Shown here piece by piece: positions 1 through 64,000 of a stretch of DNA of 64,000 nt (position 1 is the stretch's first letter; each line of letters starts with the position of its first letter). This DNA is from Escherichia phage UPWr_E1: the sequence record PP418985.1; one strand, given 5' to 3'. The notes under the pieces were generated by a model, which saw nothing but the letters and a program-made list of their open reading frames with translations, searched no databases and was not told where the DNA came from. The position numbers and the translations under genes are program-made.

Positions 1-798
1 CTTTCAGAAGAATCACGCGAATCAATGATGGAACGTATGGATAATTACATCGAAACATATGGCATTGAGGGGATTAATGGTTACATGATCACTGAGATGA
101 TCAGCGATCAGATTAACTTTGATGATTATGTGAAGATTATCCGCTTCCTTGAGCGCGAGACACAAGATTATGGATTTGTCAAGAAAATCATTAATGTGAT
201 GTATGAAGTACACTCCGAAGATTTTGGAGATAATGTATTCAAATATTACAAACATAACAACATAACCCCCGCAGAATATAATGCAATCTGTGATTATGTG
301 TCTGAACAATACGAATGGGTAAATGGTGCTCTCTTAGGCGAGGAAGACATGACCGACGAGATATCAGAGATTGTCGATTTGATGGATTGTGTCATGGATA
401 AAACCGAAAAGTTAAACGGTACTCTTTATCGTGGTCAACATCTTGACATTCAAACAATAGAGCGTATTATTGAAGATAAGGAATTTACCTTTAAAAACTT
501 TGTGTCGACCAGCATGACACCGATCATTTTTGGAGGATGGCTTTCAAACAGCACTAGCCTTTATTGTGAGAATCGATATGAATCGATGACCGGAAAGATG
601 CAACATTCTTGTAATGTATCATGGGTAATTGACGTAAAAGATCATAAAGGTTTTGTTGTTGGGTCGATTGCATGGAATCCTTGCGAATGTGAAGTAATTT
701 TACCGCGCGGGACTTGCATAAAGGTAAACGACGTAGTAGAATCCTTCGGCGATGAGAATCGTAGACAATTTACAATTTTCGGTGAGGTGACTAAATGA
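1..798 (+). CDS. alt: ADP-ribosyltransferase, Alt-like; ORF is open to the window start so the 5' end is missing
   Basis: Frame 1 is open from base 1. R-S-E triad of ADP-ribosyltransferases read in order: LYRGQ (Arg), FVSTSM (Ser-Thr-Ser), ECEVIL (Glu-x-Glu). Sits next to gene 54 as alt does in T4. Confidence 0.5.
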   Translation, partial: LSEESRESMMERMDNYIETYGIEGINGYMITEMISDQINFDDYVKIIRFLERETQDYGFVKKIINVMYEVHSEDFGDNVFKYYKHNNITPAEYNAICDYVSEQYEWVNGALLGEEDMTDEISEIVDLMDCVMDKTEKLNGTLYRGQHLDIQTIERIIEDKEFTFKNFVSTSMTPIIFGGWLSNSTSLYCENRYESMTGKMQHSCNVSWVIDVKDHKGFVVGSIAWNPCECEVILPRGTCIKVNDVVESFGDENRRQFTIFGEVTK

Positions 799-1280
799 AA
801 ATGATTAAACTGATTGGTCTTGCGGCTGCATTCATGCTTACTGGTTGTGCTAACATGGAAGCTATGATGAATGCTAAATCAGATCCGGTTTTCTTGCTTC
901 GTGAATGTAAAGCAGCATATGCAAGCGATGATCAGATCGAATCGTGCTTTATTTCTAAAATGGAACGTCGAGACGTGGATCGCGTTAAAGTTGGTTTAGC
1001 ACCACAGACGCAGATGTTCAAGGATGCAATCAAAGAAGCGCGGGAAAAGAAAGCACGAGAAGAAAAGAAGCGTCAAGAAGAATTGCGCAAGCAGAAAGAA
1101 GAGTCTATACAACTTGAGAAGATGAAAGCACGCGATCGTTGTATTATCATGTCTGACATGCAGATAGAGCAAGAAGCAAGAAAGGCAGCATTAAACGGTG
1201 ATTATGACCGTTATGAAGAACTTAACAGCGCAGAATTTCAAGCTAAGGCACTAAAATATTGCAATGATTTAGCAAAATAA
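795..1280 (+). CDS. Putative lipoprotein with Lys/Glu-rich coiled-coil region (161 aa)
   Basis: N-terminal signal peptide with lipobox LTGC (MKMIKLIGLAAAFMLTGC); ATGA overlap with the upstream ART gene; charged KE-rich middle. Confidence 0.55.
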   Translation: MKMIKLIGLAAAFMLTGCANMEAMMNAKSDPVFLLRECKAAYASDDQIESCFISKMERRDVDRVKVGLAPQTQMFKDAIKEAREKKAREEKKRQEELRKQKEESIQLEKMKARDRCIIMSDMQIEQEARKAALNGDYDRYEELNSAEFQAKALKYCNDLAK

Positions 1281-1306
1281 AAAGGCGGGGATAATCCCCG
1301 CCTTTC
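1281..1306. terminator. Hairpin between convergent genes, likely bidirectional rho-independent terminator
   Basis: aaaggcgggg-ataa-tccccgccttt perfect stem flanked by A/T runs, between the plus-strand lipoprotein gene and minus-strand gene 54. Confidence 0.6.
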
Positions 1307-1311
1307 GCTTA

Positions 1312-2244
1312 TCAGAACCAGTTAGTGACAGTATTCACCACACGCCCACCAACGCCATTTAGACGCGATAAAGCATTACCAGCAGCAGATAACCCACTAT
1401 CAAGTAAATTGTTCCCGAAAGTGTTTGTTATTGCGTTTATGGCCTTATCCTCAATCCATTCCCGCGCGGCTTGCTCGCCTACTGCACCAGTTTGCATAGA
1501 ACGATATGCAAAAGTAACATCGAATGTTGTGATTTCGTTGTTATTTTCATAGGTTAATTCCGGTGCACTCACACCAACAGGAACACAACCACTAAACATC
1601 ATGATCGTGTGAGGAACACCCATCCTATTATGCAAATTGACCTGAATATCTGCTTCAACGTCAACAGGAAGCGCACGAAGCCCTGTAACGGGGTCTTCTA
1701 CTGAGTTAACCCAATCCTGCATTGCTCTATAGTTTGATGCGCTAGAGTCCATTCTAAAGCTCAATACAAGAGGATCAAAATCACGTCCGGTAATTCGAAT
1801 GTTTGGCGCATTGTGGTTACGGTCCATTTCATAACTCAATCTGTTTTCTGGAACCTTAACTGCATACACCAGAAGACCGCTTGTCTTATATGCCATATTG
1901 AACCAATCAAGAGCATATGTACCAACATCAAATTGCCCCAGAAGAGATTGAACTACGCGGGATGACATTGCACCCAAAAGATATTTTTTGACACCGGATG
2001 AATCAACCGCACGCCTAACGCCCTGTACAGCAAGATTAGTCAATGCGTCAGTATAATCACCACGAGTAATCCCGAAATAGTCATTTAATGCATTTGGTAT
2101 AATATCATATACCGCACCACCCATACTTTCTAGGATCGCTTGTGTCTTATTACTTGGTGTGGTGGCAAATGCCACGCTGAATAAGTTAGATCGCTGAAAG
2201 TCAAGGTTAGCGGCTTGTTCGTTAAAATCATTTAAATCAAACAT
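1312..2244 (-). CDS. 54: Baseplate tail tube initiator gp54
   Basis: 310 aa (T4 gp54 about 320 aa); last gene of the 51-27-28-29-48-54 order; T4-like context. Confidence 0.75.
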   Translation of the reverse strand: MFDLNDFNEQAANLDFQRSNLFSVAFATTPSNKTQAILESMGGAVYDIIPNALNDYFGITRGDYTDALTNLAVQGVRRAVDSSGVKKYLLGAMSSRVVQSLLGQFDVGTYALDWFNMAYKTSGLLVYAVKVPENRLSYEMDRNHNAPNIRITGRDFDPLVLSFRMDSSASNYRAMQDWVNSVEDPVTGLRALPVDVEADIQVNLHNRMGVPHTIMMFSGCVPVGVSAPELTYENNNEITTFDVTFAYRSMQTGAVGEQAAREWIEDKAINAITNTFGNNLLDSGLSAAGNALSRLNGVGGRVVNTVTNWF

Positions 2245-3302
2245 TATGCCGCACTCCCAAATATAGTACCACGGGAAAGTGTCAAGATCTCCCTAAATGA
2301 TACTTCCAGAACAAAGGTACTAGGCAAGTTAGGAGAAATAGCAAGGCCATTAAACTTACCATCAGGCGACTTGTCCAGACGTACACTTGAGATCTGAGCG
2401 GGACCAAATGCATCGCTACGCCCTTCAAATGATGTACGCTTACCGAAGTTAGAGATCATCCATATTGTCGGGTTAGATACAGTAATCACGTTGGATAGGA
2501 AATCAGTGATCCCCTCAAAAAGAGTATCATTTTTCTTTGCTTCGGCTGGCGTCGATTTGCTCAACAGCGTATTTTTATACCATGCATCAACTTCCGCTTT
2601 TAATTCTTTTGCGGTGCTGGAAATACCGCTAGAACCATAAGACAATTCTAAAAACGTTTCGTATATGATCAGAATATTGCGAAGGTCTTCAATACTACGT
2701 GGGGTTAGATGCCATACATAGTTTTTAGTTCGTGCGTCAGCACCAGCATACATGCTTCGAGCAGTATTATAAATCTGTTCACCGTGATCGGCAAGGTATC
2801 CACCAGTAATACTTTCTATACCACCAAAAACGGCAGTAGATGCCATATTTGATAGAGCGCCACCTAAAGTACCGCCACCACGAGAAATAACAGATTCGCC
2901 AACATCATTAAACTTATGGCTTGCGGCGTCAACGTCAGATTGACTACGAGGAAGAAGAATATTAGCAATTGCCTCGCGGTCAAATGCAGTATTTCTTCCG
3001 CCCAGATTTAAATCAAAACCAGCAATATTAACGCTACCACCAAAACCACTAGCAACATTTTTCTTTTTTCTGAAATCACGCAATGATCCAGTTGTGCGAG
3101 ATGTATAATCATATGCAGTGAATAACAGACCATTATTATATAAGTCGTTGATATAATAACCGCTAGCATCATTACCGCTAGCACGTTCAGCGGGGAATTG
3201 AGCGGTTAATGTTTTCCCTTTATTTTTTGAGGTAAAACCAGCGGAGGTTTTAACCCCCGCTTTAAAGCTATCAACGGCATCATTGATAACACTAATTTTC
3301 AT
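2244..3302 (-). CDS. 48: Baseplate tail tube cap gp48
   Basis: 352 aa (T4 gp48 about 364 aa); synteny between 29 and 54; start/stop overlap with neighbours. Confidence 0.75.
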   Translation of the reverse strand: MKISVINDAVDSFKAGVKTSAGFTSKNKGKTLTAQFPAERASGNDASGYYINDLYNNGLLFTAYDYTSRTTGSLRDFRKKKNVASGFGGSVNIAGFDLNLGGRNTAFDREAIANILLPRSQSDVDAASHKFNDVGESVISRGGGTLGGALSNMASTAVFGGIESITGGYLADHGEQIYNTARSMYAGADARTKNYVWHLTPRSIEDLRNILIIYETFLELSYGSSGISSTAKELKAEVDAWYKNTLLSKSTPAEAKKNDTLFEGITDFLSNVITVSNPTIWMISNFGKRTSFEGRSDAFGPAQISSVRLDKSPDGKFNGLAISPNLPSTFVLEVSFREILTLSRGTIFGSAA

Positions 3303-5035
3303 TAAAAGATCCCCATATTAATTGTACCGGGTGCATCAATTCGAGTTGTAGGCGCGCCCTGTTTAATAGTTCTATTGTTTGTTACAATTTGTGTATTATT
3401 TACATTTGCCGTCTGGTTTGTCGTTTGTTGCTGGATTGCAGCTTGTTTCTGCATTTGTTCAGTACGGTCCGCTTGTCTTGCTGTTTCCGTTTCAGTTGCA
3501 GGAACAGGTTTAGTTTGAATCACACCCTTAGTTTTATCAGCATACATCTCATCAAATTTTTCAATAAGACGCTCTAACTGAGAACGATCACTTTCAACTA
3601 ATGTAGGATCTTGAACTTGCTCACGGTAAACATCAATATCCTTTTTCAACTCTCCCATTTTTTCTTTGTCATAATCACCGCTCAAGTTCTCCATAACTTC
3701 ATTAATATTATTGATCGCACCCTCGCTTTTAATTCTAAGTTTACGACTAGCAGATCGTTGTTCAGCAGAAACAGACTCATATTCCCCGCGCTTTAATTCT
3801 TCTTGTCGCTTCTCTGCGTCAACATCCTTTTGATCTCGCCAACCCAGACTAACAAGTCCTTCATTAACTTTATCTTTAATGGAGTCACCGATAGCCTCAC
3901 CAATATCACGGGCTTTTCCGGTCCAACCAGTACGCTCTCCGTATTTGTCCTCTTCATGCTCGGATTCAACTTTATCCATCAATTCAAGTTCTCTTTCGGT
4001 TGGCGTATATCCCTGTGAAACAGCAGACTTCAAAGCACCATATTCTAACTGATCAGCATAATCACCCATACCAGGGATCATGCGAAGAATTTTAGCAATA
4101 CCGGTAGTGATAATTCGATCAAGTTGGATAAAGGTTTTATAGAATGCATCACCAATACCCATAACAAGAGATTTAATTAATTCTCCATATTCACCCTTAG
4201 ACCAATAATCTCGAACTTGACGAATAGTTGTTAAAATATCGCTAATAGGACCAGCCCATTCTCCGGCCTTATCCATAAATTCATCGAATTTTGTTTCGAA
4301 TAAATCACTCCAATATCTGAAATGAATCATCAGGGTATCAATGGCAAAAACAACACCCATCAAAATAGCACCCCATTTTGCGGCTTCTGCCATAGCGGTC
4401 AAGGTGATCTTAAATAACATCCCTAAGACCTTATTAGAGATACCTATGGTTTCTTTAAATCCTCCACGAACAACTTTAAGAAGATTTTCCATAGAATCCG
4501 CATTGCGCTTATCTGCGGCGTTCTTTTTCTTCCGTTCCTCAACATCTGGTTTTTTCTTTGGAAGACCTTGATAGTTGTCATTATTAGGCTGTTCCGGTAC
4601 AGTAGGCAAAACTGGCTGAGGTGATGGCATTGTTTGCGGTTGTTCCGGTTTTTTCAGTGCTTCTTCAATCGCACCAATACCGCTAGCCATTTTACTGACA
4701 ACACCAAATCTACGTTCCATCATAACACCAAAACCACGTAATTTCTCATTCATCTGAGAAGAGAAATTATTGAGTTTTTGCAATTCTTCATAAGTTTTTT
4801 GGGTATTGCCAGCGGTAGATTGTGTATTTTCTGCCGTCAATTCATTGGCTGCGGTGTTATCCTCTACCGCACCAACAACTTCATTAGATTTTTGTTCTAC
4901 TGTCTCCGCCACCAATTCGGTAGCGGCTTGCAAATTATCAATAGAATCAAGTTTATCTAATTTGTTAAGTTTATCAATCGGATTTTCTTCCGCTTCCTTG
5001 CGCATCCCGCGAAATGATGTTAATGCGTCATTCAT
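3302..5035 (-). CDS. 29: Baseplate hub / tail length determinator gp29
   Basis: 577 aa (T4 gp29 about 590 aa); synteny; coupled to 28 and 48. Confidence 0.75.
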   Translation of the reverse strand: MNDALTSFRGMRKEAEENPIDKLNKLDKLDSIDNLQAATELVAETVEQKSNEVVGAVEDNTAANELTAENTQSTAGNTQKTYEELQKLNNFSSQMNEKLRGFGVMMERRFGVVSKMASGIGAIEEALKKPEQPQTMPSPQPVLPTVPEQPNNDNYQGLPKKKPDVEERKKKNAADKRNADSMENLLKVVRGGFKETIGISNKVLGMLFKITLTAMAEAAKWGAILMGVVFAIDTLMIHFRYWSDLFETKFDEFMDKAGEWAGPISDILTTIRQVRDYWSKGEYGELIKSLVMGIGDAFYKTFIQLDRIITTGIAKILRMIPGMGDYADQLEYGALKSAVSQGYTPTERELELMDKVESEHEEDKYGERTGWTGKARDIGEAIGDSIKDKVNEGLVSLGWRDQKDVDAEKRQEELKRGEYESVSAEQRSASRKLRIKSEGAINNINEVMENLSGDYDKEKMGELKKDIDVYREQVQDPTLVESDRSQLERLIEKFDEMYADKTKGVIQTKPVPATETETARQADRTEQMQKQAAIQQQTTNQTANVNNTQIVTNNRTIKQGAPTTRIDAPGTINMGIF

Positions 5036-5550
5036 GATAGGCGATCCAATATGTTAATTCCACCATAGATAGTGCCTTCCGGCGTATCCAGCGCAATAGT
5101 TTTTCTTAATCCGGTAGCCCAATCCATAATAAAAGCTGGAAAATCATGGAAGTCTACGCTAGGATCGTGATAATGATGACTCAAGAAATCAGCGTCATCG
5201 ATAATGGGGTCAGAAGTGTACATTGGATTTTTAAATTTAAAGACTTTACCATTTAAAGTAAATTCCGTCTCTGTACAAATATACACATCACACAACTTAA
5301 GACCATCCTTTTCTTCCAGACATTTACCATTAAACGCACAAAGGTTAAGCATAACCAATTCAGACTCGGCAGCGTTTAACCCAGGACAGATTGAATCAAG
5401 AAGAATCTTTAATGTTTCATCACAGCTACGAACATCTTTTAATAATCGATGTTGCTTAATCCCCATTTTTGGGATCTTGATATGTTTCCCGTTTATCTCT
5501 AATTTTTTTACAGGAACAACAAATTTTAACATAGGTTTAGTTTCTGTCAT
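5032..5550 (-). CDS. 28: Baseplate hub distal subunit gp28
   Basis: 172 aa (T4 gp28 about 177 aa); synteny 27-28-29. Confidence 0.7.
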   Translation of the reverse strand: MTETKPMLKFVVPVKKLEINGKHIKIPKMGIKQHRLLKDVRSCDETLKILLDSICPGLNAAESELVMLNLCAFNGKCLEEKDGLKLCDVYICTETEFTLNGKVFKFKNPMYTSDPIIDDADFLSHHYHDPSVDFHDFPAFIMDWATGLRKTIALDTPEGTIYGGINILDRLS

Positions 5551-6659
5551 TATATCTTACCTTCAAATTTGACTTCCTGCAATTCTTCGCTGTTACCGAT
5601 CATATACAGGTGAGTTAATGATTGCTCTCGGCTAATTTCATGCACAACTTCGTCAACAATAAAATCATTGCGTGCTTGTTGCTTCTCATCAAAGAATCGA
5701 ATAACCATACCGGGGCGCAACGAAAAATTACCGTGACACACGGCGGTAGCATACGAATCATATTGTTCTATTGTGGCAAGTTTAGAACCTTCCAAAAACG
5801 CATTCTTATAAGTTAAATCGCCGTAAGCGCCACCATGAGCAAAGTGTGCAATATTATCCCCATTACCAACAACAATTTTATTATACTGCTTAGTAACAAA
5901 ATCAATAGCTGTGTATGTCACATTGCTAAATGAATTTTTAACTTTAGCATTGCTCTTAGTCTGCCACTCGAAATTAAAAACCATCAGATTAGGCGACATA
6001 TCAATAAATTGCCCCATGAGTCTAGGCTCACAGATTATAGCTGGTATTGGCTCATTTTTTAATATTGTATCGTGTCCAGCGATCGTTATACCATCAAAAT
6101 CTTCCCAGCAATACACGAAAGACTCGGTTTCTACGCTTTGCCCGTATGCCCTCACAAAATCCATATAGTCATTTATGGTACTAACCCACGGACAACGAGG
6201 AATAACAACGTTATCACCCTTTATACTAGGTTTCCATAAAGGAACTTCCTTATAGATGGCATCAATCATGCTAGTTACGTTATTAACAGCGTTATTTGTT
6301 AATGAGCGAGAAAATTTAAGGTTTAGTGTTTCGTGATAGCTCTTTAACTGGAATGTTAAAATGTTGTCGGATTTTTGGTCAATTGTTACATTACTATGAG
6401 AGATCCCATAGATTCGGTTAAACACTTCATCTGTATTAGCAGTGGATAGCGAAATCTGAATGATCTCTCTCCCGTTTAATTTTGTATGCATCGCCTTATT
6501 ATCATAGAATTGCAACAATCCTTCGTTCACCCCACGAATCGAATCACGCAGAGTCATTGTAACAAAGGTAGCACCCAATTCTATAAAGCGATGATTTAGA
6601 AATGCCTCATAATCCTGATAAAGTTTTATTGAGACATTAGGAAACCCCGTTCTTTGCAT
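5550..6659 (-). CDS. 27: Baseplate hub subunit gp27
   Basis: 369 aa (T4 gp27 about 391 aa); synteny 51-27-28. Confidence 0.75.
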   Translation of the reverse strand: MQRTGFPNVSIKLYQDYEAFLNHRFIELGATFVTMTLRDSIRGVNEGLLQFYDNKAMHTKLNGREIIQISLSTANTDEVFNRIYGISHSNVTIDQKSDNILTFQLKSYHETLNLKFSRSLTNNAVNNVTSMIDAIYKEVPLWKPSIKGDNVVIPRCPWVSTINDYMDFVRAYGQSVETESFVYCWEDFDGITIAGHDTILKNEPIPAIICEPRLMGQFIDMSPNLMVFNFEWQTKSNAKVKNSFSNVTYTAIDFVTKQYNKIVVGNGDNIAHFAHGGAYGDLTYKNAFLEGSKLATIEQYDSYATAVCHGNFSLRPGMVIRFFDEKQQARNDFIVDEVVHEISREQSLTHLYMIGNSEELQEVKFEGKI

Positions 6660-7407
6660 TGTTTGCCTCTTTTACGTCTTTCTCGACCAGTGTCAGTGCA
6701 ATGTTTCTCTCGACGGGTAACATATCCATAAGATCACTGATAGAATAATTTGATTTTGCCAATAGATGGTTTATTCGATAAAAGATGAATAACTCATCTG
6801 GATTCAACAACAATTTGAATAATGGAAGAAGACCTATGTATTTCAGGTCATGACTTTCACAACAAGATATCTTTTGTTCGATCTTGATCGTGTGCATCTG
6901 CTTAACAACTTCTTCAAATTCAGCAAATGAGATTGAATCGATAACCTGTTCTCTAACTTCTTCCGGTAATTCAGTCCATAGATAATCATTAATACCATCA
7001 GATACACGCTCTATCGCATCCAGAAACGTTTTTGCATAGTCGGTTGATGGTTTAACATACCGGAAAGTTATTTTAAGCCCTGCGGCCTCCAGAACGATTG
7101 GTTTTAGTGCTTCGACCTGTAAGTTGAGCAACATTTTTCTTTCTTTGTTGCAAGTCGGGCAAGTAAAGCAAAGCGGTATCTTAGTTTTACCAATTGAGCT
7201 AGTAAAAACGTTCAGGAAAATGTATTCACGAAATGCAGGGTCTACATCTGGATATATTTCTTCTAGTAGCTCATCCAGAATCGTTTGTTCTTCTTCTGGA
7301 TTCATCTTAATTTCAGTTGACACCAGAAGGAAATCTCTATAATCTTTTACCGTGAATGGTTTAAATCTCTGCACACCTTCCGGCAGTTTTATTCGGATAA
7401 TATTCAT
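6637..7407 (-). CDS. 51: Baseplate hub assembly catalyst gp51
   Basis: 256 aa (T4 gp51 about 249 aa); first gene of the hub operon, divergent from 26/25; late promoter upstream. Confidence 0.7.
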   Translation of the reverse strand: MNIIRIKLPEGVQRFKPFTVKDYRDFLLVSTEIKMNPEEEQTILDELLEEIYPDVDPAFREYIFLNVFTSSIGKTKIPLCFTCPTCNKERKMLLNLQVEALKPIVLEAAGLKITFRYVKPSTDYAKTFLDAIERVSDGINDYLWTELPEEVREQVIDSISFAEFEEVVKQMHTIKIEQKISCCESHDLKYIGLLPLFKLLLNPDELFIFYRINHLLAKSNYSISDLMDMLPVERNIALTLVEKDVKEANNAKNGVS

Positions 7408-7427
7408 GGTATAATCCCCCTTTCGGG

Positions 7428-7435
7428 TATTTATA
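7428..7435 (-). promoter_or_regulatory. T4-type late promoter (TATAAATA) for gene 51
   Basis: Plus-strand tatttata = TATAAATA on minus strand, about 21 nt upstream of the gene 51 ATG. Confidence 0.55.
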
Positions 7436-7477
7436 AAATACTAAATAATTCTATGTGTTTATAAAGGGTGTTTTATT

Positions 7478-8107
7478 ATGCAATACTTTTTCAAGATCCA
7501 ATTAGGCGAAAAGTTAATACACGCCCGTGCTTTCACCTTCGGCGAATTTCAAAAACTGGTAGCAGCAAAAGAGACTGGCAAGCTGTCAGATGTTGTTATC
7601 GAGATCATATACGAATGTACGGGGATCAATGCATTAGAGCTAGAGAAATGCGAAGCAGAATATATTTTTCTTCTCTTATGGTGTCACAGCCTCAATAAGA
7701 TGAAAATTGATGCTACTTGGGTATGTGGAGTATGCAATAAAGAGAAAGTATATTCTCTTGATGTTTCACGCACACAGATACCAGAAGTAGAACCGTATAT
7801 TCTGGACTTAGGCCAAATAAAAATCAAATTTCGTCAACCTAAGTTTACAGAAGATGTTGATATTATGCAGATGGTAATTGCATGTATCGAATATATCGTG
7901 ATCGGCGATCAACAATTCAATATAGACGACCTGAACGTACAGGACTTTGACCGCGTGCTGGATATGCTTACCACGGATAAAGTGGAAGAAGTGATCGACG
8001 AGCTAACAAGAAATCAAATCACGCTGGCAGTACCGATCAAGTGCGAATGCGGGGAATCTGGTGTATATTCATTATCAGGTCTATCCAGTTTCCTTAAAAT
8101 TCTTTGA
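7478..8107 (+). CDS. 26: Baseplate hub subunit gp26
   Basis: 209 aa (T4 gp26 208 aa); immediately upstream of and overlapping gene 25. Confidence 0.75.
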   Translation: MQYFFKIQLGEKLIHARAFTFGEFQKLVAAKETGKLSDVVIEIIYECTGINALELEKCEAEYIFLLLWCHSLNKMKIDATWVCGVCNKEKVYSLDVSRTQIPEVEPYILDLGQIKIKFRQPKFTEDVDIMQMVIACIEYIVIGDQQFNIDDLNVQDFDRVLDMLTTDKVEEVIDELTRNQITLAVPIKCECGESGVYSLSGLSSFLKIL

Positions 8108-8502
8108 GGTATAACATGGCAACTATTAATCAGATGTATACTGATTTGGATCTCAATATATCCAGATCGTGGAATAACGACGTTAAAAAGAACATAGGGA
8201 TTAAAGCGGTTAAGGATTCTATTCTACTGATCGTTACTACTCGCAAGGGATCTCGTCCATTTGATCCACTGTTTGGATGTGATCTCAATAAATCACTGTT
8301 TGAGAACATGAACCCACTGACAGTGGATACCTTATCAAAAAACATCAATGAGGCGATCCGAAACTATGAACCACGGGTCCGAAACCTGACAGTAGAAGTA
8401 ACCCCGCAGTACGACGATAATTCAATCATAGTATCAATCTACTTTTCGGTAATAGATAACCCAGATGATCTTGAACAACTACGCATAAGACTTGCAAAGT
8501 GA
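8104..8502 (+). CDS. 25: Baseplate wedge protein gp25 (GPW/gp25 lysozyme-like family)
   Basis: 132 aa, same as T4 gp25; strong match to remembered T4 gp25 (TRKGSRPFDP-FGCDL, LFENM-PLT, RNYEPR, FSVIDNPDD-EQ). Confidence 0.9.
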   Translation: MRYNMATINQMYTDLDLNISRSWNNDVKKNIGIKAVKDSILLIVTTRKGSRPFDPLFGCDLNKSLFENMNPLTVDTLSKNINEAIRNYEPRVRNLTVEVTPQYDDNSIIVSIYFSVIDNPDDLEQLRIRLAK

Positions 8503-8549
8503 TTTTGTGTGTGATATGATATAGGTCTTAGTGTGAATAAGGGGATATT

Positions 8550-8957
8550 ATGGACCTAAACGATTTGAAAGAACAATTAGAAGCTGACATGAAGATCGAT
8601 GCGACTAAATTGCAATGGGAGGCGCTGAATAATCCGGTAGTATACTCAAAGTGGTTAAGGATTTACAGCGAGGCGAAGCGAGAGACGATTGCTCTTGAGG
8701 CTAAAAAGAAAAAGGCTATGAAAAATCGTCTTGACTTTTACACTAACCGTAGTGATGACTGGTGTCGCGCTGAATATGAGAAATCAGAATTGAAAGTTGT
8801 TATGGCAGCAGACGACGAGATATTACCACTTGATACGAAAATTGCATATTACCAGATGGTAATGGATTTCGCTGGTCGCGCACTTGATATCGTTAAATCT
8901 CGTGGATTTGCGATCAAGAATGCTATAGAATTGCGTATGCTGGAATCTGGTCGCTAA
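8550..8957 (+). CDS. uvsY: Recombination mediator UvsY
   Basis: 135 aa; clear similarity to T4 UvsY along its length (DLKEQLE, TKLQWEA, YSKWL, KSRGFAIKN). Confidence 0.9.
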   Translation: MDLNDLKEQLEADMKIDATKLQWEALNNPVVYSKWLRIYSEAKRETIALEAKKKKAMKNRLDFYTNRSDDWCRAEYEKSELKVVMAADDEILPLDTKIAYYQMVMDFAGRALDIVKSRGFAIKNAIELRMLESGR

Positions 8958-8977
8958 ATACATGCAGGAGGAATTTT

Positions 8978-9154
8978 ATGAAAATCTGTATTTGTTGTAA
9001 ACAACCTGTCGAGGATGCGTTAGCCGTCCAGACAGAAAACGGCGTTGTTCACACTGGCTACTGCTTACAGCTAGTAACAGAACGTTCGATTAGTGAAAAT
9101 GCGAACGGCGAAGAACAAGAACAACTCGTAGAGCAAACAATGCTGTTAATGTAA
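8978..9154 (+). CDS. Small Cys-rich protein (58 aa), uvsY.-2-like position
   Basis: ATG with GGAG Shine-Dalgarno; MKICICCKQP...GYCLQ Cys cluster; not in the ORF track because under 60 aa; position matches T4 uvsY.-2. Confidence 0.5.
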   Translation: MKICICCKQPVEDALAVQTENGVVHTGYCLQLVTERSISENANGEEQEQLVEQTMLLM

Positions 9155-9186
9155 TTTGTTGATAACCGATTTTAATTGGTTTATTT

Positions 9187-9212
9187 TGCCCCATCATTGA
9201 TGGGGCTTTTTT
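9187..9212. terminator. Rho-independent terminator between uvsY.-2 (+) and uvsW.1 (-)
   Basis: gccccatcattgatggggc hairpin followed by tttttt. Confidence 0.6.
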
Positions 9213-9217
9213 ATATC

Positions 9218-9454
9218 TTAAAAATCCTCTTCTGGCTCTTCTTCTGGCTCGTTGTCCGCTTCCAATTGCTTACGGCGTCCAGCGATGGCGTCACGGATCG
9301 AAATATCATCAGCAGGTTTCAATTCTGTTTCTTTCTTGCGCTTCTCATAATATGCCTCAAGTTCATTTAATCCCTCGATAGTATTACAAGAATAAATCTT
9401 ACTCATGAAACCATCAATAGCGGCCTCAACCAAAAAACGTTTAAAGCTAATCAT
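9218..9454 (-). CDS. uvsW.1: UvsW.1-like small protein
   Basis: 78 aa immediately downstream of uvsW (T4 UvsW.1 about 76 aa); acidic C-terminus. Confidence 0.6.
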   Translation of the reverse strand: MISFKRFLVEAAIDGFMSKIYSCNTIEGLNELEAYYEKRKKETELKPADDISIRDAIAGRRKQLEADNEPEEEPEEDF

Positions 9455-9498
9455 TTTTTAATCTCCGTAGAATAAAGGGGCATTAAAGCCCCTATTTA

Positions 9499-11001
9499 TT
9501 AAATCTCGATTGTTTTCGTGGCATATTCGAATCGATCGGTGTTGTAAATTTTTATTCTTTCAAGCGCGTGTTTAAGAGCATAATTAAGGTGGCTAAACTG
9601 TTTCTTAGCATTCTTGCTCTTTGTCTTAACCGCCAAATGATCGATAAGATCCCAAACGGTAGCAATATCCTTAGAACCATGTTTACGCAATGCACGACCG
9701 ATACTCTGACGAACGATAGTTGATTCCTTCACTGGATGACCGAAAATAACATGATGCAAGTTCTTGATGGAAACACCAGTAGAGAACACACCATAAGACG
9801 CAACACAAATGATCCCTGTTTCCCCTTCCGCTAATTTCTTAAATTCATCACGTTCTTCTGTCTTAACTCCACCGTCAATATAATAAACCTTGTCGTGTAC
9901 CTTCTGCAACGCATCATACATAAGTTTTCCGTGCTTAGTATTGCGGAACATCAGGAATACGTTTTCGCCCTTCTTAGCGAGTTTTAGCGCCAAATTGCAA
10001 GCAAACTTATTTCGTCGTGGGTTAGACGTAATATACTTGATCTCTTCCGCATATTCTCTCCCCTTAACCGCGCTACATTCCTCATCGGTATAACGAAGGA
10101 AAAGACAGTTAATTTTCAGTTTTGTCACTTGGCCTTCTTCCATCAGGCGGTCAATACTCACGATCTTAGAAATATCACCGAAAAGCCCGACATACTGCAT
10201 CATGTTAGCTTTCCCGTCACGAGGGGAACCAGTCATGCCGATCTTAAATTGGCAATGATCCATATCAGTAACGATGTTTAGCAGGTTTTTAGCAGTGGCC
10301 TTGTGACATTCATCAACAATCACCATCCCGAATTGTTTAAACCATTCACGAGGTTGTTTACATGCTGATTGCCACGTACTAACAACGATCAGGCGATCTC
10401 CTACATTCTTAGTAGTACCACTCATGATAGTATGAATTGCCTCATAAGGAAACTGGCGATAATCAACAAAATCATCACGCATTTGCAGCACTAGCGACGT
10501 GGTAGGAACGATGATCAGCACTTTCCCTTCGTAGTTCTCTAAGTACCAGCGAGACAACATACAAGCAATCGCAGATTTACCAGCGGACGTAGGCAAAACT
10601 AACATACGGCGTTTATGATGAATACCTTCAAAGACAGCCTTTGATTGATACCAATGCGGGGTGATCCTGTTAGCACCGGAATATAATTCTAAGTCGTTAC
10701 ACCATTTTGTAATTTCTTCTTCTGTAACCTGTTCTTTCTCGAATAAGCGAGGGTCTACCCATACGCTATAGCCCATATTTTTAGCGAATATTCCCACGGT
10801 TTTAGTTAGGCCGATTGGCAACTTTCCATTGTAATCTAAAAGACGAATACGCCCATCCCATCCGCCGTATTTTACTCGTTTTTGAAACCGTGCACCTTCA
10901 ACTTCAAAGCTAAAATAATCCCTCATTTCTAATAAAATTGAATCGCTACATTCAATTTGAACATGGGAGTAGTTCAGAAAGTGAATTTTAATATCTTGCA
11001 T
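9499..11001 (-). CDS. uvsW: UvsW RNA-DNA and DNA-DNA helicase (SF2)
   Basis: Strong match to T4 UvsW (M-DIKIHF start, PTSAGKS Walker A, DECH box, VWDLIDH). ATG at 11001 chosen over the track's GTG at 11016 by alignment to T4. Confidence 0.9.
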   Translation of the reverse strand: MQDIKIHFLNYSHVQIECSDSILLEMRDYFSFEVEGARFQKRVKYGGWDGRIRLLDYNGKLPIGLTKTVGIFAKNMGYSVWVDPRLFEKEQVTEEEITKWCNDLELYSGANRITPHWYQSKAVFEGIHHKRRMLVLPTSAGKSAIACMLSRWYLENYEGKVLIIVPTTSLVLQMRDDFVDYRQFPYEAIHTIMSGTTKNVGDRLIVVSTWQSACKQPREWFKQFGMVIVDECHKATAKNLLNIVTDMDHCQFKIGMTGSPRDGKANMMQYVGLFGDISKIVSIDRLMEEGQVTKLKINCLFLRYTDEECSAVKGREYAEEIKYITSNPRRNKFACNLALKLAKKGENVFLMFRNTKHGKLMYDALQKVHDKVYYIDGGVKTEERDEFKKLAEGETGIICVASYGVFSTGVSIKNLHHVIFGHPVKESTIVRQSIGRALRKHGSKDIATVWDLIDHLAVKTKSKNAKKQFSHLNYALKHALERIKIYNTDRFEYATKTIEI

Positions 11002-11037
11002 AGCGAATAGCCTCACTCAATAAATACAGTATACAAA

Positions 11038-11045
11038 TATTTATA
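11038..11045 (-). promoter_or_regulatory. T4-type late promoter (TATAAATA) for uvsW
   Basis: tatttata on plus strand, 37 nt upstream of the uvsW ATG. Confidence 0.55.
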
Positions 11046-11071
11046 CAAACACCCCCAATCAGGAGAATAAC

Positions 11072-11797
11072 ATGTTTGATAAAGAATATTTCGAAGAACT
11101 CCGCGCTATTGCGGCGTCCGACGACAAAGAAGCACAGAAAACAGCTAAAACAGAATTAGCTGACTACGCAAAACAATTTGATATCAAGGTCAAAAAGACG
11201 TTATCACTAGAGAACATGATCGAGTTCGTAGAAACCGAATTAACTAAACTGGCTTCCGAAATGGAAGAAGAAACTCCGGCAGAAGGAACCAGTATTAACG
11301 ATCTTATTCTGGCAGCAGATACCGCAGATGATAAAGTGGTATTCGACGAAGTTGATCCGTCTCTGGTTGAAGCAATGAAAGAACCCGAGATCGTCATTGA
11401 AGAAACAAAAGAAGAATCTCCAGCAGTTGAACCAGTGGTCGAAGAAGTTAAGTCAGTTGTTGAAGAAGCGCCGGAAGTTAAAGTGGAATCTCCGGTAGCC
11501 AACATTTTCTCCGACGAAGCAGAGCATCGTTCCCCAGCACATGACACTGATTCATTTTGTGATCTTACTGGTTTCCGTCCGACCATTTGCTTGATCGGTG
11601 GCGGTCGTGGTTACTACTCCTGCCCGTGGTGGATTTTCGACTGGATTGTTAATACTCCAGATTGGAAGAAGTACCCAGAGCGTTTCCCGCACGCGTATGT
11701 ACACGACACCCTCAAGTCACTGATCTATTATATCAAACGCGATGGGTCTGTCAAGGTGCGAGAGACTAAACACAGCCAATTCCACACTCTTAAATAA
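11072..11797 (+). CDS. inh: Putative Inh (prohead protease inhibitor)-like acidic protein
   Basis: 241 aa (T4 Inh 226 aa) between uvsW and hoc as in T4; acidic E/V/P-rich middle; sequence identity to T4 Inh not verified. Confidence 0.4.
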   Translation: MFDKEYFEELRAIAASDDKEAQKTAKTELADYAKQFDIKVKKTLSLENMIEFVETELTKLASEMEEETPAEGTSINDLILAADTADDKVVFDEVDPSLVEAMKEPEIVIEETKEESPAVEPVVEEVKSVVEEAPEVKVESPVANIFSDEAEHRSPAHDTDSFCDLTGFRPTICLIGGGRGYYSCPWWIFDWIVNTPDWKKYPERFPHAYVHDTLKSLIYYIKRDGSVKVRETKHSQFHTLK

Positions 11798-11875
11798 TAA
11801 GAGTGTAAAAGTTGTGAAATATTTGTTATGTTTTTAATTGTAGTTCCGTTATGCAATTAAAAAAGAGGATATTAC

Positions 11876-14419
11876 ATGTCTAACAAAATCAATGTATTAC
11901 ATCAAACAGAAGGTCCGGTTTATGGTTCCGTTGGTCGTCCACTTCTGTTAAAGATTGTTGTCAGTACAGCAGATTTTAAAGATTTTATAGCAGAATGGAA
12001 GCTGAACGGTGTAAATGTGCCAGCAGAACAAATTTCCGACGCGGATCAGTCTCTGTATATTGAGGAAATGCGAGAAAATCAATTTGGTACATATACATGT
12101 CACATTAAACTGAAAGACGAACCACAGGTCGGTGTAGATATTAAGCCTATTCTTGTACAGCGTAGATTTTTTATTGCACCGCAAGATCAGTCTCCGACGT
12201 ATATTAAAAAACGAATCGGCGAAGAATTAACCCTATTCGCAACACCAGCAATTGAACTAGGTCAACACCCAGAGTTTCAATGGTATCGAAATCATATTCC
12301 GGTAGAACCAGAAAAAATCGAGGACAACCGAACCGTTCATATTGCCCGTGTTGGTCTTATTGATTTTGGCAATTATACGTGTCGTGTTACTGTCCGTGGT
12401 GAACCAGCATCACAATATTGGATTAATCCAATTATTGTAGAAAAGAATGATACCCCTCCTGTAGTGCATCTTAGCGAAGAATATCCTAGCTCTATTACAG
12501 TAGCAGAGGATTCAGCGGTACATCTCAATGTACTTGTTACATCAGATGATAAAGTATCGCCTATTGAGTATACGTGGATTCATAACGGTAGGATTGTTAT
12601 CGAAGAAAACGGAAACTCTTTGGCAATTCCGCATATTCGAAAAGATCAGGAAGGTATCTGGCGTCTTGAGGTAAAACAAGGTGACACTACGGTGTATTCT
12701 AAAGATTGTCATATTGAGGTTGATAGTCAACCATTCTTTAGGATCACACGTCAACCGCAAACTCTTAACGTGTCTGGCGGTGCTTTGGGTTTATTCAGCG
12801 TTGATTATAGAACAAACTATTCACCTGTAAAGATCCAGTGGTATCGTAAAAAGAATACAGAACAGGAGTTTACACCAATTGTAGGTGAGACTAATAAAGA
12901 TCTTCATATTACACCAGCTACTACTGAATTAAACCGAGCACGCTACAAAGCTCGTATCACGTATGGCACAGACCAATACAGAGATTCAGAAGAAGCTGAA
13001 TTGCTAGTAGGTGAAGCATTAACTATTAGAATCACCAAACAACCACAAGCTCTACAAAACGTCCGAGTTTCTTCCTCACAGACGATCACTTGTGAAGCTG
13101 AAACAAACTATGAACATTATCGCTTAGATTATCAGTGGTATAAAGATAACGAATTAATGCCAGGCAAAACATCTAATGTATTGCACTTCTCATCAATCAA
13201 AAAGACAGATGAGGGGCAATATAAGTGTATTGCATCAATGGGTATTTCTGGTCATCGAATTACCGCAGAATCATCACCAGCACAGGTGACAGTAGACAAT
13301 TCAAAGGCATCACTGACTATCACTAAACAGCCAACTGGTGCAACAATTCGCACTGGTGGGTCGTGGTCTATTTCGGTCGAAGCAACATCAAACGATGCAC
13401 TACCGATTCGCTATCGCTGGTTTAAAGACGGCGAAGATCTATTCCCACAAGGCGTTGAACAAAAAAACGTTTACGGTGAAGACCATGCTCAACCTGATTC
13501 GACTGGTGTATATACTTGTCGCGTTTCGGTTGGTTTTGGTGATCACCGAGCGTCTCAAATGTCACATCCAGCAAGGGTGCTAATTAGCGATAATGTGGAA
13601 ATTGTGCCGAATGACTTACAGGTCACCGCACATCCTCATGATAATGACGTTAAGTATAATCAGCGTGTTATCTTAACAGCAAGATCTCAAAATAGCATCG
13701 GGTTAAAACCACATATTCAATGGAAAAAGGATGGTGTTGCTATTCCGGGTGCAAATTCAGAGACTTTAGTCATTGAGCACGCGAAACCATTGGATGCAGG
13801 GGTTTACACCGCAGATATTACCGCAGCAGAAAAAACGGTAACAACCAATCCGGCTACAGTTACTGTAGCAGAGCACAGCAATATTAATATCTTAAAACAT
13901 CCAGTGGATGTGGTTGCAAAAGAAGGACAAACCACCGACATTGTATTGGAAGCTCATGCGGAACATTCTGACGGTGAAACCGAAGTTAGTTATCAGTGGC
14001 ATAAAATTAAAGATGGCGTAGACACTGAAATAAGAGATGCAACAAATAAAACTTTAGTTATCCCTCATGCACAGATCAGCAAGCAAGCTCATCAAGCGAC
14101 CTATTACGCCGAGATAAAAGAAGAGAATGGACACGTTAAACATAGCGAAAAAGTTCGAGTGGTGTTTACTACCGCGAAATTAAAACGCTATGTTCACCCG
14201 ATCCCGTGGCGACGTACATCCTTCCAGTATCAAGGCTATTGGGTTATGGATGAGATTGATCGCTGTAATCGTGAAGGGCTTAACTGGCTTGAGGACTTTA
14301 CGCACACCAAATATCCAGAAGAGATCGAAACTATTGCTGCATCATTGCATCATTATTCAAATACTCATGTATTAGAATCTCGTAATGGTTATCTGGTTGA
14401 TGGTACTCAACTATTTTAA
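11876..14419 (+). CDS. hoc: Hoc-like outer capsid protein with expanded Ig-like array (847 aa)
   Basis: C-terminal YVHPIPWRRTSF...WVMDEI...ESRNGY matches the T4 Hoc capsid-binding domain (YVHPLPHR...GWWVMDEI...ESRNGY); upstream repeated Ig-like modules of about 90-100 aa with YTC-x-V motifs. Confidence 0.85.
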   Translation: MSNKINVLHQTEGPVYGSVGRPLLLKIVVSTADFKDFIAEWKLNGVNVPAEQISDADQSLYIEEMRENQFGTYTCHIKLKDEPQVGVDIKPILVQRRFFIAPQDQSPTYIKKRIGEELTLFATPAIELGQHPEFQWYRNHIPVEPEKIEDNRTVHIARVGLIDFGNYTCRVTVRGEPASQYWINPIIVEKNDTPPVVHLSEEYPSSITVAEDSAVHLNVLVTSDDKVSPIEYTWIHNGRIVIEENGNSLAIPHIRKDQEGIWRLEVKQGDTTVYSKDCHIEVDSQPFFRITRQPQTLNVSGGALGLFSVDYRTNYSPVKIQWYRKKNTEQEFTPIVGETNKDLHITPATTELNRARYKARITYGTDQYRDSEEAELLVGEALTIRITKQPQALQNVRVSSSQTITCEAETNYEHYRLDYQWYKDNELMPGKTSNVLHFSSIKKTDEGQYKCIASMGISGHRITAESSPAQVTVDNSKASLTITKQPTGATIRTGGSWSISVEATSNDALPIRYRWFKDGEDLFPQGVEQKNVYGEDHAQPDSTGVYTCRVSVGFGDHRASQMSHPARVLISDNVEIVPNDLQVTAHPHDNDVKYNQRVILTARSQNSIGLKPHIQWKKDGVAIPGANSETLVIEHAKPLDAGVYTADITAAEKTVTTNPATVTVAEHSNINILKHPVDVVAKEGQTTDIVLEAHAEHSDGETEVSYQWHKIKDGVDTEIRDATNKTLVIPHAQISKQAHQATYYAEIKEENGHVKHSEKVRVVFTTAKLKRYVHPIPWRRTSFQYQGYWVMDEIDRCNREGLNWLEDFTHTKYPEEIETIAASLHHYSNTHVLESRNGYLVDGTQLF

Positions 14420-14463
14420 TATTATTGGTCGCCCTTCGGGGCGACCTTAACGGAGTTATTTTT

Positions 14464-15696
14464 ATGGCATTTACAGTAGCACTAAAATCAAATAAAAAAT
14501 GTTTCCTTGCTGGCGATACATTTAAATTAACGGCTACATTAGCTGGGGTGGAAGATGGTCCGGTCCCATCAAATGTTACCTATGCATGGACTAAAAATGA
14601 TCAGCCAATTGAAAATGAATCAAATGTATTAACGGTCTCTAACGCAACAGCCGAGAGCGCCGGAAAATATAAAGTATCCGTTACTGACACAGACACACAA
14701 GAAGTGGTAGAATCTGCGGTTGTGTCAATGGCAGAAGCAGAATTAGTAGTTAAAATTAATCATCCATCTAGCTACGTCGCATTCGATGAGGCGGTAGAAT
14801 TAACAACTACGGTTTCATATTCAACCGGATTTGCACCGTCTAGCAATTACCAGTTGCATTATAAATGGGAACAAGATCAAACAAATTTAAACCATAGCGA
14901 AAGCACATTATCGATCAGCAACTTCGTCGATGACAACAATGGCGTTTATAAGGTTACTGTATGGGGCGAGTCAGAAACATCAGCGGACAGCGCCAGTGTT
15001 AAACTTGCAGCAATCTCTATATCTGTAGTTGAAGATGTACCACTGGCAAAAACCGTCGCAATGGGTAAACCGATCACACTACCTTATCGCACGATGGGTG
15101 TTTCTATCGGTGACACGTCAGGTCTTCCGGCATTATCAACTAAACAGTCATGGTATTTGCAGCGAGAAGGACAACCGCGCCCGACACTGATCGGGAGTGA
15201 GGTTGGGGAGGCATTGGAAGGGTTTTCTATCATGCCTAACGGCTATTTGCACAAAGAAGCTGCAACAATGGACGACACCGCTAACTTTTGGTGTATCGTA
15301 GAGTTGCTTCAAGAAATTGACGGGCAGCCAGTACCAATCGAAGAAAAAGGTAGCTCTCATTGCGCACTGGAAGTTGTAGAATCACTTCATAAGATGTTCC
15401 GGTATGTGCACCCGATCCCGTGGCGCAAAACTTCGTTTATCTATATTGGATGGTGGGTATTCGACGAGATCGTTAAATTCAATGAGGCAGGGTTAGAATG
15501 GAGAAACCGTGAAGTTTACGAGGATAGCAAATATGCAAGCGACATCGAGACGATCGCGGCAGCGGAAGAAAAATATAGTGATTGCACTTGCATGGAATCT
15601 CGCAATGGTTTCATGTATCAGTCCAAAGAGTTCCATAAACTGGACCGAGAGACATTAGAGCGTGTCCTGCGCATTCGTGAAACGCCTCCTGCTTAA
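14464..15696 (+). CDS. Second Hoc-like paralog (about 410 aa)
   Basis: C-terminus FRYVHPIPWRKTSF...GWWVFDEI...ESRNGF is homologous to the Hoc capsid-binding domain; Ig-like N-terminal modules. ATG 14464 preferred because the track start at 14425 lies inside a hairpin. Confidence 0.8.
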   Translation: MAFTVALKSNKKCFLAGDTFKLTATLAGVEDGPVPSNVTYAWTKNDQPIENESNVLTVSNATAESAGKYKVSVTDTDTQEVVESAVVSMAEAELVVKINHPSSYVAFDEAVELTTTVSYSTGFAPSSNYQLHYKWEQDQTNLNHSESTLSISNFVDDNNGVYKVTVWGESETSADSASVKLAAISISVVEDVPLAKTVAMGKPITLPYRTMGVSIGDTSGLPALSTKQSWYLQREGQPRPTLIGSEVGEALEGFSIMPNGYLHKEAATMDDTANFWCIVELLQEIDGQPVPIEEKGSSHCALEVVESLHKMFRYVHPIPWRKTSFIYIGWWVFDEIVKFNEAGLEWRNREVYEDSKYASDIETIAAAEEKYSDCTCMESRNGFMYQSKEFHKLDRETLERVLRIRETPPA

Positions 15697-15707
15697 TGAA
15701 ATCTATC

Positions 15708-15736
15708 AGCCATCCTTCGGGGTGGCTTTTTTGTTT
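15708..15736 (+). terminator. Rho-independent terminator after the hoc paralogs
   Basis: agccatcc-ttcg-gggtggct hairpin followed by a T-run. Confidence 0.65.
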
Positions 15737-15743
15737 TTAGTGC

Positions 15744-15771
15744 TTGACAGTGTGATTTAGTGGCTTATAAT
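15744..15771 (+). promoter_or_regulatory. Sigma70-like promoter
   Basis: TTGACA, 16-nt spacer, TATAAT. Confidence 0.6.
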
Positions 15772-15891
15772 GACACACATCAACAGGGCGTTACCCTATG
15801 AGGAAAATATTATGAATATGGGGTTGAAAATGGCTTTAATAACTGTTACTGTCCTATTCGTTGTTGTGTTTATGAATGTATGAGGTGAAGT

Positions 15892-16089
15892 ATGAATGAG
15901 ATTGTACGATTGATCAAAGAAACACCAATCGAGATGTATTTTCTGGCTTTGGTTGCAACAATGGTCTATCAGCTAGTCGCATGTCATGTATGGAAATCAG
16001 AAAATGCGTTTATCCGGTTTTTTGGTACTGTCATGATCCAGTTTCCGGTACTGATCACTATCCTGTTAATCGTCAATGAGGCGAAGTAA
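15892..16089 (+). CDS. Small hydrophobic protein (65 aa)
   Basis: ORF with hydrophobic segments; overlaps the next ORF at its stop/start. Confidence 0.45.
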   Translation: MNEIVRLIKETPIEMYFLALVATMVYQLVACHVWKSENAFIRFFGTVMIQFPVLITILLIVNEAK

Positions 16090-16364
16090 TGGACAAGAAA
16101 ACAGCGTTAATGGTTTACATGCTACGCGAAGACCACGGTCTTAATTTTGTTGATATTGCTAAAAAGATTGGCGGGTTCAGCGGACAAGATGCGGCTAAGG
16201 CATGGTTGATGGTAAAAGATGCACGAGAGGCTTACGCCAACCGTGAAAAGGTTGTTTATCGTAAACACCACATCAACAAAAAATTTAAAAATAAAGTTCA
16301 AAAACGTGTTGACAAGCCAAATAACACTGTTATAATGGACGCATTCAAACGGGCAATGTCCTGA
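16089..16364 (+). CDS. Hypothetical basic protein (91 aa), possible DNA-binding
   Basis: Translationally coupled ORF; basic C-terminus (KKFKNKVQKR); function not established. Confidence 0.45.
   Translation: MDKKTALMVYMLREDHGLNFVDIAKKIGGFSGQDAAKAWLMVKDAREAYANREKVVYRKHHINKKFKNKVQKRVDKPNNTVIMDAFKRAMS
16309..16336 (+). promoter_or_regulatory. Sigma70-like promoter inside the 3' end of the 91-aa ORF
   Basis: TTGACA, 16-nt spacer, TATAAT; upstream of the ORF at 16411. Confidence 0.55.
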
Positions 16365-16410
16365 TTTGTAATTAATATTCTGAATAACTAATCAATAGAG
16401 GTGACTAATT

Positions 16411-16848
16411 ATGAAATTCCGCAAAAACCACGTAGCAATGAAAAAAGCAATGTTTGAAGCATTCAAAGCAGTTGATCAGGGCGGTGTTACTCTGATTGAG
16501 CAAATTAATGTTGATGTTTGGCAGTCTCCGGCGATCACTTGCTCACGTCTGGCGACGGCTGGTCTTCTGAATGTTCACAGCTCTACAGCATACGACGAAG
16601 CATTGCAAGTTATTAAGGCTTTCGCTGGCGACGTTACCAGCAAGTGGGTCTATGAGAATAAAGGTGAAATTGCGGTTGCTCACGTAGGCAACAATATCCA
16701 GATGGAAATCAAGATTAAGGAAGGGTCTAAACGCAATCAGATGCTTGTTCGCTTCCAGCCATACAAAACTAACGTAGTGCCGGATGATCTGGTCATCTCT
16801 AAGAGTAATGTTACCATTCGCCGAAATCAGATCGTTATCAACAAATAA
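16411..16848 (+). CDS. Hypothetical protein (145 aa)
   Basis: ORF with GAGG Shine-Dalgarno; terminator immediately downstream. Confidence 0.55.
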   Translation: MKFRKNHVAMKKAMFEAFKAVDQGGVTLIEQINVDVWQSPAITCSRLATAGLLNVHSSTAYDEALQVIKAFAGDVTSKWVYENKGEIAVAHVGNNIQMEIKIKEGSKRNQMLVRFQPYKTNVVPDDLVISKSNVTIRRNQIVINK

Positions 16849-16857
16849 TTAACATTA

Positions 16858-16882
16858 GCCGTCCTTCGGGGCGGCTTTTTTG
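16858..16882 (+). terminator. Rho-independent terminator
   Basis: agccgtcc-ttcg-gggcggct hairpin followed by ttttttg. Confidence 0.65.
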
Positions 16883-16935
16883 TATATATCATTAACATAA
16901 TTTTAGTTTACATATGCACATTATTAATACAGTTT

Positions 16936-17007
16936 GATTAAATTATGATCAAAACGAAGAAAGATCTTTAGAACATAGAAAATGTATCTTTGATTAATTA
17001 TTAATCA
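16936..17007. repeat. Intergenic 72-bp repeat, copy A
   Basis: gattaaattatgatcaaaacgaagaaagatctttagaa...attaatca; first 25 nt identical to copy B; contains palindrome aaagatcttt. Confidence 0.7.
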
Positions 17008-17084
17008 CCACATATTGTAACGCAAATGTTATACTCCGTAGGAGTTCGCGAAGCGATATCCTTTTGTGTAGTTTTTACATATAT

Positions 17085-17156
17085 GATTAAATTATGATCA
17101 AAACGAAGACTTATCTTATAGAATAATAAAAATTTGTTTCGAACATTTATTAATCA
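17085..17156. repeat. Intergenic 72-bp repeat, copy B
   Basis: gattaaattatgatcaaaacgaagacttatcttatagaataataaaaatttgtttcg...attaatca; 149 bp downstream of copy A. Confidence 0.7.
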
Positions 17157-17265
17157 ATTACTAGAAGTGTTTTATTGCTCGCTGTGCTCGCTTCCGCTAC
17201 GCGGATACTTGTATTTGTTATTAACTTGTAGTATGATATTGCTTTCTATGGAGGAAAATATTATG

Positions 17266-17850
17266 TTTGACCAGTTACAAGATCTATTTGGAGTAAAACC
17301 ACTTCGTAGATGTGCTTTAATCGGCTCTAGAAAAGCGCCTAGCGACATTTTGATAATGGCTAGTACCATTGGGAGGGTATTGTCAGAAAATCGCGTTGTA
17401 GCGCATTCTGGAGGGGCTTACGGTATGGACAATGCTTTCATGAAGTATTACGATCCAGATTATAGAAAAATTTTCATTCCAAATTGGAAGTTTTATGACC
17501 ACAAGCATAACGGTCATGATGTGATTGCATGGCAAACCTTAGAACAAAAGAATCTGGCGATGGATGAATTAGAACACGTTTATGATAATCCTCGTTCTAT
17601 ACCGTTATACATGCAAAATTTATTTTCTAGAAATGTTGCTCAAGTCTTAGGTGAGACACTTGATGATCCTGTAGATTGTGTGTTATTCTGGGCGAAAGAA
17701 GTTAATGGAATCGTTTCGGGAGGAACTCGAATTGCTGTTTATGTTGCCCGTAGACATGGGATACCATGTTTTAACTTATATCATCAAGAAAATAGATCCG
17801 CCGTCGAAAAAATCTTGGGCGGATCTGATTTGTCTTGGTTAGATATTTAG
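17266..17850 (+). CDS. DprA/SLOG-like Rossmann-fold protein (about 195 aa)
   Basis: ATG at 17266 with GGAGG Shine-Dalgarno (the track's longer ORF from 17134 runs through the repeat). Motifs IGSRKAP and HSGGAYGMD resemble the DprA/Smf and LOG-like Rossmann core; assignment is by motif only. Confidence 0.4.
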   Translation, partial: FDQLQDLFGVKPLRRCALIGSRKAPSDILIMASTIGRVLSENRVVAHSGGAYGMDNAFMKYYDPDYRKIFIPNWKFYDHKHNGHDVIAWQTLEQKNLAMDELEHVYDNPRSIPLYMQNLFSRNVAQVLGETLDDPVDCVLFWAKEVNGIVSGGTRIAVYVARRHGIPCFNLYHQENRSAVEKILGGSDLSWLDI

Positions 17851-19092
17851 TTAAGCGTTGTCAATCTCAAGTGGTGGCAGTTCGATTCCTAAAATGTAGG
17901 ACATTTCAGAGCGTCCAGCCATTTTACCCCAATCGTCACCCTTGATGATCTGGTGTTCTTCCTGATCAACTTTTGATGTATATGGGTTGACAGAGAGTGA
18001 ATAACGATTCATAATAGCTACATGATGCTGGAAGCTATTAGGATCAATTACGCTCTTATACGCGCCAGCGCCATCGGCTTCTGTGTATGGGGAGTAGAAC
18101 AGCGAACCTACGCTCTCCATATCACCGATCATGTGCTTACAGCCAACTAGCATATAATCGAACGGCGTTACCGTGTCTGCGTACACTTCCAGACCGCAAC
18201 GTAGACGTCCTTCGCTTAGAGCGTTGTCGGTTTCTTCCATCCATCCGGTAGACTGCAACAGACCAACTACGCGAGAAGATGCTAAAACGTATGTGCCAGC
18301 AAAGGAGGAAGTACGCAACATTTGATTGCTCATTTCGCAAGCATAGCGGTAAAGTTCACGAGCTTGTTTTGGTGCATCCTGAACGCCAACGAGAGAAAGT
18401 ACACCATCAGTGGTGATTCCTTTAATTTTATAGCGAGTTGATACAGTGATCAACTTCTGCATAATATCTTTGTTGATCTCTTCGGAAGCGACAGTAGCCA
18501 GAAGGTCGATCACAGAATTTTCAGAATTGATTTGGCTTGCCTCAAGATCCTGCATTAATTCAGTGGTGAACGAGGTTTTCAGTTTACGAGAACCTACATT
18601 AACTTGCCACTTGTCAAACTGCATAGAGGTAGACGCAATTTCGGTGTTTTTATCTTCAAAGTATTCTACCGATGCACAATCGCTATAGAAACGAATTTTG
18701 TTTGTCATTACGCCTTTAAAGATCGCAGCTTCTGGAGTTGCGGAATCTTCGCTAACTCGACCAGCAACAACAGCTTGATAAACTACGTCGCCAGATTTAA
18801 ACAGATCACCGATCTTGTATTCTTTTTCCTGTGAAAATTCTTCGATCTCTGTACGATCACCAGCCGCGCCACCGTAGGTTGCAGCAGTTCGGAAAGTCAT
18901 CTGACCATCACGATTAAGATAACGTAGGCCGTACAATGCAGATACTGGTTGATCCGTTGGCTGGATTGCTACCAGATCAGAGAAAATCAGGTTGTTTACC
19001 GCGCGAGTTAATGATAATAGTTGCGGTCGCGCTGTCTGGTTAGCTACTGAGGAAGTAGATTCCCGCAACAGTTCAGTAAAAATATGAGTCAT
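17851..19092 (-). CDS. 24: Capsid vertex protein gp24
   Basis: Matches remembered T4 gp24 N-terminus (ELLRESTxx..RP.L..LTRA...LI.SD.VA.Q.T.QPV.A.YG..YLN); about 413 aa from ATG 19092 (T4 gp24 427 aa); late promoter upstream. Confidence 0.85.
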   Translation of the reverse strand: MTHIFTELLRESTSSVANQTARPQLLSLTRAVNNLIFSDLVAIQPTDQPVSALYGLRYLNRDGQMTFRTAATYGGAAGDRTEIEEFSQEKEYKIGDLFKSGDVVYQAVVAGRVSEDSATPEAAIFKGVMTNKIRFYSDCASVEYFEDKNTEIASTSMQFDKWQVNVGSRKLKTSFTTELMQDLEASQINSENSVIDLLATVASEEINKDIMQKLITVSTRYKIKGITTDGVLSLVGVQDAPKQARELYRYACEMSNQMLRTSSFAGTYVLASSRVVGLLQSTGWMEETDNALSEGRLRCGLEVYADTVTPFDYMLVGCKHMIGDMESVGSLFYSPYTEADGAGAYKSVIDPNSFQHHVAIMNRYSLSVNPYTSKVDQEEHQIIKGDDWGKMAGRSEMSYILGIELPPLEIDNA

Positions 19093-19129
19093 GTTTATGA
19101 ATCCTGTATTTGCCTTAATGGATATATCA

Positions 19130-19137
19130 TATTTATA
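19130..19137 (-). promoter_or_regulatory. T4-type late promoter (TATAAATA) for gene 24
   Basis: tatttata on plus strand, 38 nt upstream of the gene 24 ATG. Confidence 0.55.
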
Positions 19138-19145
19138 CAAAAAGA

Positions 19146-19169
19146 AAAGGGAATCCCGAAGGATTCCCA
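19146..19169 (-). terminator. Rho-independent terminator ending the inserted cassette
   Basis: Minus-strand gggaatcc-ttcg-ggattccc hairpin followed by a U-run. Confidence 0.6.
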
Positions 19170-19176
19170 AATAAAA

Positions 19177-19329
19177 TTACTTCTTCCTAGAAACATTATC
19201 AACGCTACGGTTAACTTTGTTTACAAGATTAATTGCATGATCAGAACGAATAATTGCATAAGCTAATGCTAACATCAATTCGTCGTATTCCTTACGAGTC
19301 ATAACATAGCTGTTTTCTTTCTTACTCAT
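19177..19329 (-). CDS. Small protein (50 aa), last gene of the 23/24 insert
   Basis: ATG preceded by GGAGG; MSKKENSYVMTRKEYDELMLALAYAIIRSDHAINLVNKVNRSVDNVSRKK; under 60 aa so absent from the ORF track. Confidence 0.5.
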   Translation of the reverse strand: MSKKENSYVMTRKEYDELMLALAYAIIRSDHAINLVNKVNRSVDNVSRKK

Positions 19330-19339
19330 GCATTCCTCC

Positions 19340-20272
19340 TTATGGAGAATTTGGGGTTAATTCAGGGAACAGCGTGCCAAAACCAAAATTACCGCTAGCG
19401 TCACGCTGGAATGTCATAACAAGGTCGACATAAACCGGATCTGTAAATCTATCAAATCTATCCGACCCAATATCAACCATGAACGCTAATTTAATCTCAT
19501 TAGAATTTGAGATCGCAGCGTCAGCACATGCACCAAAAATTACCTGAGTATCTTTTGCCGTATATGCATTGACCTGTATGTTGGTTGGTTTCATTACATC
19601 GTTAGACAAACCAGATAGTTCTACTCGTCCATTAAATGACGCCAGACTTTGACCACCGCCTAGATAATGAATATGACCACCTTGTGAAGATTGTGTCCAG
19701 TCCATTAGCATAACCTTAAATCTAGCCTCAAAACGCCCTTCCACGTAATATCGACCAGTTTCAAAGTTTTGTCTAATTGGTGTCCATGTGATGTGTGGTT
19801 TTCCGCTTACAGGATCGACAAGAGTCACACCTACGGCTGGCTTAATACTGACACTATCAAATGAACGTGATAGCCAATTCCATGTTTGATTGTCTAGGTT
19901 TGGCAATTGTGGAATATTCAATCCATCTAATCGGCTGTGTGCTCGTGCTGCTTCCGATTCTGCGGTAGTCGCTTTAGTCAGTGCATCAGTTGCTTTGCTC
20001 ATGGATTGCCCTGCCGTTCGATCGGCAACATCAGCAGTTGATTTTGCAATCTCTGCCGTTCGATGTGCTGAACTTGCTGTTTCTGTTATTACGTCATCGC
20101 ACGCAATAACAAAATCAATTACAGGATCGATCAATTGAGTGTTGATTGAGTTGGAAATTCGTTCAACATCACTTTCCATTAGAGCATTAGATTCATTTCC
20201 TGTGAAATGAGTAATTTCACCTTGAACAAAATCATTTTGCAACTTGCTGATCTTTGCTTTAATATCGGTCAT
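19340..20272 (-). CDS. Hypothetical late protein (310 aa), putative fibre-associated
   Basis: Ala/Thr/Ser-rich helical N-terminal half (KATDALTKATTAESEAARAHSRL), beta-rich C-terminal half; inside the late-promoter-driven cassette between 23 and 24. Confidence 0.6.
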   Translation of the reverse strand: MTDIKAKISKLQNDFVQGEITHFTGNESNALMESDVERISNSINTQLIDPVIDFVIACDDVITETASSAHRTAEIAKSTADVADRTAGQSMSKATDALTKATTAESEAARAHSRLDGLNIPQLPNLDNQTWNWLSRSFDSVSIKPAVGVTLVDPVSGKPHITWTPIRQNFETGRYYVEGRFEARFKVMLMDWTQSSQGGHIHYLGGGQSLASFNGRVELSGLSNDVMKPTNIQVNAYTAKDTQVIFGACADAAISNSNEIKLAFMVDIGSDRFDRFTDPVYVDLVMTFQRDASGNFGFGTLFPELTPNSP

Positions 20273-20287
20273 GAATCACCCCGCTAA

Positions 20288-22006
20288 TTATTGTGCTTGC
20301 TCTGGAAGTGCTTGTATATTTTCTATAGTAGCACCCCATTTAACGGCATTTAAACGAGCTTTGTGCATATCGTCTTCTCCGACTATTGCCGCAAAACCCT
20401 TTTTAGCGTGGAAATTCGCCCATGTGTTATATGCTAGTGCACCTACGCGTTTTGCTGTGTCGTGTTCAACTTCATCAACCATCAGCATTGTGCGGAAAGG
20501 TGCAAATGCTACATCTGGGTTATCGTCTTGTGTCCATGAACCACCATTAAACGACACCTGCCACCTGAACATCTCACCAGACGGAATTTGATTAATTCTC
20601 AACTTTAGAGATCTTGTTTTCTGGTTTTTCTGAGTTACGTCTAGTGGAACCTGATATCTAGCCGCTTGTCGTTCTCTACCATCATTCATCCTATGCCATG
20701 CGGTAACAACAAGCATAACCGGAATTGTGTTTGATGTTTTAATAAAACTAACATCAACTAAAAGTTCCATATCATAGCTACCAGATTTAGGCGCAACCCA
20801 CCAATGGTCGGCATCAGCTTGTCGATCTGGCTCTTTAATCTGTGGTGTGCATCCATAGTTATCATGAATGACATACTTCCACGGAATGTAAAAAGCACCA
20901 CCGCCAGTTCCTGGATTTGTAACTTCGAGTAGATTTTGTGCAGTGGTAAACACGCTTGACACGCGAGGGAAAGCATAAATGGTAGCACCACCAGTGTGAT
21001 CGCTGATCTGTAACCATTCGGTCCATCGATCAGTTCTCTTTGTATAGGAACGGTGATACATTACGCCATCAATGCTTGTTGCGATCTGCAATACATGATC
21101 TTTACATGCATGAACATCTACAGAACCATGTGTTTGTGTTCCATTTGGACGGTTTGCCGACCCCTCAAAGTAACAGAAACGGCCTTGTTTAGTCAAGGTG
21201 TTTAGGTCTAGCGTTTCTGGCGAAATTTCCGGTAGACGTTTACCCAGACTGGTTAACATCGCCTCCTGATCACCATTTAAACCACCGCCACCACTTCCTT
21301 CCCCGCTTTGAGAGTTCCACTCACGCCATGCACCATTGTGTCGGATGCGAGAGTAAACACCACCATCAATAGAACGGACCACTTGAAGAATGCTACCATC
21401 GACGACATATACATCTGCGGACCCCTTATTCGCCATCATTGGAGGTTTGCCATAGGTTGCATCACCTACCGGATAGCGTCCGGGTGATGTGGTTACATCC
21501 AGATTGTTAATTGGATTCGTCGTAGTCCATTTTACCTCAATTGCAGATAGACGCTGCGCAACGTTCGCTAATACTTCTGGTACTGGAAATACAAGAGATT
21601 CCTGTGTTCCGTCTGAGTACGTGACTTCTAGAGTCCAGTTGCGATCGTCCTCGGACAAATTCGCTTCGATTCTAGCAATGCCACGACCATTTTCGCCCTT
21701 CTCACCAGGAATACCCTGTTCACCCTGAATAACCCAGGTCATATCGACCCATTTTGATTTATCGTAGGGAGATTGTGCTGTTTTACCAGTCCATAATTGG
21801 AGTTTTTCGCCACAAACAATAATTGTTTTTAGTCTTTCCAATTCTGGAAAATGTTCGGTAAAATATTCATCCCTAGCTTCTTCATTTTCGAAACGGTGAG
21901 TATTTTTAATTCCGCTAGGTACGTTAGTTCCGATCTGAATACCACCACCAGAACAACCACCACTCACGGAACCAGCATTAATGATAGCTTGTGGATTTAG
22001 CTTCAT
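20288..22006 (-). CDS. Fibre-like late protein (about 572 aa) with Gly-rich and knob-like repeat modules
   Basis: ATG 22006 with GGGGG Shine-Dalgarno right after the upstream stop. Features: GSVSGGCSGGG, collagen-like GIPGEKGENG, GEGSGGGG linker, two repeated modules (VDGSILQVVRSIDGGVYSRIRHNGAWREW and KDHVLQIATSIDGVMYHRSYTKRTDRWTEW). Confidence 0.6.
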   Translation of the reverse strand: MKLNPQAIINAGSVSGGCSGGGIQIGTNVPSGIKNTHRFENEEARDEYFTEHFPELERLKTIIVCGEKLQLWTGKTAQSPYDKSKWVDMTWVIQGEQGIPGEKGENGRGIARIEANLSEDDRNWTLEVTYSDGTQESLVFPVPEVLANVAQRLSAIEVKWTTTNPINNLDVTTSPGRYPVGDATYGKPPMMANKGSADVYVVDGSILQVVRSIDGGVYSRIRHNGAWREWNSQSGEGSGGGGLNGDQEAMLTSLGKRLPEISPETLDLNTLTKQGRFCYFEGSANRPNGTQTHGSVDVHACKDHVLQIATSIDGVMYHRSYTKRTDRWTEWLQISDHTGGATIYAFPRVSSVFTTAQNLLEVTNPGTGGGAFYIPWKYVIHDNYGCTPQIKEPDRQADADHWWVAPKSGSYDMELLVDVSFIKTSNTIPVMLVVTAWHRMNDGRERQAARYQVPLDVTQKNQKTRSLKLRINQIPSGEMFRWQVSFNGGSWTQDDNPDVAFAPFRTMLMVDEVEHDTAKRVGALAYNTWANFHAKKGFAAIVGEDDMHKARLNAVKWGATIENIQALPEQAQ

Positions 22007-22013
22007 ATAATAA

Positions 22014-22322
22014 TTACCCCCGTTTAGCAAGATACACGGTTACAGTAGAATCATTGGAAACAGATTTTACTTTTGCCCTAATAAATGACCATAATGTTTC
22101 AAACGCTCCACCATCAGTTGCATATTCATTACCATCAGCTTTCAATTCTGAAATAGTGAACCAACCTTTGCCATCTAAGGAACCTTCTAACGAGGCTTCC
22201 GCAATGACTTTTTGCCCTTCCCGTGCACCCTCTACGGTCATCTGTACTGTCATGTGCGTACTATGAACGCAGTTTACCGACGCGGAAACGGCTGGAGTTT
22301 TGGTCTTTATAAGTGTGTGCAT
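22014..22322 (-). CDS. Hypothetical small late protein (102 aa)
   Basis: First gene of the insert; GGGGAG Shine-Dalgarno; late promoter 39 nt upstream. Confidence 0.55.
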   Translation of the reverse strand: MHTLIKTKTPAVSASVNCVHSTHMTVQMTVEGAREGQKVIAEASLEGSLDGKGWFTISELKADGNEYATDGGAFETLWSFIRAKVKSVSNDSTVTVYLAKRG

Positions 22323-22360
22323 CTAATTTTCGCTCCCCTTAGAATATAGGCTTGCAACCT

Positions 22361-22368
22361 TATTTATA
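22361..22368 (-). promoter_or_regulatory. T4-type late promoter (TATAAATA) driving the insert between 23 and 24
   Basis: tatttata on plus strand, 39 nt upstream of the 102-aa ORF ATG. Confidence 0.55.
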
Positions 22369-22385
22369 ACGGGATATAATACGCA

Positions 22386-22416
22386 AAAAGGGAAGACCCT
22401 TTCGAGTCTTCCCTTT
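22386..22416 (-). terminator. Rho-independent terminator downstream of gene 23
   Basis: Minus-strand gggaagac-tcgaaagg-gtcttccc hairpin followed by uuuuu. Confidence 0.65.
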
Positions 22417-22483
22417 GGAATTAACACTTTACACTGTCATAAGGTTTATGATAAGTCGGGCATTGCACCCGACCGGAGTTTAA

Positions 22484-24082
22484 TTAGCAACCTTTAACCC
22501 ATACACGGCGGAAGTATGCGTTTTTACCTACGCTGTCTTTGCTCAACATACCGGAGGTGATGCGAGCGGACGGTGCCTGGGTTTTGCTGTCTGCAAACGG
22601 GTTAATACCGATGCCGTAGCGAGTCTTGAAGCCCAGAACCGGGTGGAAAGACTGCGGATCGGTTGCACGCAGCGGAGTCAGAGCAACATACGGCGCATAG
22701 TAGATACCAGCATCCATTTCGTTGTCGCCTTTGTAGCCTACGGTGAAGTAGTCCTGACGAGCATACTGGTCGATGAATACTTTGTACTTACCAGCCAGAA
22801 CACCAGCGAAAACAGCTTTAGTGGTGTCGGTATTCAGACCTTTTGCAGCACCCTGCATAGCAACACTGATACCCTGATCAGCAGAAGCCAGAATGTTTAC
22901 AACGTTACGGGAAGCGATAACAAAGTTACCAGCACCGCGACCAGTCTGACGAGCGATTTCAGCAGCTTCTTTGTCGATCTGGTAGATCAGAGATTTGAAG
23001 GATTCACCAGCCCAACGAGCACCGCGAGTATCGATCGGGTCTTGCAGGTCAAATACACCAGCTTTAGAACCAACGGTCTGAGTCATACCAGTCTTACCAA
23101 CCTGTGCGGTAAAGTTGATAACGTCAACGATTTCACGGTTGATTTCCAGCAGAACTTCGTTAGCCAGGATAGCATTCAGTTCAGCGTCAGCATCCATACC
23201 GTGTACAGCACGCAGATCCTGCGCAACTTCGATAGAATAACGAGCTTTCAGTTGGCGAGATTTCGCTTCAACAACCTGTTTGTCAATACGCATCGACATT
23301 TCAGCCCACGGGTTATTGCTGGAACCGTTAAAGCCTTCCTGAATTTCGGCAATGGAAGTAGCCATACCGAAAGCGATTTCAGCCAGTTTACCTTCTTCCA
23401 TCAGCTTCATGACCACTTCATCTTCGGATTCATCACCTGATTTCTGCGGAGTTACTGCGCTAGAAGTTACGTTTTGCAGATATGCAATACCAGTGTCTGC
23501 AAACGTGTGATGTACAATGTCTCCCGGTTGGATCTGGGTAGATAATGCCAGTTTAGCGAATGCAGTACCAGTAGGAGAACCAGTCGTTGCATTTTTTGCT
23601 GCCAGAGAGCTATGGAACACATCTGGCGCATACATCGGGTGGAATGCTTCACGAACATTTTTAGGATTACCACCAGCCAGCGGGTCTGGACCGTATACAG
23701 AACGGATTGCAAAGATCTGGCTAGTCGGGGTGCTCATAGGCTGAACGCCACAAATATCAAATGCAATCAGGTTAGGAATAGCACGGCGAACCATACCGAT
23801 AACAGCCGGACCTACGTTAGTGATTGCACCGCTAGTCTGACCTGCCGCAATCTGGGATGCGTCGTAACCGTGGTCGCCAGCAACTTCGGCTTCGGCGATA
23901 AAACCACCGAATGCTTCAACAACTTTTTCATCCTTATAGATCGGATCTACAGCAAAATCCGCTTCCTGAGATTCCAGAATTTTAGCAACCAGTTTCTGCT
24001 TAGACGCAGTTGCGATTTCCGGCAGTTTTTCGTTCTCCAGCAGCGGGGACCATTTTTCCATCAGTTCTTTGGTAGTTTTCAT
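22484..24082 (-). CDS. 23: Major capsid protein gp23
   Basis: 532 aa; extensive identity to remembered T4 gp23 (LPEIA, GQTSGA, GPAV-GMVRRAIPNLIAFDICGVQPM, KSRQLKA-YSIE-AQDLRAVHGMDADAEL, YIDQYA-QDYFTVGYKG-NEMDAGIYYAPYVALTPLR). Confidence 0.97.
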   Translation of the reverse strand: MKTTKELMEKWSPLLENEKLPEIATASKQKLVAKILESQEADFAVDPIYKDEKVVEAFGGFIAEAEVAGDHGYDASQIAAGQTSGAITNVGPAVIGMVRRAIPNLIAFDICGVQPMSTPTSQIFAIRSVYGPDPLAGGNPKNVREAFHPMYAPDVFHSSLAAKNATTGSPTGTAFAKLALSTQIQPGDIVHHTFADTGIAYLQNVTSSAVTPQKSGDESEDEVVMKLMEEGKLAEIAFGMATSIAEIQEGFNGSSNNPWAEMSMRIDKQVVEAKSRQLKARYSIEVAQDLRAVHGMDADAELNAILANEVLLEINREIVDVINFTAQVGKTGMTQTVGSKAGVFDLQDPIDTRGARWAGESFKSLIYQIDKEAAEIARQTGRGAGNFVIASRNVVNILASADQGISVAMQGAAKGLNTDTTKAVFAGVLAGKYKVFIDQYARQDYFTVGYKGDNEMDAGIYYAPYVALTPLRATDPQSFHPVLGFKTRYGIGINPFADSKTQAPSARITSGMLSKDSVGKNAYFRRVWVKGC

Positions 24083-24115
24083 GTTCTTTAAACCTTGTTT
24101 GTTGTTAACCTAAAG

Positions 24116-24123
24116 TATTTATA
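24116..24123 (-). promoter_or_regulatory. T4-type late promoter (TATAAATA) for gene 23
   Basis: tatttata on plus strand, 34 nt upstream of the gene 23 ATG. Confidence 0.55.
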
Positions 24124-24141
24124 AAGTAGATTTGAATTACA

Positions 24142-24936
24142 TTAGATGAAATTCAGGTAGCGGGATACGCCGGAATCTACAGTTGCCTTTTTCTCTGATT
24201 CTTCGACAGCTTCTGCAATAACATTCAGCTTGTCGGCATCAGTATTTAGTGATTCTTCAATCTTCGCTGGTTTGTCTTCTTTCTTAGCAACCATTTCGAC
24301 AATTGCAGTTAATTTCTTATCGAAAGTTTCGCTATATTCCAGACCTTCAATCAGCGCGGTTACTTTTTCTTTCTGAGTATCGGAAAGATCACGAGTGCTT
24401 TCATTGATCGCTTGTTCGCGCTTCATACCACGAATTTCGCTTTCAAGTTGCAGTTTGGCATCAAAGAGTTCAGAGGTTTTTTCTTTTTCTTCTTTGAGTG
24501 CTTCGTCAAGTTCAGCAACAACGTCTACAGATTCTTCCGGTACTACAACATTGTGAGTAACGAAAACATCTTTCAGAGAACCAATCAGGGATTCGCACAG
24601 ATCCGCTTTAATATTACGGGTAACGGCTTCTTTATTTTCTGCCAGCCATTTAGCGCCTAAGTGATTCAGGAATTTATCCGCATCTTCGTACAGTTTGGTT
24701 TCAATCTCGGTGCGTGCTTCTTCGACCTTTGATTCTACCAGTTCATCGGCTTTAGCGGCGATTTTTTCAATGTGGCTTTCTGCCAGAGCAACAGCATTAG
24801 CTTTCACCGCTTGAGCGTAGATAGTACCAAAATTTTCTTTTACTTCCGGCGACAGTTCGACGGATTCAAACAGGTCATCGAGAGCAACGTCTACGGTGAT
24901 CTGTTTTGCTTCTTCGAGCAGCATTTCTTTAAGCAT
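24142..24936 (-). CDS. 22: Prohead core scaffold protein gp22
   Basis: 264 aa acidic helical protein (T4 gp22 269 aa) directly upstream of gene 23. Confidence 0.8.
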   Translation of the reverse strand: MLKEMLLEEAKQITVDVALDDLFESVELSPEVKENFGTIYAQAVKANAVALAESHIEKIAAKADELVESKVEEARTEIETKLYEDADKFLNHLGAKWLAENKEAVTRNIKADLCESLIGSLKDVFVTHNVVVPEESVDVVAELDEALKEEKEKTSELFDAKLQLESEIRGMKREQAINESTRDLSDTQKEKVTALIEGLEYSETFDKKLTAIVEMVAKKEDKPAKIEESLNTDADKLNVIAEAVEESEKKATVDSGVSRYLNFI

Positions 24937-24967
24937 GGTTATAACCTTCTTGTTGATAACGACGTTA

Positions 24968-25663
24968 TTATTTATAGCGTTTAGATAACGCTTCTGCGAG
25001 CGCCATAAACGCGCTATTATTCGATTCTACGATGTTTTGTTGTGAGGCTGTAGGGTTAGTCACTTTTTCGGTTTTATCGCTTTCTGGTGCGTCTGACGCG
25101 CTAGAATCGCTATCCGTTGACTCAACCACCGGAGTTACCCACGCATCTGGTGCGCTCGGACCCCATACAACATCAACACCAACCGTCAACACAAAACCTT
25201 CCTGTACAATATTGTATCCGCGACCTGAGTCTTTTAAACGACCCAACCCACGGGATGAAACGCCAGGAATCCAGCCAGCGCGAATCAGTGCAGCAAGTTT
25301 ATCACCTGCGCCTTTATCCCCTTCAATAACACGGGCTTTACCCATCACGTTATTACCTTCCCACCACAATTTTTCAATTATGATGCAAGCGTTAGATGGA
25401 TCTGGCATTGCTCTTGCTGGGTGATTAAGTTCGCCTAGAGCTTGATGTGTCTCAACTTGTTCATGTATGTATTTAGTAACCGCATTTTCTAGAACGCTGC
25501 GAGGATACCAGCGTTTATTACGGTTTACTGTTTCGGCTTGCAGGAAAATCCCTTGAATATAGAGATTTCCTGTAGCCTTATCATCAAATGATTCAAGCAA
25601 TGACGAACTACCGCGAGCACAAGGAACGCCCCATTGTTCGATCAGTAATTCGTTCTTTTCCAT
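24968..25663 (-). CDS. 21: Prohead core protease gp21
   Basis: 231 aa (T4 gp21 212 aa); synteny 68-21-22. Confidence 0.8.
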   Translation of the reverse strand: MEKNELLIEQWGVPCARGSSSLLESFDDKATGNLYIQGIFLQAETVNRNKRWYPRSVLENAVTKYIHEQVETHQALGELNHPARAMPDPSNACIIIEKLWWEGNNVMGKARVIEGDKGAGDKLAALIRAGWIPGVSSRGLGRLKDSGRGYNIVQEGFVLTVGVDVVWGPSAPDAWVTPVVESTDSDSSASDAPESDKTEKVTNPTASQQNIVESNNSAFMALAEALSKRYK

Positions 25664-25674
25664 GTTGTTTCCTG

Positions 25675-26082
25675 TTATAATCCTAACGCCTTACGTTTAC
25701 GCATTGCTTTTTTGCGCTTACGTTCCGCATGACGTTCGATAGATGGATTTGCACGTTTGGTTTTTGCAGCACGACGGGCAATTTGACGGCGTTTAGCTTT
25801 GCTTAGGCCAGTAGTCATGTAAGCATTACGCTCACGGGTTTTGCGATCTTTCTTACGTGCAACTTCCCCGCGTGCGTTTACATGTTTAACCATTGCTTCG
25901 TTTACAGTAATTCCGTCGATAATAGACAGCATTGCTACCGCCAATTCCGGCTCATCCTCGGAGATACCTTCAACGATTTTCAATAGTTCTTCTGACTCAA
26001 ACATAGCCAACATGTCCAATTTTTCCTGTGCTTCCGGCAGAAAAGTTTCCAAGTCAGCTTTAGGAGTAAAATCTTTAATCAT
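25675..26082 (-). CDS. 68: Prohead core protein gp68
   Basis: 135 aa (T4 gp68 141 aa), basic C-terminus; synteny. Confidence 0.7.
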   Translation of the reverse strand: MIKDFTPKADLETFLPEAQEKLDMLAMFESEELLKIVEGISEDEPELAVAMLSIIDGITVNEAMVKHVNARGEVARKKDRKTRERNAYMTTGLSKAKRRQIARRAAKTKRANPSIERHAERKRKKAMRKRKALGL

Positions 26083-26094
26083 GTTGGCTTCCTA

Positions 26095-26319
26095 TTATTC
26101 GTCGTCTTCTTTGTCTTTTTTATCGTCTTTGCGATCTTCGTCTTCGTCGTCCTCATCATCGCGGTCTTTTTCTTCTTCACCTTCGATCATGACACTGGAT
26201 GCGATTTCGACACGCTGGGATTCGATGATCTGGGCTTTTTTAGCCTCCATGATCTTATCAAATTCTTTTTCGATCAGCGTTAGATCGCGAGTTTTAATTG
26301 CTTCGATAAATTGTTTCAT
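26095..26319 (-). CDS. 67: Prohead core protein gp67
   Basis: 74 aa (T4 gp67 80 aa), highly acidic C-terminus (DDEDDEDED); synteny. Confidence 0.7.
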   Translation of the reverse strand: MKQFIEAIKTRDLTLIEKEFDKIMEAKKAQIIESQRVEIASSVMIEGEEEKDRDDEDDEDEDRKDDKKDKEDDE

Positions 26320-27885
26320 TTAAAAATCCTCTATTTCATCGGGAGTTTGTTTAAAGCGCGGATCGTTCGCTTCTTCTTCGATCTGTTTCTTCTCGGTGTC
26401 CATCTGGTCATCGGTATATTTCAGAATGTCACGCATCACTGTCTGGTTAGAGAAATACTTACCAATGTAAGGGGCGATACGTTCGATTAGACCGATTCGA
26501 CGTTCTAAAATTTCCGCGTCTTTAACTTCTGTATAATAAGAGTCCCGATGGAAAACCACCTTGATATTATTTATTTCACGATCCCAATCGTCTTCCGTAA
26601 TTACATTTTTGAGAATCAGATTATATTTAAGCGGATCGCGCAATACTTCCGAAAACTGTGATTGCAGAGTTCTAATGAATTTCGAAAATTCCAACTCATC
26701 GCGAGTAATTTCTGAACCGTCACCGCCAATAACCATATTAGCATCGGAGAGATTGCTACGTGACAATGGCACACGCAACGCTTCATACAATTTACGGTTA
26801 AAGTAGCGAATATCATCGATATCACTCATACCAGATGCACCAGGTAAAGTAGTAACATCGGTGATTGCTTTACCATCTCGACGCTGTAACCAGTAGTCCT
26901 CTGTCATTGATAGGTTTGCTTGCTGGTTTTTAAGTTTACCAGTCGATGCATCATAAACAACGCGGTTTTTAAAAGACTGTGCCACTGAGTTCATGTGCTG
27001 TGCAGCCTTGCGGTTGTTCATGTTTCCGGTATCAATAAAGAATACTCGACGTTCCGGTGCACGCGTGATACGATAAACGACCATTGCGTCTTCAAGCAAT
27101 TTAAGCTGGTTTGCTGGCTTAACCGCCCGATGCAAATAACCAATGATATATTTATCATCGCAATCCATCAAGCCGCTGTGAGCGTATGTAATAGCACTAC
27201 GCGGGATTTTAACGCGACTATTGGGAGAGAATACTTGACCACCCGCGCAATAAGAACTATTGCCTACGGTGTAAATGAAATATTCTTTCGTTGCTTTATA
27301 AATTTTACCTTCCGGTGTGTCTTCTGTAATGATCTCGCGAACATATTCAAGATTTCGTGGATCAAGCTGGCGTAATTCTACGATACCATCTTTTGGATTT
27401 TTACCGATGATTTTATGGAAGAAAATACGCGAATCGACATACCAGCGACGGAACATATCCTGACCGCGCTTATCAAACTGGATAGTGTTTAAAAGATCTT
27501 TAAATTCTTCATGAATGCGCTCTTTCACAGATTCACTAAAACCAGTCGCCTCAAGATTTAATGAAACAACGTCATGACCTTCTTCAAATACAATCGCATC
27601 GTTAACGATATTCTGTACAGCGTTTTCGACTTCATGGTTATTCATCAAACCGCGATATGTGTTAACCAATTGCTTAGTTGTACTGATTTTCTGGTCGGTG
27701 CTGTAAAATTGCTGGGTAAGAGAGTTCCACGCGCTAGCCGGAGAGTTATCATTAATTTCTACTTCCGTAGCACCATCATTGTTTTTAGGTGCGGCGATAG
27801 ACTCTGCTTTATCTTTAATTTGTTCTTCGTATTTGTCGTTGTCAAAATCAGCCCAACGCGCAAGCATTTTTAATCTACTAAACAT
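26320..27885 (-). CDS. 20: Portal vertex protein gp20
   Basis: 521 aa (T4 gp20 524 aa); between gene 19 and the core genes. Confidence 0.85.
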   Translation of the reverse strand: MFSRLKMLARWADFDNDKYEEQIKDKAESIAAPKNNDGATEVEINDNSPASAWNSLTQQFYSTDQKISTTKQLVNTYRGLMNNHEVENAVQNIVNDAIVFEEGHDVVSLNLEATGFSESVKERIHEEFKDLLNTIQFDKRGQDMFRRWYVDSRIFFHKIIGKNPKDGIVELRQLDPRNLEYVREIITEDTPEGKIYKATKEYFIYTVGNSSYCAGGQVFSPNSRVKIPRSAITYAHSGLMDCDDKYIIGYLHRAVKPANQLKLLEDAMVVYRITRAPERRVFFIDTGNMNNRKAAQHMNSVAQSFKNRVVYDASTGKLKNQQANLSMTEDYWLQRRDGKAITDVTTLPGASGMSDIDDIRYFNRKLYEALRVPLSRSNLSDANMVIGGDGSEITRDELEFSKFIRTLQSQFSEVLRDPLKYNLILKNVITEDDWDREINNIKVVFHRDSYYTEVKDAEILERRIGLIERIAPYIGKYFSNQTVMRDILKYTDDQMDTEKKQIEEEANDPRFKQTPDEIEDF

Positions 27886-27943
27886 TATTCACCTCGAATT
27901 GGGAGAAATTAAGCGGGGAACTTCTCCCCGCATGATAATATAT

Positions 27944-28438
27944 TTATTCTACCCAATCGATAGCAAAAGTAACTTCAAACGTTTCAACTTCGTTGTTTTG
28001 TTCCCAATCGAGGGTTACTTCACCAACGTTGGTCGGGAAAATACCGTACAATGTTTTTTCGCTAGTTGATTCGGTGTTACGGTTAAGTTGACGAACAATA
28101 GCTTGTTTCTTATATTGTGCAGGAGTTGCACCAGTGATCGCCGATCCAGTACCATGTGTTTGATCGCTCCACGCAACGATAGCATCACGGATCTTGTGTG
28201 CGTCATCGTTGAATACAGTGATGGTCCAGTCGTCATATACACGGTCGCCAGCGATGTTAATTTTACGGTTTTGATAACCTACAGAGATTTTTTCTACGGT
28301 TGCAGCCGGGACAGTTGCCGCTTTACACATCAGCTTAAAGTTTTGCCCCAGATAAGGGATCTCAACTTCAAACAGGTTAGGACGAGCAAAATCGCCAGAC
28401 TCGAAACCGCGTGTAATATCATTCAAATCGAGTGCCAT
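27944..28438 (-). CDS. 19: Tail tube protein gp19
   Basis: 164 aa (T4 gp19 163 aa); downstream of gene 18. Confidence 0.85.
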   Translation of the reverse strand: MALDLNDITRGFESGDFARPNLFEVEIPYLGQNFKLMCKAATVPAATVEKISVGYQNRKINIAGDRVYDDWTITVFNDDAHKIRDAIVAWSDQTHGTGSAITGATPAQYKKQAIVRQLNRNTESTSEKTLYGIFPTNVGEVTLDWEQNNEVETFEVTFAIDWVE

Positions 28439-28680
28439 AATTGATATTCCTTAATAGAGCGGGGATTTTATCCCCGCTTGATTTAACTTTTAATCTATGC
28501 TAATTTACTGATTATGCCTGGTTAGCTGGACCGATAATTTCGTCAAAATCAGCACCAGTTGCAACAGCAGTGAAATTGAGCATGATATAGTTGATCGATT
28601 TTGCTGGTTTGATGAACATACTAGCAACAAATTCGTTACGATCAATTACATCCGGCGTGTTGTTCGTGGTGTCGCATTGT
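28408..28680. repeat. Tandem duplication copy 1 (273 bp): true gene 19 start, intergenic hairpin, pseudo 3' end of gene 18
   Basis: Identical to 28681..28953 at every position compared by eye. Confidence 0.85.
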
Positions 28681-28953
28681 CGCGTGTAATATCATTCAAA
28701 TCGAGTGCCATAATTGATATTCCTTAATAGAGCGGGGATTTTATCCCCGCTTGATTTAACTTTTAATCTATGCTAATTTACTGATTATGCCTGGTTAGCT
28801 GGACCGATAATTTCGTCAAAATCAGCACCAGTTGCAACAGCAGTGAAATTGAGCATGATATAGTTGATCGATTTTGCTGGTTTGATGAACATACTAGCAA
28901 CAAATTCGTTACGATCAATTACATCCGGCGTGTTGTTCGTGGTGTCGCATTGT
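28681..28953. repeat. Tandem duplication copy 2 (273 bp): pseudo gene 19 start (first 10 codons), intergenic hairpin, true 3' end of gene 18
   Basis: Perfect direct repeat of 28408..28680; the copied gene 19 start reads MALDLNDITR then runs out of frame into the gene 18 fragment. Confidence 0.85.
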
Positions 28954-30791
28954 ACTCGGAAGTCATAAATGCCACCCAGAGAGCGAATCGTGCTGAGATA
29001 TTGCGAAACCTCCATACGGAAGGAAGCGCGAGTAAAGTTATCGTTGTTTTCAAACAGTTTGTATTTGCTTGAATCGCCGATATTCTTTTTCAGCATGTTA
29101 AACAGACGACGAACGTTAATGCGGTCAAACGGGCTAGGAACAGTAGTAGCGGTTTTATCACCCATCAGGATAAACCCTTCACCACCAGCACCAATTACCG
29201 GGTTAATTGCAGCCTGATACAGACGATCACGGTGTGCCTTGCGAGGCTCAATAGCCAGTTTAACTACGTTCATGATCTGACCACGGTTATAACCTGCCGG
29301 ACTCATCCACGGTTGAGATACCGCATCAGTGCGAGCACACAAACCAGCAATATCAGCAGCCAACGGAACCCAGCGGTTTACATCGTTGTATTTGTCATAC
29401 TGATATTTGTAGTTACCATCAATAACCGCGTAAGTGGTATTAATGTTCATGTTGTTGTCTGAATAATTGCTCTTTCCTTCTCGCCATGCGATCAGGTTAT
29501 CAATTGCGGTAGTGACCGGAATATTAACAACAGTGCTACGCGGCGGAGAAACCATCACTAAGCAATCCTGACGCTCATCACCGATGGAAACAGCATGTTT
29601 CTGTACGGTGGAGAATGCATCACCTTCACCCGCACACGCACCAGCAATCAGCAGGTTTACATGAATAGACTCACGTTCAGCAAACAGATCCCAGCCTTTC
29701 ATCATTGCGCCAATAAACGGATCAGCACCAACACCAACACCCGCAGTTGCGGATTCGTTAGCAGAAACACCACCAACCAAAGAGATGATACCACTGAAAC
29801 CATCTACCCAGCCCTGAGCGGTTGCATAGATGTACTGACTAGCACCACGAGCAAAGAAGTCGTCCATATAGATAGAATTGCCGTAAACGTCTTTATCCCC
29901 TTTCAGAGTAGACAGTACATAGGATTCTACCACAACACCATCTCGACGAACAATAAACGCATATTGATTATCATTCTGCGGTGCATATGGAATCAGGTTG
30001 CGTGCTGCGGCACGAGTTCCACCGAACGGATACAGTGTCAATTCAGGTGCTGCCGCTCCGCTAAACGCGCTACGTGCCAGAATCTCAACTTCCAGAGAGT
30101 TACCAATCTCACCAGCATAGATTGCACTTACCGCTGGCATATCATACTTTTTGAGCTTAGTCAAAAATTCTTGATTGGTGATATTGGCGCGGGAAGTCTC
30201 CAGATCCGTTAAGAGAAGACCGGAATCGGTAACAATTTTAGAAATGGTGATCGCCGCATTTGAGTTACCAGTGCCGGAAGTGATTTCTACGGTAAACCCA
30301 TCCAGATTAGGATACACGCCAACGGATTTAGCCAGAGCAATGATTTTCCCGGTTGGGATGAAAATACCTTTAATTTTACCTTCTGTATCTACTTTGGTTA
30401 CTTTACCAGCGGTTTCAACTTCCTGACGATTGTATTTTACTTTAATTGAATCGCCTACTTTGTAGTTAGAACCTTCGTTGGTAATATTAAATTCTACGTT
30501 ACCCGCGAGAGTGGTGGAGTTTTTCGCTTTTTCTGTATTCAGTACACGAACAACACGCAGGTCGTTACCATACTGGAGGAAGTTAGCCCCGCTCATGAAA
30601 TAGTCTGCGGTGTTATTATCCGGCTGACCAAATTTATTAACTAATTCAACTTCATTAGTTACTTGAATAATCTGGAAAGCTGGACCCCATTGAAATTTAC
30701 CTACCAGCGCCGCGCGACCAGTCGCAGATTGTACAATGGTAGTGGAGAGAGTAGTTTCTTTCGTTTCGAAACCCGGTGATAATAGAGTCAT
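28785..30791 (-). CDS. 18: Tail sheath protein gp18
   Basis: 668 aa (T4 gp18 659 aa); synteny 17-18-19. Confidence 0.9.
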   Translation of the reverse strand: MTLLSPGFETKETTLSTTIVQSATGRAALVGKFQWGPAFQIIQVTNEVELVNKFGQPDNNTADYFMSGANFLQYGNDLRVVRVLNTEKAKNSTTLAGNVEFNITNEGSNYKVGDSIKVKYNRQEVETAGKVTKVDTEGKIKGIFIPTGKIIALAKSVGVYPNLDGFTVEITSGTGNSNAAITISKIVTDSGLLLTDLETSRANITNQEFLTKLKKYDMPAVSAIYAGEIGNSLEVEILARSAFSGAAAPELTLYPFGGTRAAARNLIPYAPQNDNQYAFIVRRDGVVVESYVLSTLKGDKDVYGNSIYMDDFFARGASQYIYATAQGWVDGFSGIISLVGGVSANESATAGVGVGADPFIGAMMKGWDLFAERESIHVNLLIAGACAGEGDAFSTVQKHAVSIGDERQDCLVMVSPPRSTVVNIPVTTAIDNLIAWREGKSNYSDNNMNINTTYAVIDGNYKYQYDKYNDVNRWVPLAADIAGLCARTDAVSQPWMSPAGYNRGQIMNVVKLAIEPRKAHRDRLYQAAINPVIGAGGEGFILMGDKTATTVPSPFDRINVRRLFNMLKKNIGDSSKYKLFENNDNFTRASFRMEVSQYLSTIRSLGGIYDFRVQCDTTNNTPDVIDRNEFVASMFIKPAKSINYIMLNFTAVATGADFDEIIGPANQA

Positions 30792-30822
30792 TAGAATTTC
30801 CTCATCTTTTTATGCATTATCG

Positions 30823-33149
<2,327 letters not shown>

Positions 33150-33162
33150 AATAAATTACCTC

Positions 33163-34026
33163 TTAAAATTCTCTTACAATACGTGGACCCGGTGGAGTCG
33201 GCGCAACTGGTACAGGAATATCACTAGAATATGATTCTTTGATTGTTCCGTCCCATTCTTCTTGTTCAACGTCACGTTTAACGACTTCATGATCCACAGA
33301 TTCAAAATTGCCACTAGGATTTAATTCACGAGAATTAGCATGAAAATCAAGATAAATCGTCCTAATCTCTCCTTTAACGTCGGTAGCGGGAGGATAGATA
33401 AACCCGATGAACTCAAACATAATGGTCCACTCAAGACGGCGACGAGAAAACTTATCTTCGCCTACCTGTTCATCTGGGGTAATAGAACTAATTGTGACCT
33501 GAATATCTCGATCAATCCATACATCATTACCGTGTAGTTCTTTAATCTTACAGTTAAAATGAGGCTGGAAGTAAGGAAGAATCTGTTCAATTATCTGAAA
33601 CATATCATCTTCGTTACGCGTATAAATCCCCAACTCGAAAGTAAACTTATATGGTACAGGGTTATATTGTGTCACACTCCTGATTCCATCAGCCGTATAT
33701 TTTGGTACTGTCTTATTTGCGATATTGGTTTTAAAGTTCTGGGCGTATGTCATATCAATCAAAGAAAGACACATACGCGGTAAAATAGTTTCTACCTTTG
33801 CTACGTCTTCCTCACTTGAGATATTGTTATATTTGTCCAGACTCATCATGAATTTTTCTTTCTTTGCGTAGGTGATAGGAACTTTAATAAAACGCTCACC
33901 GTCACTACGCACCCTTTTAATTTGTACACCGGAAAATAAATTACCCAGCAATACAATATACCGTCTAATTGACGAATTATAGTGCCAACCGAACATTTGA
34001 CCCCCTTGTTTATGAGTATTTATCAA
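33163..34026 (-). CDS. 15: Tail sheath stabilizer / tail completion protein gp15
   Basis: 287 aa (T4 gp15 272 aa); synteny 13-14-15-16. Confidence 0.75.
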
Positions 34027-34763
34027 AAATCGGCGAAAGGTGAACCCTTGCCATTAATAGGATCAAATGGGTCAATAAAATCTTGTCCTTCGCTTCTGAA
34101 TTGCTTATCTTCTTTGTACTGGTCTAAGTTGATATCTGTTAACCCGTCCAGATTAGTGATCGGTGCAAGATCCAGATCTGCGAACTCATCAACATTAATT
34201 CCCTCATTACGCTGTAATTCTGGTCGCAATTCCTCGCCGCTATACACGAATTTCTCTGCAATAATTTTACGCATGGCATTTTTGCCAGCCTGAAAAAACG
34301 GCTGATATGGCTCGACGTAATTGATTTCAAAGAGATCATTACTCATTGGAATATAAATCAAGTCACCTGATTTTGGCTCTTGATCATCTACTTGATGCTT
34401 GAATAGGTTGGGGTTAACCGTAAAAGTTAGTTCATCATTGGCTTGATAACCGAAACTAGAGAAGAAATTACCAGCACCTTCATAACCATCAAACGAGTTA
34501 ATATAAGCCGCAAATTTCCATGCTTTAGTGAATTTGCTTTGAACATCTTCACCAAAGATCATATCTGGCTTGACAAATTCGCGAGGGATGTAATATAATT
34601 CTACACCTCGCATCTGAATAGCTTCTGCGACCATAACGTCGGCTAACGTCTGAGTATTTGTATATTTGTGAAAGTTCACATAAGGATTAAGAATCTCTGT
34701 TTGTCGTGTATTCTCATAATCCTTTTGCGATTCAAGGCGAGCAAAAAGAGTGTTGTTAAACAT
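34023..34763 (-). CDS. 14: Neck protein gp14
   Basis: 246 aa (T4 gp14 256 aa); synteny. Confidence 0.75.
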
Positions 34764-34799
34764 ATGTTACTCCAAATGGGGGAATACTCCCCCAATAAA

Positions 34800-35732
34800 T
34801 CAAATCATGAGGATGCCGAACGGAGGATCTAATAATTCTAGTTCTTGTCGTAATTTCTCAATGTCGGCGCGTGCTTCTTCAATTATTCGGATACCATCAA
34901 CCGTTACGCCGCCAGGCAATTGTAGACCTTGATGTTTAGCCATTATCGACCCCCAAACCTCCTTAGTGAAGGCTGTAGCCATATCTTTTACCCAACGGTT
35001 ATTATATGCACCTTGCTTGTTTTCTCTAATTGGTCCCATTCCTGCCGAAATCCCGCTCAATCCTGCGGTTGGGTTATCATAAACAGCACTAATTCCGCCA
35101 GCGGTAGAGCATCCTCCAGCATGAGCATAGCCAGCGACCGCTCCCATCATATCAGGAACGTCTACATAGCTTTTAACATACAATTCAACTACAATGAGAT
35201 CGCCTTCTCGAAAATTACCAGTGATCTTAAGTTGTCCGTTTGCGCTGTTATACCAGTAATCGGGAAGAGGATTAAGCATGTTTTGCATAGTTGCGCGATA
35301 GCTCATCAACTGAGCAAAGTAGCCTAAGTCACCGCCCATTGCATTTGGACCGTAGAACTTACTACAGCCGGAACCTAAACCACCATTTACACCAGCCAGA
35401 CCTAACAGAAAGTCAGTAAACCACGGATAAACGGCAGTACCATCCATTGTAGCCGCGCTACCTACGTTTGTTCGAATTATTTTAGTTACTGCGAATACTC
35501 CAGAGTCGCTTAAATCAAATACCCCGTGTTGCGCTTGATCTGCACTAACACGAAATACTTTATAACCTTTATTCACACCATCGAAATGATATTCCCCATA
35601 GAGTTCTAGTGCTCTCTGAATACAATCGTAAATCTGGTCTTCTGTGACTTCTACGTTAATTACCGGTGCGCCTAAGCGACGCAGAATAGCGTCTTTTAAT
35701 TCTCTTGGGTTATTGGTTACATATCCTGACAT
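34800..35732 (-). CDS. 13: Neck protein gp13
   Basis: 310 aa (T4 gp13 309 aa); synteny. Confidence 0.75.
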
Positions 35733-35778
35733 AATATCACCTATAAACGGAAAAGGGGCTTAACGCCCCTTTAATTTC

Positions 35779-37548
35779 TTATACCGGAGAAATTCCAAAG
35801 AGGAACTCTTTAATTTGTAGCGGTTGCGCTAATGCTTCTACAGATACACCCTTAATACGAATATCGATCCGGTCGCCCTTTTCAATATTTAGGAAAGCAC
35901 TGGTAGAATAACTGATTAATTCATCAGTTCCATAATGACCATTTCGTACCTCATGTACAATCTGACCATTTTTAGCAATACCAACTACTAAAGTAGCGTT
36001 ATGTGCCGCATGTACCGAACAACGGAAAACACAACGGAATAAGCCTTTGTCGTTAACCGTGACAAGAGATTCGCTCTTAACCATTCCACGCACAGGAACT
36101 TCTGCGGTCATATCGTTTAACGGGATTCCTTTGTATTGATCTTGCCCGTCGAGAGTAACATCAATCTGAGCGGTGTTTTTAAATGCACCAGCCGCCCATG
36201 CGACCTGAACCCATTCCCCGTGCTTACGTAGATAATGGAAACCATCATCAGGAACGTCTGTTACCTTGCTTGCATTTGATGTGCTCAATGCCTTAACAGT
36301 TTTCACGATCCCATCTTGTTCAAGCTGCGTGCTTCCTTCTGGATTGCCGTACATGTCGCTTGACAGCTTAATAACCCCAGCGGTTAGACCGGAATCGCGA
36401 TCGCCGATCATTTGCTCGATATCCTGCACGCTTGCTTCTAAACGCCCCTGCGTGTTTTCTACGATTTTCAGGCGACCAGCGATTGTGTGACGCTCGCTAT
36501 CCGTACCCACTGTATTTGTTATACGTGCAACTTCACCGCGTAGGCCATCTGCGCCGCTAACACCGACAATAGATTTGAGGTCCACAAATTCCCGTTCTTG
36601 ATTAGTCAATCGATAATCAATACTTCCAGCGGCTTGAGGATTGCCAATCTTATTTTCCAAAAGAGTTAACCGAGGACGAATACCAGCATCAACTCCATTG
36701 ACTTCATCATTAAGCTGAGTATAATCAGACTGCAATTTAGTTACTTTAGTACCGATATCAGGAATTGATTCAAACAGAATTGCTTTCTTTACTTCCTGAA
36801 CTTCGTTTGATATACTAGCAATATTTCGAGTGTTTGTGCGAAGACGAAGATAAACATTGTCTTGTGTTGCTAGTGATGTGTCGCCTAGCTCACTGCGCAT
36901 TTTGTTAACTTGTTTTGTTAGCTCTCCAACGTCAGAATCTTGCCAGTCGTTTTCCAATTGGCGGATTCTCTGACCGTGGTTGCTTAATGCTTCCGTATTC
37001 TGAATTACTCGATATTTGATCCCTGAACCGGAACTACCCGGTTCAGGAGAACCGTTGATATTGAAGTTAGGGAAAGCGCCTAATTCTTGTTTGATGAAAG
37101 AAATATCATCATAGATTGTTCGTGTGCTCGGATCTGCTGCCGGACGAACACCAATTTTCTTTCCGGTTTCTGCCAGTTCATCTACTGTGGTTTGTAATGT
37201 CCTTGAAGTTTCTCCTAAATTTTCTTCTACAGACTCAACCTTTGCAATAGTCTGATTGACAATATCAATAATACTACCATCAGCAACCGCGCCTAAAGTA
37301 GTTTTAATATCATTAACTGCTGTAACAACTTCGTTAACTTTTGTTACCGTTGTCTTAGAATTTTCATCCAGACGAACAATATTTTCTTGAATAGCATGAG
37401 GGGCGCGGTTAAGCGTCCCCTCATGTCCGGTTTCTGTAGTTGCTGCGCTTAGACATTCACCATTTTTAATCCAGCTAATAGAATGTTGTCCCTCTCCAGG
37501 GACACCATCGACGTTAGGGATCTTTCGAATGTTTAATTGTTCGATCAT
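35779..37548 (-). CDS. wac: Fibritin (whisker) with foldon plus an extra C-terminal domain of about 140 aa
   Basis: Coiled-coil body; foldon-like DDGFHYLRKHGEWVQV (T4: DGQAYVRKDGEWVLL); 589 aa versus 487 in T4. Confidence 0.8.
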   Translation of the reverse strand: MIEQLNIRKIPNVDGVPGEGQHSISWIKNGECLSAATTETGHEGTLNRAPHAIQENIVRLDENSKTTVTKVNEVVTAVNDIKTTLGAVADGSIIDIVNQTIAKVESVEENLGETSRTLQTTVDELAETGKKIGVRPAADPSTRTIYDDISFIKQELGAFPNFNINGSPEPGSSGSGIKYRVIQNTEALSNHGQRIRQLENDWQDSDVGELTKQVNKMRSELGDTSLATQDNVYLRLRTNTRNIASISNEVQEVKKAILFESIPDIGTKVTKLQSDYTQLNDEVNGVDAGIRPRLTLLENKIGNPQAAGSIDYRLTNQEREFVDLKSIVGVSGADGLRGEVARITNTVGTDSERHTIAGRLKIVENTQGRLEASVQDIEQMIGDRDSGLTAGVIKLSSDMYGNPEGSTQLEQDGIVKTVKALSTSNASKVTDVPDDGFHYLRKHGEWVQVAWAAGAFKNTAQIDVTLDGQDQYKGIPLNDMTAEVPVRGMVKSESLVTVNDKGLFRCVFRCSVHAAHNATLVVGIAKNGQIVHEVRNGHYGTDELISYSTSAFLNIEKGDRIDIRIKGVSVEALAQPLQIKEFLFGISPV

Positions 37549-38951
37549 TATTGTACCCTTATAACGTAGTTTAATGCAAGGCTTTTAACGCGAGTTTCGC
37601 CAGACGTTCTAACCTGTCTTGCGCTGTCAAAGTCTACTATAGCACCCCAATCATCGCCCTTACCGTTTTTATAGTTGGTGTTCCATTGACCACCAATGAG
37701 ACTAAATGCGCCATTAGCCCATCCACGATAGCGGTTAGCTACAGGGAATTGACCATTTATCCTTTGCATGGTATCATCTTGATACGTACCAAATCCGCGA
37801 CCTGGATCTAAGCCTCGACCCCAATCACATCCACGAGCAACAAGACCGCGCATATCTGGAACAGCGAAATGATCTCCACCATCACCGCCGTATGTAAATC
37901 CAATGCGAGAAAACAATACTGGATATTGGTGTTTATTCAACCATTGCCCGTTACAGATTTTGAATGCACCGTGATCATTGCTATTGAATGCAGTTAGAAT
38001 AATTGCACCAATTGGCATACACCATGCATCCATTTCGTTTTTAGTGGTAAACTGGTTTCCGTCGCCATGTCCATGACGATATACATCACCCGTAACTACA
38101 CCACCGCTTAGAGACAACACACGAGCATTTGCAGATAGCGCCGAGTTAGGCTCACCAGAACCGGGATTGTCTGTTAGTTTAACAACGCCAAATTGTCCAG
38201 TTGTTGCTTTAGTGTTTGCAAATTTTTGTGCTGATACTACTACAGTGTTATCATTACCATCAATCATTTGCTGGGATGATGCAATTTTTACAGTACCCGC
38301 CTGATTCTCATTTGCTCGTGCATTAGCAAATGCATAAGGGCTAACAGCAAATCCTTCTCGAATAGTCCCGGCAAGCGTTTGTTGGCTTGTCGCGAGTCGT
38401 ACTAAACCCTCGCGGGATTCTGACGCTGTGTTTTGCTCTGGAATCAATCCAGGAACAATCTGAGCAATAGCAGCGTGCATCTTTTTAGGCGTAACTGCCA
38501 TAGTGTCATCGCTACCGATTTTTGCCGCATCCATAGAACAGATTTTAATTGTACCCTGTACGGTTTCAGTTGCTTTCTTCTTCGCGAAGACATGAGTTAA
38601 TGTATCTGGACCAATTGCGATGTTTGGCGTATCTCCCATAGCTTCATCATTGTTAGCATAACGAGTGATACCCTTAACAAATTTTGTTGCGTCCGGTCTT
38701 GACAGTTTAACAGCTAATGTTTTTGGGGTAACAATTTTAGTTCCATCCAATCCGTCATCTACTTCTTTTTGCGTAGCAATTTCAGCAATACCCGCTGTTT
38801 CTTCGGTTGCCGTTGGAAGACCTGCAATAGCAAACCCCTGAATAGCGGCTAATGCCGCTTGTACGTTTTTTATATTGCTAGGCCAATTTCCGGTAGGGTC
38901 AAACTTAACATACTGTGCATCGTCTTTTACGTGATTAATAGTGTTATTCAT
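37548..38951 (-). CDS. 12: Short tail fibre gp12
   Basis: 467 aa; N-terminus similar to T4 gp12; C-terminal tail-collar motif (KICNGQWLNKHQYPVLFSRIGFTYGGDGG..FAVPDMRG). Confidence 0.85.
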   Translation of the reverse strand: MNNTINHVKDDAQYVKFDPTGNWPSNIKNVQAALAAIQGFAIAGLPTATEETAGIAEIATQKEVDDGLDGTKIVTPKTLAVKLSRPDATKFVKGITRYANNDEAMGDTPNIAIGPDTLTHVFAKKKATETVQGTIKICSMDAAKIGSDDTMAVTPKKMHAAIAQIVPGLIPEQNTASESREGLVRLATSQQTLAGTIREGFAVSPYAFANARANENQAGTVKIASSQQMIDGNDNTVVVSAQKFANTKATTGQFGVVKLTDNPGSGEPNSALSANARVLSLSGGVVTGDVYRHGHGDGNQFTTKNEMDAWCMPIGAIILTAFNSNDHGAFKICNGQWLNKHQYPVLFSRIGFTYGGDGGDHFAVPDMRGLVARGCDWGRGLDPGRGFGTYQDDTMQRINGQFPVANRYRGWANGAFSLIGGQWNTNYKNGKGDDWGAIVDFDSARQVRTSGETRVKSLALNYVIRVQ

Positions 38952-38961
38952 AATTTACACC

Positions 38962-39606
38962 TTACGCAATACGCTTGAAATAAAATAGTGTTGAACCAAA
39001 TTTTTCTTCCGTTCCCATTCTGGACCATGCACCATAACCATAACGAGCAGGGGAATTTATTTCCCCACGAACGCTAATACCATATTTTTCTACGACCGTT
39101 GCTTCGTGTGCGTTTGAATCAATATACTGAATCTCTATTTTATCATTACCAGTACCTTTCCGTTCAACTTTAGAAAATAAGATACTTTTGTCTTTCAATT
39201 CAGTAAATTTTGCTGCAACTGTCTCGCACAATGCAACATTCGACGTTCCAACATTAACAACAAATGGATAACCCAAAACTTCAATTACAACTTTTTTCGC
39301 GGCTGGATCGTGTTTATTTGTTACCGTTCCAGTGAAGGACAGAGTTTCTATTTGTCCTGCCGCTTCCGGCGGTGTTGAATTTGTAGTTACCAATACATCA
39401 CCAACATTAAGCATAGAAATGCTATACAAGTCATCAATTGCCGATTGTACGTTGTTAATAAAAGAACCTTTGCGAGATTGGTCTACGTTTAATCCACCGA
39501 TTGGGCGAATGTCGCCAATAATGGGGTCTTTCGACCCCGGATCGTATGAAATGAATGCTGCGTCGCTAGAAAATACACTTGCCTTAGAACGTGTTTTAGA
39601 AATCAT
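38962..39606 (-). CDS. 11: Baseplate wedge / short tail fibre attachment protein gp11
   Basis: 214 aa (T4 gp11 219 aa); synteny 10-11-12. Confidence 0.75.
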   Translation of the reverse strand: MISKTRSKASVFSSDAAFISYDPGSKDPIIGDIRPIGGLNVDQSRKGSFINNVQSAIDDLYSISMLNVGDVLVTTNSTPPEAAGQIETLSFTGTVTNKHDPAAKKVVIEVLGYPFVVNVGTSNVALCETVAAKFTELKDKSILFSKVERKGTGNDKIEIQYIDSNAHEATVVEKYGISVRGEINSPARYGYGAWSRMGTEEKFGSTLFYFKRIA

Positions 39607-39609
39607 ATA

Positions 39610-41412
39610 TTAACCTACCCTTAACCAACGATGAACGGTGCGATATGGAGGAAGAATACCCATCATTGATGGGTCGGCATTCCCAGCATTAACTTTTACG
39701 ATATCTTCACGGTATTTTGTGAATGCTGGACCCGCTGCGTCTGGGTCAACTTGACAACCACCGATGATGATTGATCCGCTATCATCCTTCACCAAAACAC
39801 GATCAGTTGATTGTAATTCAGGAATCATATCTTTCTTGATTTGATATGCAACTTCACCACCATTACCGCCAGCAGTATGTGTTGGTTGCCCGTGAATATC
39901 AAGATCGTTATTGTTTAATGCAAAATTCTGATCGCTTGCGTCAGAAGACCAACCAGCTAAAAACTCACCTTCTGCATACCGAACCCAGATGCCAAACCCC
40001 ATATAGGTCGCTGGATTAGCTGGGTTATGTGCGTTTTCATATATCGTGCCGATCGGATGGAAAATATCAAACAGTGAATATATATCCATAATTCGACCTG
40101 AATACTCTTCTGCCGGACGAGTGTTTTTCTGGCTAGGATTCTGGAAGTCTGTATATTCAATCTGTTTTGTTAAATTAACTTCGTCTTCGTTATTGAGATA
40201 AATCTTGTCTGCTTTTTCTTTAATTCCGCCGACACCATCCCATTCTAATAGAGTTCCGATATCGTTATTAAACCAACGAATTGTTATAGTATCTCTATTG
40301 TCCAACGCTTTAGCTAATTTAATCCCTGTTACAATGCTATTCTCATCAAATACCAGTGAATAATCTTCTCCAGACTGTACCCACTGACCGCCAGCAAGTG
40401 CGCAACTCTCTTCGGTTTCTCCGTCAGCACCTTCACAGACAAACGAAGGAAGATCAGCATCACCAGCTTTAATCATTTGAGTACCATTTATTAATAACTC
40501 AAATGAATTTGGGTTAATTATATCACGTTTACTAACGCCCAAATCAGCGTTGGTAAATTCTTTTTTCTTCGATAAATCACCTACCCACACTTCACCAGGA
40601 ATAGTTTCGAGTGCTGTCATTCCGGTATCATACACTCTAATTGTGTGTGTGATATAACTAGATCGGAATGATGCAATTCCGTCCATATATGTAATAATTT
40701 GAACGGTGTCCCCAGCCGAACAAGGAAAACGAAGTTTTATGCTTTTGCCATCAAGTTCAACAAGTGATCCATCCTCACCAATTGAACCGTAGTTAGAGTC
40801 ATTACTAAAAGACTTGCCATAATATAAAAGGTTTCCTCGATAATATACTTCGACATTTCGAGTGTTATATGTGTTGGAACCAAATACATTAGGGAAATCT
40901 GTTTGCCCTTCTGTGGCAATATAAACTTCCTTAGCTACTGTGCTTAGATCAGACGTAGTAATAGTGTCAACACGCTTGTTTTCGATATATTCCCAGCGTC
41001 CAGGCGCACAATAAACCAATTCAACATCCATGAAATCTTTATACAATTCTCGGTCGATTGGTGATCCTTTAATTGTATCGCCTTGTGCTGGCTTAAGTGT
41101 TACGTTATGAGACGCCCACGAGCGCCAAACATCACGAAGTTTAATTGTCTTGTTATAATCACCAACTCCACCTTTAGGAAGCTCTACCGACACCGAGTTG
41201 TTTGTTGTATTGATAGCCCACGCATCACCAAAATTAGGCTTTAATAATGGCGCTGTATGCGTTTTCCATGCACCGGACGCGTGGGGGGTATCACCATCCC
41301 CCAGCTTAGTATAAAGTTCAGAAAAGTTGGCGTTGATCTTTTGACCGCCCTTTCTTAGATAATCACCCGTACCGTCATCTACAACGTTACCGATATTAAT
41401 TAATTGTTTCAT
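39610..41412 (-). CDS. 10: Baseplate wedge protein gp10
   Basis: 600 aa (T4 gp10 602 aa); synteny. Confidence 0.8.
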   Translation of the reverse strand: MKQLINIGNVVDDGTGDYLRKGGQKINANFSELYTKLGDGDTPHASGAWKTHTAPLLKPNFGDAWAINTTNNSVSVELPKGGVGDYNKTIKLRDVWRSWASHNVTLKPAQGDTIKGSPIDRELYKDFMDVELVYCAPGRWEYIENKRVDTITTSDLSTVAKEVYIATEGQTDFPNVFGSNTYNTRNVEVYYRGNLLYYGKSFSNDSNYGSIGEDGSLVELDGKSIKLRFPCSAGDTVQIITYMDGIASFRSSYITHTIRVYDTGMTALETIPGEVWVGDLSKKKEFTNADLGVSKRDIINPNSFELLINGTQMIKAGDADLPSFVCEGADGETEESCALAGGQWVQSGEDYSLVFDENSIVTGIKLAKALDNRDTITIRWFNNDIGTLLEWDGVGGIKEKADKIYLNNEDEVNLTKQIEYTDFQNPSQKNTRPAEEYSGRIMDIYSLFDIFHPIGTIYENAHNPANPATYMGFGIWVRYAEGEFLAGWSSDASDQNFALNNNDLDIHGQPTHTAGGNGGEVAYQIKKDMIPELQSTDRVLVKDDSGSIIIGGCQVDPDAAGPAFTKYREDIVKVNAGNADPSMMGILPPYRTVHRWLRVG

Positions 41413-42263
41413 GTAGCAACCCCGATTTTAATAGTGTCTGTGGCTTTAACTGCTAAACGAATATTTTCGCCAGTAGCCTTATACTCTGCATATACTTTAT
41501 CGCCGGAACCAATGAAATAACGAACCGTGTATAATTCGTCTTCTGTTTTCTGTAAAACCGCATATTCTGTCGCGTAAACTTTTCCGGCTCTGGCATCAAT
41601 CATCAATAGAGTTTCGCTTGAGCGCATTTTTGACCCCGCCGTATTGCTAGCGGTTGTTAATAGTTTAATTGATACATATTCTGTTTTTGCTGCAATAGCA
41701 ACGTTGGTTGCAACTCCAGTTACATTAACTGTCCTATCTAATGGTGTGGTTGTGTCGGTAAACATACTTTCTATACCCAGCCGCCAGGTAACTCTATTAC
41801 CTTCAACGGCAGTGCACCAGACGGTGACTTTTGAGAAAGGTTGTGTTATTGCTGCGTCACCGGAATACCCGCTAATAGAATCTCCTGCTTGAGTTCTAAT
41901 GTTTAGTGGTGTTGTTGCCGAAAAGCTACCGTTACTATTTATGAACACAACACCCTCACCAACTTTAGCTTTAGGAAGGATTGCTATTAATGCGCCTTGA
42001 GTTGTGTCAATATCATGCAGACTACCAATCTCTACCGCCGTTCCTACATAATTTTGTCGTGGGTGTTTCTGATAGTATCCAGTGGCATGAATAACCATTC
42101 GACCAGCACCATGATCAATCTCTTTTAGACGTTGGTCCGCAAATGCGTCATAGATCGAATCAAAGTTATCATTAATTTTAACGCCACCGTCATATAAGAT
42201 ATCACCAGTCGATGGATTGCCGACTGTACCTGTGTCTATTCTTTTCTTTGGAACTTGTGCCAT
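41409..42263 (-). CDS. 9: Baseplate wedge / long tail fibre socket protein gp9
   Basis: 284 aa (T4 gp9 288 aa); synteny; late promoter upstream. Confidence 0.75.
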   Translation of the reverse strand: MAQVPKKRIDTGTVGNPSTGDILYDGGVKINDNFDSIYDAFADQRLKEIDHGAGRMVIHATGYYQKHPRQNYVGTAVEIGSLHDIDTTQGALIAILPKAKVGEGVVFINSNGSFSATTPLNIRTQAGDSISGYSGDAAITQPFSKVTVWCTAVEGNRVTWRLGIESMFTDTTTPLDRTVNVTGVATNVAIAAKTEYVSIKLLTTASNTAGSKMRSSETLLMIDARAGKVYATEYAVLQKTEDELYTVRYFIGSGDKVYAEYKATGENIRLAVKATDTIKIGVAT

Positions 42264-42290
42264 TGTTTAATTCCTCATGTTATGATGTAT

Positions 42291-42298
42291 TATTTATA
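42291..42298 (-). promoter_or_regulatory. T4-type late promoter (TATAAATA) for gene 9
   Basis: tatttata on plus strand, 28 nt upstream of the gene 9 ATG. Confidence 0.55.
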
Positions 42299-42307
42299 AA
42301 ATACATA

Positions 42308-42333
42308 CAAAAAAGCCGCCCACGAGGACGGCT
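42308..42333 (-). terminator. Rho-independent terminator closing the methyltransferase cassette
   Basis: Minus-strand GCCGUCC-UCGUG-GGGCGGC hairpin followed by UUUUUU, just after the methyltransferase stop codon. Confidence 0.6.
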
Positions 42334-42338
42334 TATAA

Positions 42339-43178
42339 TTAAATGTCAAACAAGTCTGAGAGCGTCCCAGACGCTGTTTCATGTTCCGGTAAGGTAATCT
42401 CCTTACTTTCTTCTATTTGTTCGTTAGGACGCGATTTAGGAGCTTCTGTGGCTTCTTTCTCGTAATACCGAACCTCAACCACTTCTGTTAAAACGTTGGT
42501 GCTGTGCCATTCATCGCGATAGATTGATGTATCGATACCACATCCGGCATAAGTCACTAAACCAGTTTGTTTGCTCCATTTTAGATATTTATTAGACTTC
42601 ACGGTCCCGTCATAATAAGGTCTGCCGGAATAGGCAAAACCAGCGGAACCCGAAGGAACAATAAAATAGCCAACATCGGCAAACTTCTGGCCTAATGTCA
42701 TAACCTTAAATTCAAACTCACCACCAGTATATTCAAATACATCCTTTGTGTCGGTAGTATTGATTTTCCCGAAAGGTGGATTGCTAATTACAACATCGAA
42801 TTTTTCGTTTGACTCAAATTCGAATACATCGCTTGTGATCCATTCTGCTTCCGGTAATAGTCGTTTACCGATCCGCGCAAATTCTGGATTGAGTTCGACG
42901 CATACGATCTTTTCTGGCTTACAACGATGTAACATACAAAAAGATAAACGACCGATCCCAGCACAAAGATCCAATACTTTTCCGGTACAGTGTGCATCAA
43001 TGGTAAAATCCCAGGCAAGACCTTCTGGTGTAAAGAATGCACCTGAACCGCCTAGACCATCGCCCTGATAGTTGTTATAGCAAAATTCTTTTTCTTCATA
43101 TGTCAATGGACGATCTGAATTAATCAACTCCATTGCTCGGTCGTGTAATTTTTGTTCTTGTTTAGAAAGTCGTGCCAT
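42339..43178 (-). CDS. SAM-dependent methyltransferase, probable N6-adenine (or N4-cytosine) DNA methyltransferase
   Basis: Motif I VLDLCAGIGRLSF and motif IV NPPFGK (the (D/N)PP(F/Y) amino-methyltransferase signature); 279 aa; no counterpart between genes 8 and 9 in T4. Confidence 0.7.
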   Translation of the reverse strand: MARLSKQEQKLHDRAMELINSDRPLTYEEKEFCYNNYQGDGLGGSGAFFTPEGLAWDFTIDAHCTGKVLDLCAGIGRLSFCMLHRCKPEKIVCVELNPEFARIGKRLLPEAEWITSDVFEFESNEKFDVVISNPPFGKINTTDTKDVFEYTGGEFEFKVMTLGQKFADVGYFIVPSGSAGFAYSGRPYYDGTVKSNKYLKWSKQTGLVTYAGCGIDTSIYRDEWHSTNVLTEVVEVRYYEKEATEAPKSRPNEQIEESKEITLPEHETASGTLSDLFDI

Positions 43179-43507
43179 TATTTAACCTTTGCAGTGACGG
43201 TAACGCTATGCCCCAAATAAACATGAGACATAAAGAACACAAAGTTTTTAAATTGCGGATTCTTTCGAATAAACCGTTTCAATTTTCGAATACAAGTAAT
43301 GTTATGGTCATAATTAGAGTAATTAAATTTGATACCCTGTTCCATCATCGCATTAACTTCATCTTGAGAATGCCACTTCTTATCATGGTCACAAAACCAA
43401 TAGTTATCATGCCATTTTTCTTGAAGATGCAAGCCCCAAAACACTTTATGCATTGGATGTTTTGGTTTACCCATTGTGTAATGCAGTTTAATATTTACGC
43501 GTGCCAT
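43178..43507 (-). CDS. Hypothetical His/Trp-rich protein (109 aa)
   Basis: Translationally coupled (overlapping start/stop) within the methyltransferase cassette. Confidence 0.5.
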   Translation of the reverse strand: MARVNIKLHYTMGKPKHPMHKVFWGLHLQEKWHDNYWFCDHDKKWHSQDEVNAMMEQGIKFNYSNYDHNITCIRKLKRFIRKNPQFKNFVFFMSHVYLGHSVTVTAKVK

Positions 43508-43752
43508 TTTCTATCACTCCACATACCGAAAGTTGGATTATACACAAAATGTATAGCTTCATCAATAGTCTTGAATCGTTTGGTTACGTTAGCGCAATTA
43601 ATACCCTCCCATAGTTCATCGGTGTAATCGGATAGTGATGAATGAGTATGATCGATGATCTCTCCGATCTTTTCACCGTTCGCGATCACATCCCAACCGC
43701 AAGGGGATACCTGAATTGCTTCACAATTATCTGTAAATTTACGACGTGCCAT
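43495..43752 (-). CDS. Hypothetical protein (85 aa), first gene of the methyltransferase cassette
   Basis: ATG with GGAGG Shine-Dalgarno, directly downstream of a consensus sigma70 promoter. Confidence 0.5.
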   Translation of the reverse strand: MARRKFTDNCEAIQVSPCGWDVIANGEKIGEIIDHTHSSLSDYTDELWEGINCANVTKRFKTIDEAIHFVYNPTFGMWSDRKWHA

Positions 43753-43781
43753 AATTTATCCTCCGTTGTTTAGATGTGAGC

Positions 43782-43809
43782 ATTATACCTTACCTGACAA
43801 GATTGTCAA
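43782..43809 (-). promoter_or_regulatory. Consensus sigma70-type promoter driving the methyltransferase cassette
   Basis: Minus-strand TTGACA, 16-nt spacer, TATAAT; about 30 nt upstream of the 85-aa ORF. Confidence 0.7.
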
Positions 43810-43821
43810 CACCCAAAATGT

Positions 43822-43848
43822 AAAAAGCCAACTCTCTCGAATTGGCTT
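43822..43848 (-). terminator. Rho-independent terminator downstream of gene 8
   Basis: Minus-strand AAGCCAA-loop-TTGGCTT hairpin followed by a U-run. Confidence 0.6.
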
Positions 43849-43862
43849 TTAAAATCATACAC

Positions 43863-44858
43863 TTAGAACTCAAACAATACAGAAACAAGTTCTGTTTGAT
43901 CTAATGACCGAACGATAGGTTGTCGGTTTTCCATATAGATCATTTCGCCTGAGTGCGGCTCTAAGTCTTGCGGACGGTACTTATCTTTAACCGCTTTAAC
44001 GTCTGGATCGCTAGGGCGTGCTTTCTTTTCCAATGGGTTAAGGATAATGCTTAACTGACGGAAACCAGTATTACCCACTAACGCGGAAGTTGGGAATTGC
44101 GCAGAGTCCATATAAGCCTGAAAACGCAAAGTTACTACTTTCAGCCGATAAAGCAGATTATAGTCATTATACCAGGTGATCACATTGTCATAGCCCCAAC
44201 GCGCCGGATCTTGTCTCAATTCATCCGGGAATGGAACAACAATATGTTCATTGGTGCAACGGTTGATCGCCGCATCAGGCGGAATTGTGTACAGGTATTC
44301 CCAACGATATCCATCACCCATATCAATAGAATCGCCCTTTCCTACAGGTGGCGCAATTGATTCATGGGTAGGTGTCCACTTTCCTCCCAACTTCAAACAC
44401 TCTACTTTAGCGTCAATGCTTGAAATAGAGCAGTAACCGCGATCAGGAACATCTGTTACACGGTAAACCATCCAGCCGCTACCAACATCTGTACGGTTAT
44501 ATGGTGCTGAGTTTACGACAACAATGTCATTGATAAAGAACGTGCGCGGGTTATCCTGTCCGGTATCACCCCAATCTTTACGAGGGATAACCGCATCAAG
44601 AAGTGATTTGTTAATCTTAACCGCCCCCATCATATGGGTCCACATGTCAACAACACCAGCCGTTGAATCGGTCGGATAAGGTGGGGCAAAGCCCACCTCT
44701 TTTTCGTTTTCTGACCACGGCTCCGAACGTCCAAACGTTCCATAAATTGTAATTTGATTTGCTCCATCGCCTACAGAATTATAGAAGTTCAGAAGTTTTT
44801 CTGTTCTGAATTTGCTAGTAATGATTGAGCGATAGATCACACTATTTTCATTAGCCAT
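43863..44858 (-). CDS. 8: Baseplate wedge protein gp8
   Basis: 331 aa (T4 gp8 334 aa); synteny 7-8. Confidence 0.75.
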   Translation of the reverse strand: MANENSVIYRSIITSKFRTEKLLNFYNSVGDGANQITIYGTFGRSEPWSENEKEVGFAPPYPTDSTAGVVDMWTHMMGAVKINKSLLDAVIPRKDWGDTGQDNPRTFFINDIVVVNSAPYNRTDVGSGWMVYRVTDVPDRGYCSISSIDAKVECLKLGGKWTPTHESIAPPVGKGDSIDMGDGYRWEYLYTIPPDAAINRCTNEHIVVPFPDELRQDPARWGYDNVITWYNDYNLLYRLKVVTLRFQAYMDSAQFPTSALVGNTGFRQLSIILNPLEKKARPSDPDVKAVKDKYRPQDLEPHSGEMIYMENRQPIVRSLDQTELVSVLFEF

Positions 44859-47800
44859 TAATTTTCCTCTGTGTCGGATTCTTCGGATCTCGTGGATTTC
44901 CTATATTATCCTTCAACCGTTTATCCACGAGTTCACGGAACATAGAGAACGTTACCGCTGATTGGTCAAACAATGGACTCATATCAAACCGACGTTCGCT
45001 TGCTTTCAGACCGTGGAATAGTTCGCTATTTTCCTGATCGTAATCAGGCGGTACAGGGAACTCTTCGCCAATTGTCGGTGACGTTAAGTATAATGGTTTC
45101 CCTGTTAGCGGGTCAATCTTAATATTTCCATCAACATCAAGGTCAGCAACACGATCAGGATACACTCTAGGTAATCCGCTGTCAAACTTATAGTTTTTAA
45201 GAGTTCTGATTATAGTTTCTACGTGTCTCATACTTAACCCGCTATTAATAAACATTGTAAGAAGAGTAACACCTATGAAACCAAAACCCACAGGATGAAC
45301 AAATCTCATAACGTCATTTGCATATCTGGAAGTAGGTAAAGCACTCTTAATCTTCATGGTGTATTGGCTGCGTGAGCGGTTGATATAGTCGATTGAACTA
45401 CTTAACAACTCTTTACCACGTACACCAACAAGGATCATCCCCTCGAATGCAGTTTTCTCTGACTTGATCAATTGACCTTCTTCGAACCTTCCGATCAGGT
45501 TATGAATGGTTATTCGCCAGCGTAGGCGACCTCCTTCATATTCCCTTTCAAGATACGTCACGTTAGCCCGTCCGGTTGGAGTATAGATCGTGCGTCCTAC
45601 GATATCCTCATCAATATTCGTTGAACTAACAACAATATCATACTCTAGTCCGGCTTGTGATTCAACCTCAATTTCTACATCTTCGTTATAAAGCAACTTA
45701 AACAGGAACTTATAAGAAGCCTCCACACCCTTAGTGGAATAAAAATCTGATTTACGGGATTCAAAGAATCTTACTACCGCATCTCGCTTGTTTTTGTCTG
45801 CATAGATATTTCGTTTGTTCATCTCTGACCAAAGATACTCATATGCATCTTGTTCTCGTGGATATTTGTTTTTAATCAGATTTTTTAGTTTGTTATAGTA
45901 TGTTCCTGAACCATCACTTAAGAATTGCAGATAATATTCAGAAAATTTTCTGAAATTTTCATTCTCCAGCAAGAAACTGTCTGGTGTCATCTTATTCAAT
46001 AAAGGCCGTAAATCTGGATCTTGTTCTCTGTCATAGTGAACTGGAACCCAGGGCACTTCACGAACCTGATTCTGTAATTCTGCAACAAGTGCTACATTTG
46101 TAGGTTTCCAATATACACCGACCTGATCGCGAACACGATAATTAAATTGATAAAATCCTATGATCTCCCCTGTGTTTTTATGGAACATCACACCAGATGC
46201 ATATTGTTTGAATCCTTCAAATTTAACGTTGTTCAGATAACAGGTTACGGTCCCTTTATCATATACTTCACGGTTAATTCTGTTTTTATCAAGAATGCCG
46301 GAAGTATCAACTTCCTGAGTATAGACAACTTCTGGATAAACAACCAACGGGCGATTATCATTTGTGATCCATACACGAACACCGTTTCGACGCATCCATG
46401 TATAATCAGCCTCATTATAATACGCTTGCGGTCCTAATTCCCAAATACGCAAATCATCATAACTTGCTCTGAAAGTAGTTTGATGTATTTTCTTATCAGT
46501 TAGATAAGTTGGCTCCTGAGAATATTTTACTGCCTCGCTTAATTCATATTTCGCGGCAGTTTCTGGATCAGGTAAAATGCTTTCGAAATGATGATTATAA
46601 TGGCTTATGAATGCCTCATCACCATTGGTTGACATATTACTGAACCCATGCTGAATATATTCCCTTTCTTGCGGAGTGTTGCCAAATACTCGCTGAAAAG
46701 ATAATCCATCGCTCCCAATCAAGTATACCCCCGCATCGTCTGACGGGACAACGTTTCCAGGTTTAGTCGGATCTTGATAACGCTGTTTAACTTCACCTGT
46801 AACAAATACCAGTAATTTTCCGTCAACAACATCCATTTTCTGAATAACAGCTTTGTCATTTCCTGTTACCCGGATAATATCAGGGTCAAATATCTTTTCC
46901 CCAAATGTAGGCGAACCCTGAACGGTATCAACCGGAGTATTCTTAAGGCGAATCCGGCGAATAACATCCTTAGCACCAACCCACAAATAGTCATCACTAC
47001 ACGCCATAGCTTCGGCGTATTTTGTAGTGTCTCCTGTCAGTCTAGCAAGTACACCAAATACTTCAACATCAAACCCTAAATCGTTTTCGTCACCAACTTT
47101 TGCGAATGTGATAGTATCATCACTAAAGCGAACATCGTCGGCACTCCATCGGGTATCGCTGGCTTGTCGTCCGTAAAAGATACGGTCATATCCTAAAACG
47201 TAAGTAGTAATCTTAGACTGATAAACGCATGTACGGGAAACCGGATTGCCTACACGGTCGTTAAACGCTTTATATGCTTTCCATGATTGGCCTTTATCGT
47301 TCGACACCTTCACAATTGGCTGGAATCGCTCAAAAAGATATAGCACACCGTTCATTTCCGCTAACATGGTGCGGTTTATGTCAGTACAGACTTTTTCTAT
47401 ATGATCTTGGATCTCGTGAAAGTTTTCATCAACAATAATTTTGTTAGAAATATTTGTGATGTTTGCATATTCAGGACTGAAAACAAAATCTTCCTGCATC
47501 AATGATGCTTGAATTAAATCAGTATTGAATTTAATATAATCACGATTATCATATGTAAACTTTTGCTTAACAAATTCATTCGCCAGATTAAATTCTCGCA
47601 TCGTTGAAAAGTTGTAAGCATTGGTCTTGAATGTCTGAAACTCTTCGGTTTCAATCCATTTACTTTGTTCAAATCCTTCTGCGGCTACTGCTACACGAAA
47701 CTTGTAATAATATTCTGGAAAAAGGTTTTTATCTTCAAACCAGTTTTGATCGGCAGTATATCCCAGGTTTACCCAGCTTAACTCATCGACGGGGATGATC

Positions 47801-47937
47801 TCCCCGTCTCGCGTTCTGGTTTCGGCTAACTCCACAAAATAAAAGAAGTTTTCGCCTACGTCATCCCATGTGATATACGCCTGATTAGCAGACAATTTTT
47901 CTATTGTCAAGCTAGTTACACTAGGCGCTTTAATCAT
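44851..47937 (-). CDS. 7: Baseplate wedge protein gp7
   Basis: 1028 aa (T4 gp7 1032 aa); synteny 6-7-8. Confidence 0.85.
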   Translation of the reverse strand: MIKAPSVTSLTIEKLSANQAYITWDDVGENFFYFVELAETRTRDGEIIPVDELSWVNLGYTADQNWFEDKNLFPEYYYKFRVAVAAEGFEQSKWIETEEFQTFKTNAYNFSTMREFNLANEFVKQKFTYDNRDYIKFNTDLIQASLMQEDFVFSPEYANITNISNKIIVDENFHEIQDHIEKVCTDINRTMLAEMNGVLYLFERFQPIVKVSNDKGQSWKAYKAFNDRVGNPVSRTCVYQSKITTYVLGYDRIFYGRQASDTRWSADDVRFSDDTITFAKVGDENDLGFDVEVFGVLARLTGDTTKYAEAMACSDDYLWVGAKDVIRRIRLKNTPVDTVQGSPTFGEKIFDPDIIRVTGNDKAVIQKMDVVDGKLLVFVTGEVKQRYQDPTKPGNVVPSDDAGVYLIGSDGLSFQRVFGNTPQEREYIQHGFSNMSTNGDEAFISHYNHHFESILPDPETAAKYELSEAVKYSQEPTYLTDKKIHQTTFRASYDDLRIWELGPQAYYNEADYTWMRRNGVRVWITNDNRPLVVYPEVVYTQEVDTSGILDKNRINREVYDKGTVTCYLNNVKFEGFKQYASGVMFHKNTGEIIGFYQFNYRVRDQVGVYWKPTNVALVAELQNQVREVPWVPVHYDREQDPDLRPLLNKMTPDSFLLENENFRKFSEYYLQFLSDGSGTYYNKLKNLIKNKYPREQDAYEYLWSEMNKRNIYADKNKRDAVVRFFESRKSDFYSTKGVEASYKFLFKLLYNEDVEIEVESQAGLEYDIVVSSTNIDEDIVGRTIYTPTGRANVTYLEREYEGGRLRWRITIHNLIGRFEEGQLIKSEKTAFEGMILVGVRGKELLSSSIDYINRSRSQYTMKIKSALPTSRYANDVMRFVHPVGFGFIGVTLLTMFINSGLSMRHVETIIRTLKNYKFDSGLPRVYPDRVADLDVDGNIKIDPLTGKPLYLTSPTIGEEFPVPPDYDQENSELFHGLKASERRFDMSPLFDQSAVTFSMFRELVDKRLKDNIGNPRDPKNPTQRKING

Positions 47938-49838
47938 TGAGCAATTGCCTCCAGACTAATAGTTGTATACTGAGGACGGAGATCGTTTTCAAACACGATC
48001 AAAGAACCGTCTTTAGTAAAGATGTTATCAGCAATCGGTTTAGCTGTCAACTCAATATATGAACCAGTAAAGCGATCGCTATTGATATTCAGTTTACCCA
48101 GATCCCATGAAATAAGGTCTTCATAATGCTGAACCTCTCCAACCTCAAAGTATAGGTCCGCACCGTCGATAATCTCTTTATCAAAATCAGTGCCGGAATA
48201 GTGCGGTAAAGCGATTGTAGAACCAACAGGGAAAGGTCCAACCAGCAATTTAGCTAAACCGGATTCTTTGTTCATTTCTGTACTTACATAATGGATCGGA
48301 TATTGCTTGTCGTCCTTTTCGAAGTTGAATGAACTAGACTTAATTCCGCTCTTATACTGGTTTAAAAACTTGATTCCAGCCATAGGTGCTTTATAGAAGT
48401 TGTCGATCTCTCGCACCATCTCGATTTCTGCACTAGAACCTATCACAGACACGTCAGCTTTGTCAATACGAGCAAGCATTTTAGACTTACTAAATGTCTG
48501 GTTAAAAATTTCCACTTCGTCGGTATAATATGCATCAATCTGATCAATAACCGCACCGCGCAACCACTGCTCTGATTCTGACAAGTCGTTGATTGAATAG
48601 GAAACTTTAATATTCTGTTTAATATACAGATAGTTAGGGTCAATTATGCTCGGCGTGATAGGGGCAAGATTATATTTTGCCAGATAATCCCGCATATCTT
48701 CTTTTTGAACAGTTGTCAAACGCAAGCCAGATTTAGGCTTAACAGCAACAAAAGCATAACCCGGTTTTTCTCGGTCGGTGAAACATTGTACAGCCTGAAC
48801 AATACTACCAAAACGGCTAGACACAAAAGCCTCATAGTCGGAAGCAGTTACACAACGACGCTGAGATTCACGCATTACCGGAGCAAGTTCACGAATACGT
48901 TCGATTGATTCAGGATCACCACCACCATCTGCACCGACATAATCACGATCATTTGTCGGATTCTCAATAATTTTAACAATAGAAATTGATGCCAATGTAT
49001 CCGCATATGTAAAATTAACTGAACCGTTTGCTTCCGCGCCCTTAGTGCTGATATATTCAATAACAATATTAGCACCAGTTGACGGCTTAAGTCCACCAAT
49101 ATAATTTGCTTCCAGTGCACCGCCAGCAGCAGATAAAGTTGATTCACCTTCACCAAAGAAGATTTCTGTATGTCCGTCTACGGTTTCACGCATATAGAAA
49201 ATATTACTAGCGCCAGTTGCATTAACAATACTTTCTCGCGTCCAGTCTTTCCATTCAGCACCGTCTACCCACAACTTAACCTGAGCGCGGTCAATATCAG
49301 GGTCACGGATCAGAATTTGTTTCTTCGGATCAAATAACATTTCTGTACGAACAATACGACCTTGTGCGACTTTAAGCATAGGCGTATATAAACCATTTGA
49401 ACCTAAAACGCTCACAACGTCTTCTGTAGTCACAAACGGATAAGACGTCTGGCGATCCACACTTGCAATAAATTTAGTTCCTCGTGGGATTCGAATACTT
49501 GCCGGATTTCGCGGATGTGATACATGCAACATAATTGTAGTTGATGCACTAGTTTTACTTGCTGGCAAATATCCTAAATCTTGCGCGGCTTGAACCACTG
49601 AACTACGTTTAATTGCAGTTCTGATAAAAGATTCATATAGAGCGGCGTTAGCGAATTGCTGAATATACAGAGTGTTATATGCGAGCAAGTCCATCAATAC
49701 GTTAATACCAGCACCATTAAAATCAAAATCTTTAAATTCTTCCTGGTTTCTCATCCAGTCTGTTAATGCGCTTTTAATTTCATCGAATGTAGCAGCATTA
49801 AAAATATCAGGAATTTGTGTAATCTTTTGCTTTGTCAT
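47934..49838 (-). CDS. 6: Baseplate wedge protein gp6
   Basis: 634 aa (T4 gp6 660 aa); synteny. Confidence 0.8.
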
Positions 49839-50128
49839 TTTATGAATACCTTCGGTGATGCCATAGCGACGGTATCGCCACAGCTAATACGATCTGCCAT
49901 TTGAATTGCTTTCTTTCCGGTAACAAATACTTTCGGGGTACTGGCGACCGTAGTTCCCCCGTGTGTATCATAAGGCTTTGTTGTTTTTGTGTGTGGTGTA
50001 ATTGGGTCTCCTTCGACTAATACAGGGATACCCTCAACAAATACCTTAGATTGAGTTGCATTAATTACCGTAGGTGGGTAGTTTCCGTGCCCTGTAGTTT
50101 TAGCTTTATCGTAGGATAATCCAGCCAT
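49835..50128 (-). CDS. 5.4: PAAR-repeat spike-tip protein gp5.4
   Basis: 97 aa, same length as T4 gp5.4; small Gly/Pro/Val-rich PAAR-like beta protein; downstream of gene 5. Confidence 0.75.
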
Positions 50129-50694
50129 TAAACACCCCTATGTACATAATCTCTTAGTTGCTGCGCCCACACATCCCAATTTCCAAAAACGGTTTGAGTA
50201 TAAACTTTCTCTATTGTGTGCTCGGTTACTACCGGAGGCGGATTAGTTTCACCAGCACCCTCTCGGCTATTGGAACCACCACTATTTCCTTCACCGGAAC
50301 CACCAGAAGACTCTGAAACAGATTGGATATAGGTTAGGGTTACTTTATAAGTATAAACCTCCTGTAGACGTGTAGGAGCGTTAAAATAATATAGATCTGC
50401 GGTAGTTGGATCTGGTAAATCATCAAAACTTCCGGCAGATTTTTTAATTCGATCTTTCGTTATATATTTAAGAGAATCCGCGCCAAGCGAAAAACTATCC
50501 CGATACTCACCAGATATTTTAGTTTCTTCAACGGTAACGCCCTTATTAGGGCGATACTCGCTGATCTTAAACTCTTTAATCGTGTATGTGGTATTTGCAT
50601 CCGGTGGCGTTGCTTTATAAGAGAACACCACCTCAAAGATTTCTCGCTCGCTGATATCCTCCAATTTTGAACTCATCGGAAGAATTTCAACCAT
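50128..50694 (-). CDS. 5.1: gp5.1-like protein
   Basis: 188 aa between genes 5 and 5.4; position only. Confidence 0.5.
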
Positions 50695-50702
50695 TAGTTA
50701 CC

Positions 50703-52502
50703 TCACCCAAGATCAATACGGCTACCATCAATTTTAACTGTACCAGATGCAATATCTTTAACGCTTGCACCACAATTACGGGACCAGTCACCATTAACCT
50801 GATCGGATTTAGTGCCGTTGACGGTCATATTAAAATTACCCTCAACGGTTAAATCATAGTTACCTTTAATTGTCTCGGTAGTGTTACCCTCGATCATTAA
50901 TTCAGCATTACCCTTGACATTAGCCGTCAAATTAGCGTCAAGCTGTGCGATAACATCACCGACAACATGCATATTAGCTGTACCTTCAACGGTCTGATTA
51001 ACATTACCACGAATAAATTCAGTGACGTTACCATCAACGGTTTGCATCACATTACCCATATAATAAACTTGCGCGTCACCTTCAACAACAACTTGCAAAT
51101 TACCCTTAACGTTTACTTTCCGGCCTTGTTTAACGATCAGATAATCATCGCCTTCAATCTTTTCTACCCTCGTTCCGTCCGGTCTGGTTTCTTCAAATGT
51201 ACCAGAAGGATGTTTGCGATGATATCGCTCATGAGAAGGAGTATCATCAATCTCGATAATATGACCGCTCTCCGACTCGTACACATGGTTATAAGGATAC
51301 CTTGCAGAATACGAACTCTTAGGCTCTTTAAACATGATTCGTGTGTCTTGTGGGGTAAACGGTGCTTCTGGGTCTTCTTCTGCTCTCTGCGTCTTATAGG
51401 CAGCAATACGGGCATTTCTCAAACGTGCTCGCGGATCATCAGAAATTGATTCCTCTTTCTTTGGAGCAATTACGCCATATGATTCTAAGTTACCAGTAAG
51501 AATAATTTTAGAAACACGGCTTGACCGTCCTGGAGTTTGGTTAGCCCATACCGATTGACGTAATCCATCATAGGCTTGTTTCCATTCTTCCGCCAGCATT
51601 GCAGCAAGACTATTCTTAAATTTACCCAATCCACCAACACCCATTTGAAACGCCATATTTTCTAATGCCATACGACGAGAAGCATTACACTTATTATAGA
51701 CAGGTGCAATTCGTGGATGTTTGCGCATATCACGACGAGTCTTTTCTATATCGTCAGCAAATACTTTACTAACTTCTTCGGCGGTAAGTCTTCCGTTTGT
51801 AACTTCACGCCCTACCAGCTTAGAAAGTTCATTATTGATAATACCAAGATCACTGGTTTTCTTATAAATGATCAAATGCCCGATGCCTATTGTCGGATAT
51901 CCTTCTGAATCAAGATACCATTTCTCGCGATATCCCTCATCGCCCCGCAGCATTTTTTCTATTGTATATTCTGGGTTATCATCAACCGGAATTTGGTCTA
52001 ATGGCTCGTCGTCTGGATTTACTGCAACTCCAGTGTTTTCATCTCGAATATAGACACTATCAGGTTTTGTTGTTTGTCCGGTTTCTGGGTTAATACCGCC
52101 ACGAGCAAGAATATTAACATCATTACCAATATAACGAGGATATGCACCAGAAGGGTCGCAAAACCCTTCTGTAGTGAGTGGTTTCTCTGTATATTGTCCG
52201 GCAATAGTGCCAAGAATAACGCAGTTTAAATAACGTTCATCTAAAGCCAAACCAAACACCATTGAACCTTCAACAATACCAGTAGGGCTTTGACCTATAC
52301 CGGAGATCGCCGCGCTTGTAATATCTTGCACTGGCGTAATCCATAATAGATCTTCGGTTGGAAGACCTTGAATGTCACCGTGTGCGGATAGCGAAGGATG
52401 TATACCATGAATCCTAACCTGAACTCGGCCTAACATTAATGGGTCTTCCCTGTTTTCTACAATTCCGGTAAACCATTTAACGGAGTTATTAAACATTAGC
52501 AT
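50703..52502 (-). CDS. 5: Baseplate hub + tail lysozyme (cell-puncturing device) gp5
   Basis: 599 aa (T4 gp5 575 aa); T4-lysozyme-like segment (YLDSEGYPTIGIGHLI), C-terminal VxGxxxxx repeats typical of the gp5 beta-helix. Confidence 0.9.
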   Translation of the reverse strand: MLMFNNSVKWFTGIVENREDPLMLGRVQVRIHGIHPSLSAHGDIQGLPTEDLLWITPVQDITSAAISGIGQSPTGIVEGSMVFGLALDERYLNCVILGTIAGQYTEKPLTTEGFCDPSGAYPRYIGNDVNILARGGINPETGQTTKPDSVYIRDENTGVAVNPDDEPLDQIPVDDNPEYTIEKMLRGDEGYREKWYLDSEGYPTIGIGHLIIYKKTSDLGIINNELSKLVGREVTNGRLTAEEVSKVFADDIEKTRRDMRKHPRIAPVYNKCNASRRMALENMAFQMGVGGLGKFKNSLAAMLAEEWKQAYDGLRQSVWANQTPGRSSRVSKIILTGNLESYGVIAPKKEESISDDPRARLRNARIAAYKTQRAEEDPEAPFTPQDTRIMFKEPKSSYSARYPYNHVYESESGHIIEIDDTPSHERYHRKHPSGTFEETRPDGTRVEKIEGDDYLIVKQGRKVNVKGNLQVVVEGDAQVYYMGNVMQTVDGNVTEFIRGNVNQTVEGTANMHVVGDVIAQLDANLTANVKGNAELMIEGNTTETIKGNYDLTVEGNFNMTVNGTKSDQVNGDWSRNCGASVKDIASGTVKIDGSRIDLG

Positions 52503-52513
52503 AATTAATCACC

Positions 52514-53068
52514 TTACACATCAGCCTTTTCCATTTCTCGAATGAATGCGTTAATAAATTGTTTAATTTGTGTAGGATCTATGATCTTGATCTTGCGTCG
52601 TTCCTCATTGCGGAGAATCGCATCTTCCAGTGTGTCTACTGCCGATAATGCACCATGAAACTGCAAATGACGATGATGAATATCTCCTTTATCATACCAA
52701 TTGCTTGATCCTTTCGGATATTCTGTAAGATTCCAATACTTGTTTCCGTCAATATCAACGTGGTATAATACTTGATTTCCTCCTACATTTGCATATCGCT
52801 GTTCGGCTGACTCATATGCTGTCTCTTGATCGGTGATCCAGTCATGGAACGGATCGTATACGTCATTAAGCATCAGCAAGATCCAGTAAAGTTGTTGGTT
52901 TCCGTATACTTCATATGCAACTTGTTCCGGTCGTGGACTACCTTGAATGTAATATGTTTGTATGTTATAATCAGAAATTATTGCGTTGAAATATGCGCGG
53001 TAATTGCGCACAATGTCAGTAATCATCTTGCCGTTGTATTCAATGGCAGGGAAGAAAGAAAAGAGCAT
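52514..53068 (-). CDS. 53: Baseplate wedge protein gp53
   Basis: 184 aa (T4 gp53 196 aa); upstream of gene 5; late promoter upstream. Confidence 0.7.
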   Translation of the reverse strand: MLFSFFPAIEYNGKMITDIVRNYRAYFNAIISDYNIQTYYIQGSPRPEQVAYEVYGNQQLYWILLMLNDVYDPFHDWITDQETAYESAEQRYANVGGNQVLYHVDIDGNKYWNLTEYPKGSSNWYDKGDIHHRHLQFHGALSAVDTLEDAILRNEERRKIKIIDPTQIKQFINAFIREMEKADV

Positions 53069-53100
53069 TTTAGCACCCTCAATTGATAAATAGTATTATG

Positions 53101-53108
53101 TATTTATA
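53101..53108 (-). promoter_or_regulatory. T4-type late promoter (TATAAATA) for gene 53
   Basis: tatttata on plus strand, 33 nt upstream of the gene 53 ATG. Confidence 0.55.
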
Positions 53109-53123
53109 ATAAAGGGTGCTAAA

Positions 53124-53597
53124 ATGGGAGGATCTAACACTTATAAGGGCAAGTATGTTCCTGAGAATAAGGAAAAGTATAAAGGGGATATACGTAAAAT
53201 CACATACCGTTCAAGCTGGGAAAGATGGATCATGCAGTGGCTAGACCGCAATCCTAGAGTTGCAAAATGGGGATCTGAGACCGTAGTAATTCCTTATGAG
53301 TCATCAACAGACGGAAAAAGACACAGATACTTTATGGACTTTTACGTTAAGTTTGATGATGGCAAGGAGCATTTATGGGAAGTTAAACCAGCTAAAGAGA
53401 CAAGGCCACCTGAAAAGCCAAAAAGAATGACCGCGAAGACAAAGCAACGGTATATGCATGAAGTATGGACGTACACAAAAAATACTGAAAAATGGTTAGC
53501 TGCCGTGAAATTATGCCAAAAGCATAACATGGAGTTTAAGATCATCACCGAACATGCATTAAAGAAAGTATTTGGCTTTAAAGGGCTTAACAAATAG
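53124..53597 (+). CDS. 4: Head completion protein gp4
   Basis: 157 aa (T4 gp4 150 aa); position next to gene 53 as in T4 (57-1-3-2-4-53). Confidence 0.55.
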   Translation: MGGSNTYKGKYVPENKEKYKGDIRKITYRSSWERWIMQWLDRNPRVAKWGSETVVIPYESSTDGKRHRYFMDFYVKFDDGKEHLWEVKPAKETRPPEKPKRMTAKTKQRYMHEVWTYTKNTEKWLAAVKLCQKHNMEFKIITEHALKKVFGFKGLNK

Positions 53598-53608
53598 AGG
53601 ATAATATT

Positions 53609-54430
53609 ATGAGCGTATTTGAAATAATCACAGAAGACGAAAAGCCGTCTCCCCAAAAACGAAAGTCTAAACAGTGGGTCGAATTGGGTGTAGAATTTGC
53701 GAAAGCAAAAGCCAAAGGCATGACAGCTAAAGCATTTGCAGATTCTAAGGGAATAGCCTATGCGACTTTCACTAAAAGTATGTCTCGTTATGCCAGCGAA
53801 ATTAAAACAGCTATAGAAGTTGAAAAACTAAAAGGGAAAGGTGCAAAGGGTCTCAATAAGCAGCAACGCGCAATGATGATGATTAATGATTTTCGTGCGT
53901 CTATGCGTGCTGTATCAAAGAGTCGTCCTAAAGAAAAATCACAGGAGTGGTTTACTAAAACAATAAAAGCGGGAATAAAGGGACACCAGATTGTAAAACC
54001 GCAAGTAGGGCGAATCTATACCTTTATGTATGATGCGAAGTATAAAGACACTTTGCCATATTGGGATGTTTTCCCGCTGATCATTTGTCTGGGTGATTCT
54101 AAGACAAAGGCGGGTAATACTGTAATGCTAGGTCTTAACTTACACTATGTAACGCCTAAAGCCCGTCAGCAGTTTCTGGAAGCACTTTTAAAGCAATATG
54201 CATCTACTCCTACCTTGAGCAATAAAACACGCTTAAAAATCAAATGGAGCGATGTAAAAGGTATGCGTGGAAGTGATCACATGATCAAAGCATATCTACC
54301 AGGACACATTAAAACAAAACTTGTTGAGATTAGCCCGAAAGACTGGAGCAATATTATCTATATGCCTACATATCAGTTTATGTCAAAAGGCAAGAAATAC
54401 GACGCAAGGAAAGTTTGGAAGGATGCATAA
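53609..54430 (+). CDS. 2: DNA end protector protein gp2
   Basis: 273 aa (T4 gp2 274 aa); position between genes 4 and 3. Confidence 0.55.
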   Translation: MSVFEIITEDEKPSPQKRKSKQWVELGVEFAKAKAKGMTAKAFADSKGIAYATFTKSMSRYASEIKTAIEVEKLKGKGAKGLNKQQRAMMMINDFRASMRAVSKSRPKEKSQEWFTKTIKAGIKGHQIVKPQVGRIYTFMYDAKYKDTLPYWDVFPLIICLGDSKTKAGNTVMLGLNLHYVTPKARQQFLEALLKQYASTPTLSNKTRLKIKWSDVKGMRGSDHMIKAYLPGHIKTKLVEISPKDWSNIIYMPTYQFMSKGKKYDARKVWKDA

Positions 54431-54434
54431 GATT

Positions 54435-54458
54435 AAGCCCGTCAATGACGGGCTTTTT
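54435..54458 (+). terminator. Rho-independent terminator after gene 2
   Basis: aagcccgtc-aatg-acgggctt hairpin followed by ttttt. Confidence 0.65.
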
Positions 54459-54460
54459 TA

Positions 54461-54715
54461 TTATAGATCGATAGCATGAGCATAACCATGTAAGAAGTCT
54501 TTTAATTCTTCCTTATTGGTAACACGCTGTAAAATCTCTAATGCCTTGTCGCGATCACGTAATGCACCTGAAAGGGATTTTATTTGGTCATCCCTTTCTG
54601 CAATCTGCTTAAGCAGATCTGTATTGCATTTAGACAAATAGAGAACTTCACCCCGCAATGTTGCCAATTCGTTGTCCAAACGATCATAGAGTTTTAACAA
54701 AATGTCTTCTGTCAT
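54461..54715 (-). CDS. Hypothetical coiled-coil protein (84 aa)
   Basis: ORF antisense to the gene 2/3 cluster; heptad-like pattern; no T4 counterpart recalled at this position. Confidence 0.4.
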   Translation of the reverse strand: MTEDILLKLYDRLDNELATLRGEVLYLSKCNTDLLKQIAERDDQIKSLSGALRDRDKALEILQRVTNKEELKDFLHGYAHAIDL

Positions 54716-54784
54716 AAGAAGTCCTCGTATAGTACCCGTTTTATTTATTACTGTATAAAAATATAGTTATTGGTTAAAACATAA

Positions 54785-54827
54785 CCAAAACGAAGAAAGA
54801 TCTTTAGAATAATAAAAATTTGTTTCG
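54785..54827. repeat. Third copy of the intergenic repeat (core 43 bp)
   Basis: ccaaaacgaagaaagatctttagaataataaaaatttgtttcg, near-identical to the core of copies A and B at 16936..17156. Confidence 0.7.
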
Positions 54828-54904
54828 GTTAAAAAGTAGTCAGTGCCTACGGCACGTCGCAAAGCGACAATTGTTAATAAATATTTTCATTTGAGGAATC
54901 AGTA

Positions 54905-55495
54905 ATGTCTAATCTCTTTAACTATGCTAACCCTAGCAACTGGCAGATCAATATTCCAGATGGACAACTAACAAAAGGCTTTACTTTAAATGCTCAAGGT
55001 GTTACACTTCCTGCTATAACCATTCCACCGACTAAGCAAGTTGCTGGTCAATATGGTTTGGCGGTCGCTGATTATCCGTCTAGTCATGTAGAGTTTGACC
55101 CGTTGGTAGTCCGGTTTATTGTCGATGAGCATTTGGAAAGCTATCTAAACCTTTACACATGGATGCTTTCTATAGTAGACTACAATAACGGTAACTCCAC
55201 TGCGTGGAAGGATTCAATGCCGGAAGCCGTTCAAGTTCACATGATGGACAATGAACGCCGTAACATTGTATGCACCTTTAACTTTTATGGTTGTTGGTGT
55301 TCACAATTGGGGGAACTTGAGTTAACATACACCGATGATATGCATGAATCTCTGGTATGTACTGCAATTCTTCCATTTAAAACAATGAGCATTGAACGTG
55401 ATGGTCAACTGATCGTTCCTCGCCCTGCAATTCAGGCGGCGGATCGTCAGCGAGTGGAAGGTATTAAAGCTATGCACCCTGCTTTTAGAAAGTAA
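54905..55495 (+). CDS. 3: Tail completion / sheath stabilizer protein gp3
   Basis: 196 aa (T4 gp3 176 aa); position between genes 2 and 1. Confidence 0.55.
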   Translation: MSNLFNYANPSNWQINIPDGQLTKGFTLNAQGVTLPAITIPPTKQVAGQYGLAVADYPSSHVEFDPLVVRFIVDEHLESYLNLYTWMLSIVDYNNGNSTAWKDSMPEAVQVHMMDNERRNIVCTFNFYGCWCSQLGELELTYTDDMHESLVCTAILPFKTMSIERDGQLIVPRPAIQAADRQRVEGIKAMHPAFRK

Positions 55496-55510
55496 TAAGA
55501 GGCTTATATA

Positions 55511-56167
55511 ATGAAATTGATTGCACTTTGTGGTAAAAAGCGAGTAGGAAAAGACACTGCCGCGTTAATCATTGATGGACATAGTTATCAACTGGCAGCA
55601 CCGATCAAAGAAATCTTATGCGAATGTCAACCGGAATTAGGACTGACTTATCTTGACTTTGACGGGTTGGGGCGTGACAGAGAAGCCGATCTAGGTATTG
55701 ATACATATACCGCGCATAAGTGGTTTATTCAGTGTCTGCTTATGCTAGATTCTAAGTATGGCGGTAGTTCCTTTACTTGTGATCGTCTGGCTGAGATTTA
55801 CAAGGTCGTTAATGAGATCGGCGAAAAACATAATAACGTCTGGTCTATTCGTCTCATGTTAACCACTCTCGGTACTGATATAATGGTTAACTTGATCAAT
55901 CCGCTTTATTGGTGTAATCTCTTCGTGAATGAGTTTATGAAGCGCAAAAATGAAGAAGGGTATTTTGTAGTGGTTGATGTGCGTCAGCCTATTGAAATTG
56001 CTCTCATGCGTTCTATGGGTGCTAAGGTGTTGCATATTCAGCGTGATACTGGTATTGTATCGACTCACTCAACCGAAAAAGGAATTGTGCCTATTGACGG
56101 TGAAACCATTATCATAAATAATGGTACATTAGAAGAATTTGAAAGCGCGGTTCTAGCGAACATTTAA
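55511..56167 (+). CDS. 1: Deoxynucleoside monophosphate kinase gp1
   Basis: Matches T4 gp1 (MKLI-L-G-KR-GKDT P-loop, QLA-PIK, SIR-LM--LGTD); 218 aa. Confidence 0.85.
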   Translation: MKLIALCGKKRVGKDTAALIIDGHSYQLAAPIKEILCECQPELGLTYLDFDGLGRDREADLGIDTYTAHKWFIQCLLMLDSKYGGSSFTCDRLAEIYKVVNEIGEKHNNVWSIRLMLTTLGTDIMVNLINPLYWCNLFVNEFMKRKNEEGYFVVVDVRQPIEIALMRSMGAKVLHIQRDTGIVSTHSTEKGIVPIDGETIIINNGTLEEFESAVLANI

Positions 56168-56199
56168 TAAAAAGTTATCAACAAGTAGGAGATGTGAAT

Positions 56200-56451
56200 A
56201 TGTCCAATCAGCATGAGCAAATGATTAATGTCCTGAAAGTACGTCTGTTTGACACTCAAGAAAAGGCCGCATTCTTAGAAGGCCAACTGAAAGATCGTGA
56301 GCGTGTATTGATGGAACTGGTACGCATTCTTGGTATTCAGCCAGATGAAAATGGCACTGTTTCCCTTGATGCTATCGTCGAAGAAGTAAAAGCACTTCTC
56401 CCTAAAGACGAAGACGCAGAAGAGGAAGTAGAACTGATCACGGAGGCTTGA
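56200..56451 (+). CDS. 57A: Tail fibre assembly chaperone gp57A-like
   Basis: 83 aa coiled-coil protein (T4 gp57A 79 aa) downstream of gene 1; AGGAG Shine-Dalgarno. Confidence 0.55.
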   Translation: MSNQHEQMINVLKVRLFDTQEKAAFLEGQLKDRERVLMELVRILGIQPDENGTVSLDAIVEEVKALLPKDEDAEEEVELITEA

Positions 56452-56918
56452 TTATGACCCCGTTTCGAGAATCCGTTAAAGGTACATATGCGGCGGTTAA
56501 ATTCACTGAGGATACACTAGACCGCATTGAAAAATTGCAGGAGTTCTACGACCTGCCTAATGCCGTTCCTCGTGATAAACTGCATAGTACTATCTTATAT
56601 TCTCGTGTTTATGTTCCGTTTATCCCAGAAGAAGGGGAGAAGTTCTTAGGCTCTCTATGCCATCTGAAAGTGTTTGAAACTCAATCCGGTACTAATGCGC
56701 TTGTGCTGGCATTTGAAAGCGACTACATGCAATTCAGACACGATATCGGCACTGCTTTAGGTGCGACGTGGGATTATCCTGAATATGTACCGCATATCAC
56801 GCTTTCTTATGATGTTGGTGCGCGTAAATTTGGCACTGACCTAGAGTTCGATTTAGAGATTGTCCGATCTCATGAGTATGTCGAAGATCTAGATCTGGAG
56901 TGGACGACCAAACTGTAA
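56448..56918 (+). CDS. 57B: 57B-like 2H phosphoesterase (LigT-like) protein
   Basis: 156 aa (T4 57B 152 aa); two H-x-T/S-x motifs (HSTILY and HITLSY) typical of the 2H phosphoesterase fold. Confidence 0.6.
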   Translation: MIMTPFRESVKGTYAAVKFTEDTLDRIEKLQEFYDLPNAVPRDKLHSTILYSRVYVPFIPEEGEKFLGSLCHLKVFETQSGTNALVLAFESDYMQFRHDIGTALGATWDYPEYVPHITLSYDVGARKFGTDLEFDLEIVRSHEYVEDLDLEWTTKL

Positions 56919-56925
56919 TTCTATA

Positions 56926-56956
56926 CCCCGAAAATTTTTCGGGGTTTTTTGTTTTT
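56926..56956 (+). terminator. Rho-independent terminator after 57B
   Basis: ccccgaaaatttttcgggg hairpin followed by a T-run. Confidence 0.7.
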
Positions 56957-56961
56957 ATGTG

Positions 56962-56990
56962 TTGACAACCATAAACGACTATAGCATAAT
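56962..56990 (+). promoter_or_regulatory. Early sigma70-like promoter P1 with conserved leader
   Basis: TTGACA, 17 nt, CATAAT, then leader catcgaaacgaaacacac...GGAGAATCAAAATG. Confidence 0.65.
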
Positions 56991-57027
56991 GCACATATCG
57001 AAACGAAACACACTTAGGAGAATCAAA

Positions 57028-57405
57028 ATGATGATGATGTTTAAAGATAAATTCGAATGTCACTACACCCGTAACTTTGACTTAGTATCCCGCTACTACA
57101 TTCATAAAGAAACTGGAACGCAAGTAGTTCTTGAATCTCACAGCGAAGTAGGATTCGATTCAACAAAAGTAGCAATTAGTGCTCGCTTCTGGGATAACGG
57201 CAAATTTGCTTATATCGCTTGGAACGACGACGAAAATGTAATTACAGTAGCTTTCGGTGATGACTACTACACTAAAAAGACTTTCGATAGTAAGCCATCA
57301 AATGAATACCTGAAAGCGTATGTGCAGCACATGTTCCAACGTGTTCTGACCGGAATGGAAATCAATGTCATGAAAGACATTGTAGACGAAGTAAAATATT
57401 CTTAA
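57028..57405 (+). CDS. Hypothetical early protein (125 aa)
   Basis: ATG run (MMMMFKDKF) preceded by AGGAG; the track ORF starts earlier at 56959 inside the promoter. Confidence 0.55.
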   Translation: MMMMFKDKFECHYTRNFDLVSRYYIHKETGTQVVLESHSEVGFDSTKVAISARFWDNGKFAYIAWNDDENVITVAFGDDYYTKKTFDSKPSNEYLKAYVQHMFQRVLTGMEINVMKDIVDEVKYS

Positions 57406-57411
57406 AAATAG

Positions 57412-57440
57412 TTGACAACATGAAACGGGGGTAGTAAGAT
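57412..57440 (+). promoter_or_regulatory. Early sigma70-like promoter P2
   Basis: TTGACA, 17 nt, TAAGAT; leader ...aacgaaaGGAGAATCAAAATG. Confidence 0.55.
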
Positions 57441-57471
57441 ACCCCCACAAACAAACGAAAGGAGAATCAAA

Positions 57472-57630
57472 ATGAAATTTATCGGTAAAACTTTTATGTT
57501 CGTAGCTGGTACTCTGTTTACTGCAACTCTGTTAGCTGGTGGCTTAGATATCTTTACTGCCTTTGAAACTTTCGGGTATACTGTAGCATCGGGTGCTCTC
57601 TTCGGATTGGGTTTAGCGATTAGCAAATAA
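57472..57630 (+). CDS. Small membrane peptide (52 aa)
   Basis: GGAGAAT Shine-Dalgarno; hydrophobic Gly/Ala/Thr/Leu-rich sequence. Confidence 0.5.
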   Translation: MKFIGKTFMFVAGTLFTATLLAGGLDIFTAFETFGYTVASGALFGLGLAISK

Positions 57631-57639
57631 GGTGATAAT

Positions 57640-57843
57640 ATGGAATTGGATATGGTTAAAGCAAAATTTATGGGTAAGGATAAGAGCGGTAAAACATTTG
57701 TTATTAATAGAACATTGTTTCGCTCTGACCTTAAGTGGGTAACACAACAATTTGCGGAAGTCAACGAGGCAGTTGTGACATGCTTTGTTGATGATAAAAA
57801 AGTTTTTGAAATTGATCGTCGTGGGGTGTCTAATGATCACTAA
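57640..57843 (+). CDS. Hypothetical small protein (67 aa)
   Basis: ORF in the early operon; soluble. Confidence 0.45.
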   Translation: MELDMVKAKFMGKDKSGKTFVINRTLFRSDLKWVTQQFAEVNEAVVTCFVDDKKVFEIDRRGVSNDH

Positions 57844-58030
57844 ACTGTTTAGCAATACTTTGTTTATGATTGCATTTGTTTTCTTTCTGTGTCTGATGAT
57901 CGGTGTTGTTACAGTAGGTAGCTATTCCGGTGTTACCTTAGATGATTTTTGCAAACTTGTTTTGATCTCGTTTATACCTAGTATTCTGCTCGCTTTATGT
58001 GGTGCTTTTAAATGGCTTTGTACGCTATGA
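57833..58030 (+). CDS. Small membrane protein (65 aa)
   Basis: ATG at 57833 overlapping the upstream stop; two hydrophobic segments. Confidence 0.45.
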   Translation: MITKLFSNTLFMIAFVFFLCLMIGVVTVGSYSGVTLDDFCKLVLISFIPSILLALCGAFKWLCTL

Positions 58031-58133
58031 ACGAAATAGAACGAATGATGTTGATAGGTGGACCTGAGTTCACTAAATTTGATGCAATTCTTATTGCGTT
58101 TGGTTTTCTTATGATCTTTTGTATGGTGGCGCT

Positions 58134-58358
58134 ATGAGTAGTATAAAATATTTCGCTTTCTTGTGCTTTATGATGTTCTTTACATTCTTAGCATGTGTTT
58201 TCTTTACCTGGCTTGCTCATGTTGATAATGCAACCGGACCGTTTTACTTCTTCTGTGTATTGTCTGTGTTGACTGGTGCTTTTGTTACGTGGATGATTCG
58301 AGATTGTTACGGAATGTATAAGTTTGAAAAGACTCGACCGAAATGGGGCAAACGATGA
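58134..58358 (+). CDS. Small membrane protein (74 aa)
   Basis: ATG 58134; two predicted transmembrane segments. Confidence 0.45.
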   Translation: MSSIKYFAFLCFMMFFTFLACVFFTWLAHVDNATGPFYFFCVLSVLTGAFVTWMIRDCYGMYKFEKTRPKWGKR

Positions 58359-58537
58359 AATTATTTGCGTGGCTAATTATTTTAAATGTAATTGTTAAGA
58401 CCTTTCTCGCTGGTCTGATGATGGCGCATAGCACCGAACCAGAAGAAGCATTAACGTATTTTGTTGCTTATGTGTTGGGATTCTTGCTTACTGCGTGGAT
58501 GTGTGATGAATATCGAAGAATTGAGGTAAAACCATGA
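58355..58537 (+). CDS. Small membrane protein (60 aa)
   Basis: ATGA-coupled to the upstream ORF; hydrophobic. Confidence 0.45.
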   Translation: MKLFAWLIILNVIVKTFLAGLMMAHSTEPEEALTYFVAYVLGFLLTAWMCDEYRRIEVKP

Positions 58538-58752
58538 AAATGACTTTTTATATCTTAGCAAGTATCATGCTTGTGATCTCTTCTGCACTATTTGCATTTC
58601 TTACCGTCTGGGGGATCTGTACTGATGCGAAGCCGTGGGATATCGTAGAAAATGCGGTTATGTTCCTGATTAGTATCATGTGTCTTTTTGATGCCTTTGA
58701 CTCTATAAAAGAAGAAGATCAAAAACGTCGCGAGAGAAAGCGATATAAATAA
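58534..58752 (+). CDS. Small membrane protein (72 aa)
   Basis: ATGA-coupled; hydrophobic N-terminal half, basic tail. Confidence 0.45.
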   Translation: MKMTFYILASIMLVISSALFAFLTVWGICTDAKPWDIVENAVMFLISIMCLFDAFDSIKEEDQKRRERKRYK

Positions 58753-58902
58753 TAGTGAACTAAAGACAGCGCGGTTAGAATGATTTGGACGTCACCTAGC
58801 CGCATTTATTACAGCGTATGGGATTGATCCGGTATGCTAAAGCATTCACTTGCTAGGCCGCTAGCAGGTTGGAGACAAGGAAGATTCGCTACCTTCCCTA
58901 TA

Positions 58903-58928
58903 AGCCACTCTTCGGAGTGGCTTTTTTA
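58903..58928 (+). terminator. Rho-independent terminator
   Basis: agccactc-ttcg-gagtggct hairpin followed by ttttt. Confidence 0.65.
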
Positions 58929-58954
58929 TTGCCTAAAATTTTTTAAAAAAGTTG

Positions 58955-58983
58955 TTGACTCCAGGTCCAGCCTATAGCATAAT
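58955..58983 (+). promoter_or_regulatory. Early sigma70-like promoter P3 with conserved leader
   Basis: TTGACT, 17 nt, CATAAT; leader catcgaaacgaaacacac...GGAGAATCAAAttATG. Confidence 0.6.
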
Positions 58984-59029
58984 ACACACATCGAAACGAA
59001 ACACACTTTCTTAAACGGAGAATCAAATT

Positions 59030-59215
59030 ATGGCACGTCGCATCACTAAAGCACTGAAAGCAGTAAGCAAAGAAAACGTAGTAGCTATTCTGGTAATCTG
59101 GGGTTATAACGAAGAATCCGCTAAACAGAAAGTTGAAGCAGGGTTTGAGATGGCAGTAAAAGCAATGCCGAATGATGACTCTGTAGGGCTGGCAAATTAT
59201 ATCGCATATTTCTGA
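59030..59215 (+). CDS. Hypothetical small protein (61 aa)
   Basis: ORF behind P3 and its leader. Confidence 0.5.
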   Translation: MARRITKALKAVSKENVVAILVIWGYNEESAKQKVEAGFEMAVKAMPNDDSVGLANYIAYF

Positions 59216-59224
59216 TAAAAAGTG

Positions 59225-59254
59225 TTGACAGGGGAGGATAAACTCCCCTACAAT
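59225..59254 (+). promoter_or_regulatory. Early sigma70-like promoter P4
   Basis: TTGACA, 18 nt, TACAAT; leader ...caacgaaacGGGAGAATCAAAATG. Confidence 0.55.
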
Positions 59255-59283
59255 ACAACCATCAACGAAACGGGAGAATCAAA

Positions 59284-59505
59284 ATGATTAACTTTAAAGA
59301 CGCAGCAAAAGAAATTATCGACTTTGAGCGCGAACTGTTTGAAATGGAACCTAATATGAGTAAACTGGAACTGGCTAACCAGATCTGGTGCTCTAAAATG
59401 AATCCAGCAGACCGCTTAGAAGTTGTGAACATCGTAGGTGAAGTGAAAGGTAGTGCATTAATGAAACTCCGCGCTTGTCACGCTTACATTGCTGATCAAC
59501 TGTGA
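59284..59505 (+). CDS. Hypothetical small protein (73 aa)
   Basis: ORF behind P4. Confidence 0.5.
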   Translation: MINFKDAAKEIIDFERELFEMEPNMSKLELANQIWCSKMNPADRLEVVNIVGEVKGSALMKLRACHAYIADQL

Positions 59506-59515
59506 GGGATATATC

Positions 59516-59710
59516 ATGGGAGATAAACCATTAGTACAACTAAGAGTACGCTATAACCAGATTTTAGCATTACTTAAAGCTGAGGGTGTAGATCCATCGG
59601 ACCGCGAGGCTGTAAAAGCGTGTCTATCTGATACGGTACAACCAAAGCATAATTTTGCTTGTTATATGTACTTTTACAGTAGGTTGAATAGACCGTTTGA
59701 GTTTGAATAA
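59516..59710 (+). CDS. Hypothetical small protein (64 aa)
   Basis: ATG at 59516 with GAGGGA Shine-Dalgarno. Confidence 0.45.
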   Translation: MGDKPLVQLRVRYNQILALLKAEGVDPSDREAVKACLSDTVQPKHNFACYMYFYSRLNRPFEFE

Positions 59711-59732
59711 CGTTAAGTGTTGAGGTGATACT

Positions 59733-59933
59733 ATGGATATTAAAGAGCAACTTGTATTAGTTCGAGAATCGGCTAAAGACCACGGCATGAGCGAAGAATT
59801 TGTTGAATGGTTTATTGATAACAAATTCAATCCAAGCCCAAATTCGACTTTTAACTATTTGGCTATGTCCATTATGTGGGAAGGTTGGAAAGGCGCGGTA
59901 GAAACTGCCTTAAAAATTATGAAAAAAGACTAA
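59733..59933 (+). CDS. Hypothetical small protein (66 aa)
   Basis: ORF with GAGGTGA Shine-Dalgarno. Confidence 0.45.
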   Translation: MDIKEQLVLVRESAKDHGMSEEFVEWFIDNKFNPSPNSTFNYLAMSIMWEGWKGAVETALKIMKKD

Positions 59934-59940
59934 AAAGTTG

Positions 59941-59969
59941 TTGACACGCGAGAGGGTGTATAGCATAAT
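59941..59969 (+). promoter_or_regulatory. Early sigma70-like promoter P5 with conserved leader
   Basis: TTGACA, 17 nt, CATAAT; leader catcgaaacgaaacacac..AGGAGtATCAAAAATG. Confidence 0.6.
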
Positions 59970-60007
59970 ACACCCATCGAAACGAAACACACTAAGGAGT
60001 ATCAAAA

Positions 60008-60334
60008 ATGAAACCAGTATCTGTTAAAGTTATCTTCTCTGAATCTTCTGTATTCGCTAACGCAAACGAAGTATTCCACTTCGAAGACTTCGAGCGTAAA
60101 GCACAGGACGCGGCAGCAAAAGCCTATGAAAGCGAATATGACAAAACTCAAATCGAGGTTACTTTCGAAAACGGCACTACTTACGCTTGCCGCCTTGACC
60201 TGGGTGATCGTCTGTCTGGCTTCCGTCACCATGTAGAGAAGACAATCGCTTTCTCTAAAACCGAAAAAGGAAAACACTACTTTTCTGTATTCGGTACTGA
60301 AAATCTGGATTTCTTGAAAACTGTTTCTTTCTAA
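60008..60334 (+). CDS. Hypothetical protein (108 aa)
   Basis: ORF behind P5. Confidence 0.5.
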   Translation: MKPVSVKVIFSESSVFANANEVFHFEDFERKAQDAAAKAYESEYDKTQIEVTFENGTTYACRLDLGDRLSGFRHHVEKTIAFSKTEKGKHYFSVFGTENLDFLKTVSF

Positions 60335-60342
60335 GGTACAAT

Positions 60343-60525
60343 ATGAAAAAGATTAATTGGTTAGCGAACATAGGCGCGGTATGCGCCTTTAACATCCTCG
60401 GATGGATAATGTTACATTTTGATGAGCGAGTTTCAAAATGTGACGGTGCATTAATTCTCGGATCGGCTAGCATATTCATTATGCTGTATGCAATTGCTGT
60501 TGACTTAAGCCGCGAGGATTGTTAA
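60343..60525 (+). CDS. Small membrane protein (60 aa)
   Basis: Hydrophobic ORF. Confidence 0.4.
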   Translation: MKKINWLANIGAVCAFNILGWIMLHFDERVSKCDGALILGSASIFIMLYAIAVDLSREDC

Positions 60526-60526
60526 T

Positions 60527-60724
60527 ATGACGATCAAGAATATGTTTTTCAACTTCGTAGGTGCTTCCATTCTTTCAATGCTATATCTTGTGATTGTATG
60601 GATGGGCGACTATGAATTAACTAACGATGAAAATCTGACAGTGTTTACTGTCTTGACGATGATCATTTACACTGTCTTTCTTGTCTTGGATTTTATTGTG
60701 TTTCTTTACAAAACGGTGACTTGA
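60527..60724 (+). CDS. Small membrane protein (65 aa)
   Basis: Hydrophobic ORF; two predicted transmembrane segments. Confidence 0.4.
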   Translation: MTIKNMFFNFVGASILSMLYLVIVWMGDYELTNDENLTVFTVLTMIIYTVFLVLDFIVFLYKTVT

Positions 60725-60921
60725 TGACGATTAGGAAAAATGATATTGGTTTTGTTGCGGGTATCGCTAGCGTCTTTACTGTTGTTATTTTGCTAATGCT
60801 TTTACCCGGTGTATTCTCTGACCAGATTGAATTGTATATAGCTTTTATCTGTTGCATTTATACTTGGTTTGCAATGTTTGTGATTAGTCTAATTATGCAA
60901 TTCGTAGTTAACAAATTTTAA
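60721..60921 (+). CDS. Small membrane protein (66 aa)
   Basis: Hydrophobic ORF; ATGA coupling to the upstream ORF. Confidence 0.4.
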   Translation: MMTIRKNDIGFVAGIASVFTVVILLMLLPGVFSDQIELYIAFICCIYTWFAMFVISLIMQFVVNKF

Positions 60922-60942
60922 ATTTAATGTGAGGATTATATT

Positions 60943-61263
60943 ATGAGCAAACTGTTTGAAACTCCGCGTGAAATTCTGATTGACAAGCTGAAAGAACGTG
61001 GTTTTAAAATTAAAGATGCAACAAAATACAGCCGAATTGATGAAATTAAGTTGCATTCTCTTGATGAACTGGTAGAATATGTTGCGGCAGTTGCTGATCC
61101 GCAGTTTGATGTGATTGTAGGTGACGTTGAATATCTCGATAATGTATATTCATTCTTCACTTATGGTAAAATTGTGTCTGTGAAAATTTCATTCTGTGAA
61201 AATGTGGAGGTGCTTGCTAGTGAACCAGAAGAACCAACTGACAACGGTCCTACGGCAGCGTAA
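60943..61263 (+). CDS. Hypothetical protein (106 aa)
   Basis: ORF with GAGGA Shine-Dalgarno. Confidence 0.5.
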   Translation: MSKLFETPREILIDKLKERGFKIKDATKYSRIDEIKLHSLDELVEYVAAVADPQFDVIVGDVEYLDNVYSFFTYGKIVSVKISFCENVEVLASEPEEPTDNGPTAA

Positions 61264-61534
61264 CAAGGAAGACCGCCTGATTTATTCGCTGGCGGTTATC
61301 CTTGAAAAAGAATTGCCGGATCTTGAGGTAGTTTTTACTGACCGACCAGTCGGCCAACGTTACGGAGGATATGACAGCCTAGTTTATCCTTCATATAGCC
61401 TTGAAATGTGGTTAGAAGATTTTAAAAATCTGGCTGATACATCTAAACCGCTTTATTTGTGGGATGTTGAGTATAATTGCGATCCTAACTGGCCTGGTAT
61501 TAATGTTTATGCGTCTATGACTTTAAAGGTGTGA
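61202..61534 (+). CDS. Hypothetical protein; start ambiguous (ATG 61202 or GTG near 61220)
   Basis: ORF overlapping the 3' end of the previous gene in another frame. Confidence 0.35.
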   Translation: MWRCLLVNQKNQLTTVLRQRNKEDRLIYSLAVILEKELPDLEVVFTDRPVGQRYGGYDSLVYPSYSLEMWLEDFKNLADTSKPLYLWDVEYNCDPNWPGINVYASMTLKV

Positions 61535-61536
61535 TA

Positions 61537-61695
61537 ATGGTTGAACAAATGTTAACTTCAATGGTAATGGCTTTCTGTATGGTTGTTGTTATGATTGCAA
61601 TGATCCCTAAAGAGAGAATGAATCTGCTTGTCGCTGTCTGTATGGGCGTTGTTTGTGGATGGTTTGGGATCGCGCTAGAACAAGCTCTGCGTTGA
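61537..61695 (+). CDS. Small membrane peptide (52 aa)
   Basis: ATG with upstream GGTG; hydrophobic; under 60 aa so absent from the ORF track. Confidence 0.4.
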   Translation: MVEQMLTSMVMAFCMVVVMIAMIPKERMNLLVAVCMGVVCGWFGIALEQALR

Positions 61696-61756
61696 TTAAC
61701 AATGCGGGTAGTACATTCCACTACCCGCACTAATTTATCTCACTGGAGGATTTTCT

Positions 61757-61945
61757 ATGGCGTTTTATCTATGGTTGCTTATAGTATGCTTTGTAATGGG
61801 TTTATGCTTCTATACTGGCGTATTCTGTTTTGTCGCCTGGATAGACGGCGGATTCTCTAATATCATTTTGCTTGCCGGATCAATTGCCTCGTTTCTGTTG
61901 ATATGGCTTTTTTCTTATTTGTTTGGTGAATGGGGTTTATTATGA
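61757..61945 (+). CDS. Small membrane protein (62 aa)
   Basis: Two hydrophobic segments. Confidence 0.45.
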   Translation: MAFYLWLLIVCFVMGLCFYTGVFCFVAWIDGGFSNIILLAGSIASFLLIWLFSYLFGEWGLL

Positions 61946-62121
61946 ACAAATATATGTTTTGGGCGACCCTTGCCTATGTTGTGATTGCGGTAGTCTGGGG
62001 ATTCTGTGTTATTGTCGCTTCTCTGATCTGGTGGGAATCACTTGGCGCGGGTTGTCTTATTAGCGGCGCATCATGTCTTATCACTGGCGTGATTGTTGGT
62101 TTTCTTATTTGGGAGGATTGA
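61942..62121 (+). CDS. Small membrane protein (about 60 aa)
   Basis: ATG 61942; ATGA coupling; hydrophobic. Confidence 0.45.
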   Translation: MNKYMFWATLAYVVIAVVWGFCVIVASLIWWESLGAGCLISGASCLITGVIVGFLIWED

Positions 62122-62123
62122 CA

Positions 62124-62339
62124 ATGGTTTTCTTCGGTCTTATTATAATGGTGCTTAATGTCATTTGTGGCGTTGCTATGTTAGCTATGGCCTTTACTGT
62201 TCCTATGTCTGTTGACAGCGCCGCATCCGTAGGTGTGTTGGGAATTGTAAACCTGTTTACTGCCCTAGCATGTTGGATCACCGGACGCGATGAGGTAATG
62301 TATTACTTTTATAAACGTAAACAGAGAAAAGGAAAATAA
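62124..62339 (+). CDS. Small membrane protein (about 71 aa)
   Basis: ATG 62124 with GGGAGGA Shine-Dalgarno; hydrophobic, basic C-terminus. Confidence 0.45.
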   Translation: MVFFGLIIMVLNVICGVAMLAMAFTVPMSVDSAASVGVLGIVNLFTALACWITGRDEVMYYFYKRKQRKGK

Positions 62340-62340
62340 T

Positions 62341-62532
62341 ATGAGATTTGCATTTGGTTTTACCGTGATGTTGATTATTGCTCTGAGTATGTGTACCGGA
62401 ATGCTTGTATTTGGTCTTGCAAACGGGTTTAGCATTTATAATAATCAGTGGGTTGATTGGGGAATGGTTGTCGTTAATGCGATCCTGATTGGTGCTAATA
62501 CAAGAACTCTATGCAGGATCGCCGGAATCTAA
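62341..62532 (+). CDS. Small membrane protein (63 aa)
   Basis: Hydrophobic ORF directly upstream of the peptidase gene. Confidence 0.45.
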   Translation: MRFAFGFTVMLIIALSMCTGMLVFGLANGFSIYNNQWVDWGMVVVNAILIGANTRTLCRIAGI

Positions 62533-62560
62533 ATATTATCACTCACAAAGGGGGTGAATA

Positions 62561-62950
62561 ATGTTTAAATTATCTCAAAGAAGCAAAGATCGGCTTGTTG
62601 GTGTGCATCCTGATCTGGTAAAAGTCGTTCATCGTGCATTAGAACTGACTCCGGTCGATTTTGGTATTACAGAAGGTGTACGTAGTCTCGCAACGCAAAA
62701 GAAATATGTTGCGGAAGGTAAATCTAAGACTATGAAATCTCGTCATCTTCACGGTTTCGCGGTTGATGTTGTAGCGTATCCGAAAGATAAAGATACATGG
62801 AACATGAAATATTACCGCATGATCGCTGATGCATTTAAACAAGCTGGTCGAGAATTGGGTGTTCCTGTTGAGTGGGGCGGGGATTGGACTAGTTTTAAAG
62901 ATGGTCCTCATCTACAATTGCCACACAGCAAATACCCAGATCCAAAATAA
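62561..62950 (+). CDS. Peptidase M15-family (VanY / L-alanyl-D-glutamate peptidase-like) cell-wall hydrolase, putative endolysin
   Basis: Zn-ligand-type motifs SRHLHGFAVDV and GGDW...DGPHLQ typical of M15 peptidoglycan peptidases; 129 aa; GGGGG Shine-Dalgarno. Confidence 0.7.
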   Translation: MFKLSQRSKDRLVGVHPDLVKVVHRALELTPVDFGITEGVRSLATQKKYVAEGKSKTMKSRHLHGFAVDVVAYPKDKDTWNMKYYRMIADAFKQAGRELGVPVEWGGDWTSFKDGPHLQLPHSKYPDPK

Positions 62951-63006
62951 AATATTAACCATCAACGGGGAGACAATCTAAGGATCTCTCCCCGTTCACT
63001 GGAGAC

Positions 63007-63498
63007 TTGACAATGAATATTGATGTAAAATTAGAAAGTAAAGATTTGATTTATGCTGCATGTGTTTCTGCCGTAGATGGCATCATAGAACGCCGTAAGC
63101 GACGCAATTTTGCTGATGACCTAGATTCCATCGTCTCAATCAATTTAGGGCGTCAAACAGGGCATACAGACGCTACAATCAAGTTATATGACCATTATAC
63201 GCGAAAAGGATACAGTGTCTTTATCGTTTCGACAACGCGGGAACATGTCAAAACGATCCGAGATCGCGGTCGCGGTGAAAATGTAAATATTTCAAATGTA
63301 GATTGTACGTCGATCCGAACTTTCCTGAATCCTATTACATGGCGAGGTCGTCGGCTTGACAAAACAATCTTTATCCTAGATACTACCATGCGCGGATTTA
63401 CTGACAGCGTATTGCAGTTTTTAGAATTAAATCGACTTAGTGTTGGAAGGGGTAGTGTAGAAGACCAACCTATTTTCATTGGCTTAGGCATCAACTAA
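63007..63498 (+). CDS. Hypothetical protein (163 aa)
   Basis: ORF after a hairpin; basic, Arg-rich. Confidence 0.45.
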   Translation: MTMNIDVKLESKDLIYAACVSAVDGIIERRKRRNFADDLDSIVSINLGRQTGHTDATIKLYDHYTRKGYSVFIVSTTREHVKTIRDRGRGENVNISNVDCTSIRTFLNPITWRGRRLDKTIFILDTTMRGFTDSVLQFLELNRLSVGRGSVEDQPIFIGLGIN

Positions 63499-63633
63499 TG
63501 AAAAATAAAGATAGCGTAGCTCGTCGATTCCGTGCTACAATCAATAAGAATCGTAAAGTCCAACCTGATAAACTCTATGGGGTTTTGGTTGGAAAAGTTA
63601 ATGACGAACGTCCTGATCTATAAGAGGTGAATT

Positions 63634-64000
63634 ATGGAATTTAAAGCAATTCAAATCATGAAAGGTGAGCATAAAGGTACTATTATTGGTGGACATTTCG
63701 CGCCTATGATTCTGGTATCAGAACCGAAAGCACTGATCGGCGCTAAAGTAATTGTTAGTAAAACTTTCGCAGAAGACCATGTGATCACCGCAGAAGACGT
63801 AGATTCGCTGGCACTGCACACAACTAGCTTCCGTCCGGTGATTGTAGATAATGGTGCTCCTGTTGTCGAAGGTGGTCAGCACCTAAATGTTAACGTATTG
63901 TTACGAGAAATGTTACTTGACGCGGTTGAACATCCTGAGAAGTACCCGCAGCTTACAATTCGCGTTTCTGGTTACGCAGTGCGCTTCAATAGTCTGACTC
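63634..64000 (+). CDS. grcA: Autonomous glycyl-radical cofactor GrcA/YfiD-like protein (3' end beyond window)
   Basis: [12 protein letters not shown]...[23 protein letters not shown] is near-identical to the remembered C-terminus of E. coli GrcA, including the RVSGY glycyl-radical motif. Confidence 0.85.

Follow-up and report, generated by a model that had tools for sequence, protein, structure and literature searches.

A GrcA-like glycyl-radical gene in an RB49-like coliphage: the Krischvirus orthologue of T4 vs.6

Andorfer et al. (2021; PMC8683613) name two proteins as the only experimentally validated "spare part" proteins: YfiD (GrcA) of E. coli and Y06I of phage T4. As cited there, Wagner et al. 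(2001) found that PFL activating enzyme puts a glycyl radical on YfiD and on Y06I in vitro, and that the activated proteins form a complex with oxygen-cleaved pyruvate formate-lyase (PFL) and restore its activity. A second summary of what these two proteins do biochemically is given in PMC13450708. According to PMC8683613, residues 61-127 of YfiD have the fold of PflB residues 693-759, and the disordered residues 1-60 are needed both to bind cleaved PFL and to install the radical efficiently. The T4 gene is vs.6 (T4p117, NP_049730.1), which carries the RefSeq name "autonomous glycyl radical cofactor GrcA". In 2006, vs.6 with its Gly_radical domain was reported to be conserved in six of six T4-like genomes, RB49 among them (PMC1524935).

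Papers of 2001 to 2006 already covered the family, its occurrence in RB49 and other T4-like phages, and what the T4 protein does in vitro. The gene that we describe here is the Krischvirus orthologue of T4 vs.6 (Y06I); it is real, already known and already annotated, and as a discovery it carries little weight.

The vs.6 locus and its neighbours

The window, by which we mean the whole stretch of 64,000 nucleotides of Escherichia phage UPWr_E1 (PP418985.1) that was analysed, ends inside the gene (Table 1). By direct reading, the start codon is the ATG at 63634-63636 on the plus strand, and in translation the frame stays open for 122 codons up to the last base, without a stop. Because an in-frame TGA at 63628-63630, 3 nt ahead of the ATG, closes the frame, the gene cannot extend upstream. 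The orthologues in RB49 and W115 are 417 nt long with the stop codon and encode 138 aa; by their length, the window lacks the final 16 codons and the stop. For the 16 missing residues we rely on relatives that are 96-97% identical in nucleotides. In the RB49 and W115 orthologues the C-terminal tail is PDQQRDVIARTFTESL, which differs from the GrcA tail by one residue, and the visible fragment is without the C-terminal helix. The preliminary description had read the frame as a GrcA-like spare-part protein; the in-frame stop before the ATG and the 138-aa orthologues, which fall within the ~120-140 aa of such proteins, confirm that it is small and stand-alone. The same two observations rule out a fragment of a larger pfl-like gene.

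Table 1. Features at the end of the window and the basis on which each was assigned
Feature	Position	Strand	Basis or remark
Endolysin, Peptidase_M15_4 type	62561..62950	+	Pfam E=4e-12; PHROG 465 E=2e-68; annotation
vs.8 homologue, 163 aa	63007..63498	+	PHROG 1488 E=9e-37; RB49 and RB14 annotation
Conserved small ORF, 41 aa, basic	63498..63623	+	PHROG 13848 E=3e-30; RB49p100, W115_239
Shine-Dalgarno-like AAGAGGTG	63622..63629	+	Ends 4 nt ahead of the vs.6 ATG; direct reading
vs.6 / GrcA-like gene, 5' part	63634..64000	+	367 nt = 122 codons + 1 base
N-terminal half, aa 1-71	63634..63846	+	Alignment; counterpart of the NMR-disordered half of YfiD
Structured glycyl-radical domain, visible part (aa 72-122)	63847..63999	+	phmmer alignments to 6owr and 1cm5/1h16
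RVSGY glycyl-radical motif, aa 110-114	63961..63975	+	Translation, alignment

The identity of the phage is clear from nucleotide comparison. The last 1.5 kb of the window matched 60 phage records at 90-97.3% identity, in 58 cases with 80% or more of the query covered, and every one is an RB49-like T4-type myovirus (Krischvirus, Straboviridae) with E. coli or Shigella as host. At the other end, the first 20 kb of the window corresponds to these phages' structural gene region. The earlier proposals of a phage-encoded gene and an enterobacterial host therefore both hold, as the window is from a Krischvirus, an RB49-like T4-type coliphage, and its close relatives are all phages of E. coli or Shigella.

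At the protein level, the fragment is identical to RB49 Vs.6 (RB49p099) at 121 of 122 residues and to W115_240 at 120 of 122; the latter, a 138-aa protein of phage W115, bears the annotation "autonomous glycyl radical cofactor". A match to PHROG 1209 (aa 3-122, E=8e-40) and the position of the gene both place it with the T4-like vs.6 genes. The order endolysin, vs.8, a short ORF (vs.7 in T4) and vs.6 is common to the window, W115, RB49, RB14 and T4, with vs.8 as the syntenic upstream neighbour of vs.6 in RB49, RB14 and T4. Downstream of vs.6, the T4-type relatives have regB, vs.1, vs, tk.4 and tk. The T4 counterpart that the preliminary description had mentioned is thus identified: it is vs.6, annotated as GrcA and, according to PMC8683613, the Y06I of Wagner et al. 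(2001). Beyond these close relatives, tblastn found a vs.6 homologue in 1582 phage records, which include T4-like, T5-like and jumbo phages of Escherichia, Salmonella, Klebsiella, Shigella, Yersinia, Aeromonas and Vibrio. Almost all the phages with homologues grow on Enterobacterales, Aeromonas or Vibrio, hosts that contain PFL.

Several further observations concern the surroundings of the gene. The 41-aa ORF between vs.8 and vs.6 sits where T4 has the 109-aa vs.7, and its start shares one base with the stop of vs.8 (ATGA). The endolysin, annotated in relatives as a D-Ala-D-Ala carboxypeptidase or an L-Ala-D-Glu peptidase, occupies the slot of lysozyme e in T4 and RB14, a non-orthologous enzyme in a conserved gene order. 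Upstream of it, between 57785 and 62532 on the plus strand, about 15 tiny and strongly hydrophobic ORFs of 41-90 aa lie head to tail; they are labelled 'putative membrane protein' in W115 and hypothetical in RB49. Neither tRNA genes nor Rfam families at the gathering threshold were found in the whole 64-kb window (1-64000), although the window includes a region syntenic with the part of T4 near its tRNA cluster. Next to vs.6, a consensus scan for promoters and terminators gave site numbers no higher than those in shuffled sequence. Transcription of vs.6 is probably shared with the plus-strand ORFs upstream.

A PFL-type domain behind a divergent N-terminal half

The match to GrcA is real and far beyond chance. 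The Pfam Gly_radical family (PF01228) is found at aa 78-119 with 61 bits against a cut-off of 22 (E=1.6e-16). The best match among solved structures is GrcA itself (6owr, E=1.8e-22, aa 37-122), and PflB (1h16/1cm5) matches with E=2e-19, aa 77-122 of the fragment aligning to PflB 698-743; identity to the solved structures within the domain is 87-91%. Over the last 46 visible residues, the fragment is identical to E. coli GrcA at 42 positions, to RB14 Vs.6 at 41 and to PflB 698-743 at 40. The preliminary description had claimed near-identity to the C-terminus of GrcA; the near-identity stands, but these residues align to GrcA 66-111 and stop 16 residues short of the end.

On the domain limits set for YfiD and PflB, aa 72-138 of the phage protein map onto the radical domain, and the visible aa 72-122 are the equivalent of YfiD 61-111 and PflB 693-743. 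The domain is of the PFL type with RVSGY(AV), as in the GrcA family: the RVSGY loop noted at the outset is present, and the heptapeptide RVSGYAV is intact at aa 110-116. Gly113 (GGT, 63970-63972) corresponds to Gly734 of PflB and Gly102 of GrcA.

The first half of the protein is also related to GrcA, although here the identity is weak: 19 of 50 residues are shared with GrcA and 24 of 57 with T4-type Vs.6. The similarity lies in islands, IQI.K at aa 6-10 and a 12-residue stretch at aa 37-48, and the N-terminal halves of the phage protein and GrcA share the pattern A[KR].IV[SA]K..F.ED. A further motif, G.HKGTI at aa 11-17, is common only to T4-type Vs.6 and is not in GrcA. The match to the NCBIfam model TIGR04365 begins at aa 37, model position 28. 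Because homology reaches into this GrcA-specific half, vs.6 descends from a grcA-type gene and not from the 3' end of pflB.

TIGR04365, an equivalog model with a cut-off of 170 bits, gives 234 bits for E. coli GrcA, 156 for RB14 Vs.6, 132 for full-length RB49 Vs.6 and 99 for the window fragment. Thus neither the fragment nor its full-length RB49 orthologue reaches the cut-off, and indeed every phage Vs.6 protein tested is missed. Because these include RB14 Vs.6, of the T4 type whose activity has been shown, failing the model is not evidence against function; the cut-off, tuned to bacterial GrcA, sets the phage branch apart and does not tell working proteins from inactive ones. This may explain why many phage records are labelled 'hypothetical' or mislabelled 'pyruvate formate-lyase'.

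Divergence of the gene from host grcA

The preliminary description took the high protein identity as a sign of recent capture of a host gene. Indeed, the 42 of 46 residues shared with GrcA in the glycyl-radical domain would suit a recently captured grcA that travels as a passenger without a phage-adapted role, and the T4-type 3' half, 95-98% identical to grcA at the nucleotide level, indicates that such exchange happens in this family. Yet the nucleotides of the Krischvirus gene argue otherwise. Over 46 conserved codons, vs.6 and E. coli grcA are 74.6% identical; 24 of the 42 identical residues are specified by different codons, and synonymous differences are saturated (pS 0.79). When 5426 E. 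coli genomes were searched by blastn, only the 3' 136 nt of vs.6 matched, at 74.3%.

A recent capture from another bacterium can be rejected on similar grounds. We scanned one genome per species and compared the 80 best grcA loci: the best, from Salmonella, had 78.3% nucleotide identity, the median was 71.7%, and the phage-type N-terminus was found in none of the 80. Nor does the position of the gene suit a newcomer, since it is syntenic across Krischvirus and Tequatrovirus. The GC content is 44% for the vs.6 fragment, against 48% for E. coli grcA and 41% for the window. We therefore regard a recently captured passenger gene as extremely doubtful, and the earlier suggestion falls for the Krischvirus copy.

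Selection within the genus points the same way. Compared with RB49, vs.6 of the window has a dS of 0.20 and a dN of 0.004 (dN/dS 0.018), and compared with W115 the dN/dS is 0.12. Judged by this range of 0.02-0.12, the gene is under strong purifying selection within Krischvirus, and by its divergence it is old in that lineage. Because synonymous sites are saturated and nucleotide identity is only 74.6%, the high protein identity to GrcA is a matter of constraint and not of recency. The proteins most probably stay nearly identical because Vs.6 has to fit both the PflB core of the host and the active site of PflA. We had also considered the REMLLDAVE stretch as a PflB-like adaptation; this was dropped, as the GrcA proteins of Salmonella and Pseudocitrobacter already have RETLLDAVEH.

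The Tequatrovirus genes differ in this respect. The last ~180 nt of vs.6 in T4 and RB14 match E. coli grcA at 95-98% (175 of 180 positions in T4), and upstream of this breakpoint the identity falls sharply to ~40-50%; the segments compared were, in their own coordinates, 4058-4420 for T4 vs.6, 2998-3360 for RB14 vs.6 and 1303-1686 for E. coli grcA. When E. coli grcA was compared with the phage collection by megablast, 752 records matched; identity was 95-99% in 614 of these, and the matches always cover only grcA nt ~200-384; the 5' half of grcA is in no phage record of that collection. Tequatrovirus vs.6 is therefore a mosaic, phage-type in its 5' half and host-like in its 3' half, which points to a recent capture from the host or to gene conversion by the host gene. 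Thus the idea of recent capture does fit the 3' half of the Tequatrovirus gene, but not the copy in the window, in which no such mosaic is seen: it has ~73-75% nucleotide identity both to T4 vs.6 and to grcA. The contrast between an anciently diverged Krischvirus copy and a near-host Tequatrovirus 3' half may interest those who study gene exchange between phages and their hosts.

Proposed role and comparison with known systems

Our main reading, to which we give a probability of about 0.85, is that Krischvirus vs.6, the orthologue of the T4 gene for Y06I, encodes an autonomous glycyl radical cofactor that repairs host PflB. The divergence of its N-terminal half, which has ~18 added residues and agrees with GrcA at only 19 of 50 positions and with T4-type Vs.6 at 24 of 57, counts against this reading. 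The repair of PFL proposed in the preliminary description is consistent with this, and the activity of the T4 homologue gives it experimental support, by analogy. In a micro-oxic, fermentative E. coli cell under infection, oxygen would cleave host PflB at the Gly734 radical. The phage protein would then dock on the cleaved enzyme, its N-terminal half helping recognition, and its aa 72-138 would replace the lost C-terminal glycyl-radical domain of PflB. The host activase PflA would place a new radical on Gly113, and the hybrid enzyme could again convert pyruvate and CoA to acetyl-CoA plus formate. Within a micro-oxic gut host, the outcome would be a fermentative ATP supply kept up for phage production. 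We infer from the two studied proteins that the Krischvirus protein does the same as T4 Y06I and E. coli YfiD, and that the phage benefits in vivo; neither a phenotype of a phage vs.6/GrcA mutant nor a test of such a benefit to any phage was found in the literature searched. If this reading is right, vs.6 would illustrate well how an auxiliary metabolic gene of a phage can sustain the fermentation of its host in the micro-oxic gut.

The protein might instead serve as a spare part or modulator of another glycyl radical enzyme, either the phage NrdD or TdcE of the host. TdcE is a close paralogue of PflB and is plausibly served as well. The phage family does encode NrdD and NrdG, and RB49 NrdD also has RVSGY; a role for vs.6 in nucleotide metabolism was speculated upon in 2006 (PMC1524935), and reviews leave spare parts for further glycyl radical enzymes possible (PMC13450708, PMC8683613). 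However, RB49 NrdD and RB49 Vs.6 have nothing in common beyond the RVSGY pentapeptide (BLASTP E=1.7), which makes a role as a spare part for NrdD unlikely, whereas 40 of 46 residues are identical to PflB 698-743. Genomic position does not favor NrdD either. The preliminary description had proposed looking for adjacent nrdD and nrdG genes, but in RB49 nrdG (32.6-33.1 kb) and nrdD (34.5-36.4 kb) are 17-21 kb downstream of vs.6 (53.6 kb), a distance that puts them past the window end. Moreover, T4 Y06I works with PFL and PFL-AE, according to PMC8683613, and service to TdcE would add to the role with PflB rather than replace it. We consider another enzyme as the target very unlikely.

A related thought is that the Krischvirus-specific N-terminal half alters what is recognised, so that the target would be TdcE or a different glycyl radical enzyme of the host, or activation would fall to NrdG, the radical-SAM activase of the phage itself. 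We think this decidedly unlikely; if NrdG were the activase, repair would be independent of host PflA.

Early regions of phage genomes are rich in host-takeover genes, and vs.6 could be seen as one of these: a decoy or inhibitor that titrates PflA or binds PflB, and so shuts down or redirects host fermentation. The activase recognition motif RVSGYAV is present, as such a protein would require, and the N-terminal half has diverged from that of GrcA. A mere decoy, however, would not need to be conserved in so PflB-like a form. The loop keeps all its residues, the radical glycine among them, and strong purifying selection holds the whole domain PflB-like. In addition, the T4 homologue restores activity in vitro, as reported in PMC8683613. 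A decoy thus seems very improbable to us, and repair of PflB by a phage-encoded radical cofactor remains the reading that we prefer.

Set beside the known systems, this candidate repair protein is closest to T4 Vs.6 (Y06I, NP_049730.1). Both genes occupy the same slot, after endolysin and vs.8 and before regB, vs and tk, and both proteins have the two-part architecture, the phage-specific G.HKGTI and the AK/RxIVSKTF.ED motif; in the T4-type phage RB14, the visible radical domain is 41/46 identical. They differ in length, T4 Vs.6 having 120 aa and the Krischvirus protein 138, with ~18 extra residues in the N-terminal half, and overall identity is ~60%. They also differ in their relation to the host gene, the T4-type 3' half being ~97% nucleotide-identical to E. 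coli grcA and the Krischvirus gene ~73-75%.

E. coli GrcA/YfiD (P68066, 6OWR) is likewise a stand-alone protein (~14 kDa) whose N-terminal half is variable and whose C-terminal glycyl-radical domain is of the PFL type, and it shares 42/46 residues of the visible domain and all but one residue of the orthologues' tail. Unlike it, the window gene is encoded by a phage, agrees with GrcA at only 19/50 residues of the N-terminal half and has saturated synonymous sites, and RB49 Vs.6 stays at 132 bits against the TIGR04365 cut-off of 170. The C-terminal domain of PflB (693-759, 1H16), finally, is the piece that the spare part is thought to replace, and the likeness of 40/46 to PflB 698-743 takes in the Gly734 loop. 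Nevertheless, vs.6 is not part of a 760-aa enzyme, since an in-frame stop lies directly before its ATG, and its N-terminal half resembles that of GrcA and not PflB.
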